From the IMG/VR virus record IMGVR_UViG_2721755676_000001: a DNA stretch of 64,000 nucleotides. The stretch is one strand, 5' to 3'. The notes beneath the pieces were generated by a model. It ran no database searches and was not told the origin of the DNA. It worked only from the letters and a program-made list of their open reading frames with translations. The translations under genes were made by a program, and so were the position numbers. Within the stretch, counting starts at the first letter, position 1, and each line of letters begins with the position of its first letter. This DNA comes from a virus (lineage: Duplodnaviria > Heunggongvirae > Uroviricota > Caudoviricetes). Below are positions 1 to 64,000 of the stretch, piece by piece.

Positions 1-10859: not shown

Positions 10860-11540
10860 GTGCGGCAACAACAGGACGAACCGGGGCGGTTTTCAATTTG
10901 CAGCCGCCAGGCTGCCGTGGTTCGTCGTCTTGAAGACGGCTCCTACACTATCGAATCAAATTCCAACCTGAATAAGCAGAAGTTGCTTTGTGACATCTGC
11001 GGTATAGCGGCGAAGTGCCCGATCTACGAAACCAGAATTAAACTTGATAAGGCTGGTGTGAATTTTCATTTAAACAGTTGCATCAGGTACGTTCCATTAC
11101 TCGCATTTCGTAAACCGATCATCGGATTGGATGCTCCCTACTTCAACACACTCCGTTCAGGTGTGACGTGGCGAGATCGTTTATCACCAGACAAGCTGAT
11201 TTGCCTCGTATCCGCAGACACAGGGAAAATCATCCGTTTTGGGAAAGTAGACAAGGTTTACTCAGGCCCAGTAGACGAAATGTTGCGGAAACACAGCCGG
11301 TTTAATCATCTCTGTATGGGTGGTGAGAAAATCGAGAAGGTAGAAGAAGTGATCCGCAAATCCTACGGACACTTTCTGACCAAAGATAGCCTGCTCACCG
11401 CAATCTACATCAGACATGTAAAACGTGAGTTCGACCTCGAATACCACAGCGAAGAAGAGCTTAACCTTGTTGACCCACGTCCAAAAGCTGGCGTCATAAG
11501 CATAAACGCAGCGCGTAAAAAGCCCACTGACGCGCTGTAA
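10860..11540 (+). CDS. Hypothetical protein; 5' part may be disrupted by or derived from the IS91-family element
   Basis: 226-aa ORF whose first codons lie in GC-rich IS-like sequence; C-terminal two thirds have phage-like composition. Confidence 0.3.
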   Translation: MRQQQDEPGRFSICSRQAAVVRRLEDGSYTIESNSNLNKQKLLCDICGIAAKCPIYETRIKLDKAGVNFHLNSCIRYVPLLAFRKPIIGLDAPYFNTLRSGVTWRDRLSPDKLICLVSADTGKIIRFGKVDKVYSGPVDEMLRKHSRFNHLCMGGEKIEKVEEVIRKSYGHFLTKDSLLTAIYIRHVKREFDLEYHSEEELNLVDPRPKAGVISINAARKKPTDAL

Positions 11541-11794
11541 CCCTCCAGATCGTATATTGGCGTAGATAGAATCTACGCCTCCTCAAAATAGCTCTCATAG
11601 CGTTCTACAGTGATCCTGTCTTATTTTTAGTCATACAGACAAGCAAAGTTGCGCCACAATAAATAGGTATATACTTACTTATAAATTTTGTATATTAAGA
11701 CGCTCGTTTCATTCCTAACATACCGTTATGCATAGTTGTTTACCTTCTCATTGCTCTTAAAATTTGTATCAAAATAACCACAAAGGAAAAACAC

Positions 11795-12880
11795 ATGACT
11801 TTGCCATACGGCGTCATTTCTGACTGCCACTACCACAAATGGGATGCGTTCTCCACGACGAACGCAGAGGGGCTTAACTCCAGACTTGAAATACAGTTGG
11901 AAGCAACGAAAGAAGCAGCCATCGCCATGAAGAAGGCCGGTTGTAAGTACATGTTGGTTGCCGGTGATACATTTCACGTCCGAGGAACTGTGTCCCCTTC
12001 TGTTTTGCATTACGTAACTGAAACGTACAAGTGGATTATCAACGAGCTTGATCTGACAGTAGTAATGCTGGCCGGTAATCACGATCTTGAAACCAACGAT
12101 TCAGTATATAGCGCCAACGCAGCAGCATCGCTGAGTTCTATCGGCGTGGTAATCGTATGTGGCAAGCGCCCACACTCAATAAAAATTGGTGATGTGACTG
12201 TCCACCTGATTAGCTGGCGTAACAATCATGCGGAGCTTATCAGCGATCTGAAAGCATTACGTAAGAGCGTAGAAGGTGATAACCATGACGTTGTTATCCA
12301 TACATCCATTAACAAAGCCATTCCAACAATGCCTGACGTCGGTATCGATGCGCAGGAGTTAAAGGATATCGGCTTTCGTCTCGTGCTTAGTGGGCATTAC
12401 CACAACCACAAAGAGGTCATTCCTGGAGTTATCAGTGTCGGTGCGCTGACCCATCAAAATTGGGGAGATGTTGGATCTCTGGCTGGTTACATGATCGTAA
12501 ACCCGGACGGCAGTTTCAGTCACTACGAAACCAGTGCGCCTAAATTCATTAACCTGGAAGATTATGTTGCCGATGACCAAATTCGCGGCAACTACGTGCG
12601 TTTCCGCGCCGTAATTGAGAACGATGAAGAAGGCATTAAGTACCAGAACATCCTCAAAACAATGGGTGCAAAAGGTGTCGTGTGCAACTTCATCCGTAAG
12701 TCATCAATGATGGAAGGGACAGCAAGCACAACGGAAACCAGCAAAATCGATAGCCTGGGAGAGTCGGTATCTGCTTATTGCAAGATTGTCCACGATACTG
12801 ACGGCGGATTTGATCTGAGCAAGTTGGATATTTTGTGTCAGGAAATCCTCACCGAAGCGGAGAGTTCGGAGGCTGTGTGA
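11795..12880 (+). CDS. SbcD/Mre11-like recombination nuclease (calcineurin-like phosphoesterase), cf. T4 gp47
   Basis: Motifs SDCHYH, GDTFH, AGNHD, SGHYH; start context AAAGGAAAAACACATG. Confidence 0.8.
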   Translation: MTLPYGVISDCHYHKWDAFSTTNAEGLNSRLEIQLEATKEAAIAMKKAGCKYMLVAGDTFHVRGTVSPSVLHYVTETYKWIINELDLTVVMLAGNHDLETNDSVYSANAAASLSSIGVVIVCGKRPHSIKIGDVTVHLISWRNNHAELISDLKALRKSVEGDNHDVVIHTSINKAIPTMPDVGIDAQELKDIGFRLVLSGHYHNHKEVIPGVISVGALTHQNWGDVGSLAGYMIVNPDGSFSHYETSAPKFINLEDYVADDQIRGNYVRFRAVIENDEEGIKYQNILKTMGAKGVVCNFIRKSSMMEGTASTTETSKIDSLGESVSAYCKIVHDTDGGFDLSKLDILCQEILTEAESSEAV

Positions 12881-12921
12881 GGCAAAGTCGTTATGGGAGC
12901 TTTCGAGACTTTGCCATCACG

Positions 12922-13113
12922 ATGAAAAGACTTGAACGAGGCCAGACGGTGATGTTTCACAAGCCCTACCCGCCACAAGGAAATCCCGTAGCGTTTTATC
13001 TTGGAAGGTTAACCAGAAAAGGCGTATTGAGGCGCAGATCCTTCCCGGCGCATACGGAGTTCAGATTGAAAGAAGGTCAAAAGCTAACACACGGTATCAA
13101 AGGTGTTATATGA
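12922..13113 (+). CDS. Small ORF between sbcD-like and sbcC-like genes (about 63 aa from MKRLERGQ)
   Basis: In-frame ATG inside track ORF 12835..13113; stop overlaps sbcC-like start. Confidence 0.3.
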   Translation: MKRLERGQTVMFHKPYPPQGNPVAFYLGRLTRKGVLRRRSFPAHTEFRLKEGQKLTHGIKGVI

Positions 13114-15026
13114 AGTTTTTAAAGCTCCAGGTTGAGAATTTTATGGCTATCGCCAGCGCGGAGGTCGAGTTAGATCAGCGTGGTTTAGTGCTCATTCAGG
13201 GTGTTAATAGTGATGATAGTTCCGCATCAAGTAATGGCTCTGGAAAGTCAACGCTAATGAATAGCCTGATGTGGTGTCTTTATGGCGAAACAGCTCATGG
13301 TGTGAAGGGGGACGATGTGTTGTCTACCGACCATGAAAAGAACTGTCGTGTTGCAGTAACCATCGAGGATGAAGGCAAGAGATATGCGATCATTCGTCAC
13401 CGTAAACACAAAGAGTTCAAAAATCGGCTTATCGTTCGTGGTGAAGACGGCGATATGACGAAAGGCAAAGATGCGCTGACGCAAGAGTTCGTCGAGCGTC
13501 TGATCGGTGCATCTAAAGAGGTTTTCATGGCTTCCATCTATGCGAGCCAAGAAGCTATGCCAGATTTACCTGGAATGTCCGACAAAAACCTCAAAACCAT
13601 CGTAGAAGAAGCCGCTGGCGTTGACAGACTGACACGCGCCTACGCTATTGCTCGTGAGCGAGCTAATGGAGCTGCCGCACGTATGGATGTGGTTAAAACC
13701 AAATTGGAGTCGACAATCTCGACCATTGAGGCAACACAGTCAGAAATTGAGTCAGCGAAAGCCTCCTCTGAATCATGGGAGCAAGAGCGTTCTAAACGTT
13801 ATGACGATGCCCTGGCTGGGCTGGCCAGTGCCGAAGTTGAGTTAACGGAAGTTGAACTTGAGATCCGCACTCTTCCCGAACAGATCCGTGATACCGAGAA
13901 GGCAATCGAAAGTGAGCGCAAAAAGTTAGCCTCAAAAGAAGAACATGACGCCAAGTTGCTCAAAGTTCGTGGTGCGATAACTGATATTCGGGCAAGCATC
14001 AAAGCTACAGAAAATAGTCAGGCTGATGCAATGAGCCGCGCGCGTAATTTTAAGACCAAAGCAGAAGAGGTTGGTACTAAAGTGGGATCACCATGCCCTA
14101 CTTGTGGCAAAGCCTACTGCGAAGAAGATCTATCAACGGTGAAGGAGAATTTCATTGAACAAGCACGTCAGGAAATTGGTCAGGCGAAGACACTTGCAGA
14201 GGCAATGGCTAAACACAAAACGAATCTTGAGAAAGCGTTAAGCATTGAGTCTGCCCTTGTTAAAACGACACCTGATGTAACGGCTATCATTGCCCGGATT
14301 GAAGAGCTTACGAAACAACTCTCATCTTTGCGTCATCGTGAGAAGGAGGTTGTTGCTATTGAGTCTCTTGTGACTCGTGCTCGTACTGAGGTCGATCGTA
14401 TATCAAAAGAGATTAATCCGTTTATTGCTCTTATCGCCAGACACGAAGATAACCTGGTATCCAGTAAGTCTACCTTCAAGTCCTTAAAAGATGAGTTGAA
14501 GGCTATTCAGGAACAAACGTTGCTATTGGAAAAAGCTCGTCAGGTCTACTCTCCTGCCGGGGTGCGTTCTCATATTTTGACGTCTGTTACGCCTTTCCTG
14601 AATACACGCACTGCCGAGTATCTCAATACGTTGTCTGACGGGAATATTACTGCTGAGTGGTCGACGATGGATGTCACTAAAAAAGGTGAGTATCGCGACA
14701 AATTCAACATTAGTGTGCAGAAGAAAGGTTCAAGTAAGTCGTTCCAAACCCTCTCTGGTGGTGAGAAGCGGAAGGTTCGCATTGCGTGTTCTTTGGCATT
14801 GCAGGATCTGGTTAGTAACCGGGCGAGTAAAAACATCGATTTGTTTATCGGCGACGAAATTGACGATGCACTCGATACAGCCGGTCTTGAACGCCTCATG
14901 GGTATTCTGGAGTCCAAAGCTCGCGAGCGAGGTACTGTGCTGATTATCTCCCATAAAGAGATGAAGTCATGGTTCCGGGAAACTATTACGCTGGAAGTTA
15001 AAGAGGGGCGCAGCTATGTCGTTTAA
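13110..15026 (+). CDS. SbcC/Rad50-like ATPase (638 aa), cf. T4 gp46
   Basis: Walker A SNGSGKST, central zinc hook CPTCGK between coiled coils, signature LSGGEKRK, Walker B LFIGDEIDDALD. Confidence 0.85.
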   Translation: MKFLKLQVENFMAIASAEVELDQRGLVLIQGVNSDDSSASSNGSGKSTLMNSLMWCLYGETAHGVKGDDVLSTDHEKNCRVAVTIEDEGKRYAIIRHRKHKEFKNRLIVRGEDGDMTKGKDALTQEFVERLIGASKEVFMASIYASQEAMPDLPGMSDKNLKTIVEEAAGVDRLTRAYAIARERANGAAARMDVVKTKLESTISTIEATQSEIESAKASSESWEQERSKRYDDALAGLASAEVELTEVELEIRTLPEQIRDTEKAIESERKKLASKEEHDAKLLKVRGAITDIRASIKATENSQADAMSRARNFKTKAEEVGTKVGSPCPTCGKAYCEEDLSTVKENFIEQARQEIGQAKTLAEAMAKHKTNLEKALSIESALVKTTPDVTAIIARIEELTKQLSSLRHREKEVVAIESLVTRARTEVDRISKEINPFIALIARHEDNLVSSKSTFKSLKDELKAIQEQTLLLEKARQVYSPAGVRSHILTSVTPFLNTRTAEYLNTLSDGNITAEWSTMDVTKKGEYRDKFNISVQKKGSSKSFQTLSGGEKRKVRIACSLALQDLVSNRASKNIDLFIGDEIDDALDTAGLERLMGILESKARERGTVLIISHKEMKSWFRETITLEVKEGRSYVV

Positions 15027-15759
15027 ATTAAGCCGCTCGCAGTTTTTGCAGGTATTTGCAGTGATGCAGTCGATAAAACTGATCAATGGGCATACTTCCA
15101 ATGGTGCGGCTCCACGTATTCTATGGGGCAGCAACAATATTGACGGAGTACAATTCGCCGCGTTGCTTGGTCTAATATCCGAGACACCATTGATGCAAAG
15201 TTTGAAATCACTACCACCTGGATGTATTGCGCCGATCCTGATTAATCCTTTTGTTGAGGGGGGATATCTTCCCAACGTCGGGCCTGGGTTTATTGCATCC
15301 CATGAAACTGAAGATCTTAACATTAATAGCGAAGGGTTCTTTGGGGGAATGGGTGCGCATCACTGTATGGCTTTCACGAACCTTATTCGACTTGCCAATA
15401 AGCGGGTGGATAGTTTGGCATCGCCAGGTGATGCTTTTACTGGTTTCCTTATCCAAAGGAGGGATAAAAAGTACAGTGCGGACAAACTACAGTTTGTTGG
15501 TAAGTATGGAGAAATGGTAGAAATCGAACTTCAGCTCCCTCATGTTTTAGCAAACGATAGTGCAGACAGTCGGAGGCTGTTGGGCATCATGCGTCATTTC
15601 ATAGCAAGTGGCGTTAAACATGCCGTAGATAAACGTGTCACGCAGGAAAATGAGTATTCAGACTTTGCAAACTATCCCCAACCAACGTTGCAAACGGCAA
15701 TAGTAGCCAATTCGTTGGAGGCGAGATTATTGGAAAACCCTCTATGGGGAACATGGTAA
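15016..15759 (+). CDS. Hypothetical protein (247 aa)
   Basis: Overlaps sbcC-like stop; no recognisable motif. Confidence 0.5.
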   Translation: MSFKLSRSQFLQVFAVMQSIKLINGHTSNGAAPRILWGSNNIDGVQFAALLGLISETPLMQSLKSLPPGCIAPILINPFVEGGYLPNVGPGFIASHETEDLNINSEGFFGGMGAHHCMAFTNLIRLANKRVDSLASPGDAFTGFLIQRRDKKYSADKLQFVGKYGEMVEIELQLPHVLANDSADSRRLLGIMRHFIASGVKHAVDKRVTQENEYSDFANYPQPTLQTAIVANSLEARLLENPLWGTW

Positions 15760-15768
15760 GGAGACTAT

Positions 15769-16338
15769 ATGAGTAAAAAAATCAGCGTAGTTGGTGTTGA
15801 TCCCTCTATGAGCAACTTTGGGCTTGCTGTGGGCACTTTAGACCTTGAAACGGACGAACTTGAGATTCACGGCCTTACTCTTGTTGAGACTAAAGCGGGG
15901 AGTAACAAAAAGACCGTTCGTGTGAACAGTGACGATCTGCGCCGTGCCAGTGAAATATGGCGTGTTGCGAAGCCAATCATTGATAAGGCGAATATGGTTT
16001 TTTGTGAACTACCGGTTGGGAGCCAAAACTCTCGTTCGCAGACGTCTTACGGTATTTGTATCGGTGTACTTGCGTGTGTGGATAAGCCATTGATCCAGGT
16101 CACTCCAAACGAAATCAAGCATTTTGTTGGCAATAAACTTACTACATCGAAAGAAGAGATTATCCAGTGGGCTACGAAAAAACACCCTAAAGCACCGTGG
16201 CTGCGTCGTAAGCAATCTGGACAGGATGTTCTCGTGAACAAAAACGAACATTTGGCTGATGCGGTGGCTGCCATCCATACCGGTATGCAAACAGATCAGT
16301 TTCGCCAGGTGCGCGATGTTCTCAAGTCTCTCATTTGA
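15769..16338 (+). CDS. RuvC-like Holliday junction resolvase
   Basis: N-terminal VVGVDPSMSNFGLAV and C-terminal NEHLADAVAAIH resemble RuvC catalytic motifs. Confidence 0.7.
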   Translation: MSKKISVVGVDPSMSNFGLAVGTLDLETDELEIHGLTLVETKAGSNKKTVRVNSDDLRRASEIWRVAKPIIDKANMVFCELPVGSQNSRSQTSYGICIGVLACVDKPLIQVTPNEIKHFVGNKLTTSKEEIIQWATKKHPKAPWLRRKQSGQDVLVNKNEHLADAVAAIHTGMQTDQFRQVRDVLKSLI

Positions 16339-16411
16339 TCTCATTGATAGGTAAGTGCTTATCTATTAACATGAGCCACTAAATATAGTGGCCCTCTTTA
16401 TTTGGTGATAC

Positions 16412-18727
16412 ATGATAAGCATCGTAAAACGTAACGGCCAAACAGAGCCGTTATCCGAAGAAAAATACAACTGCGTCGTAATGTATGGCGTAGAAGGCAT
16501 TCGTGGTGTAAGCGCATCCGCTGTAGCAATGGGAGCTGCGGCCAGCATTTTTGATGGGATTACCACCAGCCAGTTGCATGAGGCTTTGGTTAAATCTGCC
16601 GCTGATTTGATCTCACCAGATGCACCAAATTACTCGCAGGTGGCTGCCCGCCTGAACATTTTTAAAATCCGCAAAGATGCCTTCGGTCGTTACGACTATC
16701 CGAACTTCTACCAACACATTATCAAGAACGTTAGCAAGGGCGTTTATGACAAGGATTTGCTGACACATTATTCATTTGAAGAGATCGAAGAACTCGGCAA
16801 TTACATTAAGCCTAAACGTGACGATCTTTTTGGCTATGCGGCTACGGTGCAATTGCAAAGCAAATACCTCGTTCAAAACCGTGTTACTGGTGAGATTCAT
16901 GAGGGGCCGCAACATATCTATATGCTGGTGGGCATGTGTCTGTTCCAGAATTGGGAAGACGACTGCGCTGGCAAAACACGTATGGAGATGGTCAAAGGTT
17001 TCTATGACGTTACAAGTACGTTCAAACTGTCTCTGCCCACACCAATCATGGCCGGCGTCCGTACTCCAACCCGTCAGTTCTCCAGTTGTGTGCTGATTGA
17101 GTCTGGCGATAGTCTGAAAGGGATTAGTGCAGCTTCAGCCGCAATTATCGACTACGTTTCACGTCGTGCTGGAATTGGTATTGGTTTTGGCCGTATCCGT
17201 GCGCTGGGCAGCGAGATCCGCAATGGTGAAGCCACCCATACCGGAGTTATTCCATTCCTGAAGCATTTCCAGACTGCTGTTAAATCTTGCTCGCAAGGTG
17301 GTGTCCGTGGTGGCGCAGCAACAGCGTTTTACCCGATTTGGCATCTTGAAGTTGAAAGTCTGCTGGTGGTGAAAAATAACCGTGGTATCGATGAAAACCG
17401 CGTTCGCCATCTTGATTACGGTGTCATGAGTAACCGTCTGATGTACCGTCGACTCGTCAGAAGCGAGAACATCACTCTGTTCAGCCCGCATGATGTGCCT
17501 GATATGTACGAAGCCTTCTTCACAGACCAGGATCTGTTTGAAAAGCTGTACCATAAATACGAAGCCGATGATTCAATTCGCAAGAAGTCAGTACCTGCCA
17601 TTGAGCTGTTCTCATCTCTGATGCAGGAACGAGCGTCCACGGGCCGAATTTATATTGCGAACGTCGATCATATTAATGAGCATGGCGCTTTCATTCCTGC
17701 TCTTGCACCTGTCCGCCAGTCAAACCTGTGTATGGAGATCACCCTACCCACCCGTCCACTGGCATTTACCGACGACCCGAACGGTGAGATCGCGCTATGC
17801 ACTTTATCCGCTTTTAACCTCGGAGCCATCCGTTCACTGGAGTCTCTTAAAGAGGTGGCGTTCTATGCCGTTGCTGCACTGGATTCGTTACTGGATTATC
17901 AAGACTATCCGATGGAGGCAGCCGAAGTGCCTGCCAAAGCTCGTCGTAGCTTGGGAATTGGTGTAACCAACTTTGCTTATTACCTGGCAAAAAATGGCGT
18001 TCGTTATTCTGATACCGCTGGCAATAAACTGGTGCATGAAACGTTCGAAGCTATCCAGTATTACCTTCTTGATGCCAGCTGCCGACTTGCTGAAGCAAAA
18101 GGTGAGTGTGACTGGTTTGAGCAGACCAAGTACGCAATTGGTCAGTTGCCGATCGACCATTACCGTTCTTCATTAGACGAAAGTGGCGAAACCAACTTTG
18201 AGTTAAAGATGCCGTGGGAAGAACTGCGTGAACGTATTGCAAAATACGGCCTTCGCAACTCCACACTGACGGCACAAATGCCATGCGAGACTTCCAGCCA
18301 GATCACTAATTCCACCAACGGCATCGAACCGCCTCGTGGCCCGGTGTCAGTGAAATCTTCTAAGGACGGCATCGTCAAGATGGTCGTGCCTGAGTTTGAA
18401 AAACTGAAGGAACAGTATGAATACCTGTGGGATATGCCGGACAACCGCGGCTATCTGACAAAGGTGGCGATCATCCAGAAGTTCTTTGACCAGGCTATTT
18501 CAGCCAATACCAACTATGACCCTTCTCGCTTTGAAGGCGATAAAGTCCCAATGATGACGCTACTGTCAGATGTGCTTCTCGCCTACAAGATGGGAGTTAA
18601 AACGCTTTACTACCACAACACCAGAGATGGGGCAGGAAAGCGTGATGACGACGAACCGCAGAATCCACTGACGCAAGCTGTAGCCGTCGAGCCAGAAGAT
18701 GAGTGCGACGGAGCCTGCAAAATCTGA
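16412..18727 (+). CDS. nrdA: Ribonucleoside-diphosphate reductase large subunit (class Ia)
   Basis: 771 aa; ATP-cone start (IVKRNGQTEP), active-site NLCMEI, C-terminal cysteine pair CDGACKI. Confidence 0.95.
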   Translation: MISIVKRNGQTEPLSEEKYNCVVMYGVEGIRGVSASAVAMGAAASIFDGITTSQLHEALVKSAADLISPDAPNYSQVAARLNIFKIRKDAFGRYDYPNFYQHIIKNVSKGVYDKDLLTHYSFEEIEELGNYIKPKRDDLFGYAATVQLQSKYLVQNRVTGEIHEGPQHIYMLVGMCLFQNWEDDCAGKTRMEMVKGFYDVTSTFKLSLPTPIMAGVRTPTRQFSSCVLIESGDSLKGISAASAAIIDYVSRRAGIGIGFGRIRALGSEIRNGEATHTGVIPFLKHFQTAVKSCSQGGVRGGAATAFYPIWHLEVESLLVVKNNRGIDENRVRHLDYGVMSNRLMYRRLVRSENITLFSPHDVPDMYEAFFTDQDLFEKLYHKYEADDSIRKKSVPAIELFSSLMQERASTGRIYIANVDHINEHGAFIPALAPVRQSNLCMEITLPTRPLAFTDDPNGEIALCTLSAFNLGAIRSLESLKEVAFYAVAALDSLLDYQDYPMEAAEVPAKARRSLGIGVTNFAYYLAKNGVRYSDTAGNKLVHETFEAIQYYLLDASCRLAEAKGECDWFEQTKYAIGQLPIDHYRSSLDESGETNFELKMPWEELRERIAKYGLRNSTLTAQMPCETSSQITNSTNGIEPPRGPVSVKSSKDGIVKMVVPEFEKLKEQYEYLWDMPDNRGYLTKVAIIQKFFDQAISANTNYDPSRFEGDKVPMMTLLSDVLLAYKMGVKTLYYHNTRDGAGKRDDDEPQNPLTQAVAVEPEDECDGACKI

Positions 18728-18732
18728 CATAT

Positions 18733-18759
18733 GGTGGGGTGTATCCCCACCTTCTCTTT
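18733..18759 (+). terminator. Hairpin after nrdA (GGTGGGGTGTATCCCCACC) followed by T-rich run
   Basis: Inverted repeat read directly. Confidence 0.45.
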
Positions 18760-18832
18760 GATTTGTAAGCCTTGTTTAAACAAATAAGATAACAACTTGT
18801 TTAAACACATAAAAAAGAAAAAGGAAAAACAC

Positions 18833-19975
18833 ATGTCATATTCAACGTTCCGTTTGGGTGCTAATGATGCAACCAAAGAGCCTATGTTCCTCGGACAATC
18901 TGTCAACGTGGCACGTTACGATCAGCAAAAATACCGTGATTTTGAAAAGTTGATTGAACGTCAATTGTCTTTCTTCTGGCGGCCGGAAGAAGTTGATATT
19001 TCGAGCGATCGTATCGACTTCAACACGAAGCTGCGGGACCACGAACGTCACATTTTTCTGAGCAATCTCCGTTATCAAACGTTACTCGATTCAGTTCAGG
19101 GACGTAGCCCAAATGCAACGCTGCTGCCGCTTATCTCTATTCCTGAACTGGAAACGTGGGTTGAAACGTGGTCTTTCTCTGAGACTATCCATAGCCGCAG
19201 CTACACCCACATTATTCGTGGCATGGTGGACGATCCGAGCATTGTTTTTGACGGTATTGTTACGGATGAAGAAATCATCAACCGAGCGATCAGTATCTCT
19301 GCTGAATATGACAGGCTTTATGGGATGACCTGCGAGCGCCAGTCGTTAGGTGAGAAGGAATTTGAGCGTCTGTACGTAAATGAATATGGCTGGGAGCCAT
19401 ACCCTTTGCATCGTCAGCTTTTCCGCACGTTGGTGTCCATTAATGCGCTTGAGGCGATCCGTTTCTACGTAAGTTTTGCATGTACGTTTGCCTTTGGTGA
19501 ACGGAAGTTGCTTGAGGGTAACACCAAAATTATGCGCTTTATTGCCCGTGATGAAGCTCTGCATTGCGAAGGAACTGAACGCATGATCCGCTTCATGCGT
19601 ACCGGTCGCGAAGGTTTATTGTGGAAAGAGATTGCTGCTGATGAAGAAAACGTCATTTACGACACCATGAAATCAGTCGCCGAACAAGAAATGAACTGGG
19701 CAGACTATCTCTTCAAAGACGGTTCGATGATTGGTTTAAACGCGGATATTCTCAAAACCTATGTAAAATACCGCACCAATCTGGCTATGAATCGTCTTGG
19801 CCTGAAGGCTTTATTTCCAGAAGTTACCACTGACCCGCTGGTCTGGATGAACAAGTGGTTGTTAACCGACACACTGCAAATTGCACCACAAGAGGCAGAG
19901 CAAAGCACATATCTGGTAGGTCAGATCGATTCTACCGTGGATAAGGCTTCTCTAAGCCAGTTTGCAGACCTGTAA
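18833..19975 (+). CDS. nrdB: Ribonucleoside-diphosphate reductase small subunit
   Basis: Di-iron ligand motifs ([19 protein letters not shown]...DEALHC); start MSYSTFRLG preceded by AAAGGAAAAACACATG. Confidence 0.95.
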
Positions 19976-20052
19976 ACCGATACAAAGCATTATGTGGCCT
20001 GGCAACGCTGGGCCACAATGGATCACAAGAATTAAGAAGGAACAAAACTAGC

Positions 20053-20922
20053 ATGAACTTTACCAAACTGACTGACCACCTGAAACTTGCCACCGATCGA
20101 CTCATTGGATTTAAGCCAGAACCATATGAATTGCATGAAGGCCATGGTGTAGCCACTGAAAGTATTTACAAGATGGTCGATCAGTTTCATGAACTCTTCC
20201 AGCATCCGAGACGCGTTATGCCGACACCAGAGCTGCTTCGTCTCCGTGCAAGCCTGATTCATGAAGAAGCTGTAGTGGAAGGTATTCCAGCCGCAATGAA
20301 TGGGGATATTGAGCAACTGCTGGATGCAATGGCCGACTTTTTATACGTTGGTGTTGGTACGATGGTCGCCATCAAAGGTGGTATTTCTACCGGCATGACT
20401 TATTACACGCAGGAACAGAGCATTGATCGCTTTATGCAGACAATTTTTGTGCCTGGTAACACTGTTTTCGATGATATGGCAATGCCATTTCAGGAAGCTC
20501 GTGAGGCGTCATGTATGCTCGAAGAGCTGGCAGATAAACTTGAGAAGAAGACTGTTAAGGATTCTGAGCTGATTCAGGAACTGCGCCGTGTAATGAACAA
20601 AATCTATGTGGCGTGCATGATGACTTATCGACTGGCTGATTTTCTCGGTATCAATGTCGTCGAGCTGGTTGGCGAAATTCATCGGTCCAACATGACAAAA
20701 TTATGGCCTGCAGATGCCGAAGAGCGTCGCCATGCTGTGGCCAACTGCAAATACGACTCTTCTGACCTGGGATTTCGCCATGCTGATGGCACCGATAAGA
20801 TGATCGGTTTTCGAATTTCCGATGGAAAGATTCTGAAGTCTCCAACCTATAGTGATGTCGATTTATCCTCCTTTGTTGAGCAAGCTAAAGCCTCAGCAAT
20901 GTACGGAATGATCAAAAAATAA
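20053..20922 (+). CDS. Hypothetical protein, possibly MazG-like all-alpha NTP pyrophosphohydrolase
   Basis: EExxxE (HEEAVVE) followed by ExLLDAMADFLYV resembles the MazG/HisE metal-binding pattern; weak. Confidence 0.4.
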   Translation: MNFTKLTDHLKLATDRLIGFKPEPYELHEGHGVATESIYKMVDQFHELFQHPRRVMPTPELLRLRASLIHEEAVVEGIPAAMNGDIEQLLDAMADFLYVGVGTMVAIKGGISTGMTYYTQEQSIDRFMQTIFVPGNTVFDDMAMPFQEAREASCMLEELADKLEKKTVKDSELIQELRRVMNKIYVACMMTYRLADFLGINVVELVGEIHRSNMTKLWPADAEERRHAVANCKYDSSDLGFRHADGTDKMIGFRISDGKILKSPTYSDVDLSSFVEQAKASAMYGMIKK

Positions 20923-21066
20923 TTGTAGGTAGTTATCTATCTGTGTATATTGCGCTGGCGCGTTAAATTTCTGAAACAACTATTCGTTTTTGGTGGCCTA
21001 TGGCCACCATTTTTTTATCTATCTGGCCTTGTTCCCTCAATAAATGTAAACTCACTTAATGAATAA

Positions 21067-22197
21067 GTGGTTACTTATCTTTGTGAGGTTTTTGTGTCAC
21101 TCCTTTTGAATCGTGAGCATACGAACGGTCAGGTAACAAACGCATCGTATGCAAAAGTTATTGAGACGGTGCTTAAAAGCGGCGTGCAGGCTGATGATCG
21201 CACAGGCACTGGTACTTTAAGCACCTGCTACGTTCCCTCTTACTACATGCTTACTGGTGGGACTGTGCCGCTTATTTCTGGAAAGGCGGTAAATCTTAAG
21301 CCACTGCTTGTCGAACTTGAGTGGTATCTGAAAGGCACGGGCAACATCCAATTTCTCAAGGATAACGGCGTTAAGATTTGGGATGCATGGGCCGATGAGA
21401 ATGGCGATTTGGGGCCGGTTTACGGTAAGCAGTGGCGTCGATGGGAAGATACCCGCATCGTGAGCCATAGTGAATATCTGAGCAAGATCGCTACTTTCCG
21501 TGAACGCGGGTACAAAGTCGAGGGATACCTGGGTATCAGTGAAGATCGCGTAGTGCTGTCCCGTGAAATCGATCAGCTACAGCGTATTGTCGATACACTG
21601 CGCACGAACCCTACCGATCGTCGCATCATGCTTAACGCATGGAACGTAGGCGAGCTTGAGGATATGAAACTGCCACCTTGCCACTTTGTCTTCTCTTTGT
21701 GGAGTCGTGAACTGGATTTTGAAACCCGTTTAACGATGGCAACTGACATTGGTCTTCAACACAGTCGCCTCGGTTATGAGTCTATCTACACCAAGATGCT
21801 ATACGATCTGGAGATGGACGGCAGTGTTACTGAAACTGAACTGGATGAACTTGGAATCCCCAAACGCATCCTCAACTCCTGCCTCGTACAGCGTAGCGTA
21901 GACACTTTTGTTGGTATGCCATTCAATATTGCTGGCTATGGCATTCTCACTCATTTTCTCGCGAAGATTACGGGTCACATGGCCGGTGCATTTGTGCATT
22001 TTGGCTTTGACGTGCATTTGTACAACAACCACATGGAAGGTGTGTGTGAGCTAATGCAACGACAGGCTCCAGAGCATTCAGATCCGGTCGTTATATTCCC
22101 TAATGAATGGTCTGAGCTGGATGATTTCAAATGGGACGAGATTCTTATTCTTGGCTATGCCCCTCTACCGTGGATCAAGGTTCCAGTGGCGGTGTGA
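21067..22197 (+). CDS. thyA: Thymidylate synthase with two internal insertions; true start may be downstream (GTG 21094 or TTG 21112)
   Basis: DRTGTGTLS, ELEWYLKG, IWDAWADENGDLGPVYGKQWRRW, LPPCH, VQRSVD, MPFNIAGY, C-terminal YAPLPWIKVPVAV collinear with E. coli ThyA. Confidence 0.9.
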   Translation: MVTYLCEVFVSLLLNREHTNGQVTNASYAKVIETVLKSGVQADDRTGTGTLSTCYVPSYYMLTGGTVPLISGKAVNLKPLLVELEWYLKGTGNIQFLKDNGVKIWDAWADENGDLGPVYGKQWRRWEDTRIVSHSEYLSKIATFRERGYKVEGYLGISEDRVVLSREIDQLQRIVDTLRTNPTDRRIMLNAWNVGELEDMKLPPCHFVFSLWSRELDFETRLTMATDIGLQHSRLGYESIYTKMLYDLEMDGSVTETELDELGIPKRILNSCLVQRSVDTFVGMPFNIAGYGILTHFLAKITGHMAGAFVHFGFDVHLYNNHMEGVCELMQRQAPEHSDPVVIFPNEWSELDDFKWDEILILGYAPLPWIKVPVAV

Positions 22198-22198
22198 T

Positions 22199-22612
22199 AT
22201 GGCAAGAGGTGTGTATGTCTTATGCGAAATTGAAGGTGTGCTGGCAAATACCAGCCATCGTAAATCTGTATCTGACTCGGATGCAGGCCAATTCATTGCC
22301 GGTGATGAACTCATTTTCCCCACCAGCCGTATGTTGCGTGGTTTTGCTCGCTCAGGGGCTGAAGTGGTGCTTATCAGTAGCCGCTCTGAAACTCTTGAAG
22401 CGCCAACTAAACGATGGCTGAAAGATTTTGGCGTTGATTATGACTGGCTTCATCTCGTACCGAATGGCACCAGTTATGAGAAGCATATTAAGCGCACATT
22501 AGCGGAGCATAAAGGCGATCTGCTTATCGCTGCGCTGGTGCACGATCCTCGACTCCGTGCCGCTTTAGCCGACTCTCACCATCGACCGGTCATCTATGAG
22601 GTGAGCAAATGA
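22199..22612 (+). CDS. Hypothetical protein (138 aa from MARGVYVL); possible HAD-like fold
   Basis: Sits between thyA and DHFR; N-terminal VYVLCEIEGVLAN resembles HAD motif I but with Glu in place of Asp. Confidence 0.4.
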   Translation: MARGVYVLCEIEGVLANTSHRKSVSDSDAGQFIAGDELIFPTSRMLRGFARSGAEVVLISSRSETLEAPTKRWLKDFGVDYDWLHLVPNGTSYEKHIKRTLAEHKGDLLIAALVHDPRLRAALADSHHRPVIYEVSK

Positions 22613-23085
22613 AGATGATCGCTGCTGTTGGCCGTAACTATGAGATCGGCATAGCGAATGAACTCCCCTGGCGTTGTTCTACCGATCTGAAGCTATTTAA
22701 GAGACTCACCAAAAACGCCACTGTCGTTATGGGGCGTAAAACGATGGAAAGTCTCAAACGCCCTCTTCCAGAGCGTCATAACCTCGTTTTGACGCGCTCT
22801 CATGGCTTTGTACCAAATGGATTCTACCCTGCTGGTGTGGATGATGTGTTGCGATTACCAGAGCCTGTGTGGGTGATTGGCGGGGAACAAATTTACTCGC
22901 TATTCATGCCGCATGTTGAAGAGATTTGGCTCTCCCACATCGGCATTGATGTACCAAACGCCGATGCATTCTTCCCGGCAAGCATGATGCGTAACTTAGG
23001 CTTTGTGCCTGTTGAAACAGCTTATACCCAACGAGCCAGCGAGGAAGAGCCTGGCTTTTCGCAGATCGTATACAGAAGGTCGTAA
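22609..23085 (+). CDS. folA: Dihydrofolate reductase
   Basis: MIAAVGRNYEIG...LPW...VVMGRKT...PLPERHNLVLTRS matches DHFR signature. Confidence 0.9.
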   Translation: MKMIAAVGRNYEIGIANELPWRCSTDLKLFKRLTKNATVVMGRKTMESLKRPLPERHNLVLTRSHGFVPNGFYPAGVDDVLRLPEPVWVIGGEQIYSLFMPHVEEIWLSHIGIDVPNADAFFPASMMRNLGFVPVETAYTQRASEEEPGFSQIVYRRS

Positions 23086-23729
23086 TGGATTACCGGATTG
23101 GGATCACTGGTGCTCAGGGCAGTGGGAAAACAACCCTGGCTAAATATATCGACAAACATTACGGAATCCCTTACGTGGATGCTGGTGTCGGAAGTTTGAT
23201 GAGCCGCCTCGGTGTTCGAGTAGGTGATTCTATGCCTCTATATGAGCGGCTTCAGATTCAAATGGAAATAGCAAAGCATATAGAGCTACTTACGCGTGGT
23301 GTTGAAGGCTTTGTTATCGATCGCACACCTGCTGATGTTATGGCCTACACGTTGGATTTGGTCGGCCATACAAATGAAGATCGGTGTATTGAGTTAGCCC
23401 TCGATATCGAAAAGTTTTGCCACAAAACTGCTATTTCAAACTTTAACGCCATTGCTGGCTTACGCCCGGGAGTCGCTCTCTCAGAGCGAGATTACTTGCG
23501 ATCACAACGAGCATCATTAGACCGTCTGTATGTCGCTCGTATTGATGCGTTGATGTGCGGGGAACTGACAAAAATTCACCTGCATCCGCAAAGGGGAGAT
23601 CTGCAAACCTTCGTCGTTTCCAACCGATATCGCACGGTTGAAGCAAGAGCCAGATCAGTGATGAGAATGCTAGATAACGCTGTAGAAAAGATAGAAAACC
23701 GGTTCTGTGGCCGAGTGACCGTTCATTAG
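23085..23729 (+). CDS. P-loop NTPase, probable nucleotide/nucleoside kinase
   Basis: Walker A GITGAQGSGKTT at N-terminus. Confidence 0.55.
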   Translation: MDYRIGITGAQGSGKTTLAKYIDKHYGIPYVDAGVGSLMSRLGVRVGDSMPLYERLQIQMEIAKHIELLTRGVEGFVIDRTPADVMAYTLDLVGHTNEDRCIELALDIEKFCHKTAISNFNAIAGLRPGVALSERDYLRSQRASLDRLYVARIDALMCGELTKIHLHPQRGDLQTFVVSNRYRTVEARARSVMRMLDNAVEKIENRFCGRVTVH

Positions 23730-23790
23730 AAATTGTTCGCCTCTTCGACATTGCGACAATAAAACTCTCAAAATGGGTTAAGGATAAAAA

Positions 23791-24210
23791 ATGTTTAGTG
23801 AAATGTTGCTTGAAGATGAACTGGATCGGAAAACAACAGAGGCTTTGATTCGTGTAGCGGACGAACATTCCCGGTCGCTTATGAGCGATCGAGAGGCTCG
23901 TCTGGCTATTCGTGCCATATTCGAAACTGCGCAGGGGCTTGTTGGTACACAAGTGGGTGAAGCCATTAACATCGCCATGTCTCAGTTCAGTGAAGGCAGT
24001 AAAAAGCCTCTGTTTCCTATGCATTTGATGCTGGCTGGTGGCACAGTGCTTTATATCTCTGTTTGTCTGGATAGCAACCAAATCAATATTCTCAACACTG
24101 TGTCAGGTAAGTGGAAAGATCCGATTGTCTGTGAAACCAGTGAAGAAACTTTGAAAAAAGCGGCTCAATTTGTACGTAGCGCACTACTTAAGGGCGCTAA
24201 GAAGTTGTAA
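23791..24210 (+). CDS. Hypothetical protein (139 aa)
   Basis: ORF with RBS; no motif recognised. Confidence 0.45.
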   Translation: MFSEMLLEDELDRKTTEALIRVADEHSRSLMSDREARLAIRAIFETAQGLVGTQVGEAINIAMSQFSEGSKKPLFPMHLMLAGGTVLYISVCLDSNQINILNTVSGKWKDPIVCETSEETLKKAAQFVRSALLKGAKKL

Positions 24211-24219
24211 GGAGTTCTG

Positions 24220-24777
24220 ATGACAACGATTGTTGCAGGCATCGATATCGAGTCTACGGGACTGGATTTCCTTGCTGGTCATAAAATTATTGAAATCGCA
24301 ATTACCCGCTATGAACTGGAGACACAGAGACATATTGATAGTCTGGAGATGCGTTTTAACCCTCGCAGAAACATAGATCCGAAAGCTCAAGCCGTTCATG
24401 GCATTTCATTGGAACAGCTCGCAGCTGAACCTTTGTTGTCAAATCATGCCAGCGAAATTGGCGCTTATATGGGGGCATGTAGTGTGTGGGTTGCTCATAA
24501 CGGCGAAGCATTTGATATACCATTTATTCGACACGAGTTTTCAGGGTATGGAGTAAGACTGCCAGAAGTTCCTGTTATAGATACTATGTTATCGGGATTG
24601 TGGGCCACAGAAGACGGTAAACGTCCCCGCCTTGAAGAGTTGGCCTTCTCTCTTGGCTTTATATACGATCATGCCAAAGCACATAGTGCCTTATATGACA
24701 CAAACTTAATGATGCAATGCTTCTTTAAGGCACGTAATAAGTACGGATTTTTTAAATTACCCTCTGAAATTGTGTAA
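24220..24777 (+). CDS. DnaQ-like 3'-5' exonuclease (DEDDh)
   Basis: Exo I GIDIESTG, Exo II VAHNGEAFDIPF, Exo III HSALYDT. Confidence 0.75.
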   Translation: MTTIVAGIDIESTGLDFLAGHKIIEIAITRYELETQRHIDSLEMRFNPRRNIDPKAQAVHGISLEQLAAEPLLSNHASEIGAYMGACSVWVAHNGEAFDIPFIRHEFSGYGVRLPEVPVIDTMLSGLWATEDGKRPRLEELAFSLGFIYDHAKAHSALYDTNLMMQCFFKARNKYGFFKLPSEIV

Positions 24778-24782
24778 AACAA

Positions 24783-24819
24783 AAGCCTACTTTAAAAAGT
24801 TTAAAGTAGGCTTTTTTTT
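24783..24819 (+). terminator. Rho-independent terminator
   Basis: AAGCCTACTTTAAAAAGTTTAAAGTAGGCTT followed by TTTTTTT. Confidence 0.65.
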
Positions 24820-24935
24820 AAAGAACAGTCGCCTTTCAATCATTTTCTGCCTGTATTTAATACTTTTCCGCCTGATAGGTTTAGTCAAAATGCAGCCATC
24901 GAAACGCAAATGTAACCAAACAGAAGGAGACTTAC

Positions 24936-25745
24936 ATGAGTTCGGTTGAAAATGTAATGACAAATGATGATCTGGACGAGCTGACAGCCATGTTGCAATC
25001 ACTTGATGAACCAGTAAAAAAAGCTGCACAGGTTGAAAATACTGATGATATTGACGATCTGCTGCTCGGCCTAGATGCTGGCGTAGCCATGAGTTCTGAT
25101 GATGTTGCCGAAGAACTTTTCAATGAAGAAAAAGCAGGTGATTTCAGCTCTGCTTTAAATGAGTTGGAGTTAGCGCATGAGCCTATAAACGTAATTAACG
25201 CTGAAAGTGTTGAAGCTGCCGAAAACGAGCCAGAACAATTGGGATTTATTGAGGTTGAAGAGTGTGTTGAGGTTAATGATGAATTAAAAGTTCAACAGTC
25301 AAATGATAGCAATACAAATAAAAAAGCTCGTACTGCAAGAGGTCCTCGTTTTACTTTAAGTGATAAAGATGATTCGTTTTTCAATAAAGCGGGCTTAGAA
25401 AAAGATATTTTCTTAGACGCTTACGATAACGCGCCTGTCAAAGCAAAGGATAAGATATTAAACCTTCTTAATTGGTTTAGCGGAGGTCCAGATATTAGTG
25501 TTTACACGGTAATTTCCATGAGACACCTTCTCACAGAAAAGAAGGCTACAAGTAATAGTATTAAGATTGCTTTAATGAGCAATCCAGAAAAACCGTATCC
25601 GCTTAACACTGCGTCAACTCAGGCTGGGCAAATGATGGCTGTATTTCCAGCGACAGGAATTGCCGTTAGAGACGGTGGAAATCTAACATTGAACGAAGAA
25701 TCACCGATCGTTAAGAAGTTTGTCGCGGAGTACACTATTGGATGA
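24936..25745 (+). CDS. Acidic hypothetical protein (269 aa)
   Basis: Asp/Glu-rich N-terminal half. Confidence 0.5.
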   Translation: MSSVENVMTNDDLDELTAMLQSLDEPVKKAAQVENTDDIDDLLLGLDAGVAMSSDDVAEELFNEEKAGDFSSALNELELAHEPINVINAESVEAAENEPEQLGFIEVEECVEVNDELKVQQSNDSNTNKKARTARGPRFTLSDKDDSFFNKAGLEKDIFLDAYDNAPVKAKDKILNLLNWFSGGPDISVYTVISMRHLLTEKKATSNSIKIALMSNPEKPYPLNTASTQAGQMMAVFPATGIAVRDGGNLTLNEESPIVKKFVAEYTIG

Positions 25746-25928
25746 CGTTCCCCTACTTAAAATAAAGCCCATAGAGAGCTTTATAGTACTGGGTAAGTCA
25801 ATCACATACCCAGCACCACAAAAACGCGCCAGAGAGCTTCTCGTTTGCATTTCTGGCGCGTTTTATTTGATTGCCAGACATAAAATCAAATGCAAAAATA
25901 GGTATTTACTTACCTATCGAGAAAGAAG

Positions 25929-26522
25929 ATGATTGCAGCCGAAAAAATCAAACAGCGAAAGCGTGACAACTCTCTTCGTGACCTCTGGAGAACACCTGAC
26001 TGGCTGTTTTCTGCCATTCAACGTTATCTTGGAGTGACATTTGATGTTGACGTTGCCTGCAACAAGGACAATGCAAAGCTGCCTAATTTCATAGGCGTTG
26101 AGCGTGATGCTTTGAAATCTGAATGGGGACAGCCAGGTACAATTGCCTTCCTCAATCCACCCTACTCCAAAATCTACCCCTGGATTGATGCGGCTATACG
26201 TGAGCAGGCTCGCGGAGTTACAACAGTGATGCTAATTCCTCAATCCCTAGATACAAAGTGGTATGAGCGTGCAACAGAGTGTGCGAATGAGACGATTATT
26301 CTGTCTGGTGGCCGCGTAGCGTTTGTCGAGCCTGACGTAAATCTGGGTCAGGTAGAAGTAAACATCAACCCAGGTGGCAGTATGCTCGTTGTTTTTCGAG
26401 GATTCTGTCAGGACGCTGGGCACTCTATAAGCAAGATCCCTTTGGACGTCATGAAAAGTCTGGGAGGGTATGATCCTGCGAATGTGATCAGGAAAAAAAG
26501 ACCATCAAAGAAGGCTGCTTAG
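25929..26522 (+). CDS. Phage-type DNA N6-adenine methyltransferase
   Basis: Motif FLNPPYS (NPPY) and DLWRTPDWLF typical of phage Dam-like N6A methyltransferases. Confidence 0.7.
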   Translation: MIAAEKIKQRKRDNSLRDLWRTPDWLFSAIQRYLGVTFDVDVACNKDNAKLPNFIGVERDALKSEWGQPGTIAFLNPPYSKIYPWIDAAIREQARGVTTVMLIPQSLDTKWYERATECANETIILSGGRVAFVEPDVNLGQVEVNINPGGSMLVVFRGFCQDAGHSISKIPLDVMKSLGGYDPANVIRKKRPSKKAA

Positions 26523-26544
26523 TTTGTTCTGGCGTCTGTAATTA

Positions 26545-26602
26545 GCCTGCTTCTGTATATATAAATAACTACATATTAATTATTAATATACGGAAGCAGG
26601 CT
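26545..26602. terminator. Long imperfect hairpin (arms CCTGCTTCTGTATATAT / ATATACGGAAGCAGG); second copy at 51824-51870
   Basis: Inverted repeat with AT-rich loop; likely bidirectional terminator or protein-binding site. Confidence 0.5.
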
Positions 26603-26707
26603 GTTTTGTATCAGAGACTCCAGACCTGAACATCACAACAGAATCCACTAGAACCCCTTCCCAGACGCTTTAAAATCGATTTTATGAACCACTTTAAGGA
26701 AACCAAC

Positions 26708-26938
26708 ATGTCATACCCGACTAATGTCGTTGCGCTCGTAGAGAGCGATTTTCTGGCCCAGGCTCGTGAAATGATGAAAGATCGTGAGCAGGCTTTCAAC
26801 TTGTACGAATGGGCAATTAAGTGCTTGCATCTTGGCGAGCATCGCGAACTTGTTGAACAGCTTTTAGGTGAGTTGATCAATGAGGTGTTTGCCTTGAATG
26901 TTCAACTACATGGTAGAGAAAATAATCAATCACAATGA
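26708..26938 (+). CDS. Hypothetical small protein (76 aa from MSYPTNVV)
   Basis: In-frame ATG inside track ORF 26684..26938. Confidence 0.4.
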   Translation: MSYPTNVVALVESDFLAQAREMMKDREQAFNLYEWAIKCLHLGEHRELVEQLLGELINEVFALNVQLHGRENNQSQ

Positions 26939-27520
26939 TAGATAAGTACAAACTATTCATAAAGTGAATTGTAAGTGCTAAGATCTGATAGTTTCCAGTC
27001 GTAGACTGGAGACTCGACCTGATGGGTGGGGGTAAGCGTCACTGGCGTCAGGTTTAAAAAAGCTCACTACCAGCGTAGAACTGGTGCCGTTTAGGAGTCG
27101 GGGAAGGGGGAACCAAAGTGAGCAGAGACAAGGGTCACTTTATGATTGTCGAGTCTGGGGTGTTTCGAGAGGTTGAATCCAGTACTCCCCTTCATAAAGT
27201 GTGGGAAGATCTCGGTTCTGGGGTGCTGTCATCCATAACTTCCCAAGTCTAAGCTGGCAGTAGACTTAGACCATAACTTTTCAGGTTATGAAACGACCAG
27301 GTTGGTGAGAGATTTTTATACTCACCTCCCTGGGAGAGTATTACCTGAAAAGACAACCTCTCACTTCGTTCGAGGTGAACTTCACTCACTTCGTTCGTTC
27401 AGTTCAGGTTTATAAAAACCTGTTCTGGGAAGTAATTTGTTTATTTTAATAATTATTAACACGCACGCGTGTGCGCACGCGCGAGGAAAAATCGGCGCGG
27501 CGCTTGATTCAGGAGTTTAT

Positions 27521-28111
27521 ATGACGACGAAGACACCAGCCCGATCGCAAGCAAAAACTCGCAAAAAAGCCAAAAACAAAAATTCCCCCCGCACCAATCC
27601 CACAACGCCTGTCGTAGAGTTCAATCCCCAGCTTAAAACCGTGAAAATCTTTAGTGATGGCTCTTGCCTTAAAAATCCGGGTGGCCCGGGCGGTTACGGT
27701 ATCGTTCTCCAGTATCGTGGTGAGGAACGCGAGTTCTCAGATGGTTTTCATAGCACCACCAATAACCGCATGGAGATGATGGGGGCACTTATCGGGCTGG
27801 AGCGTTTGAAATATCCATGCAACGTTATTTTGCACTCTGATAGCCAGTATCTGAAAAACGGCATGACACAGTGGATGAAATGGTGGAAACGCAATGGATG
27901 GATGACTTCTGACAAAAAACCGGTAAAGAATGTTGATCTGTGGAAGCGTCTGGATGAGGCCGCAAGTCGACATAATGTTCGCTGGAAGTGGGTTAAAGGT
28001 CACGCCGGGCATCGTGAAAATGAAATATGTGATCGACTCGCGAAGATCGCAGCTTTTTCAGCAGCAGATATGCCTCACAAGAAAGATATTGGTTTTGTTT
28101 ATAATAAATAG
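27521..28111 (+). CDS. rnhA: Ribonuclease HI
   Basis: Near-collinear with E. coli RNase HI: [66 protein letters not shown]; RBS AGGAG. Confidence 0.9.
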
Positions 28112-28259
28112 TAAGTAAGTGTTTACCTATCATTTTAAATCATGTATCTTATCGGCGTCAGGATGACAATGTGTCGGTAAGACACAGTTCCAGGATGGAA
28201 CGAGAAAGGCGGCTGGCAATCGCCAGCCGCAACTCTTTCTGACACTGGATGGAGTCCAC

Positions 28260-28754
28260 ATGGCACGTCAAACCTATTTCACTTCTGTAACTAAACGTCC
28301 TCGTTCTTTACGTCAAATTTTGGCCGAATTATTTAGCGGTCGTGTTATGTCACGCCTTGATGAACTAGAGACTACCGTTCGGTTGCTGAATGAACGTTTA
28401 GATAATCAAGCGTCAGTTGTTGCGAACGTGGGGGCGATTGTTGCCTCTGGTTCTTCACGCGAAGCGAAAAATGCACGGCCTTTAGTGAAGGAGAAAAACA
28501 ACAAGGACAGTTCGAATGGAAAATTTTCAAAGAAAGAGGCTGAAACCAATGGCCTACGTTCTCATTATAGTTTCACTGGCGACGGTAGCCGTTCCAGCCG
28601 GTCAGAGCCTTTTGATGCCGGATTCATCCATCACCACACCTTCGTCGACGACAATTACCACCACTCCAGTGGAGCGTCCTGTCACTCTGGATGGGATGGC
28701 GGTGGATGCGATACCTCAAGTTCATCCAGTTACTCAGGATCATGCTGTGACTAA
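28260..28754 (+). CDS. Hypothetical protein; C-terminal half doubtful (Ser/Cys/His-rich), alternative ORF 28549..28767 in another frame
   Basis: N-terminal 80 aa look protein-like; alternative frame encodes MAYVLIIVSLATVAVPAG with Thr/Ser-rich tail. Confidence 0.3.
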   Translation: MARQTYFTSVTKRPRSLRQILAELFSGRVMSRLDELETTVRLLNERLDNQASVVANVGAIVASGSSREAKNARPLVKEKNNKDSSNGKFSKKEAETNGLRSHYSFTGDGSRSSRSEPFDAGFIHHHTFVDDNYHHSSGASCHSGWDGGGCDTSSSSSYSGSCCD

Positions 28755-28763
28755 GGCGGTTGT

Positions 28764-28952
28764 ATGAACTGGTTTTCAAATCACTTTGGAAAAATTTGGC
28801 TGGCAATTCTTGCCCTTATGGCCGCCGGTTGGGTATCGAACATTATAAAACTTGTTTGCTCTGGCGATCTCCAGTTTCAGGCTGGCATGACCTTGGCTCG
28901 TGTAGTTGGGATTTTTGTTTTTCCAGTTGGTTCGGTACTTGGTTATTTCTGA
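28764..28952 (+). CDS. Small membrane protein (62 aa)
   Basis: Two hydrophobic segments (IWLAILALMAAGWV, VVGIFVFPVGSVLGYF). Confidence 0.4.
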   Translation: MNWFSNHFGKIWLAILALMAAGWVSNIIKLVCSGDLQFQAGMTLARVVGIFVFPVGSVLGYF

Positions 28953-29045
28953 CGGCTGTTAGTGCATATGCATTGACCATCTCTGCGTAAGCAATTTATG
29001 TAATTAGAAAACAACTTGTTTTGACAAATAATAAAAGGAAAGCAC

Positions 29046-29471
29046 ATGTTAGGTTTCTTCAAAAAGAAAACTCGTAAAGCTGTTATCGAAGTCAAAAAAA
29101 TGGAGAACCGTGATGCGGTTGAGGCCACCGTGTGGGGCGCGTACATGATCTCCTATGCCGACGGCACATGTGACGCAAAAGAAATTGCCATTCTTGAGAA
29201 GACAATTGCAGCTCTGCCTGCGTTTTCTCCGTTTGCTGGTGAAATTGCCCAAATGAGCGCCAATATCCGTGCTCGTTACGAAGCGTCCCCTCGTTCTGCT
29301 AATGCACAGGCTATTCGTGAGCTGTCTGATATTGCGGGTACTCCAGAGGCGGTCGATGTTCTGTGTCTGTGCCTTGATATTGCCGATCAGGACGGCATTG
29401 GTGAACAAGAAGAGCAGGCACTGAAAAAGATCGCCCAGGCGCTTCAGTTGTCACTGGATGCTTATCTCTAA
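29046..29471 (+). CDS. Hypothetical protein, possibly TerB-like
   Basis: Amphipathic pattern with ADGTCDAKEIAILEK and DIADQDGIGEQEEQAL pairs; start context AAAGGAAAGCACATG. Confidence 0.45.
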   Translation: MLGFFKKKTRKAVIEVKKMENRDAVEATVWGAYMISYADGTCDAKEIAILEKTIAALPAFSPFAGEIAQMSANIRARYEASPRSANAQAIRELSDIAGTPEAVDVLCLCLDIADQDGIGEQEEQALKKIAQALQLSLDAYL

Positions 29472-29629
29472 TGCTTGAGAGATTCCGGCTTGTGATCGTC
29501 ATTGCTCTTCTGGTGATGGCGGTGTTGGTGGATTTTACGGGAAAGATGATGTCTGTCATTTCTGATGGCGTCCTCATTGGTTTGGCGATCTACTTCGCTT
29601 ATCCGTTAGTTCGTAAAGCAAAGTGTTAA
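29471..29629 (+). CDS. Small membrane protein (52 aa, below track cutoff)
   Basis: TAATG overlap with previous gene; MLERFRLVIVIALLVMAVLVDFTGKMM...; followed by terminator. Confidence 0.4.
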   Translation: MLERFRLVIVIALLVMAVLVDFTGKMMSVISDGVLIGLAIYFAYPLVRKAKC

Positions 29630-29631
29630 TG

Positions 29632-29660
29632 ACAAGGGCCAAATGGCCCTTGTGTTTCGT
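29632..29660 (+). terminator. Rho-independent terminator-like hairpin
   Basis: ACAAGGGCCAAATGGCCCTTGT followed by GTTTCGTT. Confidence 0.5.
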
Positions 29661-29768
29661 TGACCGAAATAGAGAGTTTGCACCTTTACGTTTAGCTTGC
29701 TCCCCTTTTATGCCACATCACAATAAAGACAATAAGAAAACAACTTGTTTAAGCATTAGGAAAAACAC

Positions 29769-30335
29769 ATGTGCAAGAAATGCAAAGCGATAGCTGATGA
29801 ACAAAACGCCTTATTCGAAGAAATGGATGCTAATGAACTGGTCAAAATGTTAGCCATTCTTCGAGGAATAGAAGACGTTTCCATATTTGAGAGACTGTTT
29901 ACAATACTTAATTTTAATTCCACCTTTGAAGAGCCAACTCAGATTGTAGCTTTGGCACACCATTTCGGTGTTCATTACCTTGCTGAAAAAGAGAGAGCTG
30001 ATAAGTTGCAAGCGACTTTGGATATGGTGAGCGAGACTCAAGAAACTGATGACGGTAACAAAAGTGAGACGATTATTGCCAGCAAAGATCGTGAAATTGC
30101 CGGGCTTAAATCCTCTCTAACGATGTTGATGTCTGCAATCAACCTTATGTCTTCTAAAGCAGGTTCTAAAATGCCATCACTAAACAGCGACGATCCGATG
30201 GCCGTTCGCCAGCTTTTAGGTGCAATGGCCGACCAGCTCGACGACACAAAGAGTCGCCTTGAAGACATGATGCGGGAGCTCACGCATCGCCATGACTTGA
30301 ATAAGCAGCCGCACAAAACGCAATACGCACTCTAA
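29769..30335 (+). CDS. Hypothetical protein (188 aa)
   Basis: Start context GGAAAAACACATG; palindromic motif upstream. Confidence 0.5.
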   Translation: MCKKCKAIADEQNALFEEMDANELVKMLAILRGIEDVSIFERLFTILNFNSTFEEPTQIVALAHHFGVHYLAEKERADKLQATLDMVSETQETDDGNKSETIIASKDREIAGLKSSLTMLMSAINLMSSKAGSKMPSLNSDDPMAVRQLLGAMADQLDDTKSRLEDMMRELTHRHDLNKQPHKTQYAL

Positions 30336-30476
30336 TACAGCACCAGTCGACAGGGGGCGACAGCCCCCATTTTTACGCCTTAAATCTGCTGTAACGCCTA
30401 TGAATGCAGCTTTTATGCCTTTTCAAGTTTGCGATAATTACACCAATCAGAAAACAAATTATTTAATGGTGTAATT

Positions 30477-60015: not shown

Positions 60016-60479
60016 AATACGATGCGCATCAGTTCAAACGTGCGGGGAATAGACTCAATAACAGCCAGAAAGCATTTAAGCGATATCTTATTCGGGACAT
60101 GGAAAAGCTGGCGCGTTTGGTTGAGCGTCTCAGCCGTGCAATGGCCCCGCTGGAAACCGGATCTCTGGAGACAGCCATCTTTGCCAGGGTGATTAAAGAA
60201 GGTTATTCAGGGCTGCGCATTGAGCTTTCTGTGTCTGGAGCAAAACCACGTCAGGGGCATCCGGGCGTAGAAGTCGGTGACTATGCTAAGTACATGGAGC
60301 TGGGTAAATACCGACTCGGTTATCTTTCTCGAATGAAGAACGTGACAAACCCACCAATTGCCGGTGTTAAACCTCGTGTTGGGCCACACTTTCTGGAAAG
60401 AGCGGTGGAAATTAGCGAGAAGCAGTTCTCAGAAGCGATTCTTGAGGCTGCCAGAAAAGCCGGTTTTACGAGAGGTTAA
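60006..60479 (+). CDS. Hypothetical head-tail joining protein (157 aa)
   Basis: Overlaps previous stop. Confidence 0.4.
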   Translation: MGLKYDAHQFKRAGNRLNNSQKAFKRYLIRDMEKLARLVERLSRAMAPLETGSLETAIFARVIKEGYSGLRIELSVSGAKPRQGHPGVEVGDYAKYMELGKYRLGYLSRMKNVTNPPIAGVKPRVGPHFLERAVEISEKQFSEAILEAARKAGFTRG

Positions 60480-60480
60480 T

Positions 60481-60864
60481 GTGTTTATTGAAGCGTTTGC
60501 AAGTTTGATGCAGAAGGCAAAGATTGGCACGGTCGGGACTGACATTTTCTGTCACTACTTGCCTGCCAATGTGAAATCTGGCGTCCTGCTTATTAACCCA
60601 AATACCGGTATCAGCATCGATCATGAGCTACAGGGCTTTTACCACGAATCATTCACAATAATTGTGCGTGGTTCGTCAATTACTACGACGGTTGAGAAAG
60701 CCAATAAAATCATTGAGATGTTTCCAGTAGAGGAAACGGAATCTGGTGGTGTTTATTTTCGACTGGTACGACCGATGGCGATGCCAATCATTTATCCCAA
60801 AAATGATGGAGCATTAATAGAAGCAGGCATTCCTGTTGAATTTGCTGGCTATTTATTGAATTAG
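60481..60864 (+). CDS. Hypothetical tail completion protein (127 aa, GTG start)
   Basis: GTG at 60481 with RBS GAGAGG directly after previous stop. Confidence 0.4.
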   Translation: MFIEAFASLMQKAKIGTVGTDIFCHYLPANVKSGVLLINPNTGISIDHELQGFYHESFTIIVRGSSITTTVEKANKIIEMFPVEETESGGVYFRLVRPMAMPIIYPKNDGALIEAGIPVEFAGYLLN

Positions 60865-60938
60865 GTTAATCGGTAGGTATATACTTACTGTTAGCGCAAT
60901 GAATGCGTAGAATTAACGGAAAAAGGAGTTTTCCATCA

Positions 60939-61685
60939 ATGTCTAATACCCATGTAAAAAACATCAAACTTGGTGCCTGTAAGGTGTCGTTTGGTGGTGT
61001 GGATTTGGGTTACACCAAAGGTGGTGTTCAGGTTGAAATCGCAACCGAAACGCTGAAAGTGACCGTAGACCAGCTGGGCCAGACCACGATCTCCGAGCTG
61101 ATCCAGGGCCGTAACATCACCATTACTGCGCCGCTGGCTGAATCCGTGTTGAAAAACATGGTCGATCTGATGCCAGGTTCCACGCTGAGTTCTGGCGAAG
61201 ATATCGTAACCATCACGTCTGCGCAGGGAGTGAACCTGATCGACGTTGCGAAAGAGTTGGTGCTGACCCCGCAGGATGCGACGGATTATGTTCTGACCAT
61301 CCCTAAAGCAGCAACCGCGGGTAACTTCACCATGACCTACCAGTCTGACGACGTTCGCGTGTTCTCAGTTGAGTTTTCCGCTTACCCGGACGACGCTGGC
61401 GTGTTGGGGAAAATGAGCCTCCCAAAGCCGGTTGAGAGCGTCACGCTGACCCCGTCTTCACCGACCGTAAAAGTGGGCACTAAAGTTCAATTGAGCGCAA
61501 CCTTCACCCCGGCCGATGCAACCAATAAGACTGGCGTGTGGAGCTCTGATGCGACTGATAAAGCGACCGTAGATCAGAACGGACTGGTAACTGGTAAAGC
61601 TGTCGGTTCAGCCAATATCACCTTCACAACTAATGACGGTGCCAAGAAGGCGACCAAAGCCGTCTCTGTAACTGCCGCAAGCTAA
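60939..61685 (+). CDS. Major tail protein candidate with C-terminal Ig-like domain
   Basis: RBS AAAAGGAG; C-terminal Big_2-like repeat VTLTPSSPTVKVGTKVQLSATF...; terminator GAGGCCCATGGATGGGCCTC follows. Confidence 0.6.
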   Translation: MSNTHVKNIKLGACKVSFGGVDLGYTKGGVQVEIATETLKVTVDQLGQTTISELIQGRNITITAPLAESVLKNMVDLMPGSTLSSGEDIVTITSAQGVNLIDVAKELVLTPQDATDYVLTIPKAATAGNFTMTYQSDDVRVFSVEFSAYPDDAGVLGKMSLPKPVESVTLTPSSPTVKVGTKVQLSATFTPADATNKTGVWSSDATDKATVDQNGLVTGKAVGSANITFTTNDGAKKATKAVSVTAAS

Positions 61686-61746
61686 ATTGTGATAACCCAA
61701 GAGGCCCATGGATGGGCCTCTGTATGAGTTTAAAAGGATTTAAACC

Positions 61747-62064
61747 ATGACCAAATTACTCGATCTCGACTCCATTCTGCCGCCGAAAAAAAGCATCAAA
61801 TTTGGTGGCAAAGAATATCCCATCGTTGAAATGACCGTCGGCCTCTTTGTTTCCATCAAGCAGATGGAAGGCAAAGATCTCATGAACATGACTCCTGTTG
61901 AGCAAGTGACAGCTTATGCAGATCTGGTTCGTAAGGTTATCCCTTCAGTACCTGACGAAGTTCTTGAAAAACTGACTGTTCCGCAACTCCAGCAGATCTT
62001 CACCTTCGCTATGGAAGTGATTGATGAAGAAAACGAAAAAGCGGCTGGCGAAGGGGCAAAGTAA
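61747..62064 (+). CDS. Tail assembly chaperone candidate (105 aa)
   Basis: Position between major tail and tape measure genes. Confidence 0.5.
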   Translation: MTKLLDLDSILPPKKSIKFGGKEYPIVEMTVGLFVSIKQMEGKDLMNMTPVEQVTAYADLVRKVIPSVPDEVLEKLTVPQLQQIFTFAMEVIDEENEKAAGEGAK

Positions 62065-62414
62065 TTTCCCGCGATGAATCCGGGACAAGGACCGTCTCAA
62101 TAGATCTCGGATTCTATTTCAGTCGTGTAGTTGCTCACTACGCCGTGTCGCCATTAGAGCTACTGAACGTTCCTCTCACGATGTTCTGGATGCTCAGTCG
62201 CAATATAGACCGTCTGCGTGCGGAAGAGGATGTCCGCAACTTACAAGTCGCTCGTGCGTCCCAGGCGGATGGCGAGGCTGTGAAGGCGTTCATGGAGGGT
62301 TTGCAACTCAGGATTGGAAGACCAGTCGTAACAGATAAAGTCTACGATCCAAGCCAGGATAAGGCAGACCCTGACGCCAAAGAGCAACTGATGCAAATAT
62401 TTGGCAGAGGATGA
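62028..62414 (+). CDS. Possible -1 frameshift extension of tail chaperone (lambda G/GT analogue)
   Basis: -1 frame open from 62028 and overlapping last codons of chaperone ORF near A-rich GAAAAAG. Confidence 0.35.
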   Translation, partial: RKRKSGWRRGKVISRDESGTRTVSIDLGFYFSRVVAHYAVSPLELLNVPLTMFWMLSRNIDRLRAEEDVRNLQVARASQADGEAVKAFMEGLQLRIGRPVVTDKVYDPSQDKADPDAKEQLMQIFGRG

Positions 62415-62421
62415 CAAGGGA

Positions 62422-64000
62422 ATGTCACAAAACGTAGAGTTTATCCTGTCGCTGGAAGACAAACAGTTTACAGCGTCAATCGATCGTGCGGGGAAACTGC
62501 TTACTCGATTTGGTGAGCAGGTAACAAAGCCTGCTCAAAAAATCCAAACCTTTGAACGCTCTTTGGGTTCGGTCGCCCGTATCATTGGCGTTCTGGAAAG
62601 CAAGCTCGATTCTACGGCAGATAAACTACAGGATGTAGCTGCCGGTTTTGAGCTTGCTTCAGATGCTACGCGTAAAATGCGTGGCAACATCACCAGCCTC
62701 AATTCTGGTCTTAAAGCCCTGATTGAGCGCGTCGATACGACAACTTCTTCAGTAGATAAACTCACCGCGTCATTACGTAAAGTGCAATCAGAGCTAAATG
62801 ATTTCTCTGATTGGGCGACCTATGCAAGCAAAAGCGCAAGCCGCTTTGGTACGGAGGTCAAAGAAGCCTCTGCGTCCGTGAGTGGCATGAATACGCGCCT
62901 TAATACCACGACGAAGCGACTCAGTAATTGGGGTGTCACAACGAGTCAGGCTGCCGAGGGACTGAAAAAGGTTCGTGAGCAGATGGACGAAGTTATCGGA
63001 CGTCAGCAACTGATTAGCAAGCCGGTACGCGTTCGTACATCTGGAAGTGGCGATGGTGGCAGCGGGCGGCGTAGCGGCTCTGGCCATAGCGATAAAAGTA
63101 ACGAAGGAGGTATGTTCTCTGGCCTTCGTGGCAACATTTTCCTGCTTGGCGAGATCGGAGATGCAGCCAGAACGGTTACTGACATCATGTTTGGGTGGCA
63201 GAAGCCTATTGTTGAAGCTGCGGCCGAAATGGAACGTATGCGGGTGATGCTTCGAGGGTTGAATAAGGAGAAGTCCAACCCGGGCCAGGCTGCCGCTGAT
63301 GATATGAAGTACATCGTAGACATGGCTCAAAATGCGCCGTTCGCGATGCAGGCGTTAACAGATTCCTTCGTGAAGTTTCGTTCTGCTGGCTTAGATCCAA
63401 CCGATGGCTCTCTGAAGGCGCTGGTGGACTCCGTTGCTCGTTTTGGTGGTGATAGTGAGCTGTTGAAACGTGCGGCTGTGGCCGTTCAGCAGATGTCCGG
63501 TAAGGGCGTCGTGTCAATGGAAGAGCTACGTCAGCAATTAGGTGAAGCCGTTCCTAACGCGATGCAGGCAATGGCAGACGCCGCAGGCATCACTATGGGG
63601 GAACTGACTAAAGCCGTTGCCAGCGGTACGGTTGAGGCAAAACAGGCGTTGTCTCTGATGTTTGTTGGTCTGCGTGCGGAGAATGAGAACGCAGCGAAAG
63701 ACATGATGCAAACCTACACAGGTGCGCTGGCGCAACTTCAGACGTCATTCACGTTATTTGCTGATCGGGTTGGTCAGGCCGGATATCTGGATTCTCTATC
63801 GAAGGGGATGAAAGAACTGGCTTCAATCATGAATAGCGCCGAAGGGATTTCGTTTGCCAATTCTTTAGGTTCGGGGTTAACAACGGCAATCGATGGGTTG
63901 CGTCAGCTTGCTCAATGGTTAGCAAAGAACCAAGAGCTGGTAATTAATCTCGGTAAGGTCGTGGCCGCGATGGTTGCGTTCAAACTGATGCGAGCATGGA
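62422..64000 (+). CDS. Tail tape measure protein, N-terminal part (continues past window end)
   Basis: Open frame from ATG 62422 to window end (about 526 codons); MSQNVEFILSLEDKQF...; coiled-coil-rich; not in track because no stop in window. Confidence 0.7.
   Translation, partial: MSQNVEFILSLEDKQFTASIDRAGKLLTRFGEQVTKPAQKIQTFERSLGSVARIIGVLESKLDSTADKLQDVAAGFELASDATRKMRGNITSLNSGLKALIERVDTTTSSVDKLTASLRKVQSELNDFSDWATYASKSASRFGTEVKEASASVSGMNTRLNTTTKRLSNWGVTTSQAAEGLKKVREQMDEVIGRQQLISKPVRVRTSGSGDGGSGRRSGSGHSDKSNEGGMFSGLRGNIFLLGEIGDAARTVTDIMFGWQKPIVEAAAEMERMRVMLRGLNKEKSNPGQAAADDMKYIVDMAQNAPFAMQALTDSFVKFRSAGLDPTDGSLKALVDSVARFGGDSELLKRAAVAVQQMSGKGVVSMEELRQQLGEAVPNAMQAMADAAGITMGELTKAVASGTVEAKQALSLMFVGLRAENENAAKDMMQTYTGALAQLQTSFTLFADRVGQAGYLDSLSKGMKELASIMNSAEGISFANSLGSGLTTAIDGLRQLAQWLAKNQELVINLGKVVAAMVAFKLMRAW

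Follow-up and report, generated by a model that had tools for sequence, protein, structure and literature searches.

ThyA-type thymidylate synthases are obligate homodimers in which the active sites are shared between the subunits. The E. coli enzyme (264 aa; PDB 2TSC, 1TYS and 1AOB) has the same fold as the protein described here and shares 43.6% identity with its core; it is, however, 103 aa shorter, with a 4-residue loop and a tight turn (VADGKL) at the two sites where our protein carries what we call insert 1 and insert 2. The Lactobacillus casei-type enzyme (316-318 aa) has an insertion of about 50 aa inside the small domain, whereas the corresponding segment of our protein (E. coli residues 70-94) keeps the E. 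coli length of 24 residues, and the protein scores well below the cutoff of the L. casei-type model NF002496 (210 against 325 bits). Human thymidylate synthase has a eukaryote-specific insertion of about 8 aa at the insert 1 loop, following WRHFG, but this insertion is far shorter than insert 1 and not homologous to it, and nothing is inserted at the hairpin turn. Eukaryotic enzymes further have a 12-aa insert in the small domain and an N-terminal extension.

Among phage enzymes, the T4-type Td (286 aa), the classic example with inserts, which have been proposed to serve in forming the dNTP-synthetase complex, resembles our protein in being of the ThyA type, in carrying extra surface segments and in its linkage to dihydrofolate reductase (DHFR) and ribonucleotide reductase genes. 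Alignment with the td product of phage ime09 places these segments in the small domain (after E. coli residues ~70 and ~85) and before the C-terminus; this Td lacks both insert 1 and insert 2, whereas our protein has the E. coli length at the T4 sites, and the inserts of the two enzymes are therefore not homologous. Other counterparts are found in jumbo phages. Gp67 of the Erwinia jumbo phage Desertfox (383 aa) has the frame of insert 2 (TDEILAEERL...LDEAGVPKYYL) at the same hairpin. Insert 1 is absent from it, however, and further large inserts occur within its small domain and ahead of the PCH motif. The best structural match is the BFVD model A0A1C3NFC4 (query-normalised TM 0.87), and the protein of Pseudomonas phage 201phi2-1 (457 aa; BFVD B3FJL1) reaches 0.83. 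These three jumbo-phage proteins are only 22-29% identical to ours and are themselves uncharacterised predictions. A literature search on the thymidylate synthase of SSU5 and pHCM2, and on inserts in phage thymidylate synthases, found nothing on the inserts described here, nor any enzymatic or structural experiment on this protein or its close relatives.

Identity, reading frame and start of the gene

The window, which is the whole 64,000-nucleotide stretch of viral DNA that was analysed (IMGVR_UViG_2721755676_000001), contains at 21067..22197 on the + strand an unbroken open reading frame of 376 codons, counted from the longest possible GTG and free of frameshifts. Its product matches the Pfam family PF00303 (E 2.8e-78; 263 bits against a cutoff of 24.3) and the PHROG family phrog_160 (E 1.8e-94), and with 219 bits it exceeds the cutoff of the NCBIfam equivalog model TIGR03284, which is 108. 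With its match split by the inserts, the protein stays below the cutoffs of the narrower NF0024xx equivalog models. As a gene, thyA is ordinary and already correctly annotated as thymidylate synthase.

The start codon is probably GTG 21094 and not GTG 21067. A Shine-Dalgarno-like GAGG can be read at 21085..21088 (+), 5 nt upstream of GTG 21094, and inspection of the sequence before GTG 21067 revealed no Shine-Dalgarno sequence. A start codon is kept at the downstream position, as TTG in SSU5 and ATG in PhiR41_1, and the annotated relatives are all 367 aa long, beginning 9 codons later than the longest frame. Together, these observations indicate that the in-frame upstream extension (21067..21093, +), comprising the first 9 codons of the open reading frame, is probably untranslated, which leaves a coding sequence at 21094..22197 (+) with a GTG start, a TGA stop and 367 codons for amino acids.

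Position and size of the two inserts

A phmmer comparison with the E. coli ThyA sequence in the PDB aligned in three blocks, in which residues 27-127, 166-212 and 270-376 of the 376-codon frame correspond to E. coli residues 3-102, 107-153 and 160-264, respectively. In a MAFFT alignment of 117 sequences, the segment from E. coli residue 98 to 112 comprises 48 residues in our protein against 14 (net +34), and that from residue 150 to 164 comprises 65 against 14 (net +51). Insert 1 (38 aa, DTRIVSHSEYLSKIATFRERGYKVEGYLGISEDRVVLS; 21448..21561, +; residues 119-156 of the 367-aa form) stands in for the 4-residue loop of E. coli residues 103-106, between the YGKQWRxW motif (YGKQWRRW in our protein) and helix G. 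Insert 2 (57 aa, SRELDFETRLTMATDIGLQHSRLGYESIYTKMLYDLEMDGSVTETELDELGIPKRIL; 21703..21873, +; residues 204-260 of the 367-aa form) stands in for the hairpin turn of E. coli residues 154-159, between the strand bearing C146 (PCH) and the strand bearing R166 (QRS). Both inserts start and end outside the catalytic motifs.

An earlier note on this DNA had described the gene as a thymidylate synthase with two in-frame inserts, and the three-block alignment, the open frame and the matches to PF00303 and TIGR03284 bear this out. The note had also placed the inserts correctly, although its sizes of about 30 and 47 aa were slightly low compared with the net gains of 34 and 51 residues.

Catalytic residues and predicted chemistry

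All 26 catalytic and ligand-binding positions that we compared with E. coli ThyA are conserved, in agreement with the claim of the earlier note that every catalytic motif is retained. R21, K48, E58, I79, W80, W83, Y94, R126, R127, L143, C146, H147, Q165, R166, S167, D169, G173, F176, N177, H207 and Y209 (E. coli numbering) are identical, and the substitutions are Val for L172 and Val for the C-terminal I264, so that the chain ends in PVAV. The catalytic cysteine of the PCH motif, equivalent to E. coli C146, is C196 of the 367-aa form (codon at 21679..21681, +). Together with this cysteine, the dUMP-binding set (R21, R126', R127', R166, S167, N177, H207 and Y209) is invariant or nearly so among the 115-116 relatives that have a residue at these positions; it includes the two arginines that the partner subunit supplies in ThyA homodimers, both of which are present in our protein, and Asn177, which sets the specificity for uracil. 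The residues of the folate site and of hydride transfer (K48, E58, I79, W80, W83, Y94, D169 and F176) and the closing C-terminal tail are likewise all present.

From these residues we infer a normal conversion of dUMP to dTMP, with the dihydrofolate recycled by the adjoining DHFR. Cys196 would attack dUMP, methylene-tetrahydrofolate would give the carbon and the hydride, and the adjoining DHFR would regenerate the folate from dihydrofolate, while the inserts would leave substrate and reaction type unchanged. DHFR is the enzyme that recycles the dihydrofolate made by thymidylate synthase, and its linkage matters here because no reaction other than that of thymidylate synthase is known to convert tetrahydrofolate to dihydrofolate.

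Phage homologues of thymidylate synthase with other chemistries do exist, and it is conceivable that the inserts remodel the active site so that the enzyme acts as a dUMP or dCMP hydroxymethylase serving DNA base modification; some of the BFVD matches are in fact labelled 'thymidylate synthase/dCMP hydroxymethylase', although with low TM only, and the T4-type gp42 model in BFVD reaches a query-normalised TM of only 0.44. The dCMP and dUMP hydroxymethylases have lost the closing C-terminal tail and the hydride-transfer environment, and the dCMP enzymes have Asp in place of Asn177. Our protein, in contrast, retains Asn177, W80, W83, Y94, H147, D169 and the PVAV tail, passes the TIGR03284 equivalog cutoff, has a linked DHFR, which is needed only where dihydrofolate arises, and bears both inserts outside the catalytic motifs. 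We therefore regard an altered chemistry as highly improbable. The gene probably encodes a functional ThyA (EC 2.1.1.45) with standard chemistry that belongs to an SSU5-like nucleotide-supply module, and its inserts would be rigid elaborations anchored on the core.

Predicted structure of the inserts

An AlphaFold2 model of the full-length protein, built on an alignment of 86 sequences, has a pLDDT of 95 and a pTM of 0.93, and the mean pLDDT in blocks of 10 residues is at least 90 across both inserts. Insert 1 comprises in this model the strands 117-124, 141-146 and 152-159 and the helices 125-130 and 132-137, and it is thus predicted to be an alpha/beta mini-module consisting of a three-stranded meander and two short helices. 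Insert 2 is modelled as three helices (209-225, 231-242 and 247-253). When predicted alone it gives a pLDDT of 96 and a pTM of 0.78 and has its two ends paired, which is what a module inserted into a hairpin should show; by these predictions, insert 2 is an independently folding three-helix module at the hairpin tip. For a structure prediction, which the earlier note had suggested as a way to see whether the inserts form a surface module, both thus come out as ordered surface modules. The high pTM of the full-length model implies no more than a fixed packing of the inserts.

In a Foldseek search, E. coli ThyA was matched with E 2.7e-31 and a TM of 0.94 when normalised to the target, but 0.68 when normalised to the query. 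Across the thymidylate synthases of the PDB the query-normalised TM is 0.68-0.71, none exceeding 0.71, because none has the two modules, whereas viral models of BFVD reach 0.83-0.87. Neither insert is covered by any solved thymidylate synthase structure.

Selection, conservation and spread

Compared with SSU5, pN is 0.034 for insert 1, 0.118 for insert 2 and 0.060 for the core, whereas pS is near saturation (range 0.57-0.86; 0.57 for insert 1 and 0.86 for insert 2). A low pN set against a nearly saturated pS shows that both inserts are under purifying selection, with insert 1 at least as constrained as the core. Conservation extends to individual residues: among the 57 sequences with both inserts, D119, R138, G139, Y140 and G144 are conserved in insert 1, D119 and G139 being near-invariant, and R212 (98%), D251, P256, R258 and L260 are near-invariant in insert 2. 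The earlier note had named an alignment artefact or a frameshift as the findings that would speak against its reading; with a continuous frame and with conserved, selected residues in the inserts, neither was found.

Among the best 120 database relatives, both inserts are present in every SSU5-type sequence and also in many far more distant proteins, whose cores are 43-50% identical and no nearer to ours than are bacterial enzymes without inserts. The distant insert-bearers have motifs in common with our protein, DTR[IV]V ... RGY..G in insert 1 and [ST]RELxxxER..A ... LDxxG[IV]PxRxL in insert 2; the length of the central part of insert 2 ranges from about 21 to 80 aa, and the motifs at its base are conserved. 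A few relatives have insert 1 alone or insert 2 alone, and the two inserts therefore need not work together. In the contexts that we sampled, the inserts occur only in phages or phage-plasmids, and the three distant insert-bearers whose contigs were inspected all lie in jumbo-phage-like contigs with no adjacent DHFR. In a neighbour-joining tree of the core columns, the SSU5-like clade is monophyletic and has both inserts, and sequences without inserts nest among insert-bearers, the tree resolving that clade but not the deeper branches. Core positions that co-vary with insert presence, sought as a clue to what the inserts pack against, gave a signal dominated by alignment-boundary positions and by clade membership.

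Three thymidylate synthase copies in public assemblies (our relatives P0019, P0121 and P0122) are frameshifted or truncated, reflecting assembly errors or pseudogenes. One of them, P0019, is a 505-aa relative that at first sight has a third insertion; the extra length comes instead from a frameshift fusion with the downstream gene, the HAD-like frame being joined after residue 267.

Origin of the inserts

Group I introns and homing endonucleases are well known from the thymidylate synthase genes of phages, and split td genes are present in some of the phage records that we compared (H31 and H36). One could accordingly regard the inserts as remnants of mobile elements, such as a degenerate in-frame intron, a mini-intein or a homing-endonuclease fragment. 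The region 20500-22700 gave no Rfam match to an intron or other RNA element at E values up to 1, though, the reading frame is continuous, and GC content is 0.47-0.53 throughout thyA, with no compositional shift at the inserts. At 38 and 57 aa the inserts are far below the length of an intein, and searches of the insert segments against Pfam and PHROG matched no family. Strong purifying selection, a confidently predicted fold and motifs kept across very divergent phages argue in the same direction, and we consider the chance that the inserts are such remnants to be negligible.

A known domain borrowed from another protein family was also considered as the source of insert 2 and rejected, as no counterpart was found in Pfam, PHROG, the PDB or by Foldseek. 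A profile of insert 2 retrieved nothing among PDB sequences (best E 0.96), and a Foldseek search with the isolated insert 2 model gave a best E of only 3.6. Among 1.84 billion representative sequences the profile had five matches, of which four are thymidylate synthases or fragments thereof. The fifth is an unrelated repeat protein of 581 aa (P0123) with six tandem repeats of F.LLT.[DE]QRF.YAMKMA.KG; with a summed E of 8e-5, their weak similarity to helix 1 of insert 2 is probably due to chance. In tblastn searches of phages, insert 2 was found in SSU5-like elements only. Apparently, the inserts are an ancient, lineage-specific and uncharacterised structural variant, associated with phages, of a well-known enzyme family.

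Genomic setting

The window is an SSU5-like phage-plasmid, of a kind common in E. coli. At the nucleotide level thyA is 99.9% identical to that of Escherichia phage CMS-2020a, 98.6-98.7% identical to those of PhiR41_1 and Cyrano and 77.6% identical to that of Salmonella phage SSU5, and the gene order around it matches that of SSU5-type elements (PhiR41_1 and SSU5). The gene is present in 371 PLSDB plasmids, 364 of which are non-mobilizable, with sizes of about 105-115 kb among the plasmids listed, and it is found in 229 of 5426 complete E. coli genomes (~4%), where it is almost always plasmid-borne and annotated as 'thymidylate synthase'. In the record of Escherichia phage Cyrano (OV696614.1, 72607-73733), the ortholog is labelled 'ThyX'; as it is of the ThyA type (PF00303), this is an annotation error.

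The module reads, in order, NrdA, NrdB, a PRA-PH/MazG-like pyrophosphohydrolase, ThyA, a HAD-like protein, DHFR, a P-loop kinase-like protein and a DnaQ-type exonuclease, and the order is the same in a relative from Photobacterium, although its enzyme shares no more than 51% identity with ours. In Photobacterium ganghwense CP071326.1 (802763-819824; locus L007), an SSU5-type nucleotide-metabolism module is found in full within a replicon of 2.03 Mb and not on a plasmid of about 110 kb, which suggests an integrated SSU5-like element in Vibrionaceae.

Upstream of thyA, the MazG-like gene (20053-20922, +; 289 aa) matches the PRA-PH/MazG-type family over residues 42-106 only (E 1.3e-8), and its C-terminal ~180 aa are without assignment; its product may supply thymidylate synthase with dUMP from dUTP or dCTP. 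Between this gene and thyA lies a strong hairpin resembling an intrinsic terminator, with a T-run (20991..21018, +; hairpin at 20991-21009); its 8-bp stem includes 6 GC pairs and is followed by TTTTTTT. Its presence implies a transcription unit of their own for thyA and the HAD-like and DHFR genes. The HAD-like frame (22199..22612, +; 137 aa) begins 1 nt past the thyA stop, and its own stop overlaps the DHFR start (ATGA). It resembles PF25109 (PNKP phosphatase) with E 8.6e-5, which is below the cutoff; the Photobacterium relative has the same arrangement of thyA, HAD-like and DHFR genes, and a phosphatase in a module for dTMP synthesis is puzzling.

The DHFR gene itself (22609..23085, +) matches PF00186 with E 2.4e-34 and is annotated as DHFR in PhiR41_1 and SSU5. 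Directly 3' of it, a 214-aa P-loop protein (23085-23729, +) matches AAA_28 (E 1.4e-9) and, weakly, several kinase families; it is kept in the Photobacterium relative and is a candidate nucleotide kinase, although not so annotated in phage records. SSU5-derived plasmids have been described as encoding a DHFR that confers no resistance to trimethoprim, and folA of phages is often in tandem with thyA (PMC7725336).

Role of the inserts

The compactness of this neighbourhood bears on the proposal of the earlier note that the inserts may mediate protein-protein interaction, in other words that they could be docking surfaces for a phage nucleotide-synthesis complex involving DHFR, ribonucleotide reductase, the HAD-like protein or the kinase. 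thyA is packed with the NrdAB, DHFR, HAD-like and kinase-like genes, with junctions of 1 nt or overlapping; the inserts are predicted to be ordered surface modules, they were seen in phage and phage-plasmid contexts only among those sampled, and insert 2 of our protein is acidic (net charge -6). That charge, however, ranges from -11 to +4 across insert-bearers and is not conserved; conservation is greatest at the bases near the core and not on the distal surface; and the insert-bearers of jumbo phages keep the base motifs without adjacent DHFR, HAD-like or kinase-like genes. Nor did we find support for the analogy with the T4 dNTP-synthetase complex in its stated form, as the T4-type Td of ime09 carries its extra segments at other sites and offers no homology. 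Docking would thus appear unlikely, while still deserving serious attention.

A rigid structural elaboration is the most likely role of the inserts, given where their conserved residues fall. The conserved parts are the bases, which continue the strands of the hairpins and adjoin the core, whereas insert 2, further out, differs in length and charge from one sequence to another; both features favour a structural role. As the same bases are kept in phages with different neighbouring genes, the enzyme itself is the single partner that all of these phages share. The inserts may accordingly be imagined as anchored, through the base motifs DTR...RGY..G and SRELxxxER...LDxxGIPxRxL, on the core of the enzyme and on the edge of its dimer-interface sheet, with variable distal surfaces that would be under little restraint to change and might come to serve in contacts. 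The strand directly after insert 2 corresponds to the interface strand LSCQLYQR of other thymidylate synthases, which makes it plausible that the inserts buttress the dimer-interface sheet.

A more far-reaching reading, which we find doubtful, is that the inserts define a phage-specific structural class in which the three-helix module on the interface hairpin and the alpha/beta module jointly create a new function, with the near-invariant R212, D251 and R258 as its site. Such a function might be an allosteric or partner-binding site that would couple dTMP synthesis to the replication or nucleotide machinery of the phage; it might also consist in a different oligomeric state, or in shielding the enzyme from a host factor directed against it.

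Few enzymes have been studied as intensively as thymidylate synthase, yet neither insert is represented in a solved structure, even though the two are found in many large phages and in an element present in ~4% of complete E. coli genomes. Should they do no more than buttress the fold, they would be a footnote to the structural diversity of the enzyme. Should they form a partner-binding or regulatory surface instead, they would offer a handle on how the supply of dTMP is organised in phages and phage-plasmids, and they would set a feature specific to phages on a drug target that is otherwise strongly conserved.

What the first reader, a model, noticed from the sequence alone, without database searches (positions are those of the whole stretch)
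26545..26602. Conserved long hairpin present twice (also 51824-51870)
Both copies share arms CCTGCTTCTGTATATAT and ATATACGGAAGCAGG around an AT-rich loop; one follows the Dam-like methyltransferase gene, the other precedes the packaging module. Could be a bidirectional terminator, a regulatory protein site or a small repeated element.
Basis: seen in the sequence. Interest (0 to 1): 0.45.

Follow-up and report, generated by a model that had tools for sequence, protein, structure and literature searches.

The report
Triplicated palindromic terminator hairpin of SSU5-like phage-plasmids
The two hairpins are real and belong to a set of three near-identical palindromes that every SSU5-like phage-plasmid carries at the borders of its gene modules; they most likely stop transcription running from one module into the next, which is a useful but fairly ordinary function.

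Summary
Both hairpins exist (26544-26602 and 51815-51869), they are far beyond chance, and they fold strongly on either strand.

The window is an SSU5-like phage-plasmid, 99% identical to Escherichia phage CMS-2020a. Complete relatives carry a third copy outside the window. The three copies lie:
- before terS (A);
- before the replication module (B);
- after the Dam-like methylase gene (C).

The arms CCTGCTTCYGTATAT/ATATACRGAAGCAGG are almost invariant across Escherichia, Salmonella, Klebsiella, Enterobacter and Yersinia plasmids. Copies within a genome evolve in concert. Each core sits inside a 105-135 bp imperfect palindrome.

Best explanation, confidence about 0.5: they are homologous long-stem intrinsic terminators that insulate transcription modules.
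- B and C are followed by conserved T-tracts.
- Published RNA-seq of pLF82/Cyrano shows a drop of more than 100-fold across B.
- Copy A (51815-51869) has a poor T-tract and sits just upstream of a promoter-like unit.

Three things remain unexplained: the extreme sequence conservation, an outer inverted repeat that extends beyond the T-tract, and the SSU5 reference record breaking inside copy A. A protein-binding or packaging role is therefore not excluded. No Rfam family or paper describes the element. Interest is moderate to low.

The parts
26544..26602 (+). Copy C core hairpin: 17-bp arms AGCCTGCTTCTGTATAT / ATATACGGAAGCAGGCT around a 25-nt AT-rich apex with a short inner stem
   Evidence: Conserved after the Dam gene in about 70 of 80 related loci.
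26603..26612 (+). T-rich tail GTTTTGTATC directly after the copy C stem, the putative U-tract of an intrinsic terminator
   Evidence: Tails CTGTTTT or CTTTTT are conserved at copy C in relatives.
26527..26537 (+). Left half of the outer inverted repeat of copy C (TTCTGGCGTCT). It pairs with 26615-26624.
   Evidence: TCTGG lies at -18 to -21 in nearly all A and C copies. The extended fold is -41.6 kcal/mol, z -6.6.
26615..26624 (+). Right half of the outer inverted repeat of copy C (AGACTCCAGA). It lies beyond the T-tract.
51815..51869 (+). Copy A core hairpin: arms CCTGCTTCTGTATATAT / ATATATACGGAAGCAGG, and an apex that is itself a palindrome (AATAAGT-A-ACTTATT) with a 3-nt loop
   Evidence: I5, I13. 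Conserved in 75 terS-upstream loci. 55/55 identical to copy B of CP053388.1. The SSU5 and Cyrano records break after the base equivalent to 51851/51852.
51793..51799 (+). Left outer repeat GGTCTGG of copy A, starting 3 nt after the stop codon of the 88-aa ORF
   Evidence: The extended fold is -48.4 kcal/mol, z -10.1.
51884..51890 (+). Right outer repeat CCAGACC of copy A. It abuts the -10-like CCTAAT of the downstream promoter-like unit.
51889..51946 (+). Promoter/operator-like unit downstream of copy A: CCTAAT, then two copies of the palindromic motif AGAAAACAAGTTGTTTA (51905-51921 and 51930-51946)
   Evidence: D4. It aligns with nine other such units in the window.
25929..26522 (+). Dam-family N6-adenine methyltransferase gene, the last gene before copy C
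   Evidence: PF05869, E 2.9e-38
26708..26938 (+). 76-aa ORF (phrog_5343, unknown function), the first gene after copy C
   Evidence: Equivalent to CYRAN_80.
51524..51790 (+). 88-aa ORF (phrog_900, annotated as a DNA-binding domain protein in Cyrano), the last gene before copy A
51986..53874 (+). terS-like (51986-52618) and terL (52618-53874) genes, the start of the late/structural module after copy A

Best explanation
The two hairpins are two of three homologous long-stem Rho-independent terminators, acting as transcriptional insulators, that are fixed in SSU5-like phage-plasmids. Nearly all genes run on the + strand. The three copies divide the replicon into three blocks:
- late/structural, lysis and maintenance genes (A to B);
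- replication, recombination and nucleotide metabolism genes (B to C);
- a regulatory and miscellaneous block (C to A).

Proposed mechanism (inferred). When RNA polymerase transcribes a copy, the GC-rich base of the stem (CCUGCUUCYG/CRGAAGCAGG) and the AU-rich upper stem fold into a hairpin of about -30 kcal/mol. At B and C a U-tract follows immediately, so the transcript is released. This keeps constitutively expressed plasmid and moron genes from reading into lytic modules, and lets each module start from its own promoter just downstream.

Copy A (window 51815-51869) lacks a good U-tract. It is probably a weak or leaky terminator, or a pause or RNA-end structure, placed in front of the late promoter-like unit. 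Copy C (window 26544-26602) has the features of a functional terminator.

The near-identity of the three copies is ascribed to gene conversion between copies and template switching within the palindrome. This too is inferred.

Shown: the structure, its conservation, the T-tracts, and the gene-level RNA drop at B.
Inferred: termination at A and C, and the reason for the sequence identity.
For: 1. Stable hairpins: -29.6 and -30.5 kcal/mol, z about -7.
2. All three copies are intergenic, 20-25 nt after the stop codon of a + strand gene and 100-170 nt before the next + strand gene.
3. T-tracts directly follow the stem and are conserved across diverged relatives: B has TCTTTT(T) in almost all variants, and C has CTTTTT or CTGTTTT.
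4. Published RNA-seq of E. coli LF82/pLF82 (Cyrano), S1 table of PMC9928086, gives values as log2(FPKM+5). CYRAN_30, immediately upstream of B, reads 5.7-10.4. CYRAN_31, immediately downstream, reads 2.3-4.2 in all 10 samples. In most conditions that is a drop of more than 100-fold. B is the only strong hairpin in that 193-nt gap.
5. Across A, expression falls 2-4-fold in the conditions where the upstream gene is expressed: CYRAN_123 at 6.5-6.6 against CYRAN_1 at 4.9-5.6.
6. Pairing is kept through double changes: C-G to T-A at stem position 8 in Klebsiella-type C, position 5 in one B variant, and position 6 in L125.
7. A promoter-like unit of a family repeated about 10 times in the window follows copy A. 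This is the expected layout for a terminator-then-promoter border.
8. There is no upstream A-tract at B or C, so the signal is directional, matching gene orientation.
Against: 1. The arm sequence itself is nearly invariant in all three copies and in all genera: positions 1-3, 7 and 11 are 100% conserved in 35 distinct arm pairs. The flanks are only about 75% identical. A generic terminator needs structure, not sequence.
2. Stem position 9 occurs in all four states (T-G, C-G, T-A, C-A). Wobble pairs show no consistent + strand bias by event type. The raw count on non-independent unique arm pairs is 32 + strand wobbles against 12 - strand wobbles, and copy C favours the - strand.
3. An outer inverted repeat, GGTCTGGGAG ... 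CTCCCAGACC, flanks every copy. Its 3' half lies downstream of the T-tract, so a terminated RNA would not contain it.
4. Copy A has a T-poor tail: CTTCGTAAG, TTCTGAAT or CTCTCAAAC.
5. The stem-loop of 55-59 nt, with a 21-27 nt apex, is much longer than usual. The simple terminator scan does not call it.
6. The RNA evidence is gene-level only, comes from a relative, and is informative only for copy B, which lies outside the window.
Confidence: 0.5

Rival explanations
1. The element is a double-stranded DNA palindrome recognised by a phage- or plasmid-encoded protein that binds as a dimer or tetramer. It would act as an operator, insulator, centromere-like site or recombination site. Any transcription termination would be a by-product.
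For: - The primary sequence of both arms is near-invariant across genera and across the three copies.
- The apex of A and B is itself a palindrome, AATAAGT-N-ACTTATT, whose centre base is the variable one. That is typical of two-fold symmetric DNA sites.
- The outer inverted repeat GTCTGGGAG/CTCCCAGAC extends beyond the T-tract.
- No isolated half-sites occur elsewhere, so the palindrome is the unit.
- DNA-binding genes lie next to the copies: the 88-aa protein and terS at A, the parA operon before B in Cyrano, and ParB-like genes 2-3 kb upstream of A.
Against: - No binding protein is identified.
- The distance between parA and B varies. It is 2.3 kb in SSU5, with unrelated genes in between.
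- The conserved directional T-tracts at B and C are not explained.
- Half-site changes are not concerted across all copies of a genome. Klebsiella-type A has left arm CCTGCGTCTG while C has CCTGCTTTCG.
Confidence: 0.2
2. Copy A is the packaging site (cos or pac) at which the SSU5-type terminase recognises and cuts concatemeric DNA. Copies B and C would be related but uncut pseudo-sites.
For: - The linear reference record of virion-derived phage SSU5 ends ...CTTATTA and starts AATATATACGGAAGCAGG. It is therefore broken at the apex/right-arm junction of copy A, with no base missing. A random break falling within this 55-nt stretch has a probability of about 5e-4.
- Copy A lies 116 nt upstream of terS, the usual place for cos or pac.
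- Copy A is the copy without a T-tract, and in SSU5 it is the most perfect palindrome.
Against: - The Cyrano record, broken 1 nt away, is the plasmid pLF82 re-annotated for comparison with SSU5, so it is not independent evidence.
- Draft contigs also end inside copy B (L165, L178), which shows that these repeats and palindromes break assemblies.
- In CP053388.1 copy B is 55/55 identical to the window's copy A. A terminase recognising the core would then also cut 31 kb away.
- A symmetric cut around the palindrome centre would give self-complementary ends.
- TerL is Terminase_6N/6C type with only distant (25-41%) relatives, which gives no indication of cos packaging.
Confidence: 0.1
3. The hairpins are RNA processing or stability elements, for example RNase III substrates like the homologous intergenic hairpins of T7. 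They would define and protect mRNA 3' ends between modules rather than release RNA polymerase.
For: - The continuous helix is about 24 bp: a 17-bp lower stem, an asymmetric internal loop and a 5-7 bp upper stem. With the outer stem the structure reaches -42 to -48 kcal/mol. This is the size range of RNase III substrates (established knowledge, not tested here).
- The outer stem would form only in read-through RNA, which would explain its conservation.
- There are several homologous copies between genes.
Against: - There is no direct evidence.
- The RNA-seq drop at B is equally explained by termination.
- There is no strand-specific wobble bias.
- Processing alone would not abolish downstream RNA more than 100-fold unless the downstream product were degraded.
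Confidence: 0.1
4. The element is a relic of a small palindromic mobile element (MITE-like), or a neutral recombination linker that marks where modules were joined, with no selected function of its own.
For: - The whole element is a 105-135 bp imperfect palindrome, the size and shape of ERIC- or Correia-type elements (from memory).
- Copy B sits exactly at a mosaic junction. The left flank is unrelated among genomes, and homology starts at the hairpin edge.
- Copies homogenise within genomes.
Against: - There are always three copies at the same three syntenic sites.
- It is never found in host chromosomes except in one integrated SSU5-like fragment: 1037 of 1039 places in E. coli genomes are on plasmids.
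- Only enterobacterial genomes carrying such plasmids hold it (apart from one MAG labelled Bacillota, context not examined).
- Strong conservation over genera, and conserved T-tracts, argue for selection.
- No inversions or deletions between copies were seen in about 20 genomes.
Confidence: 0.05

Closest known systems
Rho-independent (intrinsic) transcription terminators
   Same: - GC-rich stem base, with a T-tract directly after the stem at copies B and C.
- Location just after stop codons of co-directional genes.
- A large fall in downstream RNA at copy B.
   Different: - The stem-loop is 55-59 nt, with a 17-bp stem and a 21-27 nt structured AT-rich apex.
- There are three homologous, nearly sequence-identical copies.
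- Copy A lacks a U-tract.
- An outer inverted repeat reaches beyond the T-tract.
Homologous intergenic RNase III hairpins of phage T7 (R0.3, R1.1 and others; from memory)
   Same: Several related hairpins of about 50-60 nt lie between genes of one phage. Each has two stems separated by an internal loop, and they define mRNA ends.
   Different: Cleavage by RNase III was not tested. The SSU5-type copies carry T-tracts and are far more sequence-conserved among genera.
PeSL (promoter-early stem-loop) cassettes of T4-type phages (Arbiol et al. 2010; from memory)
   Same: A repeated regulatory cassette combining a stem-loop with a promoter, found at mosaic junctions of plastic genome regions. Copy B marks such a junction, and copy A is followed by a promoter-like unit.
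   Different: The order is reversed here: hairpin first, then promoter. There are only three fixed copies, and no evidence that the cassette moves genes.
Palindromic intergenic repeat elements acting on transcripts (ERIC/IRU of enterobacteria, Correia elements of Neisseria; from memory)
   Same: An imperfect palindrome of 100-135 bp in transcribed intergenic DNA, folding into a long RNA hairpin that can terminate or be processed.
   Different: It is not dispersed. There are three syntenic copies on one replicon family and none in host chromosomes. No sequence similarity was noted, and there is no Rfam hit.
Phage cos sites (lambda cosN) and the protelomerase target telRL of N15-type phage-plasmids
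   Same: A partly two-fold symmetric site next to the terminase genes. The 55-bp palindrome is similar in size to telRL. The SSU5 record ends inside it.
   Different: - There are three copies, where one would be expected.
- The replicons are circular plasmids with no protelomerase annotated.
- Physical ends were never mapped.

Membership tests
Intrinsic (Rho-independent) terminator | Stable GC-rich RNA stem-loop on the sense strand | tested here: met
   -29.6 and -30.5 kcal/mol, z about -7, on the + strand for both window copies. The stem base CCTGCTTC/GAAGCAGG is GC-rich.
Intrinsic (Rho-independent) terminator | U-tract (several T within about 8 nt) immediately 3' of the stem | tested here: inconclusive
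   Met for window copy 1/C (GTTTTGTAT) and for copy B in relatives (TCTTTT). Not met for window copy 2/A (CTTCGTAAG, 3 T in 8). The built-in scan misses all of them because it allows loops of 3-8 nt only.
Intrinsic (Rho-independent) terminator | Placed downstream of a gene on the same strand | tested here: met
   22 nt after the Dam stop codon, 24 nt after the stop of the 88-aa ORF, and 25 nt after CYRAN_30
Intrinsic (Rho-independent) terminator | Transcripts actually end at the site | tested here: inconclusive
   Gene-level RNA-seq from PMC9928086 shows a drop of more than 100-fold across B, 2-4-fold across A, and is uninformative at C because both neighbours are silent. No base-resolution 3' ends are available.
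Phage cos/pac packaging site | Physical ends of virion DNA map to the site | tested here: inconclusive
   The SSU5 record breaks inside copy A. However, Cyrano is a re-oriented plasmid record, and draft contigs also break in copy B. No end-mapping data were found.
Phage cos/pac packaging site | Unique recognition sequence in the genome, next to the terminase genes | tested here: not met
   Only copy A is next to terS. The core occurs three times, and in CP053388.1 copy B is 55/55 identical to the window's copy A.
Protelomerase target (telRL) of linear phage-plasmids | Protelomerase gene and a linear replicon with hairpin ends | tested here: not met
   No protelomerase appears in the annotation tables of Cyrano or SSU5. 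The one topology read here, CP053388.1, is circular, and the hairpin is intact across the junction in the window.
Dispersed palindromic repeat / MITE (ERIC, Correia type) | Many dispersed copies, including in host chromosomes, with presence/absence polymorphism | tested here: not met
   Three syntenic copies per replicon. In 5426 E. coli genomes, 1037 of 1039 places are on plasmids, and the chromosomal one lies in an integrated SSU5-like fragment.
RNase III processing site | Cleavage by RNase III within a helix of about 20 bp or more | not testable with these tools
   The helix length is compatible. There are no cleavage data.
Any curated RNA family (Rfam 15) | Score at or above the family's gathering threshold | tested here: not met
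   Only generic hairpin hits to miRNA precursor models, at 16-26 bits against thresholds of 62-211.

The most novel reading that the evidence does not exclude
The triplicated palindrome of 55 bp (105-135 bp with its outer repeat) is primarily a DNA site, not a plain terminator. Copy A would be the point at which SSU5-type terminase cuts, or at least assembles. Alternatively, all three copies would be bound by a dedicated phage-plasmid protein that defines chromosome-like domains and the borders at which modules and cargo are exchanged. Under this reading, termination is a secondary effect.
Probability: 0.2. Interest if true: 0.6.

Novelty: new member of a known kind. Interest (0 to 1): 0.3.

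Why it matters
SSU5-like phage-plasmids, which include pHCM2 of S. Typhi, pMT1 of Y. pestis and pLF82/Cyrano, are common. The element is in about 800 PLSDB plasmids and in about 5% of complete E. coli genomes. These plasmids carry resistance genes and toxin-antitoxin cargo.

Knowing where their transcription units end helps explain how a replicon keeps lytic genes silent while it expresses maintenance and cargo genes only 200 nt away.

Copy B marks the fixed right-hand edge of the variable cargo region. That makes it a practical landmark for annotation and for engineering.

The three near-identical palindromes also break short-read assemblies. They probably explain where the SSU5 reference record was opened.

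If instead the site proved to be the packaging or a protein-binding site, it would give the first handle on DNA packaging and domain organisation in this family.

Tried and rejected
1. Rfam search of both regions at a permissive E-value gave only sub-threshold miRNA-precursor look-alikes.
2. Literature searches for SSU5 with cos, PhageTerm, cohesive ends, terminator, hairpin or palindrome found nothing relevant. The SSU5 genome note is not held.
3. I first took the Cyrano record start, 1 nt from that of SSU5, as independent evidence of physical ends. I rejected this because Cyrano is plasmid pLF82, re-annotated and compared with SSU5, and its virome coverage did not exceed plasmid contamination.
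4. Inferring the packaging mode from TerL failed. It is Terminase_6N/6C type, and its nearest relatives outside the family are 25-41% identical and of mixed packaging types.
5. A strand test by G-U wobble counts was not decisive. The raw count was 32 against 12 in favour of the + strand. The counts are not independent, copy C goes the other way, and by event type it is about 6 against 5.
6. A loose pattern scan of viral contigs (CCTGCTTC N30-55 GAAGCAGG) returned mostly chance hits. The AT-rich ones were all A, B or C copies in either orientation, not extra copies.
7. Candidate degenerate extra copies in the window (42154-42170 and 1914-1930) and in SSU5 (43712) are single arms inside coding sequence with 2-4 mismatches, and are taken as chance.
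8. RNAalifold on 17 diverse A copies supports only the inner stem. The outer stem is lost in the alignment because of indels.
9. An IHF site in the apex was considered. No WATCAA core is present, by inspection.

Full report
**Observation**

Both hairpins are present.
- The 17-mer CCTGCTTCTGTATATAT occurs exactly at 26546 and 51815. Its imperfect reverse complement occurs at 26584-26600 and 51853-51869. That is 4 matches against 0.11 expected, and no shuffle reached 4.
- The repeat finder reports 17-nt arms, 94% complementary, at 26544-26560/26586-26602 and at 51815-51831/51853-51869.
- The two copies are 82% identical over 57 nt.
- As RNA they fold at about -30 kcal/mol on the + strand and about -27 on the - strand, with z-scores of -6 to -7.
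- As DNA they fold at about -17 kcal/mol, z about -6.3.

The context is as described. Copy 1 begins 22 nt after a PF05869 Dam-family methylase gene. Copy 2 lies between an 88-aa ORF and terS/terL.

**What the replicon is**

The window is an SSU5-like phage-plasmid:
- 99.4% identical to Escherichia phage CMS-2020a (CP053388.1);
- 98% to Cyrano (OV696614);
- about 78% to Salmonella phage SSU5;
- about 76% to Klebsiella relatives.

Cyrano is the plasmid pLF82 of E. coli LF82 (PMC9928086).

**A third copy, and three fixed positions**

Scanning the complete Cyrano and SSU5 sequences showed a third copy outside the window, at Cyrano 31159-31211 and SSU5 33458-33513. It is also present in the window's closest relative, CP053388.1.

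I call the copies:
- A, before terS (window 51815-51869);
- B, after the variable lysis/toxin-antitoxin/parA region and before the helicase-primase module;
- C, after the Dam gene (window 26544-26602).

I fetched 75-80 related loci for each position from IMG/VR.
- In about 24 genomes for which two or all three loci could be assigned, every locus examined except one (B of genome 2579778564) has a copy. All copies are in the same orientation.
- Looser scans found no further copies.

The element is restricted to this replicon family:
- It is in 799 PLSDB plasmids of Klebsiella, Escherichia, Enterobacter, Yersinia, Salmonella, Citrobacter and Cronobacter.
- It is in 259 of 5426 complete E. coli genomes, with 1037 of 1039 places on plasmids.
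- The single chromosomal site is an integrated SSU5-like fragment.
- Among GTDB species representatives it is found in Kluyvera, Buttiauxella and Y. pestis, plus one MAG labelled Bacillota whose context was not examined.

**Anatomy and conservation**

*Arms.* The arms CCTGCTTCYGTATAT / ATATACRGAAGCAGG are almost invariant in all three copies and in all genera. Stem positions 1-3, 7 and 11 are 100% conserved in 35 distinct arm pairs. Neighbouring intergenic DNA is only about 75% identical.

*Compensatory changes.* A few double changes keep the pairing:
- C-G to T-A at position 8 in Klebsiella-type C;
- position 5 in one B variant;
- position 6 in L125.

Position 9, however, occurs in all four states.

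*Apex.* The apex of A and B is itself a palindrome, AATAAGT-N-ACTTATT, and its centre base is the variable one. In E. coli-type C the apex has diverged.

*Concerted evolution.* Copies evolve in concert.
- In some genomes all three share one apex variant.
- In CP053388.1, copy B is identical to the window's copy A over all 55 nt.
- Gene conversion between copies, and template switching within quasi-palindromes (a known mutational process, see the abstract of PMC3820800 listed), are the likely causes. This is inference.

*Outer repeat.* Each core sits inside a larger imperfect palindrome.
- (G)GTCTGGGAG lies 18-21 nt upstream, and (CT)CCCAGAC(C) lies 19-35 nt downstream, in nearly all A and C copies and in many B copies.
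- Segments of 116-141 nt fold at -42 to -48 kcal/mol, with z-scores of -6.6 to -10.

*Mosaic junction at B.* The DNA to the left of copy B is unrelated among genomes, and homology begins at the hairpin edge.

**Evidence on function**

*T-tracts.* Directly after the stem:
- B has TCTTTT(T) in almost every variant.
- C has CTTTTT or CTGTTTT.
- A has T-poor tails: CTTCGTAAG, TTCTGAAT or CTCTCAAAC.

There is no A-tract upstream of B or C, so the signal is directional and matches the gene orientation. Only the E. coli-type A has an upstream TTTAAAGA, which on the - strand would read TCTTTAAA.

*RNA-seq.* The per-gene table of PMC9928086 gives values as log2(FPKM+5).
- Across B: CYRAN_30 reads 5.7-10.4 and CYRAN_31 reads 2.3-4.2 in all ten samples. 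That is a fall of well over 100-fold in most conditions. B is the only strong structure in that 193-nt gap.
- Across A: the fall is 2-4-fold where the upstream gene is expressed.
- Across C: both neighbours are silent in lysogens, so the data say nothing.

*Downstream of A.* A promoter-like unit follows: CCTAAT plus two copies of the palindromic motif AGAAAACAAGTTGTTTA. It aligns with about nine similar units elsewhere in the window. This gives a terminator-then-promoter layout at the head of the late operon.

**Interpretation**

The best reading is that the three copies are homologous long-stem intrinsic terminators. They insulate the three transcription blocks of the replicon.
- It is best supported for B, which is outside the window.
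- It is plausible for C (window copy 1), from its structure and T-tract.
- It is weakest for A (window copy 2), which may be leaky or may serve another purpose.

I put this at about 0.5. Several features go beyond what a terminator needs:
- the near-invariant primary sequence;
- the absence of a consistent + strand wobble bias;
- the outer repeat whose 3' half lies past the T-tract;
- the DNA-like two-fold symmetry of the apex.

**The packaging lead**

The deposited SSU5 genome ends ...CTTATTA and begins AATATATACGGAAGCAGG. It is broken at the apex/right-arm junction of copy A, with no base lost.

This could mean that the virion DNA ends lie there. Three points weaken that reading:
- The Cyrano record, broken 1 nt away, is a re-oriented plasmid sequence.
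- Draft contigs also end inside copy B.
- The core is not unique.

TerL gives no guidance on packaging mode. I could find no end-mapping data. I rate a cos or pac role for A at about 0.1, and a protein-binding DNA site in general at about 0.2.

**Comparison with known things**

The element works most like an intrinsic terminator. In layout it resembles:
- repeated phage regulatory hairpins, namely the T7 RNase III sites and the PeSL cassettes of T4-type phages;
- palindromic intergenic elements such as ERIC or Correia.

Those comparisons are from memory and were not tested. It is not a dispersed repeat. It matches no Rfam family. It is not a telRL-type site: there is no protelomerase and the one record topology I read (CP053388.1) is circular. 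No paper in the held library mentions it.

**Verdict**

This is a real, strongly conserved, family-specific element. It is most probably a trio of related terminators marking module borders. I class it as a new member of a known kind with some unexplained features. Interest is about 0.3.

Noticed in passing
window 30411-30465, 33370-33424, 36993-37047, 39489-39543, 39973-40027, 40928-40982, 41640-41694; also 18787, 29006, 29735, 51905, 51930: A family of about 10 promoter-like units. Each has a GATAAT-like hexamer followed by the 13-bp palindrome AAACAAnTTGTTT (motif AGAAAACAAGTTGTTTA), and lies upstream of many + strand genes. It looks like a set of lytic promoters sharing one operator, comparable to the scattered C1 operators of P1 (comparison from memory).
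   Followed up: partly
window 51946-51977: A separate small GC-rich hairpin, GAGCGCATGGACGCGCTC, followed by TGTGTGTTTT. It lies between the second operator-like motif and the terS ribosome-binding site and is conserved in all relatives. It may be a leader terminator or attenuator of the late operon, which would hint at antitermination control.
   Followed up: partly
SSU5 record NC_018843.1 ends (L006 3260-3299 and L004 1-20); Cyrano OV696614 ends (L003 8340-8379, L001 1-20): Both deposited linear records are opened inside hairpin copy A, at the apex/right-arm junction and 1 nt apart. It is unclear whether this reflects true virion ends, an assembly break at the palindrome, or, for Cyrano, copying of the SSU5 start.
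   Followed up: partly
window 7240-9010: At least 14 copies of an iteron-like repeat, ACCGCTGACAGCATAC, in two clusters next to the RepA-type initiator gene (Cyrano CYRAN_63). This is the plasmid replication origin region.
   Followed up: no
window 42778-42811 and 43274-43307: Two 88%-identical copies, 496 nt apart, of a canonical terminator-like hairpin, AAAGCGCCCATAGTGGGCGCT followed by a T-rich tail. This is a second, ordinary, repeated terminator type in the same replicon.
   Followed up: no
window 24777-24819: A 20-bp inverted repeat, 95% complementary, AAACAAAAGCCTACTTTAAA/TTTAAAGTAGGCTTTTTTTT with a 3-nt loop, right after the DnaQ-like exonuclease gene. It has an A-rich 5' side and a T8 run on the 3' side, so it is a textbook bidirectional terminator candidate.
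   Followed up: no
window 11664-11679, 25899-25914, 32163-32178, 60874-60889; Cyrano L001 about 31296-31312 (reverse orientation): A 16-nt motif, TAGGTATATACTTACT, recurs just upstream of gene starts, for example 15 nt before the Dam start codon. In reverse orientation it also lies before CYRAN_31, downstream of hairpin B. Its function is unknown.
   Followed up: no
window 27118-27252 (equivalent to CYRAN_81): This 44-codon ORF, 520 nt downstream of hairpin C, is one of the most highly expressed loci of the plasmid in lysogens: 12-fold above background in PMC9928086. Its neighbours are silent. It could be a small protein, a toxin or a small RNA.
   Followed up: no
relatives: left flank of hairpin B (for example L163-L242, locus positions about 1240-1330): The DNA immediately left of copy B differs completely between otherwise collinear genomes, with at least 10 unrelated flanks. 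Copy B therefore marks the fixed right-hand edge of the variable cargo region of SSU5-like phage-plasmids.
   Followed up: partly

Follow-up and report, generated by a model that had tools for sequence, protein, structure and literature searches.

The region in front of rnhA in the analysed DNA is best explained as a stand-alone gene on the conserved backbone of SSU5/pHCM2-type phage-plasmids, and its product as a non-coding RNA of about 450 nt with a high degree of structure (probability roughly 0.55). The RNA gene has been unannotated until now, and it is part of this backbone in Enterobacteriaceae. The window, which is the whole 64,000-nt stretch analysed here, is itself an SSU5/pHCM2-type phage-plasmid. 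It is 98–99.5% identical to the Escherichia phages CMS-2020a, PhiR41_1, and Cyrano, and 82% identical to SSU5. A candidate structured non-coding RNA had been suggested in the initial annotation. This suggestion is borne out by conservation above the coding level, covariation, the lack of a conserved ORF, and an abundant transcript in published RNA-seq data. With a length of more than 400 nt, compensatory helices, no conserved ORF, and transcription, the RNA has the features of a large structured non-coding RNA. It probably acts in trans.

The gap that contains the RNA extends from 26939 to 27520 and is bounded by the stop codon of a small upstream ORF (26938) and the ATG of rnhA (27521). No ORF of at least 60 codons is found in it on either strand, and the longest one inside has 46 aa. 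The absence of such ORFs was correctly described before, but the gap has 582 nt and not about 450. Its description as G-rich applies to the 5′ half only (GC skew of +0.26 to +0.29 at 26975–27200), and parts of rnhA are skewed at least as much. The numerous short inverted repeats were confirmed, and most of them are helices of the conserved RNA fold. A direct repeat exists as well; it is the 13-nt CTCACTTCGTTCG (27360–27372 and 27385–27397), and the 15-mer quoted earlier was wrong. In the whole window, a group II intron at 5429–5515 is the sole Rfam match at the gathering threshold, and no tRNA or tmRNA was detected with ARAGORN. The small ORF upstream of the RNA encodes a 76-aa protein of PHROG 5343, which carries no assigned function. 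It has no Pfam match and no PDB fold match at an E value below 6, and its AlphaFold model consists of three helices (pLDDT 79). This protein was considered as an RNA partner in the manner of the helical protein Rop, and the Pfam, PHROG, and fold searches were uninformative.

The conserved core of the RNA, delimited by conservation, covariation, and the lack of a conserved ORF, lies at 26991–27436 on the + strand (about 446 nt). Its column identity among 63 distinct relatives is 93–97%, whereas that of the flanking coding sequences is 86–90%. The RNA alone is 94.6% identical to that of SSU5 and 90.7% identical to those of Klebsiella phages, compared with 81.7 and 78.3%, respectively, for the whole 1.6-kb region. 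The RNA is present in 686 PLSDB plasmids from Klebsiella, Escherichia, Enterobacter, Salmonella, Citrobacter, and Cronobacter. It is also present in 231 of 5,426 complete E. coli genomes (about 4%), in which the match site is unannotated. RefSeq leaves the RNA site blank, and two phage records place doubtful ORFs over it. A previously described RNA in SSU5/pHCM2 elements was not found in the literature searched. The sampled diversity comprises about seven lineages in two deep clades from a single bacterial family, the Enterobacteriaceae. Distant relatives were sought with two core-motif scans of viral contigs, a scan of 185,579 species genomes, and a metagenome scan anchored on the protein of the upstream 76-aa ORF. 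Together, these scans gave the same two clades and, in addition, copies in Kluyvera and Buttiauxella (the latter 5′-truncated). Several candidate relatives (L126, L235, L163, L164, L166–L169, and L171) were rejected as chance matches; the match in L126 falls within a 442-aa ORF and that in L235 within unrelated sequence. A 51.6-kb Cronobacter deletion derivative was looked at for origin function, and its PLSDB gene table is incomplete.

The RNA appears to start at about 26991 from its own extended −10 σ70 promoter, as judged from the sequence. This promoter is predicted at 26956–26984 on the + strand and is composed of a −35 element TTCATA (26956–26961), a 17-bp spacer with the extended −10 TG at 26976–26977, and a −10 element TAAGAT (26979–26984). 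TGnTAnnAT shows complete or at least 90% conservation amid variable neighbouring bases, and the nearly invariant promoter columns are G15, T16, G17, T19, A20, A23, and T24. The promoter was missed by a consensus scan because its score was 8/12 against a cut-off of 9/12. Transcription can be followed in the near-identical element Cyrano, in which an annotated 44-aa gene, CYRAN_81, falls inside the RNA (PMC9928086, Table 1 and S1 Table). According to the per-gene counts of that study, CYRAN_81 in LB reaches 12 times the Cyrano median, and its log2 fpkm is 6.8–10.35 over five conditions, against 3.1–5.8 for the upstream ORF and 2.6–5.0 for rnh (PMC9928086). By these per-gene counts, the RNA locus is 12–40 times above either neighbour during lysogeny, and its level climbs further in macrophages. 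On the RNA-seq check proposed in the initial annotation, the published per-gene counts show an abundant and independent transcript at the RNA site. No classical intrinsic terminator is present between the RNA and rnhA, and the first terminator-like site on the + strand lies past rnhA at 28209–28230. Therefore, the abundant species could be a processed and stable 5′ portion of a transcript that extends further.

The fold was evaluated on a structure-naive MAFFT alignment of 31 distinct copies. The RNA folds on the + strand into about 12 covariation-supported stem-loops, and this is the outcome of the structure and covariation check on relatives that had been recommended at the outset. Paired cells amount to 93.3%, compared with 34–50% when the partners were slid. 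Changes on both sides occur in 37 of the 108 pairs, compared with 6–11 in the slid controls, and none of 500 shuffles reached the observed pairing values. RNAalifold independently gave 107 pairs, of which 40 have compensatory changes. The + strand was assigned because G·U cells outnumber A·C cells (192 versus 43). Hairpin A and parts of P4, P5, and P8 are without any variation among the copies and hence fall outside the covariation test. Three sets of predicted pairings are mutually exclusive, namely the local and long forms of P7, a pseudoknot and hairpin A, and P12 and a small CCU/GGG hairpin. Two long-range pairings from single-sequence folding (27010–27018 with 27148–27156, and 27235–27245 with 27426–27436) were dropped because the JZ38 clade loses them and covarying helices compete with them. 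The initial annotation had named a conserved small protein gene, or a lack of conservation and structure signals, as evidence against its suggestion; no such gene was found, and both signals are present.

All of the following parts of the fold are on the + strand. The 5′-terminal hairpin P1 (26990–27014) begins 9–10 nt past the −10 element. It is a hairpin in every lineage with at least seven different stem sequences and a folding energy of −4 to −19 kcal/mol, and 8 of its 11 pairs show both-side changes. The P2 arm (27016–27054) consists of GACCUGA/UCAGGUU around GGUG/CACU and the invariant motif GAUGGGUGG. Five of its seven outer pairs changed on both sides, 97% of the cells are paired, and the same helix was obtained independently by RNAalifold. 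The P3 arm (27062–27123; GCUCACU/AGUGAGC) contains an inner hairpin at 27081–27101 and a conserved, G-rich internal loop, GGGGAAGGGGGAA, at 27100–27112. Both-side changes are found in three of its seven pairs, and the predicted inner hairpin has many G·U/G-C exchanges. P4 (27136–27201; CACUUUAUGA/UCAUAAAGUG) encloses P4a (27151–27158 with 27179–27187), the loop of which holds the invariant AGAGGUUG (27168–27175). For P4 and P4a, two independent clades (L160/L106 and the JZ38 group) show both-side changes. P5 (27202–27245; UGGGAAG/CUUCCCA) has an inner hairpin, P5a (GGGUG/CAUCC), and a conserved internal loop, AUCUCGGUUCUG; all cells of P5 and P5a are paired (100%), with both-side changes in 3/7 and 1/5 pairs, respectively. 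The P6 hairpin (27247–27271; GUCUAAG/CUUAGAC) displays a conserved loop, CUGGCAGUAGA; its cells are also 100% paired, and both-side changes, seen in several clades, affect five of seven pairs.

The P7–P9 domain (27272–27352) is formed by a long helix (27277–27289 with 27340–27352) and, within it, the inner helices CCAGG/CCUGG (27297–27301 with 27329–27333) and GGUGAG/CUCACC (27304–27309 with 27321–27326). In the inner helices, pairing reaches 98.5% and compensatory changes are present. For the long helix, comparison by eye with the JZ38 copy revealed that CAGG/CCUG is replaced by CUGG/CCAG with the pairing kept. A local P7 hairpin (27272–27277 with 27285–27290) excludes the long helix and is preferred by RNAalifold. 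The next segment (27352–27404) starts with an invariant block, ACAACCUCUCACUNCGUUCGAGG, and continues with the two adjacent hairpins A (27357–27360 with 27372–27375) and B (27376–27381 with 27399–27404), both of which display the same loop sequence, UCACUNCGUUC. In the JZ38 clade, hairpin B has both-side changes in three of its six pairs. CAACCUCU (27354–27361) is complementary to AGAGGUUG in the P4a loop, and the two may form a pseudoknot that excludes hairpin A. Neither 8-mer varies in 68 of 70 distinct copies, and each of the remaining two has an independent C-to-U change that retains a G·U pair. The last element is the P12 hairpin (27405–27422; CAGGUUU/AAACCUG), which together with the conserved 3′ tail UUCUGGGAAGUAA spans 27405–27435, where conservation stops. 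Three of seven P12 pairs changed on both sides; only 81% of its cells are paired, it is missing in the JZ38 clade, and the small CCU/GGG hairpin is predicted as its alternative.

The core is followed by an A+T-rich spacer (27436–27458), whose sequence and length differ among relatives, and by the perfectly alternating purine-pyrimidine tract ACACGCACGCGTGTGCGCACGCGCG (CA/CG/TG; 27459–27483). No other run of this kind in the 64-kb window is as long, the next one having 15 nt. Among 200 first-order Markov simulations, the mean length of the longest run was 16 nt, and no simulation exceeded 22. The alternating tract noticed in the initial annotation is real and non-random and has 25 nt. The term palindromic applies only approximately, since it consists of two overlapping 12-nt arms with 92% complementarity. 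As an uninterrupted alternating run rich in CG and CA/TG, the tract is predicted to be Z-DNA-prone by composition. It occupies the same position in all clades with a length of 6–29 nt, and it is a simple-sequence repeat of variable length downstream of the conserved RNA and not a part of it. The conserved RNA unit closes with AGG, a poly(A) run, and TCG (27484–27494). The poly(A) run has five residues in the window (A5) and ranges from A5 to A10 among otherwise near-identical E. coli copies. In the cargo variants, homology stops directly past TCG (...AAAATCG). By its sequence, the alternating tract together with poly(A) is hypervariable simple-sequence DNA that closes the RNA unit and is the left border of a cargo slot.

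The gene rnhA (27521–28111, + strand) encodes an RNase HI that carries about 40 additional N-terminal residues of basic character (Pfam RNase_H, E value of 9.8e-45, residues 40–178). In relatives, it is replaced by genes for TIR-NLR, HEC-08, an HNH restriction-like protein, lipoproteins, or LysR, or by an IS. In L170, L154, L201, and L155, the downstream gene lies on the opposite strand. The JZ38 plasmid has no cargo gene, and the conserved right-flank genes come straight after the RNA unit. The RNA was not found beside rnh homologues of other phages. Therefore, rnhA is an occupant of a swappable slot and a neighbour outside the RNA unit. The RNA is unlikely to be an rnh leader because the downstream gene is swappable, and the link to rnh drawn in the initial annotation is incidental, rnhA being one among several interchangeable genes at this position.

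The RNA was compared with known families. The Rfam 15 set includes ROOL, GOLLD, OLE, raiA, 6S, CsrB, C4, RNAI, Sok, group I and II introns, RNase P, tmRNA, and riboswitches, and the whole-window scan at the gathering threshold gave nothing at the RNA. A permissive scan of 26850–27600 with E values up to 10 gave sub-threshold chance matches, the best of which scored 21.5 bits against a gathering threshold of 56. The covariance-model search proposed for this region thus returned no matching family. The RNA resembles the orphan RNAs ROOL, GOLLD, OLE, and raiA in having several hundred nucleotides, many covarying helices, and no ORF. Like the orphan RNAs of phages and prophages, it is carried by a temperate mobile element, and its biochemical function is not deducible from sequence. 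Unlike these RNAs, it is limited to phage-plasmids of Enterobacteriaceae and is not beside tRNA genes as the ROOL/GOLLD type is. It is a string of stem-loops with possibly one pseudoknot, and the closing multi-helix junction of that type was not found in it. The 6S and CsrB/CsrC RNAs, which are stable, abundant, trans-acting, and built with repeated motifs, illustrate a possible working mode and not a family; a 6S-like central bubble, a series of GGA loops, and a covariance-model match are all lacking.

Four other explanations were weighed against a stand-alone RNA gene. The RNA could be a cis-acting leader or insulator of a lysogeny-active unit that reads into the cargo slot, and it would set the amount of transcription or translation arriving at the cargo through attenuation, processive antitermination, or mRNA stabilisation, with the abundant species being the terminated or processed leader. 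The orientation shared with rnhA, TIR-NLR, HEC-08, and HNH, the cargo start 110–400 nt after the unit, and the lack of an intrinsic terminator before rnhA are consistent with this. The high leader and low downstream counts resemble an attenuator in the OFF state, and the three sets of mutually exclusive pairings would provide alternative structures. However, the cargo differs or faces the opposite strand, so a constant gene association is missing and no regulated gene co-varies with the RNA. In JZ38, the next element is the conserved right flank with its own promoter-like site and terminator. A length of about 450 nt with about 12 conserved helices also far exceeds the needs of known attenuators, and we regard a leader as unlikely. 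That the region encodes a small protein or a hok-like type I toxin mRNA, its structure being mRNA folding, has very little probability. The 44-aa ORF annotated as CYRAN_81 in Cyrano (27118–27252) starts with GTG, and hok-type mRNAs are of a similar length (about 400 nt) and highly folded. However, the L084, L160, and JZ38 clades have this ORF interrupted or in another frame, no ORF is shared between clades in position or frame, and the starts are GTG or TTG. The 44-aa product is without a long hydrophobic stretch, unlike Hok-type toxins, and a conserved hydrophobic toxin ORF of about 50 aa, as in hok/sok systems, was not found. The substitutions in the helices are compensatory.

An origin element had also been suggested in the initial annotation. 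A replication primer or R-loop origin like that of ColE1 RNA II or T4 would require a persistent RNA–DNA hybrid of the G-rich transcript at the A+T-rich, Z-DNA-prone, and poly(A) region, which RNase H would cut for priming. The order of a promoter, a folded RNA of about 450 nt with G clusters, an A+T-rich spacer, the tract, AGG-poly(A), and rnhA fits this model. ColE1 RNA II is likewise a folded plasmid transcript (about 500 nt) that contains G-rich segments and has a U/A-rich stretch and an A run behind it, and an RNase H gene is adjacent in the window. The full genome also encodes UvsW, UvsY, a gp32-like SSB, RecA, primase, helicase, and Pol III alpha. On the other hand, the full genome encodes a RepA initiator 17 kb from the RNA, rnhA is exchangeable and missing in several lineages that keep the RNA, and no homology to ColE1 RNA I/II (RF00106) was found in Rfam. 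There is no antisense RNA I gene or promoter facing the 5′ end, and the sole − strand promoter-like site nearby (26997 to 26968) points away from the RNA. The tract (6–29 nt) and poly(A) (5–10 nt) vary freely, the RNA is abundant as a free species in lysogeny, and the cumulative GC skew is uninformative because it climbs nearly throughout the full genome with no extremum near the locus. An origin is accordingly judged highly improbable. Base pairing with an mRNA is another mode known from the immunity RNAs c4 of P1/P7, CB of N15, and CI of P4, which are processed to species of about 80 nt and have clear complementary targets nearby. The twin loops of the RNA would then silence a lytic or anti-repressor mRNA. 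The RNA shares with them a phage-plasmid carrier, expression in lysogeny, and two identical exposed loops comparable with the two target-recognition loops of c4, and SSU5 has the anti-repressor gene ant about 1 kb downstream. However, the E. coli versions lack ant, no Rfam C4 match was found, and known immunity RNAs have only about one sixth of the length of this RNA. Apart from its own antisense strand, GAACGAAGUGA has no complementary site with up to one mismatch in the 64-kb window. In the complete Cyrano genome, the longest outside complementarity is 12 nt, which is about the chance expectation. Such a regulator is therefore improbable.

Returning to the stand-alone RNA gene, we tentatively propose that the RNA works in trans, as a stable scaffold or decoy for a host or phage-plasmid protein that would be bound through invariant unpaired motifs. 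The proposal is drawn from the anatomy of the RNA, namely the repeated identical loops and the invariant unpaired motifs. Transcription would begin at about 26991 from the extended −10 σ70 promoter, and the first 25 nt would form a protective 5′ hairpin. The functional RNA may end near 27436, either because it is processed or because termination occurs in a way that is not recognisable as a classical terminator. Candidate protein-binding motifs are the twin UCACUNCGUUC loops, the GGGGAAGGGGGAA internal loop, and the AGAGGUUG loop, which may lock the pseudoknot. Such a scaffold or decoy might help to maintain the plasmid state or to manipulate the host.

The finding corrects the annotation, and it locates the left edge of the cargo slot, which in relatives is occupied by anti-phage defence genes. 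In clinical E. coli, Klebsiella, Enterobacter, and Salmonella, SSU5/pHCM2-type phage-plasmids are frequent, and resistance genes are present in some of them. Their backbone contains a conserved, abundant, and macrophage-induced RNA of about 450 nt that is annotated nowhere. Large structured RNAs without assigned function are rare in Enterobacteriaceae, where genetics is easy, and thus the RNA is directly testable with E. coli K-12 as the host of PhiR41_1 or LF82 as that of Cyrano. It is possible, at somewhat less than even odds, that it represents a new class of large structured RNA in the core genome of clinically widespread phage-plasmids and is an RNA machine or scaffold required by the element for stable carriage or host reprogramming. 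If this is true, a protein sponge, a ribozyme, or a higher-order RNA assembly would reside beside a slot for the exchange of defence genes.

The gap before rnhA encodes a conserved, folded and non-coding RNA, which accumulates separately and is made during lysogeny. Its core lies at about 26991-27436 on the + strand. A structured non-coding RNA had been put forward here as a candidate in the initial annotation, and this is now upheld by conservation, covariation, the lack of a conserved ORF and accumulation in RNA-seq. The gap extends from the stop of a small ORF (26938) to the ATG of rnhA (27521) and measures 582 nt rather than the roughly 450 bp first given. Its ORF-free character was verified, the longest ORF on either strand having 46 codons. 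The description of the region as G-rich holds for the 5′ half alone (GC skew around +0.27) and fails for the remainder. The region shares 98–99.5% identity with Escherichia phages CMS-2020a, PhiR41_1 and Cyrano, and 82% with Salmonella phage SSU5. Therefore, the window is assigned to an SSU5/pHCM2-type phage-plasmid. Genes in this part of the window run in the order thymidylate synthase, DHFR, Pol III epsilon-like exonuclease, Dam methylase, a 76-aa ORF (a member of PHROG 5343), the gap, rnhA and small ORFs; the identities of Dam and RNase HI were confirmed by Pfam. The RNase HI carries a Lys/Arg-rich N-terminal extension of ~40 aa ahead of the Pfam RNase_H domain (residues 40-178), and the stretch encoding it (27521-27640) is the least conserved part of the region, with 76% column identity. 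Elsewhere, a match to group II intron domain V/VI at 5429-5515 (Rfam RF00029, 64.9 bits, E 1.7e-10) indicates that the window carries a group II intron. Further stretches of at least 300 nt without an ORF of at least 70 codons are found at 7213-7791, 41365-41714 and 42502-42803.

Among 63 distinct relatives, column identity is 93–97% over about 27021-27420, 86–90% in the flanking coding sequence and 76% in the first 100 nt of rnhA. Restricted to the RNA interval, identity is 94.6% with SSU5 and about 90.7% with Klebsiella phages, compared with 81.7% and 78.3%, respectively, for the whole 1.6-kb region. By BLAST, 686 PLSDB plasmids carry the interval, with 310 from Klebsiella, 194 from Escherichia, 88 from Enterobacter, 49 from Salmonella, 24 from Citrobacter, 10 from Cronobacter and a few others. 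It is also carried by 231 of 5,426 complete E. coli genomes, almost always on plasmids of 105–115 kb, and RefSeq annotates nothing at the interval in these 231 genomes. A deep second clade, about 60–68% identical, comprises the plasmid of Cronobacter sp. JZ38 and related contigs. More distant relatives were sought by pattern scans of viral contigs, in one genome per bacterial species and by a protein-anchored scan of metagenomes. These scans added Kluyvera and a 5′-truncated Buttiauxella copy; they revealed no third clade, and the remaining matches were due to chance. The family appears confined to these SSU5/pHCM2-type phage-plasmids of Enterobacteriaceae, with a modest sampled diversity of about seven lineages in one bacterial family. 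In the Buttiauxella gaviniae copy (sequence L162, 4807-5316), the first ~125 nt, comprising the promoter, helices P1 and P2 and most of P3, are swapped for unrelated sequence, and it is probably a decayed remnant.

Single-sequence folding gave a z of –4.6 on both strands alike. Therefore, comparative evidence must decide. The helices were derived from the window and the divergent JZ38 copy, and pairs were counted in a MAFFT alignment (A3) of 31 distinct sequences that was never fitted to the structure. Over 108 pairs, 93.3% of cells hold standard pairs, against 34–50% in a slid control with the 3′ partner moved by 1–3 columns. Both sides have changed in 37 of the 108 pairs (6–11 in the slid controls), and in none of 500 column shuffles did the pairing, the number of compensatory pairs or the covariation score reach the observed value. 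The check for covariation among related elements suggested in the initial annotation therefore speaks for the fold. An independent RNAalifold run on the same alignment predicted 107 pairs, 40 with compensatory changes, in essentially identical helices. The compensatory changes are distributed among several lineages (the E. coli clade, the SSU5 clade, JZ38 and the relatives L125, L146, L084 and L160), so they are not one inherited event. The folded strand is the + strand, in the sense of the neighbouring genes, because G·U pairs (192) exceed A·C oppositions (43) and the other strand would give a lower pairing of 88.8%.

The fold is a row of stem-loops, P1 to P12, in which several predicted helices are invariant among copies and three pairs of mutually exclusive pairings are possible. 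The invariant unpaired motifs are GAUGGGUGG, UACCAGCG, GGGGAAGGGGGAA, UUGUCGA, AGAGGUUG, GAUCUNGNUUCUGGGGU, CUGGCAGUAGA, ACAACCUCUCACUNCGUUCGAGG and UUCUGGG. The direct repeat seen earlier is present as the 13-nt CTCACTTCGTTCG at 27360 and 27385, and corresponds to two neighbouring hairpins that show the same loop, UCACUNCGUUC. AGAGGUUG lies in the loop of P4a, the inner helix of P4, and is complementary to CAACCUCU (27354-27361). Of 70 distinct copies, 68 carry both sequences unaltered, and the other two show independent C-to-U changes, each retaining a G·U pair. This complementarity is suggestive of a pseudoknot, which we regard as a candidate.

In the alignment of relatives, an extended –10 pattern, TG-n-TA-nn-AT (26976-26984, + strand), is invariant or nearly so amid variable neighbours, and a TTnAnA motif lies 17 bp upstream on the same strand. 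The conservation pattern is as for an extended –10 promoter and points to a start at about 26991; judging from the sequence, the RNA would be transcribed from a promoter of its own. In every lineage a hairpin occurs 9–10 bases past the –10 element, with at least seven different stem sequences. This fits a 5′-terminal stem-loop that may protect the RNA. Conservation of the RNA stops at about 27436, and no classical intrinsic terminator was found from there to rnhA. No conserved small protein gene is present in the homologues, as no ORF within the RNA keeps its position and frame across clades. The 44-aa ORF at 27118-27252 is re-framed or broken in the JZ38 clade and in those of L084 and L160. 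Its annotation in Cyrano as CYRAN_81 (3020-3154 of sequence L172) is a probable mis-annotation. Another probable mis-annotation is a 5′ extension of ~57 codons in the RefSeq RNase H CDS of SSU5 (SSU5_090, 6739-7503 of the SSU5 record L002), which takes in the simple-sequence tracts and reaches back as far as the 3′ edge of the core.

The conserved unit consists, in order, of the promoter, the RNA, an A+T-rich spacer, an alternating purine-pyrimidine tract, AGG, poly(A) and TCG, and cargo variants lose homology immediately past TCG. The tract had been described as a 24-nt perfectly alternating palindrome. The alternation is real and spans 25 nt (27459-27483), and the palindrome is only rough. 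It is the longest such run in the window, the second longest being 15 nt, and 200 first-order Markov simulations of the window gave a mean longest run of 16 and a maximum of 22, never 25. The tract occupies the same position in all clades with a length of 6 to 29 nt, and the poly(A) run varies from 5 to 10. Both behave as hypermutable simple-sequence DNA. They are considered to belong to the 3′ boundary of the unit, outside the functional RNA fold. Candidate roles of the two are a hairpin aiding 3′-end formation of the RNA, a supercoil-sensitive or Z-DNA element, or a recombination-prone border. The poly(A) at 27487-27491 is A5 in the window, whereas E. coli copies that are otherwise near-identical have A5 to A10; the variation reflects either an assembly artefact or a homopolymer that is hypermutable and may be a phase-variation site.

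Expression can be read from Cyrano, the near-identical phage-plasmid of strain LF82, which is 96.9% identical over the RNA and in which CYRAN_81 marks the locus. CYRAN_81 is listed among the expressed genes of the resident phage-plasmid; in LB, it reaches 12 times the Cyrano median (PMC9928086, Table 1). The log2 fpkm values (PMC9928086, S1 Table) are 6.8–6.9 in LB overnight culture (BLB in the table header), 9.0–9.3 in B1, 6.9 in B6, 8.2–9.0 in MB1 and 10.3 in MB6, where we interpret B1 and B6 as cultured bacteria and MB1 and MB6 as bacteria inside macrophages, the digit giving the time of sampling (1 h or 6 h). Under the same five conditions the upstream ORF gave 3.1–5.8 and rnh 2.6–5.0 (PMC9928086, S1 Table). 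Therefore, the RNA locus stands 12 to about 40 times above either neighbour, in per-gene counts, not coverage, of one study whose library may not be strand-specific. The highest value of the element by far belongs to CYRAN_43, a "hypothetical protein" beside the integrase, at 723 times the Cyrano background during lysogeny (PMC9928086, Table 1); it lies at 40268-40822 on the minus strand of the Cyrano sequence L231, by coordinate offset apparently outside the window.

The RNA is always found together with Dam and the 76-aa ORF upstream, and the downstream gene changes among relatives. The variable slot corresponds to 27495-28111 of the window and is also seen in the relatives L142, L203, L202, L170, L154, L197, L201, L155 and L162. 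rnhA follows the RNA in most copies. The other occupants are a TIR-NLR defence protein (PADLOC E 8e-166), HEC-08 (E 5.5e-146), an HNH type IV restriction-like protein, lipoproteins, a LysR regulator and an IS, some of them on the opposite strand. The motif TCGCCCATCGTAATGTCTTCAATGTGCCA is common to the variants without rnh. On the JZ38 plasmid the conserved right-flank genes directly follow the RNA unit without a cargo gene, and no such RNA precedes the rnhA homologues of other phages, even those that are 80% identical. Since each occurs without the other, rnhA is the present occupant of a cargo slot and no partner of the RNA. The slot resembles a hotspot for defence/moron genes in SSU5-type phage-plasmids. 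Between it and a 164-aa gene at 28260 lies a second conserved small structured element (28125-28240), with three hairpins, compensatory changes between clades and no Rfam match. Its last hairpin (28209-28230) resembles a terminator, with a T run behind it, and the element may represent a small RNA or an attenuator at the right border of the slot.

The locus probably acts as RNA rather than as DNA, and five readings of the mode of action were weighed. The most likely, held tentatively at a probability of roughly 0.35, is a trans-acting scaffold or decoy, with a protein bound via the invariant loops. It is favoured because of the size of the RNA, its many conserved unpaired motifs, the twin identical loops and the independence from neighbours. 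A leader or insulator acting in cis on the cargo slot would suit the missing terminator after the RNA and the drop in read counts downstream; however, it is made doubtful by a cargo that varies and is sometimes encoded on the opposite strand. A base-pairing regulator like c4 of P1 is unlikely, as complementarity to potential targets stayed at chance level in both the window and the whole Cyrano genome. The geometry is attractive for an R-loop primer or origin like RNA II of ColE1, and the genome encodes UvsW, UvsY, a gp32-like protein and RecA. Nevertheless, rnhA is dispensable cargo, RepA is encoded, homology to RNA I/II is lacking and the tracts downstream vary freely, which leaves this reading quite improbable. 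That the transcript is the mRNA of a small protein or a hok-like mRNA is very improbable given the ORF comparison across clades.

The search against Rfam proposed in the initial annotation recognised no family at the locus (Rfam 15), and none of the papers searched describes an RNA there. In kind it is closest to ROOL and GOLLD, the large orphan structured RNAs of phages and prophages, but it belongs to none of the families of this type. It is rated as a new family of large structured RNA borne by a mobile element, and the hosts of this family are well studied and genetically tractable.

Follow-up and report, generated by a model that had tools for sequence, protein, structure and literature searches.

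The 64,000-nt stretch of viral DNA that we analyzed (Caudoviricetes, IMG/VR record IMGVR_UViG_2721755676_000001; hereafter the window) carries on its plus strand a row of tail genes, in which the gene of the major tail protein is followed by two overlapping open reading frames, here called G and T, and then by the tape-measure gene (Table 1). All relatives share this order with the window. The element is SSU5-like, with 92% identity of this region to the Escherichia phages CMS-2020a and Cyrano and 83% to Salmonella phage SSU5, and a 110-kb E. coli plasmid matches positions 61700-62450 at 100% identity. From this plasmid identity together with the similarity to the three phages, it follows that the locus is the tail module of an SSU5-like siphovirus phage-plasmid. 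The region is carried by 231 of 5,426 complete E. coli genomes, and it is plasmid-borne every time.

Table 1. Features of the G/T locus in the window.
Feature	Position	Strand	Basis
Major tail (tube) protein gene, C-terminal Big_2 Ig-like domain	60903..61685	+	Pfam Big_2 E=5e-23; PHROG Ig-domain and major tail protein families
G, putative tail assembly chaperone gene, 105 aa, zero frame, TAA stop 62062-62064	61747..62064	+	ORF; phrog_893; predicted fold
Putative A_AAG slip tetramer	62058..62061	+	In register; invariant in SSU5 clade and in L100, L102
T segment, -1 frame, 117 codons and stop	62061..62414	+	Translation; phrog_1131; substitution pattern
Zero-frame stop TAA abutting the slip codon, possible pause element ("shifty stop")	62062..62064	+	TAA/TAG in every locus
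Candidate stem-loop: lower stem 62070-62075/62122-62127, upper stem 62076-62086/62103-62114	62070..62127	+	MFE -16.9 kcal/mol
Tape-measure protein gene, 5' part (gene continues beyond the window)	62422..64000	+	Pfam TMP_3 (PF20155) E=4e-30; phrog_1292

Several observations were made around this module. A perfect 9-bp hairpin, AGAGGCCCA-TGGA-TGGGCCTCT (61700-61721, plus strand), sits in the 61-nt gap between the stop of the major tail protein and the start of G. The terminator scan did not call this hairpin, which lacks a T-run on its 3' side, and it may act as a partial terminator or stabilise the RNA, and so set the expression ratio of tube to chaperone. Gene calls split the tube protein from its Ig domain in some relatives (L094-L096), which could reflect another hidden frameshift or an assembly error. 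Upstream, the head-tail module holds a 306-aa ORF (57359-58279, plus strand) that, as read from its translation, apparently contains several tandem Big_2-like Ig repeats. At 5429-5515 (plus strand) a match at the Rfam gathering level to the group II catalytic intron RF00029 (64.9 bits, E=2e-10), the one Rfam hit of the whole window, suggests that a group II intron has inserted in the phage-plasmid. As to distribution, the G/T module occurs, with 96% identity in G, on a 108-kb contig of Yersinia pestis NCTC5923 (L088) and is also present in Kluyvera. It is found as well in MAGs labelled Bacillota and 'Candidatus Fimivivens', labels that are probably due to binning contamination by enterobacterial phage-plasmids; L087 and L091 are the further loci of this set.

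G is preceded by AAGGA about 9 nt before its ATG and belongs to phrog_893, a family whose function is given as unknown in PHROG, as is that of phrog_1131, to which T belongs. We modelled its structure with AF2 from 61 sequences (pLDDT 84), in place of a mediocre model obtained from a 13-sequence alignment (pLDDT 75). In the model, four helices come after a beta-hairpin and lead into a disordered acidic tail. Its best Foldseek match in BFVD is an entry named 'Tail assembly chaperone' (E=4e-5, probability 1.0, TM 0.68), and many more entries named as tail assembly chaperones (TACs) stand among the best 50 matches. Against the PDB, neither of the two AF2 models of G gave a significant Foldseek match. 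Sequence searches with G and T, Pfam, NCBIfam and the PDB included, returned nothing meaningful, and no Pfam match links G to the family of lambda G; Phage_TAC_7 matches weakly in 2 of the 61 distant relatives of G. The resemblance between predicted structures, together with synteny, suggests that G is a tail assembly chaperone. Most TACs have been recognised by this same standard, that is by fold similarity, synteny and frameshift architecture.

In the -1 frame, a TGA at 62025-62027 is followed by a reading frame that stays open from 62028 to the TGA at 62412-62414. The T ORF thus overlaps the end of G by 34 nt plus the stop, or about 12 codons, as the original prediction had stated, and the two overlapping ORFs do lie between the major tail and tape-measure genes, the conserved G/GT position to which it had assigned them. 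We estimate that 128 stop-free codons would be met by chance in about 0.2% of cases, and an open -1 frame of this length is, taken alone, weak evidence. Its weight comes from its conservation across relatives and not from its length. All 84 related loci have their T ORF in the -1 frame, and in relatives the +1 frame runs into a stop within a few codons. In 30 of these 84 loci, including SSU5, the -1 frame opens just 10 nt before the stop of G, since a synonymous GGC>GGT change in G creates a -1-frame TGA (..GC TGG TGA AGG GGC AAA GTA..). The shift is therefore confined to the last 10 nt of G, whose 3' end reads ...GAA GGG GCA AAG TAA (62050-62064).

Within this minimal overlap (A GGG GCA AAG), the sole cognate re-pairing is that of tRNA-Lys, from AAG at 62059-62061 to AAA at 62058-62060; the codon read after such a slip is GTA (62061-62063). 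The sequence A AAG TA(A/G) is invariant in all loci of the SSU5 clade as well as in two relatives of 39-49% identity (L100 and L102), a conservation that is partly confounded by dual coding. G_GCA_AAG is not a tandem heptamer, as moving from GCA to GGC offers tRNA-Ala no cognate re-pairing. A slippery site in the correct register thus exists, as the original prediction required, and it is this conserved A_AAG and not the GAAAAAG stretch that had been put forward. Among Z_ZZN tetramers, A_AA.G is by a wide margin the most efficient in E. coli, where the IS3 pseudoknot raises it to 5.6% (PMC4066793). A single E. coli tRNA-Lys decodes both lysine codons, and A_AAG without P-site re-pairing is used by IS1222 and is present in B. 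subtilis cdd (PMC5009743).

The relatives of G give this site a wider context. A profile search retrieved 424 of them at E<=0.001, all 61 that were scanned belong to phrog_893, and many members of this family end in ...GK, ...GKK or ...GKE; viral-contig scans with P0043 and P0044 gave no match. At the slip position, the heptamer of lambda, G_GGA_AAG, is directly followed by TAA in L103 and L106-L117, and the same position reads G_GGA_AAG GAA TAA in L105, G_GGA_AAA GCG TAA in Pseudomonas phage hairong (L118) and G_GGG_AAG_TAA in L101 and L104. Wherever the DNA of distant phrog_893 relatives was retrieved, T lies in the -1 frame. The canonical heptamers of these distant relatives, taken together with their -1-frame T, indicate that the frameshift is a trait of the G family. 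By the same sequence comparison, the site of the SSU5 clade (N_GCA_AAG or N_GTA_AAG) appears to be a decayed heptamer of which the A-site tetramer alone has survived.

Could the shift occur elsewhere in the overlap, or be no ribosomal event at all? The A-rich run GAAAAAG (62035-62041), where the original prediction had located it, is read as GAA AAA GCG in the zero frame; this register holds no X_XXY_YYZ heptamer and is the wrong one for tandem slippage. A slip of tRNA-Lys alone on A_AAA (62037-62040) would find the -1 frame of the window already open from 62028, and A_AA.A shifts weakly but measurably in E. coli, with the lowest efficiency of the functional tetramers (PMC4066793). However, in the 30 loci mentioned above, SSU5 included, a ribosome that had shifted there would meet the TGA after 4 codons, so that the run is cut off from the T ORF. 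The run is moreover replaced by GAA GCC/GCA in L092-L099 (Photorhabdus, Raoultella and metagenomic contigs, 60-70% identity), despite a fully conserved T. We thus reject GAAAAAG as the programmed site and hold a shift by this route to be highly improbable, even if A_AAA may yield a minor by-product (...NEK-SGWRRGKVIS...) in the lineage of the window, where the -1 frame is open. One 139-aa protein in the databases, from an ENA contig of 111,509 bp (P0003), does read G through GAAAAAG into the -1 frame (..NEKSGWRRGKVISRDESG..), but it then leaves the frame again, and this second frame error led us to discard it as a natural fusion. It most likely stems from a homopolymer sequencing error or an assembly indel at the A5 run, gives no support to GAAAAAG, and could mislead searches for 'natural fusions'. 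Slippage of the RNA polymerase, rather than of the ribosome, on the A runs that do exist here (A5 at 62036-62040 and A3 at 62058-62060) seems to us barely conceivable. Productive transcriptional slippage is known for homopolymers of about 8-9 or more, far above the length of these runs, and the A5 run is neither conserved nor, in many relatives, free of the intervening TGA.

The other alternatives do without recoding and make T a protein of its own. All public phage records in GenBank and RefSeq E. coli plasmid records that we examined annotate two separate hypothetical proteins at G and T, with T starting at a GTG in the E. coli phages (62145 here, where a GTG is indeed present); for SSU5 and the Klebsiella phages, its start is placed at an ATG further downstream. 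However, translation of T from its own start, either GTG 62145 or ATG 62181, is in our opinion quite unlikely. The first possible start of T differs by lineage among the 84 loci (counted from the stop of G, GTG at +83, TTG at +113, and ATG at +119 or +26), and the Klebsiella lineage has GTA in place of GTG 62145. In the window, a Shine-Dalgarno-like sequence is absent before both GTG 62145 and ATG 62181, and neither a start codon of T nor a Shine-Dalgarno sequence is conserved among the relatives; in contrast, G has AAGGA and the tape-measure gene AAGGGA. A functional start and ribosome-binding site for T, which the original prediction had named as the finding that would speak against a frameshift, were thus not what we found.

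The 84 nt upstream of GTG 62145 argue in the same direction. The 28 T-frame codons that they form differ among relatives at 244, 122 and 539 sites for codon positions 1, 2 and 3, respectively, and the remainder of T follows the same pattern (1053, 639 and 2030). These codons encode KVISRDESG..SIDLGFYFSRVVAHY, which contains IDLGFYFSR. This is the best-conserved motif of T, it lies upstream of every possible start codon, and relatives whose G has diverged to about 25-30% identity still have it in the form IDFGFxFxR. T as a protein is conserved from KVISRDESG..SIDLGFYFSR onward, and its frame is open up to the slip site in all lineages. To judge from these substitutions, the stretch annotated as 'intergenic' evolves as a -1-frame coding sequence. 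A coupled mechanism, in which G would terminate at TAA 62062 and translation would re-initiate on a non-canonical codon such as ATT to yield T as a separate protein, would account for the coincidence between the stop of G and the onset of T coding, and an ATT does stand in the T frame at 62064-62066. We nevertheless find it very unlikely. The position of this ATT is occupied by ATT, ATA, GTT, ATC, GTA or ACA among relatives, with no start-like codon kept, and the slip motif, either A_AAG or a G_GGA_AAR heptamer, is conserved even where it stands one codon before the stop (L105 and L118). In lambda, T must be tethered to G (PMC5009743). None of the alternatives, be it an own start, re-initiation, transcriptional slippage or a shift at the A run, explains both the slip motif and the 10-nt overlap.

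The efficiency of A_AAG raises another question. In E. coli reporters, A_AA.G without a stimulator yields about 0.15%, barely above background (PMC4066793), whereas lambda requires about 1 GT per 30 G (PMC5009743). A stimulator is therefore expected. The adjacent stop codon is one candidate. All loci examined (about 12 independent lineages) have TAA or TAG here and never TGA, the codon that ends 20 of the 65 long ORFs in the window and that would, at the stop of G, keep a Val (GTG) in the T frame. This absence of TGA is only suggestive of a role for the stop codon.

Another candidate is a stem-loop that starts 8 nt after the slip codon. Across 11 relatives, 96% of its cells are paired and three pairs show a compensatory change, such as that from U-A to G-C in Photorhabdus; 4 of 500 shuffles reached the covariation score, which is modest support. 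Averaged over 12 lineages, z is -1.48 for the 70 nt past the stop and -0.47 for control windows of the same genes (Mann-Whitney p=0.006). Four distant relatives (L101, L103, L104 and L107) form a long hairpin at the same place from unrelated sequence. For the downstream structure that the original prediction asked for there is a candidate with conserved pairing, but in the window alone its z is just about -0.7 to -1.0, thermodynamically unremarkable, for which reason we keep this stem-loop as a candidate stimulator with modest support. RNAalifold found no structure on the codon alignment that includes the most distant relatives, in which the 5' arms of the distant ones are unaligned, and Rfam has no family in the G/T region. 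A smaller hairpin at 62067-62085 (UCCCG/CGGGA, -7.3 kcal/mol) was set aside, as it shares positions with the better-conserved long stem and, on inspection of the relatives, seems to be broken in L092/L093 and L096. No conserved Shine-Dalgarno-like element lies 10-14 nt upstream of A_AAG, and GAAGGGG (62050-62056) was discarded in this role, being too close for a -1 shift and not conserved (GAAGAAG or GACGACG in relatives).

We propose, with good confidence, that G and T form a chaperone pair expressed either as G alone or as a G-T fusion through a -1 slip at A_AAG on the last sense codon of G. Most ribosomes would terminate at TAA 62062 and release the 105-aa G. A small fraction would slip back by 1 nt as tRNA-Lys decodes the AAG, continue with GTA ATT TCC... 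and produce a fusion of 222 aa (...AAGEGAK-VISRDESG...), predicted as join(61747..62061,62061..62414). The programmed -1 TAC frameshift of the original prediction thus finds strong comparative support as regards the fusion of G to T, and its site must be moved. As A_AAG is not a canonical heptamer and gives so little on its own, its function would depend on the stimulators that we infer, and this minimal Z_ZZN tetramer is probably aided by the adjacent stop, by the stem-loop or by both. By analogy with gpG/gpGT of lambda, the G parts may coat the tape-measure protein and the T part may recruit the major tail protein. A more speculative hypothesis, which we consider possible rather than likely, is that the SSU5 clade has replaced the canonical G_GGA_AAG by the bare A_AAG and uses a -1 'shifty stop', with P-site slippage while the ribosome awaits the release factor. 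In that case, the kinetics of termination (about 12 lineages have UAA or UAG and none has UGA) would determine the G:GT ratio together with a co-evolving stem-loop, and tandem slippage would not.

That long-tailed phages have a G/GT frameshift is textbook knowledge, and its presence is hence expected here. In the literature that we searched on frameshifting or tail assembly in SSU5, we found no description of a G/GT frameshift for SSU5-like elements. What we describe is very probably an unannotated and slightly non-canonical TAC frameshift whose mechanism itself is known; slightly unusual are its degenerate site, the location of this site on the sense codon that ends G, and a stem-loop that may co-evolve with it. 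For annotation, this means that the records examined present G and T as unrelated hypothetical proteins and cut T at an arbitrary start, where the join given above would be the correct feature, and that the PHROG families 893 and 1131 could receive the functions TAC-G and TAC-T. Within the family one can also follow, in natural sequences, the decay of a canonical heptamer to a tetramer that abuts a stop codon. A frameshift predictor that looks for a heptamer 5' of the stop would probably overlook sites of this kind. The locus could also serve as a simple system to ask how far the loss of P-site re-pairing can be made up for by a stop codon and a modest stem-loop.

It remains to place this site among known systems. 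The gpG/gpGT pair of lambda, and with it the conserved TAC frameshift of long-tailed dsDNA phages, was reportedly described by Levin et al. in 1993 and by Xu, Hendrix and Duda in 2004. As in lambda, two overlapping ORFs lie between the major tail and tape-measure genes, the second one is in the -1 frame without a start of its own, the shift falls near the 3' end of G and the A-site AAG is decoded by a single tRNA-Lys. The G_GGA_AAG heptamer of lambda is even the one used by distant relatives of the SSU5-clade G. Unlike in lambda, the heptamer of the SSU5 clade has degenerated to N_GCA_AAG (GTA in some), so that the A-site tRNA alone re-pairs. The conserved TAC frameshift of long-tailed dsDNA phages is summarised in PMC5009743, and in curated TAC sets the distance from slip to stop averages 26-36 nt (PMC10885494), whereas here it is 0 nt, the slip being on the last sense codon.

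A closer likeness for the site itself comes from the tetramer -1 sites of IS1222 (G_CGA_AAG), B. subtilis cdd (A_CGA_AAG) and the IS1 and IS3 families (PMC5009743; PMC4066793). As in IS1222 and cdd, A_AAG stands behind a 5' codon that does not re-pair (GCA here, CGA there) and is read by tRNA-Lys(UUU), and for all these tetramers, as here, an efficiency at the percent level needs flanking stimulators. Our site differs from those of IS1222 and cdd by its context, a phage tail chaperone instead of a transposase or an incidental product, by the stop directly 3' of it, and by a putative stem-loop in place of a known pseudoknot or Shine-Dalgarno-like element.

A last comparison concerns the 'shifty stop' frameshifting said to have been described by Weiss et al. 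in 1987, of which prfB, with its +1 shift at CUU UGA, is the example. Like in prfB, a slip-prone codon lies immediately 5' of the stop, and slow termination could allow P-site re-pairing. Unlike in prfB, the shift is -1 and not +1, and no conserved Shine-Dalgarno-like element is found at the spacing of prfB, the GAAGGGG upstream being unconserved.
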